Origin: Harriotta raleighana
Lineage: Eukaryota
DNA length: 64,000 bases
NCBI GenBank assembly: GCA_050575255.1
Contig: JBNZDD010013589.1
Span: 1,206,374-1,270,373 of the forward strand
Reading direction: 5' to 3'
The notes beneath the pieces were generated by a model. That model did not search any database, was not told the origin of the DNA, and was given only the letters and a program-made list of their open reading frames with translations. A program made the translations under genes and the position numbers. Of this stretch, positions 1-64,000 are shown piece by piece (position 1 is the first letter of the stretch; each line of letters starts with the position of its first letter).

Positions 1-219
1 ATAATAATAACAACAATTGCATTTGATATAGTGCTTTATCGTGCCTACTTGACGTCTCAAAATGCAAGTATTATTACATGAAGTGCTTTGAGATCTCTCA
101 ACAACGTGAAAGACCCTCTGTAAATGTAATTTTGTTGTGGTTGATTAGGGGCTCTTATCAAATGCAATTATCAAATTATCATCATCATCATCACCATTAT
201 TTACTACTACTGTATTATT

Positions 220-1000
220 GCCGGTCGCTCGATGGATCGTCGCTCGATTGGTCGGTGGGATTCGCTCGGCTCTCTGGTTGGATTAATGGATGGATGGAGG
301 GATCGATTGATCATGCCTGGCTCTGTGATGCCGCCCGGCGCTCGTCGCTCGATTGCCCGGGCCTTGCCCCCGCTTGCTGTCTCGGGAGCTGCGGTGTGAG
401 GGAGGAGGAGGGGGGGGAGGGGGGAGACACCGACAGGAGGAGGAGGAGGAGGGGAGGGAAAAAAAGGAGAATTATTTCATGTTAAAAAAAGGGGGGGAAA
501 GAGAGAAAATCAAAAGGTTCCAGAGCCGGGCCCAAGGCTTTCCCGCCTCGTCTCCTCCGCGGCCTCGTAACACTCCCAGCGAGAGCCCAGGAGACGCCGC
601 CTGCCAGGTAGGCCTCACTCAGCCTGAGCCTCAGGCTCTCACCGGGAGCGGGAAGGCCCACAGCCCGACCCAGGCCTCTCCGCCACCTCCACCCACAGTG
701 TCTCGCTGTGCCGCTCCTCACCCCACTCTCCCGCTCTTTCTCCCCCCCCCCCCCCACCCCAATCTCTCTTTTCTCGTTCGTTCTTTCTTCGTTCGTTGGA
801 GGGAAGACTCGATCCTTCGGCGCGGCTTTTTTTTAATCATTGAAAAGCCTCCTGAAAGGGATCCCGACCAGAAGGTAGGAAGGAAAGGAAGTCACCGCTA
901 AAATGCCACCCCCCCCCCTCCACCTCACCCTCCATCTCTCTCCCTGTCAGCCCCTGGCTGGCGAGGTCAGGAGCTGGAGTCTCGACGGGGTGAAGGAGGA
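220..1000. promoter_or_regulatory. CpG-rich promoter region of AMBRA1
   Basis: Dense CpG/GC content in an otherwise CpG-poor window, 11 kb upstream of the first coding exon; followed by a donor-like GAAG|GTAGGA at 874/875. Confidence 0.7.
720..874 (+). other. AMBRA1: Probable non-coding exon 1 of AMBRA1 (start approximate)
   Basis: Donor GAAG|GTAGGA at the 3' edge of the CpG-rich region; no ATG in 490-874; vertebrate AMBRA1 has an untranslated first exon. TSS cannot be fixed from sequence. Confidence 0.5.
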
Positions 1001-1429
1001 GGAAGTGGGAGAGAGTTTGATAGGGAATAGAACAGATGCTCCACACGAAAGAGAGATTGGGCTTGTTGAGAGGAATAGGGGTATTGAGGTCTTGTGGAAA
1101 ATGTATATTCATGGGTTGGCGGGGTGGGGGGAGCAAAGGAGGGCAATAAGATGTAATTATAGTAGGAGGAGGGTAATATTTAAGGGGTTGTGAGGGCAAT
1201 GGAAGAAAATATTGTATTCAGGGGTGGGGGAGGATGGTGACATTTAAGGCTTGTGAGGGGGAAAGGAGGACAATGTTTAAAGGGTTGAGGGATGGGCACT
1301 GACTGGACAAATCTTTAGGAAATTTGATAGAGGCTGAATGACCTCTGAAGCTATAAGGTTCTCTGAAAAGTTGCTCCAGGTCTCAGATCGTTATTAGGTG
1401 ATGGTGTAATGTTTTCAAGTGGTTTTGTA

Positions 1430-1620
1430 TTTGGGAGCGGGAGTAGGCCATCAGCCCCTTGAGCCTGTTTCGCGATTCTTCTCAATTGTGGCTGATCTTG
1501 TCCCTCAACCCCGTTTACGAAGCCTTTCCTTCATATCTCTTGAAACCCTTACCTAACCCAAATCAGGAGATGTCAGTCTCAAAAATTTGAATTGATCTAA
1601 CATTCACAGAATTTTGTATT
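1430..1620 (-). mobile_element. CR1-type LINE 3' fragment
   Basis: GGAGTAGGCCATCAGCCCCTTGAGCCTG is the reverse complement of the CAGGCTCGAGGGGCTGAATGGCCT 3' motif also seen on + at 21423-21460 and 46455-46490. Confidence 0.6.
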
Positions 1621-2037
1621 TTTTTACACTCTATAATTTTATAGAATCCTACATTTTTTCCAGCTTCACCTATTCACTCTTTCATGTCCATAGGTGTGCT
1701 CTGATCAGTTTCTTTACCTGACTATAGTTATCAAAGGCACTGTAGGAATCTAACGGAGATGGGATAAAGGGAGTACAAACAGCAGCAATGGCTTGTTGTG
1801 CAGAACAGCCTCCTCCCAAACATTATCAGGATAAAGCTCTTATGTCCTGTATGTAAGGATATAGAGTTTTATCATGATCATAGTTAGGACAAGGTTTTAT
1901 CATATTCGTAGTTAGTCAGTCCTGTCATAATTAGGGCAATGCAAAAAACTATTTTGGGAAAATCAAATTGTAGCTTTTTCAAATTACACTGTTTAAGAAA
2001 AAACTTTTTTAAGTACCTGGAGAAGCATGGATATAAA

Positions 2038-2370
2038 AATAATCCTTGCATTTGATATAGAGCTTTTCATGTCTTTTAGATGTCTCAAAGCCTTTCACAG
2101 AATATAGGTGATAAGAGGCAGTCAATTCGCAGTGTCCCACAAAAAGTTGAGGAATGAAATTGCCAATTTATTATTGTTTTTTTTCGAGGGATTATTATCA
2201 AGATTGTAGAGTAAGGAAACTTGCCCAAGATTTTGCCCTGGCTTGAATTGAATCCAGGTCTCTCACTTGCAAGGCGAGTGCTCTAACCATTTGATACACG
2301 TAGCACTTTTCACGACTTCTAGACATCTCAAAGTGCTTCACAGAGTATACTGTAAAGTGAATTGACTTTT
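2038..2370 (-). mobile_element. tRNA-derived SINE (dominant family) plus a second tail fragment
   Basis: Tail AATAATCCTTGCATTTGATATAG and head ...GCAAGGCGAGTGCTCTAACCA, reverse complement of the + copies. Confidence 0.8.
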
Positions 2371-5300
2371 TTTGTATTTTAAATTTGTTGTTGCAAATTA
2401 TTTGTTGTCATTAGGGTTCAATTGGACTGAAGGCAAATGTTGATCTGATCAAAGTGTAGGGCTTCCAGGCCAGACCTTAGTTGCTCATTGTATAGAATTT
2501 GTGGTGTATGCCATAACAAATGCAACGGTGTGTTTCGTATGCAAAATATTTCTCCCTTGTTATTCAGTTGTGAAAATGTTAGCCAGCCGTTTGGTAGATG
2601 TCACTTAGAGGCATTGGGATAAACTAAAACCTTCAATATATTTTGTGTTTTTTTTGAATTTTATTATTTCCACAGGAGCATATTGGGCGGGGAAGGAGTT
2701 TTAGTGGTTGGTATATGTTATTGTGTGTTTCTATTTTGGCGAGGATGCTTTCTGATACACTTAGGAGAGACGGGTGGGAAGGTGCATTATGTGATTGATT
2801 TTCAAATGGAAGTTATAGATGGCCCTATAGTTTATGATTTGTGTTAATTTGCCAGGTGATTAAATAATAATCTTTGCATTTGATATAGCACCTTATCATG
2901 ACTCCGAGACATCTCAGTGCTTCACGCAATATACCTTAAAATGAATTGACTGTGTATTTTGTGGGTGAAAATGAGCTGTAGTAGAAAGACTAAATGGGTA
3001 ATTTTTATGTTTGGAACTCACAGCAATCCCAATGCAGCCATAGTGATTCTTGGCAATCCTGGCTGAGCTTTCACACTGTTGGTGCACATTGAATCTTGAG
3101 TTTTTGTGACTTACTGCTCACTCGGTTCAAATGATTGTAGCTGATCAGGGAATGGATGGGTGCTCCTTTTCAATCTATTTTTAGTGATGGTAAACTTAAG
3201 GTTTTATTTCTTTTCGCGACATCAACTGTTGTGTTTAAGCATCTGGGACCCAGCGTGAAGGGTGCTGTATAAATACAAGTTGTTGTGTGTGTTTGTTGGC
3301 ACAGACATTAGGAAATAAAACTGAAGTACTTATCTCCACTGATTGATGAAGGAAAATGAACAACTATTGAATTTTTCATTTGCAATTGTATTCATTTACA
3401 GTTATTTACAGGTGTGTGAGGTGGGATGGTTGGGGTTGGCCGGAGAGAAAGATGCAAATGTTAGTTGCTTAAAAAATCTACTTTTGTAATGCAGGAATAG
3501 AATGAGTAAGCTCATTATCAGTACAGTGTGAATTTCAATGTGTTTGGGAGAAACTTATAAATAACTTGCTAATATATTTTTAAAAATCGGCACATGCATG
3601 CTCTTCAGATTTGGTGTTATATTTAGTTGCGGTCGCTTGTTTTAAATAAAACAGTTGGCACAACTTTGATATAACTAGAACATTAATAAACCATGTTAAA
3701 ATCAGTGATTTGGTCTGTATCTCAAACTGGGTCTCAGGCCTTTCGAATAAACTAGATTTATTTTCTGTGTAGGATGCATTGCTTTCTGTTGTGTATATTG
3801 CTACACTATTGGCTTACAATCATTCCATTTCAGAGAGAGACCACATGGAATAAATATGGCCTTGAATTCAGGATGTCATTTTTAAAAAGTGGCCAAACAT
3901 GCCATCTCCAAAATGCAAAGAAAGTAAAAGGGTGGCATGGCATCATTGCAATGGTTTTAGCCACACAATAGTGTTGTAACCATTTGTTTATCGTGGAATG
4001 TGAACTGAACACTACACCAGTTCACTTACTGCTTTTAGTGAGAGTGTTTTATCATCGACTGTGGTTCACTTTAATAGAACAATACATGTTGAAATGTTAA
4101 AACGGCAATGTTAATTTTTTATAGCATTTACTTGATATTTGAGAGTGATTTAAAAACAAATGGATGGCATTGCAATTGAACCGTCTCATGAATTTTTTTG
4201 TTGCTTCCCATAGCTTGGGGGGGAAATGTGGCAAAGGGTTATTTATTCATTCAAATCACAACACAGTTTACAATACAATTTTACTTGCAGATAGAACCTT
4301 TTACATTAGGAGGATGTCCCTAATAATTATTACGTTGTTGATAATGTGGAGAAAATTTGATTAAAAACACGACGAAAGTCATGAGTTCCATAATCTAGTA
4401 ACTTTATGATCTGGATTGTGGGTTCTTTATCTTATTTATCCTGTGATTCTATTCAGCTGTAGTTCAAAGTAGTGACTATATGAAACTTAAGTTGGCTCTA
4501 CCTCTGTCCTGTGTGCCAAGAAATAAAAGCTAACAGCAGCTTGATGTTTGAGAACCAGCATGTTTAACGGTGTTCAATGGATACGTTCTACAACTAGAAA
4601 ACCTTGGAGGGAATTTAGAGGTGACCAAAGGTCTGGTTGGAGAGGTATCTCTTTAGGATGTAGTTTGTGAGCAGAAATAGCCAAACTAATTACTTTTGGA
4701 AGTCAGTTCCAGAGGCTTGGTAGCTGCTGGCTTTGTGTTGGATGAATTGGTAACAAGCAGTATAACTGAGTCAAAAGACTTTAGCCCGCATAGGACATGT
4801 TTACACCTCCTTGATCTCATGAAGGCTGAGTGCCCTGAATAGGATTTGACCCATGGCATTCCGGCTCCAACTGTGCTGCTCCTTCAACAAAGTCGCTGAG
4901 GGCTGATGATAATAATATAATACAAATATGAAAGTTCAATAATGTCTAGCATTAATGTAGCATATTTCAAGATGTTTTCTTTTTAACAATTTTGAGAACT
5001 AGGTTCAAATTTTTAGCTCTCTTTATTGCTCCAAGTGTTACAAGCAGACTCTGTTTTTCTCAGCACTGGCAAGTGTGCTCGGCTGCGCTGAGAAGGAGTC
5101 ACTTCATGTTGCCGAGTTTGGTGTTGCCATTTATAAAATGTATGCACATTTCCAGTATCAATGGAACACCAAGATAGACATTTAGACGAGCACAGTGACA
5201 GGCTAAATCCTTTTAGCCATGCACTACAGGATTTCTGTTGTGGTTAGTTTACCCTCAGATGTGGGCCTGAATAAAGTAGATTCTTGTCCAAGTAACTGAA

Positions 5301-5439
5301 TATGGTTGAAAAAAACTATATTCAGCAGATTATACTCTCATGCTAATACTACCACTACTGCTACTAATAATAATCCTTGAGACATCTCAAAGTCCTTCAC
5401 AGTGTATACTAAAAATGGATTGACTGTGAATGGTATTAA

Positions 5440-5720
5440 ATTCTCCAAACAGGACTAGGTTGTGTTCTGGCTGATCATTTAAGATATTCACCTTCAATAC
5501 CTGGGTTTGAATCCCTCCCAGATTGATGGAATTAAAGCTGTGGGTCTGGGACAGTCCCAACCCAGTGTTAAATGGTTGTCATTCCACAGCACAAACTCTT
5601 CCATAAATTGGTACAAGGTTATCAATCTCACTCATCAATGGATGATATATGAATGGGGAATTGGGAAAATTCACACTATGCCATTATTGGCATATGAGAT
5701 TTGCACAGGATCTGCCTACA
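5440..5720 (+). mobile_element. Ancient tRNA-headed SINE resembling LF-SINE
   Basis: TTCACCTTCAATACCTGGGTTTGAATCCCTCCCAG and CCACAGCACAAACTCTTCCATAAATTGGTAC resemble LF-SINE blocks as recalled; not aligned computationally. Confidence 0.45.
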
Positions 5721-6084
5721 CAGTGTCTTTCCTGAACACGTTTGAATCTGCTGCTAGTTGCCCAGTTGGAAACTTGCTCCATCCACCCCCAGGCCTGCTA
5801 TTTTTGTTTGAGCATAGTAAAGAATATTAATAGTCAGACTCAGTGAAGGATATGCTTTGCATTGAAAGCACTTTCACTTAAGTAGAGTATTTTCACAATG
5901 ATTTAGAGCAAGTTCTGTAATCTTACTGTGTTTTCTTTTCTACACTCAGCATTTCTGATGGCGAGACACAAGACCCAGATGACTAGTCAGGAAGTTGGTG
6001 TAATGAGATGACCAAAATTACTTTATAGTGGCCTCCTGCCTGAATATCATGGCTTATATTTGTTCTAACTCTCTTAAGTTGTGT

Positions 6085-6415
6085 GCAGTGCATTCAGAGG
6101 CTTTCAGATCATTGTTCAGGTTGACATTCTAGTAAAGTGCTGGGAGAGTACTGCTTTGCAAGAGATGCTCCCGCCTGCCTGGGGGTGGATGTCAAAGATT
6201 TCCTATTTGACATCAGAAGGGAGTATTTTTCTGTTATGTTCATGAACAGTCCTCTAGATAAAATTGATGGTCGCTTTGTGGCTGTTTATCAGACTTCCAA
6301 AGTGCAAATTGCTGACTACATTTTCCTACAAACAGTGCCTACACTTGATGATAATTACATATGAAGTGCTTTGAGATATTTTTGCCCTCAAAGCACTATA
6401 TCAAATGCTAGTAAT
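6085..6415 (+). mobile_element. Degenerate DeuSINE (SacSINE1/AmnSINE1-like)
   Basis: AGGTTGACATTCTAGTAAAGTGCTGGGAGAGTACTGC...GGTGGATGTCAAAGAT Deu-like core followed by an L2-type tail. Confidence 0.55.
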
Positions 6416-7518
6416 ATTATTTACAGTTGTCTGTGGGGTGCACGTGCCTTCAATTGAGAGTAGGGCTAAGCTTCTGAAGTTCGGTTTTGAAGCAAAGTGA
6501 GTTTTATATTCATGGGGCGATTGGAGGGGGAGAAGAAAAGAGAAGGGGGAAGGAAAGTTAGGAGAAATGTCAGGAAGAATGTCAATAGAATTGAAGAGAG
6601 AATGAAAAGGGGAAGAGATAGGTGGGAAGATGAGCAAAGGAAGGAAGTTTAGGGCACATCATCCCACGTTAGAATATGACCTTTTGCTTGGCAGTCACAC
6701 TATTAACAGCTGGGAGTGCTGGATAGTGATTAGAAGTTGAGCATAGTTTTATTTTGCAAAACCTGAGCTTTGCATGTTCCTCACTGGGTTTACCAATTAA
6801 ATCATCAGGGCAGCTGCCTTAAAAATGCTGTTATTTCCAGGATGTGCCCAATGGTTTTCATTGTGGTTTAGGATTGCATTTTTATCAAGCGGGTGACCTT
6901 AAAAGAATTTGAGATAAAAAAATGGATGGCAGTACTTCTGTTTGTAATGTTCAGCAATAAATATTTCCTCAAGTATATGGCAAGTCCTTGGAATTGGAAA
7001 TATTTAAAGTTTATAATTCTGCCTCTTTTGCTTTGATTCGAAGGTTGGACAGCACATTTGATTGATATTCTGGAAATTGGATCTTGCCTTTCAAATTAAA
7101 CCAGGCAGTGTTTCAATACGTTTACGATTTTGAATTAAACTCTCAATTCTTGTTGTATTCACCTCAGCTGTTCCTTTTGCACACTCCACTTGGACTATAA
7201 AATGGAGAGCAGATGCAAAGCGCGGGCAATGTGTAAATTGTCCGGAAAGAGAGGAAATGATTTAAGTTGAAAATGAATTTGCCTCAAAGCTGTGAATAAA
7301 CAAATGCCACCAGCGATTTTTGGCCCGAGCTGTCACTGCATTGATTCCAGATGTGGCGTCCTTTCATTATTGGCAATGTACATAGCTGTTTGTCACTCTG
7401 AAGCTATTGGGGTTAGCTCTGCATCTCCAGCCTGGAGTGACAGGCGATGTTTGATTATTTGTGCTCTGCCACATTGAGTTTTTAAACTACGCGTTCAAGT
7501 AACCCTTGGTGCACTCGA

Positions 7519-8090
7519 GAGTCCTGTAGCTCGCAAGCAAGTCCTGTTGGAGCAGTCGCAAGCAAGAGACCTGGGTTTGATTCCCAGAAGGGTGAAGTAT
7601 TGGGCATGTCTCCTTACTCCACAAGCCTCTGTTTACCTAGCAATAAGGAGGAACTCGGTTATTAGTTGATTGGCGAATTGCTTTTTTTTGGGGTAATAAT
7701 TCCTTCAAAAAATAATAATTGGTCACTTCAATCCACAACAGTTTTTGGGACACTACTATGCACATGGGAGAGAGCCGGGGCGAGGGATTGACCTTCAAAG
7801 AGCCGGCACAGACATGATGGGCCAAATAGCCTCCTTTTGTGATGTAAAATTCTATGATTCAATTGCCTGCCGCATTTCACCCACCGTGAGCAATTTTCCT
7901 TACCCCACATGCCTAATAATAATCCCTCAAAAAAAATTGGTCATTTTCAATCCACGACTGTTTGTGTGACACTGCTGTGCCACGATTTGCCCACCAATAT
8001 GAGATCAATTCACTCTGCAGTATATTCTGTGAAGCGTTTTGAGACGTCTCAAACGTGATAAGGCCAACACCAAATGCAAGGATTATTATA
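7519..8090 (+). mobile_element. tRNA-derived SINE, two partial/nested copies
   Basis: Head GAGTCCTGTAGCTC...GGGTTTGATTCC; tail TGAAGCGTTTTGAGACGTCTC...AAATGCAAGGATTATTA. Confidence 0.8.
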
Positions 8091-9000
8091 TCGCTAACTG
8101 ACTCATTTCATGAAGATTTTTTTATAAGATACATAACTACAAATTGTAATGAAATTCTCTTTTTGCTGCTAAAATTGACAGATTAGCACTGTATAAATAT
8201 CCACTTTCCAGTCCTAGATGACTTGAAGCATTTGGAGTTGTTGAACTGTGCTGTAATCACTACACTGTTTATTGCCTTCTGCTACAATGACTTGGGTATA
8301 GATTGCAGGTCGAGGATTATGCAGTCTGATGAGGGCTGAGACAGTCCGGCCCTGGCTGTTAATTTCACAGCCACATGTGTGAAAAGGAAATGGGATTCCA
8401 AGGCCCATCATCCCAGTTAATGTGAATTTTACTTTGTGCTGACTGGCGGAGATGTAGTCTTTTGTGTAGTGTAGCTTTAAAGATGGAGCGACGCTATAAA
8501 TGCAGTGTAAGGGCTTTTTTTCAGAGGAGGAATTGTGAGAATGCTTGTCCACAGCAGTTTGTAACAGCAGGAGTCACCTTGAAAGCAATTTCATAAATGG
8601 GGATTTAAAGTTGGAAAAGTATGTTGCTGTGCAGTTTGCATTAACTCTACTCTATTGAATAGTGTTCTTGTTATTACCAAAGTGGTAATCTTTACACTTT
8701 TGAGGGCACAGAGAGAGCAAATGTGAATAAAATTACCCTTTTCATATAAACACCTTAAAATACATTGAGCATGCTAAGTATGTGAAGTCTTAGATGTTTT
8801 ATTTTTGTTGTATATAGGCAACGGACAACTCTGGTTGTTGGTCGATTGGTGGATCACTTTCTGAGGATTATAATCCCTTCCTTATATATTAATTTGGTCA
8901 CTCAATCCACGTGTGTTTGTTGGACACTGGCAATTGGCTGTCGCGTTTGCCCATAAAACACAGTCAATACAGTTTCCAAGTGAAGCGCTTTGAGACGTCT

Positions 9001-11743
9001 TATCTCAAGGACACCACTTGCCCTATCCCCCTACTCCTCTGGCTCCTTCCCCTCTTTTGAGCACCTCACCCTCTCCCACCCCTCCTATCTCTCACTCAAA
9101 ATCCTCCTCCTCTACCGGCCCCCTAAAACCTCTCCCACTTTCATCTCTGACATTTCTACCCTCCTAACATCTCTCTGCCTCTGCTCTGATCGCCTCATCA
9201 TCCTGGGCGACTTCAACCTGCACTTCACCCCCTCTTGCTCCACCTCCTCTGTCTTCTCCCTCCTCTCCTCGCTCAACCTCTCCCTCCACATCAACTCCGC
9301 CACTCATGTTCACGGCCACCCACTCGATCTGGTGATCACCCGGGGCCTCAATGTCTGGGATGTCACCATTACCCTCAAGGCTGTCTCTGACCATCACTTC
9401 TTCTCCATCAGAACCTCCACACCTCTCCCTACTTCCAACAGACCCACCACCATCTTCTACCGCCCCTGGAAGAAGTTACCCCCACATTCTGTGACCACTG
9501 CCTTGGAGTCCTCCAAACTCCTCTCCCTCCGGCCCTAATCCTTTACTGACCCCTCTTCTGCTCTCACCCTCCTCCACAACACCCTCTCCTCGACACTCGA
9601 CACTCTTGCCCCCCTCACCTCCGGTACTGTCTCCTACTCTCGCTCCTCCCCCTGGTTTACCACTCACCTCCGCTCACTCAAGAGCCGGGTGTGGGCGGCT
9701 GAACACACGTGCCTCAAATCTGGCCTAGCGGTTCGCCGGCAAATCTGGCTGGACCTCCTCAAGTCCTACTGCTCCGCTGTACCCTCAGCCAAGTCGTCCT
9801 TCTACTCCAGGATAATCCTGGAGGCGAAGAACAACCTGAGGCTCCTATTCTCCACCACATCGCAACTCCTCTGTCCCCCCCGCCTCGCCGCGCAGGTCAT
9901 CTCCTCCAACCTTCGCTGTGAGGAGATGCTGGATTTCCTTGAATCCAAAATCAAGGGAATCCGCTCCGCGATCACGGCCCCCACAACTTCCACCCTCCCC
10001 CCCCAGCCTTTCCCCCCCACACTCTGACTCCCACTCATCCTCCTCTTCTTCTGTCACTAGTCCTGACCTTGAAGCCCACCACCTGCTCCCTGGACCCCAT
10101 CCCCACTCCACTCCTTATCTCCCAGCTCCACCTCCTTGCCCCACTTCTCACAGACATAATCAACCTGTCCCTCTCTTCTGGTTCAGTCCCCATTCCCCAC
10201 AAGACTGCCACCATCACTCCCACCCTCAAGAAACCTTCCCTTGATGCGTTGCAACTTTCAAGCTACTGGCCCATTTCCAACCTCCCCTTCTTGTCCAAGG
10301 TTCTGGAAAGAGTCGTCGCCTCCCAGCTGCGCTCTTTCCTCTCCACCCACTTACTCCTCGAACCTCTCCAGTCGGATTTCCGTGCGGCCCATAGCACGGA
10401 AACTGCCCTGGTCAAGGTCACCAATGACATCCTGACCATCTGTGACCAGGGCTCCCTCTGCCTCCTCGTCCTCCTCGACCTATCGACCACATTCGATACG
10501 GTCGACCACTCTATTCTCCTGCACCGCCTGTCCTCCCACCTCAACCTTCAAGGCCCTGTCCTTGAGTGGATTAGGTCGTACTTCTCCCACCGTCTTCATT
10601 TCATATCCTCAAATGGCTTTTCCTCCAGCCCCGCACTGTCTCGTGCGGCGTCCCTCAGGGCTCTGTCCTCGGTCCTCTCATCTTCACCCTCTATATGCTC
10701 CCCCTTGGTGACATCATCCGCAGACATGGGGTTAACTTCCACATGTATGCCAATGAACCCAACTCTACCTTTCCTCCTCTACCCTCAACTCCATGACTAC
10801 CAATGTCCTGACAGCCTAGCCTGCCTGTCTGACATCGAGTCCTGGACAACTTTCTTCAGCTTAATGTCCGGAAAACCGAGGCCCTCCTGATTCGCTTATG
10901 TCAGCGCCTCTGCAACTCAGGTGCTGTCAGCATCAGCATCCAAGGCTGCACTCTCCACCTCGCAAAGCCAGTCAGGAACCTCGGTGTTCTATTTGATCCT
11001 GAGCTATCCTTTCTCCCCCACATCCGCGCCACAACTAGCACTGCCTTCCACCATCTCCAGAACATCGCCAGACTACGACACTACCTCACCCCTCACGCTG
11101 CTGAAACACTAGTCCACGCCTTCATCACTTCAAGACTGGACTATGGGAACTCTCTCCTCGTAAGCCTTCCCGGTTCCTCCATCCACAAGCTGCAGGTCAT
11201 CCAGAACTCTGCAGCCCGTGTACTCTCCCGCACCAGGCTTCATGACCACATCACTCCCACCCTTGCCCGTCTCCACTGGCTCCCCATCCCCCAGAGGATC
11301 GAATTCAAGATCCTCATCCTTACCTACAAGGCCATTCACGGCCTTGCTCCCTCCTACCTCTCCGACCTACTATCCCCCTATCTATCTGCCTGTACCCTCC
11401 GTTCCTCTGGCTCTGGTCTGCTCCACATCCCCTGCCCTAACCGCCCTACCATCGGCGGCTGGGCTTTCAGCCGCTCAGCCCCCAGGCTCTGGAACTCCAT
11501 CCCCCAGTGCCTTTGCCTCGCTTCCTCCCTTTCTTCTTTCAAGGTCGGTCTCAAGACCTTTCTCTTCGACCATGCCTTCAGCTCCCCTCTCGACTCTCTA
11601 CCCCCTCCTCGCTCCTTCTTTTCCCTCCCCTCGCCCTGATCATTTCCCCCTGCTTGGGTCCTAAACCAACTGTCCAGCGCCTTGGGACGTCCTCCCGACG
11701 TGAAACACGCTCTATAAATGCAATCTTGTTGTTGTTGTTGTTG
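9001..11743 (+). mobile_element. L2-clade LINE, 5'-truncated, disrupted ORF2 (APE endonuclease + reverse transcriptase)
   Basis: EN motifs LYRPPK, ILGDFNLH, LDLVIT, SDHH; RT motifs PISNLPFLSKVLERVV, HSTETALVKVTND, LLDLSTTFDTVDH; stops and frameshifts; 3' GCGCCTTGGGACGTCCTCCCGACGTGAAA...(TTG)n; inserted in a SINE tail with GTCT duplicated. Confidence 0.93.
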
Positions 11744-11919
11744 TCTCAACAATGTGATAAGGCGCTATATCAAACACAAGGATGATTAGCTTGATAATGA
11801 GCAGTCTTTACAGTTATGAAAGCTATTATTTATCCAGGGAAATGATATTGTAGAAAGTGGACTATCTGTTAGTGTTGATCTTCAACACACCTCTAAACAA
11901 TGCAAATTGTTTCTTCCAG

Positions 11920-12049
11920 TGTTTGCATGACCACTATCCCAACGTATCCTGTATGGACTGTTTTTACCTGTGGCCTCTGCCTTGAGTTGGTGATCCTAAT
12001 CCCTGGCCCCTGGAAGCTGTGAGTTGGCAGAGGGTTGAGCTCAGTAGCA
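11920..12049 (+). other. AMBRA1: 5' UTR part of AMBRA1 exon 2 (contains two uORFs)
   Basis: Acceptor TTGTTTCTTCCAG ending at 11919, 130 nt upstream of the ATG at 12050. Confidence 0.65.
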
Positions 12050-12184
12050 ATGAGGAGCATCGACCGAAAGAATGCGATCCAGATCCTGACCAGCAGAGAG
12101 CAGGGCTCCCAGGGGCTGGGCTGCCAACGACGCCTGGAGGAGCTGGTGGAGGACAAGACACGGTGGATGCGATGGGAAAGTCAG
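12050..12184 (+). CDS. AMBRA1: AMBRA1 coding exon 1 (N-terminal DDB1-binding helix region)
   Basis: MRSIDRKNAIQILTSREQGSQGLGCQRRLEELVEDKTRWMRWESQ matches the AMBRA1 N-terminus (KNAVRIL...ELVEDKTRWMKWE); donor CAG|GTGAGC; 135 nt. Confidence 0.96.
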
Positions 12185-12302
12185 GTGAGCAATATCGCAA
12201 GGATCCCTTGTATTGAATAAACAGGCTGCCAAATCGTCTCCCTGTTCTCCTCTATCTCTAAAAGCAGCATCTCCTGCTGGTCCAGTGGTAGCAGTCACTG
12301 TG

Positions 12303-25190: not shown

Positions 25191-25529
25191 TGTTATTATT
25201 CCTATCTTGAAGCAGTCAGTGCAGTGTTCCAGAACACAATTTTCTGGAAAGAACCCATATCCTCAATAAGTTTGCAGCTTTCTATAAAATGTGAATTAAA
25301 GAGGATGGAGCCATGTCTATTGCCCAACTCAACCCCAAGTTAGTTCTGAGCCCTCTGTTCCAAATATTAATTTATAAATAATTGGATGCTTCTCAGAAGC
25401 TGCTAATGGGGTAATATAATTTTAATGTATAGTTAATTCATTTGAATATTACTCCAGTGCCTTGATACCCTGCGGAAGGTTTGGGATAATTGAGAGTTGC
25501 TTTATATCTAACAACACATTAAATACAAA

Positions 25530-25830
25530 ATTAAATTTTTATAGCGCATTTCAAGTTGGGAGAGTGTTCTAGATGCTAGATGGTCAGGAGTGGGCAAGTA
25601 GGGTCAAAGCAGAGTGTCTTGAGACATGCCTTGAAGGAGGCAACGGGAAGGAGCAAGGTAAAGGGAATGTGGGATGATGTTCCAAAGGGTGGGGGCTGAA
25701 GGCCCATTCAATGATTGTGAGGCGGGCCAGGCAAGGGGTGTGGAATAGGCTGAGCGGAGGAAGATATGGGGATACAGAGGTCGGTAGGGGCAAGGCAATG
25801 GAGTGCCTTGATGATCTACATGTAGACTTT
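25530..25830 (-). mobile_element. L2 3' fragment
   Basis: Minus-strand translation includes WAFS and LWNIIP, as in the L2 ORF2 C-terminus; L2 tail present. Confidence 0.7.
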
Positions 25831-26559
25831 TGGCAATAAGGAGCTCGAGAATTAACAGGCCCAAATTTCCCTCTGATCTTTCGGCAGCCTGTAAGATTGT
25901 TTGGCCTAAAGTTTTTAAAAAAAAATAAAAAAACAATTGTCAAGAATTAATTGGCCATTTGGAGGCCAGATTTTTTTCTTCTAAAATCTAACTAGGTTTC
26001 AAATTGGTTGTTTTGCATAAGTTTGAATGAGCAAACCAGCACAATAGGGGAATTCCTTGCTCCCTTTTTATTTGTCTCTTCCCCTCCCCTACCATTACCA
26101 TGCACGTACTTTTTATCCTTTTTGTCACACACAGATGAGAATACATTCAGCTGCAAAGGGAAATTGGAGCGCTGGAGGATGTTAGATGAGCATGAAAAAT
26201 GAAGTAAAGGTGATTTGAGTTACTGCAGTGTTCCAAATAAATTGGAAAAGGAAGATTGAAGCGTTCAAATGAGTTTATTAGGAAAAAATCCCCCCACTGC
26301 AAACTTGCCTAGAAGCCACTCACTTCAGAATATCATAATACAATTACTAATGAGGCACAAATGAGAATTAATGAGGTGTGACTAATCGACAGAATGACAG
26401 CTGTGCGTCGGAGTGTGAAATTAACTTTTCAGACCACTCGTACATTCATGTAAAGGGGTAAAATACAGCTGTAGATTTAGTATTTTCTTTAATTGGCGTA
26501 TTAGTTGTAATCTAGGTTTATGTACCGATGTGACCCGGGTTCTTTGTTTAGTGCAATTT

Positions 26560-26597
<38 letters not shown>

Positions 26598-27075
26598 AAA
26601 AAGAATCTTTATGAGGTTCTTGCTTGCGTGGGTTTTGTTTCGTAATGTACTGGCGCAGGTGTCCACCTGGCTTTGTTAAGCGCTTTGAGTCAGACTCTTG
26701 ACATGAGAGATATCTGTCTTAGAAAGGTATCATGTCCTACTCTTGTGTTATTCTTTCCCCCCCACCCACTTCCCGTTAGTCATCAACAGTCATTTTCCCT
26801 GTTGAATCTTCATTCTACGTCTTGTACGCAATACAAATTTACATTTAGATGCAGCAACAACTTTATTGAGGTGGATGTCCCAAAAGCACGTGAATGAGTG
26901 AGTTGGCTAAAATGTTTTTGAGAAGGAGCAAAGTATTCTAAAAGGCTTGTGAGGTGGCAGATTGGTGATCCAAATGGATAATGTACCGAGGGACAGTAGG
27001 AAGCGAGCTCAGTAGTTAGGTCTCTAATCTCAAAGAGTTCTTCACAGAGGAGGAAGATTAATGGATTAATTTAGG

Positions 27076-27176
27076 TTCTGACAAAGGGTCACGTCCCCGA
27101 AACGTTGACTCACTTTCCTTTCTCCATAGATGCTGGCTGACCCGCTCAGTTTTCCCAGCAATTCCCGGTTTTGTTT
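27076..27176 (+). mobile_element. Penelope-like element terminal repeat fragment
   Basis: CTGACAAAGGGTCACGTCCCCGAAACGTTGAC...GATGCTGGCTGACCCGCTCAG; same family at 46825, 51953 and 52935. Confidence 0.6.
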
Positions 27177-27399
27177 AAAATTAATGATGGTATTACCCAG
27201 AGCACGCTTATCGTAATAGAGGCTGGAGAGTTGGTCACTTGAATATGTGGAGTGGTGGTTTTAGGGTGGTGGGGGAGAGAAGAATGAATGAGGAGGGAAT
27301 TATCATCAGTAGCTTGTTTTGCACCTTGATGGATTTTGAAAATTTGTTAGCTCGAAAATGTCATCAGGACATGATTGCTTTGCACTAGCCAATGATAAA

Positions 27400-27781
27400 A
27401 ATAATCCATGCATTTGATATTGCCTTATCATATCTCTGAGGCGTCTCAAAGCACTTCAAAGAATAATAATAATCCTCGCATTTGATATAGCACTTTTCAA
27501 GTCTGCTAGACATCTCAAAGCGCTTCATTCAATCAATCAAAATTACATTTCTATAGTGCCTTTCACATCTGGAGGACGTCCCAAGGCGCTGTACAGTCAA
27601 GTAGGGATCAGAATGGGGGGAGGGTGGGGGGGTCGGGGGAAGGAAAGTGGGAAAAAATTGACTGTATATTTGTGGGCGGAATATACTGGAAAGTCAATTG
27701 ACCTTATATTTGTGGGCGAAACGCAGCAGCCAATTGCACACAGCAGTGTCCCACAAACTAGTGGATTGAGTGACCAAATTA
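27400..27781 (-). mobile_element. Stack of nested SINE and L2-type tails
   Basis: Three successive tails starting near 27400, 27463 and 27527. Confidence 0.75.
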
Positions 27782-28657
27782 CAGCAAAACCTTGTTTATT
27801 CGGCACCCACGAGACCTGGCTAGTGGCAGTTAAACCGTTTTTCGGATTGAACAGATTTGAAATTTTTTAACACATACCATATTAATAATAGAATAAATAA
27901 AAACAGTATATTGTATTGGTACTTTTATTTATACTTAACTTTGCAATCACAGCCCTCACCTGACCTATTTTAGAACAAATCGACCAAAGTAGCAACTTCT
28001 GTGTTGTAATAGCTTAGACAAGCATCACTATTCGTGAGTTTCCATTAACAGATTAAAAACAACCGAGGTAAGAAAAACCGTGACTTTTTCTCTCTCTCTC
28101 TCTCTCTGTGGTCTCTCTCTCCCTCTCCTGTGTGTGTATTTGTGTGTGTCTCTCTCTCTCTGACTAGATGTATGTTTCTCTCTGTCTCTCTGTCTGTGTG
28201 TGTGAGTCTGTCTGTGTCTCTCTCTTTCTTTCTGTCTCCTCTTTCTCTCTCTGTGTGTCTCCCTCCCTNNNNNNNNNNNNNNNNNNNNNNNNNNNNNNNN
28301 NNNNNNNNNNNNNNNNNNNNNNNNNNNNNNNNNNNNNNNNNNNNNNNNNNNNNNNNNNNNNNNNNNNNNNNNNNNNNNNNNNNNNNNNNNNNNNNNNNNN
28401 NNNNNNNNNNNCTCTCACCTGTAAATGGCTGCTGCCCAGGACTCTGAGCGTCTCAACAGTTTAGACACATCTAGTGGCCAACCGCGAGTACTACACTCGC
28501 GAGTACTACACTCACTTGCAACATTCCATTCATTAAACGCGTCCGTCATCACTATTTGCCGGATAACTTACGGGTAATCGAATCAGGACTTTTTTTTGAG
28601 GGAGCGGTTGAACGGGTTTTCCGGTTCATTAAGTCACGGATAAAGGAGATTTTACTG
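27782..28657. mobile_element. pogo/Tigger-like MITE, family A copy 2 (spans N gap)
   Basis: CAGCAAAACCTTGTTTATTCG ... CGGATAAAGGAGATTTTACTG, flanked by TA. Confidence 0.8.
28269..28411. other. Assembly gap
   Basis: Run of N. Confidence 1.
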
Positions 28658-29659
28658 TATTAAGGTTTTAATGTTTTTTGAAAAAAACCTTGAAAGGGCA
28701 ACCTTGAAAATCACTCAACTCTTCAGTGAGTGTCCCTGATCGCGTACTTCGTCTCCAGCCTGGAGATTGATGGTTGCCATGATTCTGACCGGCTATGATG
28801 GATTGAGTTTGACACAATACAACCAGTGCTGGCAGCGTCCGACCCAGTCCAGTCCTCTGATGGTGTTAAATTCGTTTAAATGTGTTGGAATAACTTTTGG
28901 AAAGGTTATTCAAAGTTAAATTAATTCCCACCCCAGATTTGCCTGGCCCTCATCCTTCTTCTCGGTAGTAGAGAAAATATTGATCTTGTCTCTTGCTGAG
29001 ACATTTGTCTTTATTCTTCTGGAAGAAGGCCCATGGGAACTTTGTGAACTGAAGAGATAGTGTATTTTCAGTATTAGAGTGCTGAAAAACACTCTAATAT
29101 TAGGTCAGCTTTATAACTGTGTTACTCTTGAATCTCTAAATCTGAATGTAAAAGTCATTAAAATATTTTAAAAATTGGGCAATCTTCGTAAGTATTTCCC
29201 AGTGGTCCTCACTTAGAACGTAAGAATTTACTAGGCGAAAGAAGACCACGGTTCATCCAATTTGTCTTCAACCATCCTTCCAGCCACTTACACATATCGT
29301 GTCCCAAACTATACACTGCACTAGTTTTATGGTTAAGTTTGTTTTATTATACTCCAGTAGAAGTAAAGAATTGAGCATTTGTGCCAATGTACCCTCCTCT
29401 TGTACATTACAGGAACACTACATGTTGTATGAAAACGTATTTTGGTTTGTTCTGACTGTCGTTTGGTTCCAGCTGGTGGTGCTGTTGCTTTGGAGATCTT
29501 TGTTCCTTATTAAGTACATAAGTTCAAGAAGAGATTCGGAGTCAAAGTGGGAAAGTTTGGAGCCAAAGAAAAGCTATGGTTTTGTTCAGCTGTGATTAGT
29601 GTTTAATATTGGTGTACATGTCAGTGGGAAATTTGGACTGAACTTTTCTTGTTTCTGGT

Positions 29660-30015
29660 CTCAGTAGCTCAGGGGTTGGAGTACTCAACTCAAAACCGAG
29701 AGACATGGGTTCAATTCCTGGCAGGGTGAAAAGTTGGGCAAGTTTACTTCACATGCCTCTGATTACCTAGCAGTAAGTAAGAGCCTGGTCATTAGTCGAT
29801 TTGCAGATCGCATTTCTGCGTGGGGGGGCGGGTAATAATTCCTTCAAAAAATTAAATTTAAATTTAATTAAAATTAAATAAAATTTCTATCCACGAATGT
29901 TTGTGGGACACTACTGTGTGTAATTGGCTGCAGTGATTCGTCCACAAAACAGTCGATTCACTGTACAAAATAATCTATGATGCTCTTTGAGATGTCTCGA
30001 AAATGTGATAAGGTG
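29660..30015 (+). mobile_element. tRNA-derived SINE
   Basis: GTAGCTCAGGGGTTGGAGTACTC...GGTTCAATTCC head, family tail. Confidence 0.8.
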
Positions 30016-30677
30016 CAAGTTATATTTCTCCAGTGTCTTTTGTGGTGAGAGGGCTCTCCCTTTTGTTGCCATGTGTAGAAGATAATAATCATTATGTGAG
30101 AATGATGTGGTGAGAGCCTTGCCCTTCATTTGTTTCCCCCCACACCCTCACCTCCACTGACCTGTTTCATCCTACCTGGAAAGCTTTTCTCTCCTTGATA
30201 GCTTGGGTCTGATAGAGTGGTTACAGGGATTTCCTATGTCAGGTCCACATTCTACCAATATGACCTAGCATGTAGCCACATCAATGCACTGCATCATCAT
30301 ATAGACAAGCCTTTAACATTACTTTAATGTCCAAGTCAGTCTCTTGTCTGATCAATGAGAGCTTTATATTTGCAACCTCTGTCGCCTGTGCTGCTTGCTC
30401 TCACTGAGCAGATCTGACTACCGCATTGTACATGGAGAGGTTTATATTCCAATCTTCACGCCTCTCTGAAGGTGCTAACTAATATCGAGGTCGGTCTTTC
30501 CTGAGATTCAGTGTGTTTTTAGAGGTGAAAATGATGTCCAATTTGCACACAACTGTTCTACAAATGGCATGAAATGAATGAGTAATTTTATTTGCGGGAT
30601 TATGGCTGGGGCTGGATATTGTGGGAAAATGCATAGTGCTATTGATGACCATCTAGGTCCTTGGTTTCATGTTTCAT

Positions 30678-30995
30678 TGTCCTATAACTCAGTGGTTAGA
30701 GCACTCGTCTTACAAGCGTGAGAACTCTGCTCGAATCCAGGCAGATCAGCGCGAAACTGTGTACACGTTTACTTACTCCACATGCCTAATAATATTCCTT
30801 CCAAAAAAAGCACATTAATAATAAATTGGTCATTTTAATCCACGACTGTTTGTGGGACACCTCTGTGCGCAATTGGCTGCCGTGTTTCGCCCACAAATAT
30901 ACAGACAACTCACTTTACAGTATATTCTGTGAAATACTTTAAGATGTCGATAAGCTGTGAAAAAGCTCTATTACAAATGCAAGGATTATTATTGT
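30678..30995 (+). mobile_element. tRNA-derived SINE, full length, nested in an older DeuSINE
   Basis: Complete head to tail; flanks CTTGGTTTCATGTTTCAT and CCCAAAGATGGCA rejoin as a Deu-like core. Confidence 0.8.
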
Positions 30996-31269
30996 TAATA
31001 TCCCAAAGATGGCATTGCTCTGAATGTCAGTCAGTCTATGAGCTCATCGAAGTCTTGAATTGTGGCCCCTAATAATATTCCCTTCAAAAAAACCTTTCTT
31101 GCCCTGAGACAAAATGGATCAACAGAAAATAAATATTTAAAGTTTCTATAACTGCATTAGTAATTATGCATGTAAATTCCTAAAGGAAATCAGCTGGTGA
31201 CAACTCAGCCTAGCACAAACCTGCCAGAAAGATTCTTATTCCCTCCATCAAAAGTGAGCAATTTATTAT

Positions 31270-31505
31270 AATAATAATCCTTGCATTTGATATAGCTCCT
31301 TATCATGTCTTCCAGATGTCGTAAAGCGCTTCGCAGAGTATACTGTAAAGTGAATTAAATATATATTTTCTGGGTAAAATGCGGCAGCCAATTAATTACA
31401 CACAGCAGTGTCCCACTAATAGTTGGGAATTAAAATTAAATTTTTTAAAGGAATTATTACCGCCCCACCCCGGAAATGTGAGTCAGGGATTGAGTGATCA
31501 AATTT
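31270..31505 (-). mobile_element. tRNA-derived SINE, 3' half
   Basis: Reverse-complement tail and body. Confidence 0.8.
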
Positions 31506-32179
31506 TATTTTACTGCAGGGTACGATTGCCCTATGCATTTGGGGTTGTATTTTTTTTTGGTACCTGCAGTCTTAAAACAACAAATTATACAACAAATACT
31601 TGAAAATAGGAATACATTGAGCCAGAAACAAGTCTCGCTCTGAAATGAAGTTGACGCATGAAAGCGAGAGCTGCTTGATTCTCAGTCTCTATAGTTACTG
31701 TTATTTTCCTTCCTCTCACCACTTTCATTTTTCTACATCTCCACTTTCTGCACCATCGCTCCTACAATGGCCTTGGAGCTACACTCGTCCACCTCAATTA
31801 ACCCCACAACCACTTTCTCCCCGGTTCACATGTTAGGTATTTAAAGTCTATGAAAGTAAAGTGCCATTGCACAAACTGTTTTACTGAGGAATATTTGAAC
31901 CTCAAGTATGTTAAAAGAAAATTCCTCACTAAGGATATATATCATTGGGGAATTTTAGTGTGAATATTTTCTGTGGTGGAGACTGAACAATGCCAATGCT
32001 GTTTATTCAGATTATGCACTTATTATTACCAGTCATCCTCTTACCTCCAGCTCGGCTTCAGACACAGTTAAGTACTCCGAGACACTATCCCCAGCAAGAT
32101 GCTATATAATGATAATAATAATCCTTGCATTTGATATACAACAACAAAATTACATTTGTATCGCGCATTTCATGTCTTC

Positions 32180-33335
32180 TAATGACATTCTAAACATCTG
32201 CGAATTTGGGCTCTGTGCTTCCTTGTCCTCCTCGACTTCTCTGCCACCTTTGACACTGTTGACCATTCCATCCTCCTTTCAACTCAGACTTCACGGACCT
32301 GCCCTTGCCTGGTTCAAATCTTACCTCTCCCACCATCTCCACTTTGTTGCCACAAGTGTGGGGTTCCCCAGAGCTCTGTCCTTGGCCCTCTCATTTCAAT
32401 ATCTATATGCTCCCCATTGATGACATCATCTGCAGACATGGGGTCAACTTCCATATGTATGCGGATGACACCCAACTCTATCTTTCTGCCTCCACCCTCG
32501 AGTCCAGGATCACTGCTGTCCTGAATGCCTATCGAACATCGAGTCCTGGAGGAGAGCTAACTTTCTACAGCTGAATGTCAACAAGACAGAGGCCCTCCTG
32601 ATTGGCTCGCTTCAGTGCCCTCACACCTCAGGCACTGGCTGCATTAACCTCCATGGCTGCAGATTCCACCTCAGCAAGCCAGTCAGGAACTTGGGTGTCT
32701 TGATCGATCCTCATCTGTCTTTTCTCCCCCACATCCATACCATGACCCGCTCTGCATTCCTTCACTTCCACAACATTGCCTGACTCTTCATTAAGTCCAG
32801 GTTTGTCCATGTCAACGTTCTGCTTGTCTGCCTCCCCGATTCCTCCCTCCGTAGCATGCAGATTATTCAGAACTCTGCAGCGTGTATCCTCTCTCCATTC
32901 TGGCCCGACTTTTTTTTATCACTTAGAGGATTCAATTCAAGCTCGTAATCCTCACCTTCAAAGCCCTCCATGGCCTTGCCCCATCCTATCTCTGCAACGT
33001 CCTAGCCCCCTACCAATCTGTCTGCTCCCTCTGCTCAGTGAGCTCCATCCTGCTTCACGTCCCTTAACCTGCCATCGGCAGGCGAGCCTTCAGTCACTCT
33101 GCCCCCAACCTTGGGAATTCCATGCTGCAATCCCTCCATCTCGCCCCCTCCTTCAAGTTCAAGGCTCCTTCAAGTTCTGCCTCAAGACCCTCTTCAACTG
33201 TGCTGTTGGTCCCTCACCTGCCTTCAACCTCCCCAATCCTGCCCCTAGCTCGGGGATGAAAAAAATGACTGTGCCTTGGGACGTCCTCCCAAAGTAAAGG
33301 CGCTATACAAGTGTAGTTGTGTTGTTTGTTGTTGT
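32180..33335 (+). mobile_element. L2 LINE fragment (RT to 3' end) inserted in a minus-strand SINE
   Basis: [18 protein letters not shown] motif; L2 tail; host SINE resumes TTCTAGATATCT at 33335. Confidence 0.88.
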
Positions 33336-34594
33336 TCTAGATATCTGAAAACACTTTACAAAATATACTGGAACATGAATTGACTGTATATTTATGGATG
33401 AAATCTGGCAGCCAATTGCATACAACTGTCCAAAACGCAAGTCGTGGTTATTAATTCAACACAAAAAATCTATAGCAATATATCCCTTCTCAAAAAGAGA
33501 GAATTTTTCAAAATTCCTTCACTTTTNTACAACTGTCCAAAACGCAAGTCGTGGTTATTAATTCAACACAAAAAATCAATAGCAATATATCCCTTCTCAA
33601 AAAGAGAGAATTTTTCAAAATTCCTTCACTTTTTGTGTGTGTGTGAAATGCCTCTCTGTACCTTTCCACCCATGGCAAATGAAGACGGGGTTTAGGAATG
33701 TAATTGGTACAGAGTGTGCAAGCTGCAGGGCCCTGGCTCTTGGCTAGGGTTGTTTTTGATGATTAGACAGGTGCTGTTTAAAATCATTACTGGAGCCATT
33801 GGGGGTGGGAGGAGGAGAGAACATACAATAATAGATAATTGCAATCCCTTAGTTTGTTGGATGTTCAGTAGTGAAATAATATTGCTTTAGAAATGGAATC
33901 TCACTGGGAATGCTACCTCAATAAATCATCAGCTTATATTTGTATTGCCATTAAAGATTTTTTTAACCTTTCAAAGAAGAGAGATATTGCAGAGAATTTT
34001 CCACGTGAGGATAATTTCAAGTGCTGCTTTCTGCAGGATATTGTAGATGTTGTGTTGCCTGCAATACCTGAAGGAAAGCAATAGTCTTTTGATGGTGGAC
34101 CGTTATGTATTTATTAAGGAGTTGAAATATGGCTCGAAACAGTAAGTTTTGCAGCGCTCTTCCTCCCCTCCTCTTCCCCCTTCCAAACACACGTGTTTCA
34201 CAAAAAGCATAGAACTCAATTACGATAATTTCCTATGCCAATACATTCAGAGTGGCTATACAAGTGACAATTAGTGAGGCATCCTGTGTTTGAGTGCTCT
34301 AATGGGTCTTCAGTGTATGTGTACAATGGGGAGGTTGGATTTCTGACTCATAAGCCTTTTTTCATATATAAAAAAATTCCCAACTTAATTTCTTGCTGTT
34401 GTGACTGTGGTGATTCATGTTGGTGTGTATCATGGATATCAATCTCTCCTGGTTACCTTAACCAATTTCCCATGGAGAACAAATCCTAGGAGAGCCGGGG
34501 TTCTATACAATGTTTGTTTGCAAAGTGTAGTGACTGTGTTTTGGAGGCATTATCAATCCTGTGAAGTACTTTGAGACACTATCCTATATCAAAT

Positions 34595-35508
34595 ATCCAC
34601 AGACATGGGGTCAACTTCCACATGTATGCGGATGACACCCAACTTTATCTTTCTGCCTCTACCCTCGATTCCAAGGACCTTTCTATCCTGACAGATTTCC
34701 TGTCAGACATCAAGTCCTAGATGAGAGCTAATTTTTTACAGTTGAATGTCAACAAGCCTGAGATTGGCTCGTGCTAGCGCATTAGGTACTGGCAGCATCA
34801 ACCTACATGGTTGCATACTCTACCTCATCAAGCCAGTCAGGAACCTAGGTGTCTTATTTGATCCTCAACTGTCTTTCCAACCCCCACATCCAAGCCATGA
34901 CTCGCTCTGCCTTCCCTCTCCTCCGCAACATTGCGTGACTCTGCTATACCTCACCCCTCAGGCCGCTGAAACTCTCATTCATGTCTTCGTCACATCCTGG
35001 CTTGACTATGCCAACATCTTGCTTGTCAGCCTTCCCAACTCCTCACTCCATAGGCTGCAGATCATCCAGAATTTTGCGTCCCGTATCCTCTACCGATCTA
35101 AGCTCTGTGAACCCATCTCTCCCCGCATTCTCGCTTGACTCAATTGGCTCCCAACTTTGCCCCATCTACTTCTGTGACCTCCTAACCCCCTACCAACCTT
35201 CTCTCTCTCTGCTCAGCAGGCTCCGGCCTGCTCCATATCCCCCGACCCAACATCAGCGGGCGGATCTTCTGGCTCGCTGCCTCCAACCTCTGGAATTCCA
35301 TCCTGCAGTCCCTCCGCCCGCCCCTCCCTGGCCTCCTTCAAGGCCCGCCTCAAGATCCTCCTCTTCGACAGTCCCATTGGTCACCCTAACTCCCCTCTAC
35401 CCTCCCAGATTCCGACCCCTGCTGGGAACTGAAACATTGACTGCCCAGCGCCTTGGGATGTCCTCCTGACATGTGAGGTGCTATATAAATCTAATTTTGT
35501 TATTGTTG
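34595..35508 (+). mobile_element. L2 LINE 3' fragment
   Basis: YADDTQLY, VRNLGVLFD, AAETLIHVFVTSWLDY; L2 tail. Confidence 0.88.
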
Positions 35509-37037
35509 TCTGCCATGGGAATCGCTGCTAGTGTCTACTTTGGAGCTTTCAGTCTGACAGCACCAGCTTATTGATATGCATGACCCAGTCTGTCCATGAG
35601 AATCTTGTGAGTGGAGTGGTGGTCACCATTGGCAGCACAAGTAATGAGAGGCTTGGTCAGTAGATTGATGGGATTCGCTGACACTTCTTGTCTCACTTAC
35701 GAAACAACTTGCGACACAAATGGGTGAGACGATCATTGTCCTATTGCTGGCAACAGCGACTCATTGAGCACCAAGGATCGAGGCTACTTTGAATTGTTTT
35801 GTAGTATTCTACCTATGAATGGAATCCTCCATAAATAGAAGGGCAAGAAGCAGAGTTCTCTGTACTGTACCAGAGTAACGGTGCACCTCCAAAAGGCGGT
35901 AACTCTATCTTGGTTAGTAAATGATAATAAATAGTGCATTTAAAAACTTTGAATTAGCTCCAGGACTCTGAAATAATGTTTCCCCATATCATTTGAACTG
36001 GATTCTACCAGTGCTTTAGCAGGTTAATTATAATAAAGGAACTGTTCTTCAAACTCAGTCTTTTTGGGTTGTGTTGGTTCCCAGTGAGGTGTTTTTTTTT
36101 ACATCTGGCAGAGAGAAGTCCGAAACATTTACAAAATCAGCACATGCCATAGGTCACAGAACAGATTTTGTGAGCCATTAGTGTTAGTTCCACATCACTT
36201 ACCAGGAGACTTACTGGTAGATAGAACATAACCTGATTCTGACTTGAAACCTTGGAAGTTTTGTTACTTCAATGGTTAGTGTTTATACAGCAAAATGTGA
36301 GCCATCAATTTCTTGAGATGAGATCACATTAAGAATGAATATTCGTAAACTCTCTCTGCAGGAGCAAAAAGATGCTCTATTGAGCTGGGTAATAATCATG
36401 ATATATCCTTGTGAAAGCTGAAACAGTTGTTCACTAACTAGCCGTTGGCACCAAATTATTATATCGTTGCAAAGAACAATTTTGTTGTATATACTCTATT
36501 CTATTCGACATCAAAATTTGATTATAGCCTTACAATTTGGAAAGGCATCTCGAAGCTCATCAAAGCAGGTACCATGATTGCCCTGTGTTGTCTTGATGCT
36601 GTTGGTTTGGAATTTGCAAAGCTATCCAGATTTTTTTAAAAAAAAAGTAATAATAATCCTTTGCATTCTATATAGCGTATTATCACATCGTTGAGACGTC
36701 TCAAATTGCTTCACATACTGCAAAGTGAATTGACTCCATTTTGATGGCAAAATGTGGTCAATTGCATAGCAGTGTCCCCAAAACAGTTGAGAATTAGGTT
36801 TGTGTTAATTTCTGTGTTTCCCAGAAATCACAAAAATTGCGCTGGGTATGCAAATGCACTAAGTAATTATATTCCAGGACCCTTGTGGGAAAAAAATTGT
36901 TTTTTATGCTCTGAAAAATTATTTTGATGTTTTGGCAAATAATCCCGTTGCATTATCCTGATGGGCAATGCGGAGAATAGTTGAAAAGGTTCTATTCCAG
37001 AGTCCTTCTGATCGTCAGAATTGTTCTTTGTATTAAA

Positions 37038-37402
37038 TAATAATAATCCTTGTATTTGATATAGTGCTGATCACGTTTTTGAAATGTCTCAAAGTGTTCG
37101 CAGATTATACTGTAAAGTAATTTGACTATTTTGTGATCGTAAAACGGCAGCTAATTGCGCATAGCATTGTCCCACAAACAGTCAGGGATTAAGTGACCAA
37201 ATTATTGCTGTTATTATTATTAATTTTAATTATTAGCCCCAGAAAAATGACCCACTAATCAAATAACTACTGGGCTCCTACTAACTACTAGGTAAATAAG
37301 AGTGATGTGGAGTAAGAAAACTTTCTCAATATTTCACCCTGCCCAGGAATAAACCGAGATCCTCTGACCGATGAGGCGAGTGGTCTAACCACTGAGTTAC
37401 AG
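37038..37402 (-). mobile_element. tRNA-derived SINE, full length
   Basis: Tail at 37038; head ends CTAACCACTGAGTTACAG. Confidence 0.85.
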
Positions 37403-38601
37403 CCTGATGACCTACAGCCTGTTGATTTCTGCACGAAAACGGCAACCAGAAATGAAAGTTATATTTGAATTGCACATGATTATTCCGGCAAAGATTTGGT
37501 TTATTATTAATCCGATAAATTTTCTCTGATATTCCCAGCAAGTGCTAATGCCACTATAGAAACTGACCGGTGAAGTTAATGTGTTTCTGCAGCTTCCTTG
37601 ACATTGCTTTGGATAATTTTCCCATTAACAATTACACAAGATTAATCGTGTTTTAACCTAAACTTAAATGAAATTGAATGTGCAATGTGCCACAATTTTA
37701 AAGTGATTTAATGCAAGCGCCAAGCCATGAATTCCCTTTTAGATATGACTAGAGGGCAACTTTAAAATGATAGAGATTTGTCATTTTTAATGCTTTTAAT
37801 TAACTTGCACTGCACTAGAGGTGGTTCAGCTTTGTCTGTCCTTAACTTTCCTTCTATACATTATTATTGCAGCTTGAGCGCAGCTGCTGTTTCCTGAATA
37901 GATTGTGATTTACAGAGATTGTAGAGGTCCCCTGTTCCACCAGAGACTGTTAAAACCGTAGCATAGGCAGAAAGATAGTTCCTTAAAGCCAATTCAAATG
38001 CCTTTATCAGCTGTGTTGTCTGACTCATTCATTTTAGGCCAGGATATTGCTCTGTGCAAACATTTCCCACAAAATACACAGGCAGTCTACTTCACAGTAT
38101 ACTCTGTGAAGTGCTTTGAAACATCTCGATGGCGAGCTATGGCATTGTATCAAATTCAAGGATTATTATTACTAGGAGCTTGCAAACTTCAGTGCCTGGC
38201 ATTGAACTTCAAAGCAGCATTGCTGGAGACTGACTCCAGTCCATTTAGCATTTGGGACTGCATTACTTACATCTTTTTTCTGGACTTACGCCACTCTTTT
38301 CTTCCCCCCCACCCCCATGAGAGGACTCATTGTCTGATCCATTTTAATGTGACTTGAAATTGATGATTGAAGAATTAGGTATATACAAATCATACCCCAG
38401 TGTTCCTTTGCTTGCGTTCTGTATCTTTAAAGCTGCTCTCAATCTCCCTGCCCCCCACCCTTCTCTGTCTTTCACAATTTCCTAAGAGGGATTCTGCGCC
38501 AATATCACTGTTGTGACTTACCCTCTAGCTAGTCTTACACTCTTGGGAAAAAATATTTTGACCTCTGCTTGACACTCACACTAAGATGTTGGCAATCTAT
38601 G

Positions 38602-38859
38602 GAATTCAGAGTTGCCCATTCTTTACCAACACCATGTGTATTCTCTCTCTCTCTCTCCAAACAGTTAGATTTTTGTAATAACCTTTTGATTGGAAAGCAA
38701 TGCTTTGCTGATGAGACAGCACTTAACCTATGGTGTGGGTGTTGAATTCAGGGTCGCCCATTCTTTACTAGCACCATGTGTATTCTCGCTCTACAAACAG
38801 TTAAGATTTTTATAATAAGCTTTTGATTGAAAAGCAATGCTTTGCTGCTGAATCAGTAC
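38602..38859. repeat. Diverged ~142-bp tandem duplication
   Basis: GAATTCAG.GT.GCCCATTCTTTAC...AAAGCAATGCTTTGCTG starts at 38602 and again at 38744. Confidence 0.85.
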
Positions 38860-40121
38860 AGTACTTGGTTTATGTCTTTAATATTATACTAACCATTTGG
38901 CATAGTTGATCAAAACATCTCAAAGTGTTTTTCAGCAACGTCTAGTGACTGTAAATTTGTAGGCGAACACAGCAGCCAATTTCGCACAGCGATGTCCCAC
39001 GAACAGCAGTCAATGTTTATAGTTTTTATTTGGGGAATTGTTGGCCAGGACACTGGAAGAATGGCAATGAATGTAAGTGGATTGGTGGATACAATATGCT
39101 TGTATCCGAATTCTACTTTGGCTTTGATCAGTTCTCTCTTTCCTCAACACAGTGTTATTTGTAGAATAAATATTCTTTAATCTAAAGGAAGTGCACTTGC
39201 TTAATGTGCTGTTCCCTGACTGTCAGGTAAGGTTTATATATCATCCATTGTGTTTTGTTATGCATTATTGCCAGATGCTTCACCGAGCAGCATAAAATCA
39301 ATTTATGTAGTGTGAGATTTTACTGCTAATAGAATAGCTCCATGAGTTTCTGAATGAAAAAAGCTGATATCTCACATTCTGTTCGTATTTACACTGTCAG
39401 GCGTTTAACTCGATTGATGAATGAAGGATTGCAGCAACTTTGCTCCCATTATCATGAGATGTTATCGTATGTTGCAGTAAGCAGAGAGATAAACTACAGT
39501 GACAGGATAGTCTGTGCTGGTACACAAGGATAAAGGGACAATTGCTTGTTCTGTGCTAGAGAATAGAGGGTATGTAACTCAGATGTTCATGTTTCTGTAG
39601 TCCAATATACAAAGAGAGCATTGCTTGGAGTAATAGACTCTACTCTCGTTTGCAGTATTCTAGTTGCAGAGCACAATATATACTTATTCTGTGACCAAAC
39701 AAACCCTTGAAATGGGTTGCTGTAGTTATTATATTTGTCACACCAATTTTGTGTTAAAGAAAATTCTAATTTAGCACGTCACTGTTAACTGAAAATCTTT
39801 AATGAATGATCGCATGAGCGTCTGCTCAGAATTAGCTTTTCACGTGGCTTAAAAATGTGCCCTGTCTTTAGGGAGGGATGTTCTGGAGAAGTGATTTTAG
39901 AAGAAAACTCTGGGCTGTTTCAGTTGTGTGATGTAATCAAAATCTAATGAGAGATTTTGTAAGCAAACCCATATTATCCGAAGACAGGTTTCACAGTCTG
40001 GTGGCTTCATATCAGAGTGCTGTAGTTTAGTGGTTAGAGCACTCACCTCGCAAACTAGAGGACTTGAATTTGAATCCTGATCAAGTTTCCTTACTCCATA
40101 CACTTCTGCTTACCTCGCAGC

Positions 40122-40392
40122 AATAATAATCCCTGTATTTGATATAGCGCTTTTTACTTCTTCTAGATGTCTCAAAATGCTTCACATAATATACTGTAAA
40201 ATGAATGGACTGTTTCTGCGGGTGAAACGCACAGCCAATTGTGCACAGTGGTATTCCACAAACAGTTATGACCAATTTATTATTATTTTGGGGGGAGTGA
40301 ATATTATTAAATGTGTGGAGTAAGGAAAGTTGCCCAAGTTTCTCCCTGCCTGGAATTCAACCCAGGTCTCTTGCATTTTAGATGAGGGCTCT
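40122..40392 (-). mobile_element. tRNA-derived SINE, full length, abutting a + strand SINE head (40015-40120)
   Basis: Family tail, body and head in reverse orientation. Confidence 0.85.
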
Positions 40393-40668
40393 ACCCACTG
40401 AGCTACAGAATTCTGGTATGAAGGCACCGGACAGTTTTGCGGCTGTGTCCTTTTGCATGATACCTGGTATTTTTCTCAATGTATCTCAGTGAAGTTCTCT
40501 CCACTTTTGCCTGAGAATGTGTTTAAATGCAATATTTAGTTGCCCTAAACAATTTTGAGAATGCAGTGGGCAATTGTCCGGTGAAGAAATAGCAACAGAG
40601 CCAAACCTGACCTTACCAATCATCCGAAGGACGAAGAAATGAAGCATCAGAAACATTCAGTGCAAAGT

Positions 40669-40985
40669 CAACGACAAAATTACATTTGCATACCGTCTTT
40701 CACGTCGGGAGGACGTCTCAAGGCACTGGAGAGTCAGTGTTTTGGACCTGAGCTAGAGTCCTGCAGAACCCTGCAAAAACTCACTTATAGCTTCTTTTAT
40801 TCCTCCATTTCCTCCTTCAAGGCCGGTCTCAAGACCTTCCTCTTCTGCTGCTCTCCTAACTCTCCCACCTTTCCTACTCTCCTTCCGCCCAATCCAACCC
40901 TTCCCCCCTGCTCGGGTCCTCAGCGCCTTGAGATGGCCTCCAGATGTGAAAGGTGGTATATAAATGTAATTTTGTTGTTGTTGTT
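40669..40985. mobile_element. Two L2 3' fragments in opposite orientation
   Basis: Minus-strand tail at 40669-40760; plus-strand 3' fragment at 40800-40985. Confidence 0.75.
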
Positions 40986-42467
40986 CACTCAGGATATTTT
41001 ATTAGCATAGCTTCTCAGAGCACTGAAAGGCTGTGGCGAGTCGCAACACAACGGGAGGGCAAAGACAAGCTATAGTGAAAGGCTGGGTAGGATGTGGATG
41101 TGTTGAGGATTATGAAGGGCTTCAAGAAACAGTGACTGACTTATTTCTCTAGTGGGTCTAGTAATTAATGGGAGACATGACCTTAACATCAGGGTGCAAA
41201 GTGTAAGGACTGTGGTAAGATTGAATTTACTCTTGAAGAGATTGCAAAGAATTTGGAGTGCACTGCCCTGAAACCACAGGTGAGAAATAATCGAGGAATT
41301 CAAGAAGAGAGATGGATAGACACTTGAAATGGTACTTGGTGGTGATAAGTGGAATTAGGGGAGTTGGAGATGAGTTGTCACATTGAAATGTTCTATAGGA
41401 GAGTTGATTTGAAGGTTCAAAATGGCCTCCTTCTCTTCCTAAATTCCTATTTATTTCTGAAGAATACTTAAAATTACGCAGGATTGAAGACAAGAAATTA
41501 AAGGAAGCAATAAATGCGGAGCAAAGGTGAACTAGAAACAGCGACAGGGCTAGATTTTATACCGATTTGAGTGGATGAAAATATATAACATGATTGGAGA
41601 TGATAATGATCCTAGCATTTGATATAGCGCCTTGTCACGTCTTACAGAGCTTCACAGAATATGTTCTCAAATGAATTGATTGTACATTTCTGTGGATGGA
41701 ATGCGGCAGCCAATTGCGACAAACAGTGGGGAATTGAGTTACCAAATTATTATTCTCGGGATGCTGAATGGCTTTGTGGGCTTGCCCTCTAGCTACTTCA
41801 TCCCCAGCACAAACTCCCAGTTTGGTGTCTTGCATAACATGAAGAAATTGCTGTTAATCTCGGAAGGATAATTGCAGCTTCCCCCGATTGTTCAGCGTTT
41901 TCCAAGTTTGCACAGATTCGAAGGGCACGGTAATTGGTGCTGTGAAGAGTGGCAGAAGCCGCTCTGGCATGAGAGCTGAGGCAAATCTACTTCAATAATC
42001 CGCTCAAGATGTGGGAGAAAAATCATGTTTATTCAACGCAGGGAAGAACAAGGTAACGAGAGCGAGGAATAAGCACTTTTGTAGAGGATTAGCTTTGACA
42101 ATTAGATATACATTCATTCATTTGGGTAATTCAATGTGTCAAAAATTCTGACTGCTGCTGACATAAGTTTCTACTATTTAATAAGTTTGTTCCTCTCTCC
42201 TCTACCTTGCGTGTCTCCTTGTATCGCATGGAAGGATCATGCTCCATTCTTCTTTTCCAGTTATATCCATATTTGGAAATAACAGTATTTTGGAAATCAA
42301 ACCACCAGCTCCTGAGAACTCCTATATATGCCCTCAAATTTGACAGTTATAACTCCCCCTCTGTTATACAGTGCCACATATCTCAACGTCTGATATACAC
42401 CTCTGTTCCATTGGTGGCTGGGCTGCTTTTAATCTTGATGTCCCAGGATTCACTTCTACTGTCTTTT

Positions 42468-42755
42468 CAAAATCAATCAATCAAAATTTTATTTATAAAG
42501 CGCCTTTCACGTCGGGAGGACGTCCCATGTGGGGGGGAGGGGTCGGGGGAACGAAAGTAGGAAAAATTGACTATATTTGTGGGCGAAACGCGGCAGCCAA
42601 ATTACGCACAGGAGTGTCCCNTCACGTCGGGAGGACGTCCCATGTGGGGGGGAGGGGTCGGGGGAACGAAAGTAGGAAAAATTGACTGTATATTTGTGGG
42701 CGAAACGCGGCAGCCAAATTACGCACAGCAGTGTCCTACAAACAGTCATGGAAAT
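42468..42755 (-). mobile_element. Composite L2-tailed SINE-like element, 3' part (assembly duplication at N42621)
   Basis: (AATC)n, GCGCCTTTCACGTCGGGAGGACGTCCC tail, G-rich spacer, SINE core. Confidence 0.75.
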
Positions 42756-42983
42756 AAATAAATACACCTTTTTGACTGTGTCTGCAGTCATCATCCTCGA
42801 TCTCACTTTGTTCAATGGTCCACATCATTTCTGTAAAATGCTTCAGGATGTTGAATGGTGCTTTTATAAGTACATCTTGCTTTTCTTCTTAAAGAAAAGC
42901 AGAAGAATGCTTAATATATTGGGGACTGACATTTGAGAGACTGAAAATAATTTGGCAGATTATCCCTTTGGAAATGTGCTCTA

Positions 42984-43234
42984 CAGGTAGTCCTCGCTTA
43001 ACGTTGGTCCGGTCAACGTTTCATTATAATATCGCTGATACATAGGGGACATATATTCATTTAACATTGCGACGTTCGCTGTTACGTCGTACGTGTGGGT
43101 GGAAACTACTTTGGGTTGTGTAGGCGTACATAGACGCTGAATACCCGATATTCTTGCCCGGATCGCTTAATGTTGTTTTGCTTCGCGTCGCACTTTTCCC
43201 GAACACAACTGTGACGTTAAGCGAGGAGTAAGTG
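42984..43234. mobile_element. Tigger-like MITE, family B
   Basis: TIRs CAGGTAGTCCTCGCTTAACGT and ACGTTAAGCGAGGAGTAAGTG; TA on both sides; CpG-rich interior. Confidence 0.85.
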
Positions 43235-44029
43235 TACTGTGGTACTGTATTATATAGCAATAGTTAACTTAAGGACTTATTCAGCTATTTTTTGGGAAGA
43301 TCTGAATGCCACATTTTTCATATCCCAAACTTCAAGGGAATGTGTTTGCGAGCACGTGAAGATGTGATCGTGTTGAAGGTTCTGTGCTCGGAATTCATCA
43401 TTGATCTTCAATAAGTGGAGCACTTGGAGCATATTCACAATGAGTAGCGGTGTATGTATATATATATATATATATATATGAAAGTTCTTAAATATAGATC
43501 ACAGGCTGAGTGATGTTCTGAATACAACTCTGGGGTACTGCATCATTGAAAATTTTAAATATAGATCATAGTGATGTGCCTAATTTTGTTCCTGAGTTTT
43601 TATCCTTTAAAACTCTGCCCAGCAAACCAGTGAATTGCTTCAACCAAATTTCCAAAGAAAACCAGATTGTTCAGTGATCATGCTAAGAAGTTTCTCAACT
43701 TTGTTAATCGCTGTTGAATTAAGCAATCAGGGATGCTACTCTGAGTGTAATGTATACATAAATTCAAATTGTTGTTGAATTTGCCATGGCCAACTGTACA
43801 GAGAGTTCTTAATGAAACTGCTTCAGTATCATTCATTCTTAAGAATATTCCTTACAGTTGACATAGTGGTGCTGCTGTTAAAGTTAAGGTGTTTATAGGG
43901 AATTGCTGTCAAGTACAATGGTTGTACTCGTCAGCAAATGCAGCAGTTAGTTTCCACACAATCAGGTCTATAGCAAGTTATTACCTTAGGGTTGTTGGTC
44001 AGGCAACTGGGGAAAATCTCCTTCTTTCC

Positions 44030-44185
44030 ATCAAAACCACAGTTTAATGTCTCATTTGAAGGATGACATCTCCTGATAGTGTTGCACTGGAATGTCAGCC
44101 TGGTGTGGGAGCTCAAGCTGGGTCTAAGGACTAAACCGGCAATCTTCTGCCCCAGAGACAAGAGTGCTGCCAATGAACTGACTCC
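44030..44185 (-). mobile_element. DeuSINE fragment
   Basis: GTTTAATGTCTCATTTGAAGGATGACATCTCC...TGCACTGGAATGTCAGCCTGG. Confidence 0.6.
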
Positions 44186-44684
44186 TGTGTAATTCTTCCA
44201 GAAATGCACAGGTTTGCTGTAATGGAACCTGGAATGTGTTCTGTTTTTGATGAACACGATACATCTCTTTTATAGCCCCAAAAGGCTGTAATGTGGTATC
44301 TGTCTTCTATGAGAGAGAGAATTCATATATTGTAGATTCTTGAGATGCATTCGGTACAAATGTTGTCTAGCGGCTTTCAAAATCTAATCTAGATTGATGT
44401 AAAAGAACAACTTATTTTTAAACAAAATATCCCAATTTGAATCCTGCACAGGCTGCAGCAACACTGCAACATCCAGAGCCATTGAGTTTTGCTCATGTAT
44501 ATCTCAGGAAGGAATTCTGAAAAGACTCAATTCCATCCAGTCAAAGAGCCTAATCATTCTAGTGGAAGATTGATGGATGATTGTAATCCATGGGACGGGC
44601 GGGAAGTCATAGCTCCTCTTAATTTATCAAGACGAGAACCAACACTTAACTAAAATTGTCTCCTTTCTTTATCTTGTGCTGTAG

Positions 44685-44771
44685 GCGACTGTTGGAGTCC
44701 TCGCTTATTTCTCTGTCTCGAAATGATGGTTCAGGATCCAGAGAGCATCCAATTTACCCCGACCCAGCCAG
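44685..44771 (+). CDS. AMBRA1: AMBRA1 coding exon 7
   Basis: [28 protein letters not shown](R); acceptor CTGTAG, donor AG|GTAAGC; 87 nt, phase 2-2. Confidence 0.96.
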
Positions 44772-45866
44772 GTAAGCTTAACTGTTCTGTTCTCAGCAAC
44801 ACTCAGCCCTCCCTTGCATTCATCGCCAGGCCAAGCATGAATTAGTTGTGGATGGAGTACATTGCTTTGGTGCTGTTTCTTGCGGTGGTTCTTCAGCCAC
44901 TGTAATGTATGGTAAGTTTTTAAATTGCTTTAATTCTGTACAACAGCTTAAATTTGCTACTTTCAAATGGACAATGTACTATCTGAAACTAAGTCTCATT
45001 AATTCTGGAACATATTCCCATGGATTTATTGTAGTTTTGTGGGATGGAATAACGGGGGTGTAAGGAAAATATCTACAGCGATGAGTGATCCTGAGTTTTT
45101 CTGAATCGTAAGCAAGACAGCTATTAAATGTTGTCAGTATGCCATCATATCTACCTTCAAACCAGCAAAAGGCTGCAGTTCAAATTGCATTCCTTAAAGT
45201 TAATTGTTTGCTAGCAGTTGTTGCGAGTGCTATATAATATATCCTTAAAGGTAATTTTCTTTGTAGGTTGAAGATTCTGCATAATCTATTTGCTTTCAAA
45301 GTTGTTTGGTTTGGAAGTGTTTTGAGTCCTGAGCCTCATTGAATCCTAGTTGGGTGGTTTAGTACTTCTTGTACCATTGTATTTCGATATGTTGTGGATG
45401 AATAGTTTAGTTATTTGTAGCTCTTGTGGGTTGGCTGTACTTCACAGCTCACCTTGTTTGTTTGTTTCCTTCCTCTTTTCCTTCTCATTTTGCTCCTGAA
45501 TTTAAAGAGTAAAAGACATGGAGATTAGGTGGGGACGATCTGATTGGATAGGTGAGGGGATGCCATAGACGAATAAAATGATAGTGTAAACTGCTCTTAA
45601 TCCTCTGTTTGTTTCATGGTGCGCAATGTAAACAGTAGCCGATTCCAGTAAGATTCAAGACAACAAAAAGTGGGATTATGTACAGCCATCATCTGTGTCT
45701 CTCACTGATTTGTAAGATAAAGTTTGAAGCTCTATAATGGCTCAGCAGGGTGACTGGTCCTATGGAAATCAAGTATTTTAGCCAGGTTATGAATATGCAT
45801 GTCTTCAAAAGCTTATCCAGGTAGGATTGAGTGTTCTTTCGCATGGAGATAGCTAGTTGAGAAGTA

Positions 45867-46369
45867 CAGTAAAAGCCAGTTTATCCGGCACCCGCAGGCC
45901 CTGGCCAATGCCAGTTAAACGGCCGGGTTCCGACACCGACAACACAAAAAAAATTAATTAGTTTTAACACCTACCATATTAATAATAGACGAAATAATAA
46001 CAGATAATAACAGAATATTGTATGGGTACTTTATTTAAATGTTGTACACTGTACCATATAAATAATAGACTAAATATAGTAATAATAGATACTGTAATAA
46101 CAGAATATTGTATTAGTACTTTATTATTTATACTTCTGCAATGGTGGCTGCCACAGGAGGAAAACAAATGGTAACGCGACTTTAAGGCTGTACTAGCGGC
46201 AAGCCGCCACAATACCGGTACAGTACTCTTGTATGACAATCGCTTCATTAAATGCGCCACCGCTATTCTGCGGGATAACTTCCAATTAATCTGATGAGGA
46301 TTTTTTTGGGACGTACCGGTTACATGTAAGTTCCAGTTCATCGAGTCACGAATAAACGTGCTTCTACTG
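45867..46369. mobile_element. pogo/Tigger-like MITE, family A copy 3, inserted in a CR1 3' fragment
   Basis: CAGTAAAAGCCAGTTTATCCG ... CGAATAAACGTGCTTCTACTG; TA flanks. Confidence 0.8.
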
Positions 46370-46824
46370 TAAAAGTATTGAGGGTCATAGGGAAAAGGTG
46401 GGGAAATAATTGATTACTGGATCTGCCATGATCTGATAAACTAGTGGAATAGGTTTGATGGGCTGAATGGCCTCCTGCTATTCCTGTTCGACTCAAGCTG
46501 TCAAATTGTGACTGATACTTTCCGGAAAGCAGTTTGAGTCCCAGAAGAGGGTGTGCTTACCATTCCATACCACATAAATGTAATTATTGATTGATTGATT
46601 CCAACAATCTATTTCTGGAACTTTTATGTGTGGGTGAAATGTGCAGAATTCTCGGTTTGGTTTGGACACTCTTAAGCATGTGTCAGACATCTGATTGATA
46701 ATTTGGAAACTGTTGTGATCTGTTGTCCACCTTATCTGAACCTTATTCTAACCTTCTTCGATTCCCTAACCCGTCGAAATATTCCAATGTATCTTTTACA
46801 GTAAAATGAACCCTTGGACTTCTC

Positions 46825-47005
46825 AAATAAAAACAGAAATCGCTGAGAACACTCAGCGGGTCAGGCAGTATCTATGGAGAAAGGAAAAGTGAGTCAACGT
46901 TTCAGGTCCACGACCCTTCGTCACTTTTCTCCATAAATGCTGCCTGACCTGCTGATTGTTCCCAGCAATTTCTGTTTTTGTTTCAGATATCCAGCATCTA
47001 CAACA
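46825..47005. mobile_element. Palindromic pair of Penelope-like terminal repeats
   Basis: Arms 46825-46892 and 46921-46983 are reverse complements around a 28-nt spacer. Confidence 0.7.
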
Positions 47006-47139
47006 TTTTGTGTTTTTCCTTAATCTTCTCAATTTCTATTGATACTTGTAATATGAGCATTACAGATTTTTAGTCAAAACACAATACAGAGTGATGCTAT
47101 TATCCAGGTCCAGGTTTAACTCACTAATATTTATTGAAA

Positions 47140-47722
47140 TTAAAATTGCTTTTTATCGTGTTGCAAGGGCATCTCAAAGTGCTTCACAGGATTTACTGTG
47201 AAATTGAATTACTGTGTATTTTGCAGGCAAATGCAGCAGCATCAGTTGTGAACACTATTGACCCAAAAAAGGCTATAAAAGAAATTACCAATTTTAGTTG
47301 GGGATTTGTTGACCAGGATCCAGGGAGAAACTCCCATTTCTTTTTGAATAGTGCCATGGGATCTTTAACATCTTCCTGAACAGGCATTAGGGACCTGGAT
47401 TTAACGTCTCATCTGAAGGACGGCACATCCAACAATATAGCACACACCAGCATAGCACTGAACTGTCATCTTTGATTATGTGAGTTCAGTCCCGACATGG
47501 GACTCAAACCCACAAAGAGTCGTGACCAAATTAGTTTTTTTTAAATGATGAAGGGATTAGTGCTCTTGGGAAAAGCGATACGTCAATCAACCGGATTCTA
47601 TTTACTACTAGGTAAACAGGAATGTGGAGTAAGGAAATTTGCCTAATGTTTCACCCTGCCCGAGAATCAAACCCAGGTCCTCTTGCTTGCGAGGCAAGTG
47701 ATCTAAATACTATGTTACAGAG
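47140..47722 (-). mobile_element. DeuSINE (47140-47515) followed by a tRNA-SINE 5' half (47520-47722)
   Basis: GAATAGTGCCATGGGATCTTTAACATC...TTTAACGTCTCATCTGAAGGACGGCAC Deu core, then the dominant-family head in reverse. Confidence 0.7.
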
Positions 47723-48560
47723 GTCCACGTAACGCCAGTGGCAACATGATCATCCGGAAGCGCTAATGATCAGCTATTTCTACAGGCAAGTCAACTTATA
47801 CTGCAGGGTCTAGGTTTTACGAATCCCCAAATAACTGGATCCAACTGTACTCCTTATGTATTTATCCAACTCTTTTGTTAAATGCTGTTATGGACTCAGG
47901 TACAACAGCCATCAGGGGAATATTATTCCATATTATAACAGTCCTGCAGAAATAAATGGTTGGATTCAGGCTTGGGAAAGGACATCTAAATTGACACTTT
48001 GAGCGTTGGGAATGTGCAGGAACAACATTGGGACCTTCTGCTATGAGACTGGCTGGATCGCTCTGTAGAGGAAGCTCTAATGCAAATGTCTTTTGAAGCT
48101 GGAACTTCAATGCAACTCTCTCTTTGTTGAGAATTCAGCAGTGTTGAAACTATCAGATTGTCACAGTTACGAGCTTCAAAATAAAATTAACTAGGAATTC
48201 AGTGAGGAGAATCGCTTTCTGAGGCCCGTTTGATGTGCTGCTTGTCTTGTCTATTGCCTGTCAGTTACCATTGGTGTGCGTTCGTTTCCTTCCCTGTATT
48301 TTGATGGCTAGTCTGGAGTCTCCTCTGGGTTCCTTCCGTTGGCTGACAGGCTTGTCATATTCTGGTCTCTGAAGCAAAGTGTTTTCTTTCGACCGTGAAT
48401 GTTTTGATACCTCCGACGGGGAGACGCTGCTGGGTCTGTGTGTGCGTACTGAACTGACGGCACTTGAGGATTTCTAGAAAGCAAAATGTGCTTCTCTCTC
48501 TGTCTCTCTCGCTTTCCTTCTCCCTCTCCATTTTTCCCTCCTCACTTTTCAACTTTGTGC

Positions 48561-48853
48561 AGTCCTGTAGCTCAATGGTTGGAGCACTCGCGTGAGACCT
48601 GTGTTTCGAATCCAGGCAGGTCACGGCAAAACTATGGGCAAGTTTCCTTACTCCGCACTCTTAATAATAATCCATCCAAATAAAAACATAGAATAAATTG
48701 GTCATTTCAATCCACGACTGTTTGTGAGACACTGCTGTGCGCAATTGGCTGCCGCGTTTCGCCCACAAATATATAGTCAATTCACTTTACAATATATACT
48801 TTGAAACATCTAGAAGACATGAAAAGTGCTGTATCAAATGCAAGGATTATTAT
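48561..48853 (+). mobile_element. tRNA-derived SINE, full length, CpG-retaining (young)
   Basis: AGTCCTGTAGCTCAATGGTTGGAGCAC...TTCGAATCC...GGATTATTAT. Confidence 0.88.
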
Positions 48854-49261
48854 GATTATAACCCTCAGTAATATTTTTTTCAAACCATTTCTCACCATTT
48901 TTGATGTTTGGGATTCTCAGTAGTATGGATAGGGATTGTTTTTCATCTCTTCTCCACTTCTGTAGTCAGTCCTTGCTGTTTGTGCACAATTGTATACGTA
49001 CAGCAGATCACTGGTTCCATAGTCAGACACCGCAGATTTCAGATCCCATCCTACTCCAAATGCAAATCACCTTTTGGCTCTCATTCTCCCCCCCCCCCGT
49101 CTCTCTTNCAAGCGGCTCTCTGCAGCCCCCCCCCGCCCCCCCACCCCGCCCCCCCCCCCCCCCCCCCGTGCACCCCCCCCACCATCCCCGTCTCTCTTGC
49201 TACGGGGAAGACATTTCTGATTTGGGTACAGGAGAATCTAACTTTCCCTTTTTGTACAGCA

Positions 49262-49520
49262 CCAACAACTGCAACAACTTGTATTTATGTAGCGCTTCTC
49301 GTGAAGGGTAGCTTGACAATGGCAGAACATGACACTGAGCCATGGGGTTGGAGGAATGGTGACGAAGCAATCAAAAGAGAAGATTTTCAGGCACGACCTG
49401 AAGATGGGAAAGGAAGGGGCAAGGCAGAGGAATGGAGGAAGCGTGTTCCAGAATTTTGGGGCAAAGAGGCTGAAAGCATGACCAATAGTGGTGGAATGCA
49501 GGGCACAAGGGACATCTCAG
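49262..49520 (-). mobile_element. L2 3' fragment
   Basis: CAACAACTTGTATTTATGTAGCGC tail; minus strand resembles the L2 C-terminal region. Confidence 0.6.
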
Positions 49521-52500
49521 ACCTACCATTACTTTGGATACCAGCCTTTTGATCCAATAGCTGTGTGACGTTAAGAGTTGAAGGCAACAAATAGTTCCTG
49601 TGAATTGTTTTGTTTTGCTTAAGTATATGGGAGGTAGTTTTATATTAAAACAAAGTGTCTTTAAGAGACTAGGCTAGCAGGGTGGGGATTAATATGCCCT
49701 GTTGTACAGAAATACTTCTGGCAACTCTGACAATGAGTGATTCCTTCTCTGTAATTAATTTTATGCTGCATCCAGTAGCTATCTTTTTCTCTGAGAGAAA
49801 TATAATAGCCCACCATATTTCTGAATGCCGTGGCATTAGTGTCAAGACTACAATTTACTTCACAGCAATAAGGCGTCCATTGTGCTGTGAAGTTTTATCC
49901 CTAAGGAAAGTTAAACCGCTGAGCCTCGAATTATTAAACCCGTGGAAGTGTGCTGCACAGGTTTGGGAAAAGATGGCTGAAATGTGGAATTATTTAAGGC
50001 TGCTGGAGCGAAGTCCGATGTAATTGCTTTTATTAGATTCCATCTACGTTACACTGCACAAGCAGAAGTTCAAGTACTTTTAAGTAAATCCCACTTCAAA
50101 GGAGTACTACATCTTACACTGCTTTTGAGTTTTGAGTGCCTAATGTCTATTAGTTCATAGGCAAAGGATTGAGTTACGTGAGGGATGGGATGATGGTGAG
50201 TACACAAAGCTTCATTGAGTCACCGTCTGTGAGATCTTGGCCTTGGTGTAGGCACATACAGGCAGAGAAAAGCAGCTTGTATCCACTGGAATATGTGTCC
50301 TGACTAAAGTACCTTCTAATAGTTGGTATTGGCAGAGGTTTAAATATGAAGTGCTTTCAGACTTCTCAGCGACCTGATGAGTGCTGTATCAAATGCAAGA
50401 ATTATTATTACATTATGTTGGTTCCTCTACTGCCAAAAGGGGATGTGGGGGTGGGAGGGGTAGAGAAATGAAGACTTACAATTAAGGATTACTACCATCC
50501 AAAAGAACATTTGCATCTTACTGTAGACTCCCAACACCAAAACTCTACCCAATGACATTGTCATTGTTGTAATCGGCTGTCATGCTGACCGACCCCCAAT
50601 ATGCAATGATCCAACCAGATTTTAGGGACCACCTTTTTGTTCGTTCCTCGGGACATTGCCAAGCTCCATGTTTCTACACTTCATCTCTTTAATAGCTCTG
50701 CAGCAAACCTTGTAATATTAGCCGCAGTGTTGTACAACAGCAGATTGCATATTGGCATTAATGGATTCAGTGAAGAAAAACGATTCCCATTATATCCATT
50801 GATTGTCTTGTTCACAACCTCTCGCCCGTTTAATTTGTATCGCTTGATCTTTGGAGAAACTCGATGTATGATCATGTTTCATGTAATTATGTGAACCATT
50901 GGGTTGAATAATACAAAGATTAATTGACCATCTGGAACTGCCTTGATAGGAACGCACAGCTTTCACATGCTTTAGCTGCAAATAAGAACATGAGGAAACT
51001 AGTTTGTAATATCTTTGGCACATTTCCTGGCATGCAATGGGCCTTAACCCGATATCATCACTGCCACGGGGGTAATCTCCTGTAAATTGTCTTGTATCAA
51101 AAACCCATGAGCATTTTGGATTGTTCAACTGGCATATAGCGAGCAAACAATTCATATGTTTACGTCTCTCAATATTTTGTTCATCTCGGTTTGGGATTTT
51201 CTTTGACTTTTTGAAAATAAGATTACATAACTGGTGTGAAATGGTTGATGAGAAATGCCTTAAGAGACACGACTTCTGATAAGTGCCTTTTTCTCTATTG
51301 GATATGTGTCCTTGATCTCTGCTTGATTCCTATTCTTTACGTTGTTCCTCAAATAAACATATTTTAAAAAAATTATATACCCAAGATAACATAATTGAGA
51401 GAATAGAAACATGGTTAAAATGTTAGGAATTAATAATAATAATCGTGGAATTATCACTTCTTTGCAACATCTCAATATATAAATGGGTTAATCTTGATCT
51501 TTTCAAGATTATTTTTGTAAAAAGTCTCCTGTTTTTCCTTCAGTTAATGTGCATTGGTGAAATTTATAGTGCTTTGGGCTATAATATGAATATTGACTGT
51601 TATTGAAGGCTCGAGTGATAGGATTTATGAGTCTGGTGCATTTATGCCATAGGCTGAATATACAACGCAGTCAAGGCTATTAACTCACCATCTATTTTGT
51701 TCTGTTCACAAGAGCTTAATAAAAGCTTGCAGTGGATCTCGTAGGGACTGGAAAGCTGTGTGTGGTACAAAGACGGTGTTGACCATCTACGTTCCATTTC
51801 TATACTTTTGTCAAGGGACACAATACCAATTTAGATTTATATATAAATATATAGCGCCTTTCCCATAGGAGAATGCCCCAAGCAGGATTGTGTGATTGAT
51901 CATGATGACTTTAATGTGCAGATTTTATCACCATGCCTTAAGTTTGCTGCAATGAAAACAGAAGTAGCTGGGAACACGCAGCAGGTCACATATCTATGGA
52001 GAGAGGAAAATGAGTTAACAGATGATGACCTTTTGTCAGAATTAAATTCGATGCATTAGGTTTTTGTAGCTAAGTTTTTAAAAAAAAAAAAAATTTTACA
52101 TGATCTTTTTTTCTTCTCCCACCCCCCACAAACAAAATAGTCAAACTCTGCAGTTAGGTTAGACATGTTTGCTCTACCTCGTCTGGTGGATGTGGAAGTT
52201 AAAATAACTTTAGACCACTGACTGTAGAAGCCTCTTTATGTAGATTTTGTTTTGGACATGGCTGTAAAGAAACTCGGTGATTTAAGAGAGAACTTTGACA
52301 AATTTGAGGCTTTGAATCTCAGTGGATGCAGAGCCTTTCATCCAATTTAAGGTTCATCATAGGAGTATCATCTAAAAGAGCATTGCAGCTGGACCTACAA
52401 CTTCTTAATTCTAGCAATCTGGGAATATGCACGAGAAGACAACAATTTATATACTGGACTGTATTGCATTTAGAAGGATTGAGCAGAATCCCTTGAGGGT

Positions 52501-53295
52501 AAACTGATTCTAAGCAGACGTGCCTGACAAAACTTTCAACATGCGCTTAAATCTAGCAAGTCATAAAAGCCTAAAGGAAGAGAGAGTGTGTTCTTAGCTG
52601 GATAAGTACTGTGCTGTTAGTTCACTGCACCATTTTCTACCCATCGGGTCTGTCGACAACATTAATCTTTGTTCTGCTGCTGGAGAGTAGTACAGTAACA
52701 TCAGTTAGCCAGCTCAAGTGAACGAATGTCCATCGAGACTCCTTTTCCCTTCGGATGTTGTGGCATGTCACTGGCCGTCTGCTCGATGTCAAAGTAGGAT
52801 GACAGTCATGCTTTTAGCATAACCAATATGATCCATTTGCTGCAAATATATTGAGAGCATCTGGAGTTTGTTACCTGAAATCATATCATCTGGTGTTATT
52901 TGTGATGGAAAATCCGACTATAATTCTGTGGCTAATAGAAGTCGCTGGGAACCCGCAGCGGGTCAGGGAGCATCTGTTGAGGGAGGAAAATGAGTTAACG
53001 TTCAGGTCGATGACCATTCAAATGGTGCAAACTCTCCCATTGAACAACAACTTGCATTTATATAGTGGCCCTCACGCAAGGTGGTGTCGCAGAGCACTTG
53101 ACAGTGGTGGGTGGAGCACAATGCCGTGTCTTGAAGATGGGGAAGGAGGGNAGCACAATGCCGTGACTTGAAGATGGGGAAGGAGGGGCCAACGTGTAGC
53201 GGTAGCGGTTTCAGAGTATCGGGACATGGTGGCTCAAAACATGGCCACTGATGATGGTGATTCTGTTCATGAACAAATAGAATCTGAAGATTGCC

Positions 53296-54748
53296 TTTAG
53301 AGCACTCACCTGCAAGCGAGAGACCTCGGTTCGATTCCAGGCAGGGTCAAACCTTGGGCAAGTTTCCTTACTCCACATGCTTGATAATAATCCTTCAAGA
53401 AAAAAAACACAGGAGGGTTAGGCGCCGCCGCCGCCGCTACCGTAACCACGATCACGATCGAAACCGCCGCTACCGAAGTTGCGAGTGGCGAGCGCAGGAT
53501 GCTGGGCTGCACCCCGTGCGTCTGCGGGGAGCTCAGAGGTCGGTCAGCTCCTTCCACCCGCCTCGGGAAATGCCGTCTGACTCCCACTCCCAGGCTGGGA
53601 GCAGGGGGCCGGCTCGGCCTGGCCTGGGCCGCGGATGGAGTTGGAGATAGAGTCGGGCTTGGACTGTGGCTGAGCCGGAACCGCACAAATCTGGCGACTC
53701 GACCCAAGGACCGGCAGCCATGGAGCTGGAGCGGCGGGGACACGGGCCTGTGCGGATGCCGGGTGTATGCGGTGGAGCAGGAGGAGGAGGAGNNNNNNNN
53801 NNNNNNNNNNNNNNNNNNNNNNNNNNNNNNNNNNNNNNNNNNNNNNNNNNNNNNNNNNNNNNNNNNNNNNNNNNNNNNNNNNNNNNNNNNNNNNNNNNNN
53901 NNNNNNNNNNNNNNNNNNNNNNNNNNNNNNNNNNNNNNNNNNNNNNNNNNNNNNNNNNNNNNNNNNNNNNNNNNNNNNNNNNNNNNNNNNNNNNNNNNNN
54001 NNNNNNNNNNNNNNNNNNNNNNNNNNNNNNNNNNNNNNNNNNNNNNNNNNNNNNNNNNNNNNNNNNNNNNNNNNNNNNNNNNNNNNNNNNNNNNNNNNNN
54101 NNNNNNNNNNNNNNNNNNNNNNNNNNNNNNNNNNNNNNNNNNNNNNNNNNNNNNNNNNNNNNNNNNNNNNNNNNNNNNNNNNNNNNNNNNNNNNNNNNNN
54201 NNNNNNNNNNNNNNNNNNNNNNNNNNNNCCCCCTTTCTTCCCTAGCCCCATTTCCGTGTGTGTTTGTGGGGACGCTGCTGTGCGCATTTTGGCTGCCGCG
54301 TTTCTCCCCAGATATACACCTGGTTTTCCTTCTCTCTTCCTCCTACCCCAACCCTTCCCCTTGCCCTCTTTCCCCCTTTCATCCCTGGCCCTCTCGCTTC
54401 CATGACTGTTTGTGGGACAATGCTGTGCGCAATTTGGCTGCCGCGTTTCGCCCACAAATATACAGTCAGTATTTTCCTGCTTTTCTTCCCCCGACCCCTC
54501 CCCCCACTTGACTGTACAGCGCCTTGGGACGTCCTCCTGACGTGAAAGGCGCTATATAAATACAATAAATAAATAAATAAATAATAAATTGGTCACTTTA
54601 ATCCACGAGTGTTTGTGGGATACTGCTGGGCGCAATTGGCTTTTGCGTTTCACCCCAAAATATCCAGTCAATTCACTTTACAGTGAAGAACTTTGAGACT
54701 TCTAGAAGTTATGAAAAGCGCTACATCAAATGCAAGGATTATTATTAT
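53296..54748 (+). mobile_element. tRNA-derived SINE split by a ~1.17 kb composite insertion (53411-54582)
   Basis: Head at 53296-53410; body resumes ATAATAAATTGGTCAC at 54581. Confidence 0.8.
53793..54228. other. Assembly gap
   Basis: Run of N. Confidence 1.
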
Positions 54749-55050
54749 TTTATTAAATCTGTTGTCGCTCCTGCAATATGCAAGTGAGCTTCGTATCCCA
54801 TAACTACTTGAATCAAATTGAACGTTGTATAACAGATGAATAGTGCGTTGTTATACAATCCGAACACACCATGGTGGCACTAAGGTGCCCACGCTGTTCT
54901 GAGTTCAACAAGCTGCAGTGTACCACGCCACTTGCAAGTCAAATTAGCCGCCCGCAGAAACTCTATTTAGGGCTCTCTATTCTGCATCAGTATTGACGGC
55001 AGATGACAGTCGCTGCAGGAAATGTTTCTCTTTGCATTTTTAAAAAGCTC

Positions 55051-55060
55051 CCTATTAAGG
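55051..55060. promoter_or_regulatory. CArG box (SRF-type motif) in a non-repetitive intronic block
   Basis: CCTATTAAGG fits CC(A/T)6GG; motif match only. Confidence 0.25.
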
Positions 55061-57837
55061 AGCAAGGTTCAGATAAAATCACCGGGACTATTATCCCCCC
55101 CTCCTCACCTGCCCCCCACCACCCGCCTCTGGTCACGGTTAGCTATTAGTTATGCATGCGGTGATGTGAGACTCCGGGACTCGTCAGTAATTGCTTGGTT
55201 GCGCTAAAGAAAAGAGGCAAGCGGGTCCATCATGCGGGCTGTCGGAGTCCATTCTTTCATGTAATCAATTTCGCAGCAGCAGATCACAGACCTGGATGTA
55301 TTGGATGCGATTGCTCAAGATCTTAATAGGCCTGCCTGCAATTATCAAGCAACAGAGATGCAACAAGGACTGTTAATAATAGGTTTGGCTGCAGGCATTT
55401 ATGTTGTGGATATGGGGGAGAGAGAGAAAGACTTAAAGGGTCAACTATAATGTTGCTGAGATCATTTAGAGGGTATGCAATAGCAAATGTGAAAGAAAAG
55501 GCTCCTGTTTCTCTCTTTTCCCCCTCCACTACCAATGTGAGATATAATTAATTTTACAAATCTTTAGCATTCAGTGAAATAATACAGGGCTTTTTTTAAA
55601 AAAAAAGTTGTACTTCCATTTGACTTGTTAGGAAGAATTTTAAATAAAAATACACACGATAATCACTCAAAAAAAATTGATCATTTCAATTCATGACTGT
55701 TTGTGGGACAATTGGCTGTCGTGTTTTCCTACAAAAATACAGCCAATTCACTTGACAGCAAATTCAAGTGAAGCACTTTGAGACATCTAGAAGACATGAA
55801 AAGCTCTATATCAAATGCAAGTATTATTATTAAAAATACACATTTAGAAAATGTTAAATATAACTTGGGAGATCTCCACTTCTTTCCTTGGCTGGTTTTG
55901 TGAAATAGGGTTATATTATTCATTCGCTTTTTATTTTAAATAATTCTGGTATTTGATTTAACGCCTTATCACATAGTTAATGTGCCTCAAAGTGATTCAC
56001 AGCATATAGTGTAAAGTGGGTTAACTTTATTTTGTGGGTGAAAAGGTCTGACCAATTTATTTTAGGGAATATTGCCAATCGACTAACAACCAGGTTCCCA
56101 CTTAATGCTAGGTCACCAGAGGTGCACATAATAAGGAAACTTGACTGACTTTTCACCCGAAAATTGACCCCTTGCTAGGTAAACCCACTAACATTACACT
56201 CCATGTCCTTAACTGGCTTGCAATTGCAATCTGTGACTTAAGCGAGCTTGAGATTCATCCATATATTCTCGATTAACTCTGTTAATAGCTCTTCAAATTA
56301 ACCAGACCTCCTGGGAATAGTCAATAGTCAATCATAGGCACCTCTTCTCACTTTCCCACCTTTGCTCATGGGCACTCAATTCACTGTGTGAGCATGTTTT
56401 ATACTTCTTGCTCCAGCGTTCATTATTTTATATTTATACACATTTAAAAGGCATCCACAGTTCTTCTGCTTTATCAGTCCAGGTCCTTCTTCCCTGCTGT
56501 CAGTGTTCCTTGCATTAATCATCTGCCTACATGTAGTTTACACCCCAAAGTTGTAAGTTCCTCCATAATGAGTATGAATATTCTAACGAGATACAAATGA
56601 CCTCTCCCCTTTATGCTGAAACACCAACTTAATTTGCCTGCCCACCCTCTTGGTTGGGTGAGTGGTGCGTGGGAGTGGAAAAAAAATCCAACATCAGTAG
56701 CAATAATTGTCTGTGAGATGTTGATTGTATAATGATGTTTGAAGCCTTGCAGATACCAGATTGTTTTGAATTGATTTAAGTCTGATTTTATTCCATAAAT
56801 TGAATTTGCCCATCCTTCGGTTTGTTCCTTGTGGCTGGTCATGAGGGAAGTAGCATTTTTTGGTGGGGGTTGAATTTGATTTCTCGAGCAACAATACACA
56901 ACGTTAGCAATGTAATGTTGATGCGAGATTCCGCAGTTCCAGTCTCTAAACAATTGCATCTGCCATTTAAAATAATTCTTCCCTGCTTGTGCAGACAATC
57001 GGTTCCAAAGAGTTATCGTATTCTGTCGATGCTCTTTATTTTCATTGAGTTTGCAATACTTTTTTGTTTTAACAATAAGTAGATTTGGATCCCGGGGGGA
57101 TGGATTAATGCGCGCAGTTAAAGCACAGGCAAGCACTGCTTGTTGTTGATGGATCTCTCTGTTGGTACTAATGCAACCCCATCAAGCTTACTGATTTGTG
57201 TCTGTCCTCTTTGTAGAATTACATGGGAGTGAGACAACCAATGAGAAATGTGAACAGCTCTCTTTTTTATAAGATGTTAACCTTAAGAACCCAGAACAAA
57301 TGAAATCTTCCTCTTCGTCTTTGATTTCTGGTCATTCTGGCTCCTGCCTCTTGCATGCCCATTTTACCCTCTGTTTCACATTCTTGCCTCGCTGATAGCC
57401 ATTAAGCCCTGAAATTGTAGAACGCTCATTAGTCTATTACCCTGCCTTGCCGCTTCCTTCCCCATCTGCAGAATAGATGCTGCAAAGTTCCCAAGATACA
57501 AATGAATAGATGCAAAGTTCCCAAGCCTTATCTGAAGCCCTACCATAAGAGTTTCCAACTAAAATATCAACGCACTCTTTAACAGAGCACTTTTTCTGCA
57601 CTTTGTTTGTGTTGGCATGTTTTCAAAAGTTAACTAATTGGCTGAAATCGCTGATCTTTTGCGCTTGGTTTAATGTCTCACCTGAAAGATAAACTAAGGG
57701 TCCAGTTGCCCATTCAGGTGGACATTATCTCTTGACTGAGAGAGAAGGGTATTTCTCCCTGTATCCTGGACCACAATCCCCTGGAGAAATGGTTGTTGAT
57801 AGGCTTGGTGTGTGCAGATTGGCTGCTGTGTTCAAGT

Positions 57838-58155
57838 GGAATCCTGTGGCTCAGTGGTTTGAGCACTCGCCTTACAAGCGAAATACCTGTGTTTCAAATC
57901 TAGGCAGGTCAGGGCGAAACCTTAGGCAACTTTCTTTACTCCACATGCCTAATAATAAATCGTCCCCCAAAAAACCTATAATAAATTAGTCATTTCAATC
58001 CACGACTATTTGTGGGATACTGCTGTGCACAATTGGCTGCTACGTTTTGCCCACAAATATACAGTCAATTCACTTTACAGTATATTCTGTGAAGCGCTTT
58101 GAGACGTCTAGTAGACAAGAAAAGCGCTCTATCAAAAGGCAAGTATTATTATATT
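57838..58155 (+). mobile_element. tRNA-derived SINE, full length
   Basis: ATCCTGTGGCTCAGTGGTTTGAGCACTCGCC head through family tail. Confidence 0.88.
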
Positions 58156-59446
58156 ATAACATGTTCACAGATACAGTCACTGCACTTTATGTAAAATTCT
58201 AAAGCAAAGCGTTTTATTATTTTTAGTTACTTCGTGGGCAAGAACATTTTTGAATGTTGTTCCTGCTGCTTTTTACTATCAATCTTTTCTTCTTTGGTGT
58301 CCAAGTTCAAATCGTGCCCTTCAAAAAATATTTTGCCCACTGATTCTTTTTACTCATTTCTTTGTTGGGCGGTAACTAAACTGGGGCCTCCCACCAATGC
58401 CACATCCACACTCTGGGACTTACTGTACCTGGAGTTACAGGAACAAGGTGACACTTTGTGACGCAGGGCTTTGGTGATGCTGTGCCAACACGCTCGCTGT
58501 CAGCCTGACCCTGAAGCTCACTGGTTGTATACCTAAGCTGATCATTTCATTATATTGTGCTACTTCAATGAGTTTTTAAAAAAAAACTAGATGGCAGCTC
58601 AGAATAAAGGAAATAATTATCACCATAGAAACTGATGGATCTGCATTATATCATGTGTAATCATACTGGCCTCCACACAAGGGAAAGGGAATAATCAGAT
58701 GACTGGAAAGCAGTTGATGATGAGCCTGAGAGGCACTGGAATTTGAATTGAACTCTCTTGATCACCAACAGAGAATGATTCAATCCGTTGGGGCATTTTG
58801 AAACGGTGACTGCCAAATAAGGATTTAGAACTGCCACATTGTGGACAGCAAAGCACCTCTTTGTATACTGGGAAATTGTAGAGCAACTCTAAAGCTGAAG
58901 CCTAATACCATATTCAGCTGTGGTGTCAATTGCTATATGAGCGTTATCTTGCCAGGGTGAGCAGCACTTGTTAAAAGTGTTAAAGATGTTTTATTTTACA
59001 GAAGATCAGATCAGCCTCGGATGTAACAATAGAACTTATAGAGCTGTAATTGCAATCTAAAAATGTCAGTGTTTTCTGAAAAGTGAAGGGCAAAGCACAT
59101 AAACATTTGCTCGCTGAAAGTAGACCATGGTCCATCTAGTTCACCTTCCACTTAAAGTCGCTCAATATGTCATATCCCAAGCTATATACTGCATCCTGAG
59201 ATATTATTTTCTAGCAGAAATCTATCTAATTTGTTCTTTAATCAAACAATACCTTTTGCTCCTACCTTCTCCCTCGGGTTCCATGCATTTACTGCTATAT
59301 AAATGTAATTTTGTTGTCGCTCGCTCACCAAAATAGTGATTTGTTGTGAATTAACATTCTTCAATCTGCCAGTTCTACAACACTACAAGCGGTTAATGCA
59401 TTTCTGATATAATTTTATTGAATGATTAGCCATTATTATCTTGACT

Positions 59447-60231
59447 TGGTGTGAGGAGCCATTCTAACTTCTCAGTGCTTTAATATCTGTCGCAATTCTA
59501 TTTTTCTGTTTCCGAATCAACCCCTCTTTTCAAATGTATTTACACAATAGTTTATTCTGTCTCTCCCTCCTTCGTTCGTTCAACTCGATCACTAAGCTGA
59601 ACTTTTCGACCCAAGTTTCAGCTAAGAATGTTGAAGTGTCGCTGTGAGAGGGGAAAAATTACATTTCAAATATTTAAAGAGAACAGAGAATTTTTTAAAA
59701 ATTGAATAAAAAGATATCAAAACACACCGAGTTCCTTAACCTCATTATCAGCACTCTGAGATACTATCCTGCGTGTAGGACTCTTAGTAATGCAACTTGT
59801 AGAAATATCTCTCGATTCTTCACAAGTAATTACTGTAAGTTGAGCAGCCTTTTTTGTAGACAAACACTTCGGCTATTTTGTGTACGACAATATCTACAAA
59901 TAGTCCAAAAAATGACTGGCTGCTTTAACTGCATGAATTTAGGCTGGGCAACAAGGCAAAACTCCCTTCTGTTTTCAGAAAGTGTCATGGGATCTCTAAA
60001 ACGTCCACCCAAAGAGCATTTTTTCCCTCTCACAGTGACACTTCAACATTCTTAGCTGAAACTTAGTCAAAAAGTTCAGCTTAGTGATTGAGTTGAATGA
60101 ACGAAAGAGGGAGAGAGGGAGAATATACTATTGTCTAAATACATTTGAAAAGAGGGGTTGATTCGGAAACAGTAAAATAGAATTGCGATAGATATTAAAG
60201 CACTGAGAAGTTAGAATGACTCCTCACACCA
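59447..60231. repeat. Long inverted repeat, ~210-bp arms (59447-59659 and 60018-60231), ~360-bp spacer
   Basis: TGGTGTGAGGAGCCATTCTAACTTCTCAGTGCTTTAATATCT... is the reverse complement of ...AGATATTAAAGCACTGAGAAGTTAGAATGACTCCTCACACCA along the whole arm, roughly 90% identical by eye. Confidence 0.95.
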
Positions 60232-60904
60232 TGACCTCCGTTTCACATCTCACTGGAAAAGACAGGCCAATCCGATAATGCATTGTTTACTCACTTGTGC
60301 ACTGGAGTGTCATCCTAGTATGATTTTTAAGTCCTAATGCAGGTTTTAAACATCAAGCGTTCTGACAGAGACGACCTTTGCCCTGCTGAATATATACAGC
60401 TCTCTGTGGTGAATGAGCATGTTTTGTTGTTTTTATTCCCGATTAGCATGCAGTTTGTTTGGAGGCACTGATGCTATCTGTTTCCAGCCTGTAATGCCAT
60501 ATGTCTTGTTATTATATCTTGTTTTGGTATTTCAGTTTCAGCATGACTTACCACCTCACACCCATGCACTGCATGTACAATTTACTGCAATCTGTTGGGG
60601 GGTGGGGGGAAGAGAAGGAATTGTCAGTGATGGCACAAAACTTTTGATTTTTTTCTGAGCTGACCCAGTTCATTAAGACTCGCAGTTTTACCCAAGGCAA
60701 ATCAATTGGTTTGTATTGCCAGAAAGTGGCTGCTGGAAAAATAATCACTTCAGCCTCAAGCTGCTCACCGGGTGGGAGATGGAGGGAAAGGCTTGTTTGT
60801 GTCTATGTGGTACTGATTGCTTCTGTTAGTACAGTGTGTGTATTTTTATTCTTGTTCCTTGATCACCCTGCCCTCACATTCCTATGTCCCAAAGGACATG
60901 TGGT

Positions 60905-60985
60905 TGTTCCAGCGCCTTGGGACGTCCTCCTGACGTGAAACGCGCTCTATAAGTGTAATTTTGTTGTTGTTGTTGTTGTTGTTGT
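60905..60985 (+). mobile_element. L2 3' tail with (GTT)n
   Basis: CAGCGCCTTGGGACGTCCTCCTGACGTGAAACGCGCTCTAT...(GTT)n. Confidence 0.8.
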
Positions 60986-62415
60986 TCTCTTCCCAGTCAC
61001 CCATAGCCTGGGCCCCAGAACAGGTCACCCTGCCTGTTCGAGCTCTTGGCTGCATGTGTAGTGTTTGATTCAGAAAACCAAGGGCTTGGATACCTGGCTT
61101 GGTACTTATCTAGGATACGTCTCACGGCAATGTACGAGATGTGGCTTTTTTCCCTTCCAACTTGAATAAACAACAAGATGAAGGCTATTCCGCTGGGTTG
61201 TTTAGGAGAGGAAGAGGCTGAATGGAATGATAGGTTTCTGCTTGTTCCTAAGGCAACTTTGGATCATTCCATTCTGGTCTTCAGCATTGATTAAGAATGA
61301 TTTAAAATGGATCATGATGAGATTAACAAGGGATTGGATATTGTTTTGCTCAGCTGTTTCCACTGTTGCCCCTGGATCAATTACTAATAAGTAATAATCC
61401 TTGCATTCAATGTAGTGCTTTATCAGGCCTTGTCATGTCTTTGAAGCGCTTACGGTTAAGTTTGAGCCCTACATTAGGACTTAAGTTTGTTGTTTACACT
61501 GATATTTTAGTACAGTGTGGGGATCACTGCATTATCTGGCCTTTGAATAAGTTGAGACAGTGAATTGAGTTCCTGCTAGCCTGTTCGGATGGATGTTAAC
61601 CATCTCAGGATATTCTTTGACTGTCCTAATCCTCTAGATAAACTTATCATTTCACGGCAGTTCATGGCTTGTACGTAAATTGGTTATTGAGTTTGTGTAC
61701 AATCATACAGTCAGTTCATTTCATAGCAATTACTAGAAACTTGCTCTCCATTACTGCATCCTCCAAACAACTCAGTTGATGACTTGCTGTGCTGCGACAA
61801 ATTTGGCAGTTTAGTGTAGCAGGGCAAAATATTGTAGAGCAGGTCTGTGGTGCATTCTGCAGATATAGTGTTTGTATTCTATATGTATGTTAATGGTTTT
61901 GTTTTCTTAGGACCTACGTTTTGCCTTGCCTCCTTCCAAGATGCAGCGTAGCTGTTTGCCCACAAAATTATATAGTCAATTCACTTTACAGCATAATCTA
62001 TGAAGCGCTTTGAGAAGATGTGATAAGGCACTTTTGCATTGGTATATTGCAGAGGTGACTCCATGAATGGGAGACTCTTGAGTGACGCACTGGGAAAGCA
62101 AAGCCTTTCTACTGATTCTACTGATTCTGGTTGCCAGGGTGTACAGTGTACAGCACGGTAACTATATTCAACGAATGTGAGAAAGATTTCTGATACTATT
62201 CTGCCAGTGTTGATTGGTATGACTGCTGTTCATTCTGGCTGCGTAACTTTTCACAGTGCAACTTGTTGCTAAGCCTCATTATTTGTGACCTACAAACGCC
62301 ACTCGTGGGCTTTCTCCAGTTTTCTAGTGAATTGATTTAATCATGAGGTGTGCTGCGCCTGTGCTGGTGGGTTAAGCGTTCAATTGAAACCCTATCTATA
62401 CCTGTACCTTTCCAG

Positions 62416-62589
62416 GTTATCCCCTGCCTATTACGCCCATCGGATCATCCAGTACCTCTCTCGTAGGGACAGCATTCGACAGCGCTCGATGCGATACCCG
62501 ACGAATCGAACGCGAGCCAGTTTGGAAAATTCAGCGAGCAGCCAGTCTCAGCCCATTGATAGCGCTGATATGGATTTTGATGATTTTGA
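62416..62589 (+). CDS. AMBRA1: AMBRA1 coding exon 8 (gene continues beyond window)
   Basis: [27 protein letters not shown]...DMDFDDF(E); acceptor TTTCCAG, donor GA|GTAAGT; 174 nt, phase 2-2. Confidence 0.96.
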
Positions 62590-63779
62590 GTAAGTACAGT
62601 TTGCATTTTTCATTCAATTCATGGCAGGACTGCAAGTGGTGGCTGACACTTAAACCCTCAAAGCAATAAATAACCCCTTGGCAGAGTTCCAAATGGGACG
62701 TACCACGACAGTGTCTAAGTAACAGAGGCTTGATCCATGTATCTCCCTCTGTCTCCTTCCTTTCCCCGACGATAAATCACTTGAACTAATGAATGGCAAT
62801 TGGCATCTAATTTGAGAATCCATCTTGCCTCTTTGCTAGTAATAATAATGATAATGCTAGGTGGTGAGATTTAACATAGCCTTTTACATCAAGAGCAGAG
62901 CTCTCCATTGCCTATGTTATGATCCTCCAGGGTCCTGAACAGCAAAAATGTACAAAAGAGACATATAGACAAGAAAGCTACAGGTTCAAATGGCAGTCTT
63001 GCTTTCCTATCCCTCCCCTATTCCCCCGGCGATGGCTAGTGGGGACCCTCTATTACATTTTCTGGTGTTTGAATGATAGCTAGCCCTCTGTTGCAGTTGC
63101 CTCAGTGATTCTCATGGCCAAGTAACTTGCTAATAACTGACTAATAATGCACACCCACAAATAATTCATCTGTGGGTGAAATTCTGCATCTCAGCAGGAG
63201 GAGGAAAAGATTCTAGCCCCCTTTGAGAGAAAAGTCGGTCGTTTGCCTAATACCTTTATCAGAAGTCCAGCTGTGGGGCTCAGTACTCTTTTCTGCTTAT
63301 GTCTTCACTGTTGTCAGGGCCAGGCTTCTAATGCTCTGTGATTGCTGTCTATGGAATACTGCTAGTTAGGGTGGAATGTTAGATTGACGGCTTGGATTTT
63401 CGTTTATTCCCTCAAGTTTAAGGGATCATTTCTGAGTTTACTGCCTGAAAATGTGGCTGGTTGTTCGATTCCTCGCATAGATAAAACAAGAGTCTATTGT
63501 GCTGCAAATTGTTAAATGATTCGCAGCTAACCTAACAATTGTTTATTCTGTAACTGATCTACAAAAGTAAACAATTTAAATGACTCACAAATAATGCCCT
63601 TTTCTCAATTCTTCACATAGTTTTAATGCTGAACCGCTGAGGTCTTTGTATGTGCTTGGCACTGTATCAGGCTTGTGTTGACATTTCAAGTGGTGCTTAA
63701 TTAGGTTTAGACTGGCGCCATACATGTGCTTGTGTGTGTGGTATTGCAAATGAGCATCTTGTTGAACTATGTATACACT

Positions 63780-64000
63780 TAGCAGCTTGGCTCAGTTAGT
63801 ATCTTAACGCTCTTTCAACTCTGGGAGGAAAAGTTGTGAATTTGAACCCAATGTTGGGACATTGGTCTGACTGTTAGAACTGCTGTTTAGATAAGATGTT
63901 AGATTGAGATCCCACCCGCCCGTTCTTCAAATGAATATTTGAGAGATTATATGAGCAAATAGCTGTGACGCTATTCATGCAGAAAAGGGATTTTTTTTCT
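63780..64000 (+). mobile_element. Degenerate DeuSINE 5' part
   Basis: TGGCTCAGTTAGT A-box-like head; GATAAGATGTTAGATTGAGATCCC Deu-like core. Confidence 0.45.

Follow-up and report, generated by a model that had tools for sequence, protein, structure and literature searches.

The AMBRA1 leader of a chimaera holds two upstream start codons in probably old positions, without a conserved peptide

Introduction

Upstream open reading frames, or uORFs, have been reported in over half of human mRNAs (PMC9648851), and their evolution is surveyed in PMC7889888. The two uORFs in the AMBRA1 leader of the chimaera Harriotta raleighana resemble the sequence-independent repressive uORFs of vertebrates in being short, AUG-started and contained in the mature leader, and probably also in having starts that are better kept than peptides or stops; they differ from them in that translation and repression are here predicted from the sequence. 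They also resemble the delayed-reinitiation systems of ATF4 and GCN4 in comprising a short, likely permissive and a long, likely inhibitory uORF. In the ATF4 type, a short first uORF is followed by a second one that overlaps the main start out of frame; in AMBRA1 the order is reversed, with the long uORF first and the short one nested within it, and both end before the main AUG at 12050, so neither overlaps the main start. With the conserved-peptide uORFs (CPuORFs) of animals, as collected in the ESUCA set (PMC7530721), AMBRA1 shares the presence of upstream ORFs in an old vertebrate leader, but lacks a conserved peptide, an excess of synonymous change and a fixed stop; AMBRA1 is not named in the main text of the ESUCA paper. 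Literature titles and the beginnings of abstracts yielded no report of AMBRA1 uORFs, and the tables of human uORF catalogues may already list one. As set out below, the AMBRA1 uORFs probably have old start positions and no conserved peptide, and are predicted to be regulators of a common kind.

Results

Exon 2 of AMBRA1 and its upstream ORFs

The window, by which we mean the whole 64,000-nucleotide stretch of H. raleighana DNA that was analysed, contains on its plus strand (as for the exons, uORFs and leader block below) a 45-codon ORF beginning at 12050 that encodes the N-terminus of AMBRA1 (PDB 8wqr_B, E 2.3e-12); it is identical to Callorhinchus milii AMBRA1 in 45/45 residues, and its other 13 protein matches, mostly from named sharks and a skate, show 82-89% identity. 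This first coding part of the main ORF (12050..12184; start context -3 G, +4 A) forms exon 2 (11920..12184) together with a 130-nt leader part; the exon 2 stretch is single copy in genome G000 and is flanked by an AG acceptor at 11918-11919 and a GT donor after 12184. Contigs of a relative at about 96% identity (organism E; the RNA label of these runs is a guess) support the acceptor at 11919|11920: X19 begins at 11920, exactly at the acceptor, X13 fits from 11918 and has a GC-rich loose 5' end, and X13, X17 and X19 all leave at 12184 into the next coding exon. Splice sites, contigs and peptide identity thus confirm the initial annotation in its assignment of the 130 nt to the untranslated part of AMBRA1 exon 2; the acceptor downstream of 11985 that it had named as fatal to its proposal does not apply, since the contigs of organism E begin at 11920 or fit from 11918. 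As X19 and X13 begin at or next to the acceptor, both upstream start codons lie in the mature leader of this relative, and both AUG-started ORFs fall within the spliced leader, with exon limits taken from the relative's contigs and their guessed RNA label. The exact start of X19 also hints, weakly, that more than one upstream exon may join exon 2 in organism E.

The 3' end of a likely non-coding exon 1 (580..607) is predicted in a CpG-rich region, with a donor after 607 that is the only GC-rich AG|GT donor in window positions 1-11919 and 10 kb further upstream; it loosely resembles the 26-letter loose end of X13, and its junction with exon 2 is a predicted one. If transcription begins upstream of 479, the ATG at that position, which is open for 43 codons to the likely donor at 607 and then continues in the uORF2 frame to the uORF2 stop, would give a predicted spliced uORF of 64 aa (479-607 plus 11920-11985). 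Intron 1 carries a decayed, retroposon-like reverse-transcriptase copy in several broken frames (8984-11640), presumably of LINE type by its motifs, which reaches to about 280 nt from exon 2.

The first upstream ORF, uORF1 (11927..12022; 31 aa), starts in a weak context (-3 T/+4 A), is in frame with the main ORF and stops 27 nt before its ATG; its peptide is hydrophobic (GRAVY 1.08, best 19-mer 1.92). The second, uORF2 (11953..11985; 10 aa, MDCFYLWPLP; context -3 T/+4 G), is nested in uORF1 in another frame and stops 64 nt before the main ATG. The coordinates, lengths, contexts and gaps originally annotated for both ORFs were reproduced exactly, and the hydrophobicity ascribed to uORF1 is borne out. 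Two ATGs in this leader are what chance would produce, as at least two occur in 4299/5000 dinucleotide shuffles of the 130 nt. The two stops share the 8-letter context TGAGTTGG (11983-11990 and 12020-12027). A skate AMBRA1 model, P0014, begins six residues earlier than the main ORF, and its extra residues after the Met match LSSVA in the window's in-frame leader translation (12032-12049), which suggests a third, in-frame upstream ATG in the skate lineage or in an isoform.

A leader block is conserved in amniotes

The sole locus obtained from a scan of metagenomes, L001, is a contig with AMBRA1 exon 2, the 45 residues of which recur unchanged in named birds, lizards, turtles and one marsupial. 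Two ATGs in its 121-nt leader, at exon positions 7 and 26, open uORFs of 5 and 6 aa. The ATG at position 7 aligns with the uORF1 start (uATG1, exon position 8 in the window) and has the same -3 T/+4 A context; at the place of the uORF2 start (uATG2), L001 has ATA. Its other ATG, which keeps the aligned frame, precedes that place by two codons, and its second uORF has one of four overlapping residues, a Cys, in common with uORF2. The motif MDxFYLW is absent from all three frames of the L001 leader, and the uORF1 and uORF2 peptides score below the shuffle mean against any L001 frame (1489 and 1863 of 2000 shuffles, respectively, score as well).

At the nucleotide level, the similarity is concentrated in a block at the 5' end of the leader that contains both upstream starts (11920..11985) and is identical to L001 at 40/66 positions, as compared to 19/64 in the remaining leader and 86/135 in the coding part. 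The similarity of the whole leader to L001 is matched by 12/2000 shuffles in global and 30/2000 in local alignment, that of its 5' half by 0/2000 and 1/2000, the split having been picked after seeing the alignment; neither the flanking intron nor the leader's 3' half is more similar to L001 than shuffles are. At about 61% local identity, three kept bases would not be rare, and one positional ATG match between two shuffled leaders occurred in 1044/5000 trials. Neither a stable fold of the leader (z 1.64, -0.42, 0.67, 0.07) nor an Rfam match at E 0.1 was found.

Further leaders can be read through protein, as gene models sometimes extend from intron 1 across the leader, in frame with the main ORF; such upstream read-through was seen in 2 of the best 120 of 573 protein matches and in 3/18 in another search. 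The resulting mammal-like set comprises nine proteins, six of them distinct over 31 residues and six reaching the main Met; it is biased to species in which the main frame is open through the leader, and none is shown to be human. We take these proteins as placental on account of P0157: its N-terminus agrees with the human chain, it groups with three of the set, and it shares the beginning of the intron-2 read-through. P0164 has an unrelated N-terminus and was left out of the set. Back-translated, the two proteins tested fit L001 and the window at 32-33/48 positions at best, which 0/5000 shuffles attained. All nine sequences are ATG-compatible at both the uATG1 and the uATG2 place, and the second is always followed by G at +4. 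Back-translation leaves CAT and CAC, or GAA and GAG, indistinguishable, and in each sequence an ATG would fit at 6-8 of the 82 positions. The two places are 25 nt apart in the set and 26 in the window. From the uATG1 place, uORF1 would span 29-38 codons in 5/6 complete mammal-like leaders, close to the 31 of the window, in a frame that differs from the window's after a 1-nt indel. P0018, a weakly aligned leader of amniote type, cannot hold an ATG at the uATG1 place.

Direct evidence for the start positions thus exists for uATG1 in the close relatives B and D and in L001, and for uATG2 in B, D and E, with ATA in L001. The view that the uORFs are old in jawed vertebrates finds partial support for the start positions, in uATG1 of L001 and the 9/9 compatible sequences, and fails for the peptides.

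The conservation of the block could also have causes other than its start codons. It might be kept for a job at the nucleotide level near the 3' splice site, as a splicing enhancer or a protein-binding site, with the AUGs as passengers of little effect. The block does begin right at the acceptor, the bases between and after the ATGs are conserved as well, uATG2 is lost in L001, and P0018 is unable to hold uATG1; however, a substitute ATG in the aligned frame is present in L001, the leader shows neither the stable fold nor the Rfam match that was sought, and an AUG in a leader that is scanned will catch some of the ribosomes irrespective of any other role of the sequence. On balance, we consider this explanation rather unlikely. 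Alternatively, the uORFs may be unselected features of a slowly evolving leader, in which two ATGs are expected by chance in any case. Cartilaginous fish evolve slowly, and intron 2 still matches between the window and organism F (see below) at 16/30 letters, ungapped and counted by eye; yet the 5' block is about as similar to the amniote sequence as the coding exon is, at a distance at which neither the intron nor the leader's 3' half rises above shuffles, and an entirely neutral origin is decidedly unlikely.

The peptides are free to change

The leader in the window was compared with 8 of 22 listed sequencing runs; the listing gave no RNA run from the window's own organism. Organisms B and D keep both uATG1 and uATG2 intact, and in E this holds for uATG2. 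At position 11963, only the window and B have T. The base is C in organisms C, D and E, in which codon 4 of uORF2 thus encodes Ser, or Pro in the case of run X19, where 11962 differs too; Phe4 of MDCFYLWPLP is in this way replaced in 3/4 relatives compared. As T is confined to the window and B, Phe4 most probably arose recently, on the branch of the window. The differences listed, with each base scored separately, amount to 7 nonsynonymous to 1 synonymous in uORF1 and 2 to 1 in uORF2, where neutrality would give a synonymous share of 0.22-0.30; the excess of synonymous change by which the initial annotation had proposed to recognise selection on the peptides is therefore missing. The coding part of exon 2, with 9 nonsynonymous to 11 synonymous changes (P 0.002-0.011), demonstrates that the comparison is able to detect constraint. 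Both uORFs would seem to change as under neutrality, the changes in uORF2 being too few to decide alone. Judging from the tables, differences within about 30 letters of contig ends go unlisted; the counts are thus incomplete, and uATG1 is not proven for organism E.

Two more distant orthologs, the shark-like organism F and the skate-like organism G, have coding changes as found in named shark and skate proteins; of their leaders, 30 letters upstream of the fit were compared, by eye. In F, AGA stands in place of the uORF2 stop, and the uORF1 frame meets a TGA at codon 24, which would leave a peptide of about 23 aa if its start is kept; L-E-L-V-I of uORF1 is retained, with two synonymous changes. 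In G, 23/24 of the last nucleotides of uORF1 are kept, the stop included, and 25 nt separate that stop from the main ATG. The corresponding stretch of the window (11999-12022), very similar in G, is not alignable with the amniote L001, and may thus hold an element limited to cartilaginous fish.

These data bear on the central proposal of the initial annotation, that MDCFYLWPLP may be a conserved-peptide uORF spanning jawed vertebrates, and on the related reading that the nascent chain of uORF2 (or uORF1) stalls ribosomes. Such a peptide could draw on the observations that codon 4 is the sole place in uORF2 with a residue change in close relatives, at very low power, that F keeps L-E-L-V-I and G nearly all of the uORF1 end, and that P, W, F and C of the uORF1 segment PVWTVFTC recur in register in the mammal-like read-through frame. 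This last match, however, follows from DNA similarity, as the 1-nt indel puts uORF1 in a different frame there, and the PxWxxFxC frame has no AUG in the mammal-like leaders. D2, C3, Y5 and W7 of uORF2 are not encodable in register in 9/9 mammal-like sequences, and the shifted frames of 7/7 complete amniote leaders, P0018 included, cannot yield MDx[FSP]YLW, YLW or MxxxYLW; the MDxFYLW motif suggested for mammalian leaders is contradicted for these mammal-like sequences, none of which is shown to be human. With Phe4 absent from C-E, the uORF2 stop lost and the uORF1 frame closed early in F, the L001 peptides unrelated, and substitutions in the proportions given above, AMBRA1 shows, of the marks of a CPuORF, the AUG-started ORF in the spliced leader but no peptide similarity in distant orthologs, synonymous excess or conserved C-terminus and stop. 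A search of 1.84 billion proteins with the uORF1 peptide returned only two matches, both to repeat proteins. The conserved-peptide reading appears largely refuted; stalling by either peptide finds no support, and we hold it to be very improbable.

Since uORF1 is in frame with the main ORF, only 27 nt away and hydrophobic, read-through of its TGA might in principle yield an N-terminally extended AMBRA1. The stop is followed by GTT, which is to our knowledge not a read-through motif; moreover, the spacer is 25 nt in G, F stops earlier, uATG1 is out of frame in L001 and the mammal-like set, and 0/14 cartilaginous-fish proteins have the extension, one skate model having six extra residues only. 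Read-through is thus hardly credible.

Discussion

The explanation towards which we lean, with modest confidence, is that two upstream AUGs in a short conserved block, likely as old as the jawed-vertebrate ancestor, lower AMBRA1 synthesis whatever peptide they encode. As the starts are likely shared with mammals and the peptides are not, the uORFs would probably act as an ordinary brake rather than as a conserved peptide switch. Scanning rules are the basis on which uORF translation, repression and reinitiation are predicted here, and leaky scanning or reinitiation is the likely mechanism from this general knowledge. Most 40S subunits would leak past the weak uATG1; ribosomes starting there would read 31 codons, terminate 27 nt short of the main AUG and for the most part be lost. 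Part of the remainder would start at uATG2, with its +4 G, translate 10 codons and be able to reinitiate 64 nt downstream, the rest leaking through to the main AUG. AMBRA1 output would then depend on the stringency of start-codon selection and on the efficiency of reinitiation. uORF1 differs widely in length, with 31 aa in the window, 5 in L001 and, provided that its start is kept, about 23 in F, so the regulatory consequences may not be alike in all lineages.

For human T cells, PMC11536168 describes the AMBRA1 5' UTR as largely conserved and as conferring Torin- and 4EGI-1-sensitive reporter output, and ascribes the response to mTORC1/eIF4F to a TOP-like pyrimidine element; in the passages considered, constructs with and without the UTR are compared, not element mutants, and the main text lacks the words "upstream", "uATG" and "leader". 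A speculative extension of our reading, which we consider unlikely, is that the reported dependence of AMBRA1 translation on mTORC1/eIF4F has its true cis-element in the two-AUG block, kept since the split of chimaeras and mammals. To reinitiate after uORF2, ribosomes would need retained eIF4F, and growth signals would raise AMBRA1 by better passage through the uORFs; growth control would thus not, or not only, act via the TOP-like motif.

The class to which these uORFs belong is common, and its exciting version, a conserved stalling peptide, is unsupported. The amount of AMBRA1 matters for autophagy and for cyclin D turnover. The probably old pair of upstream starts offers a specific and inexpensive alternative to explaining the response by a TOP motif, and its two AUGs represent two places where human variants could alter the AMBRA1 dose.
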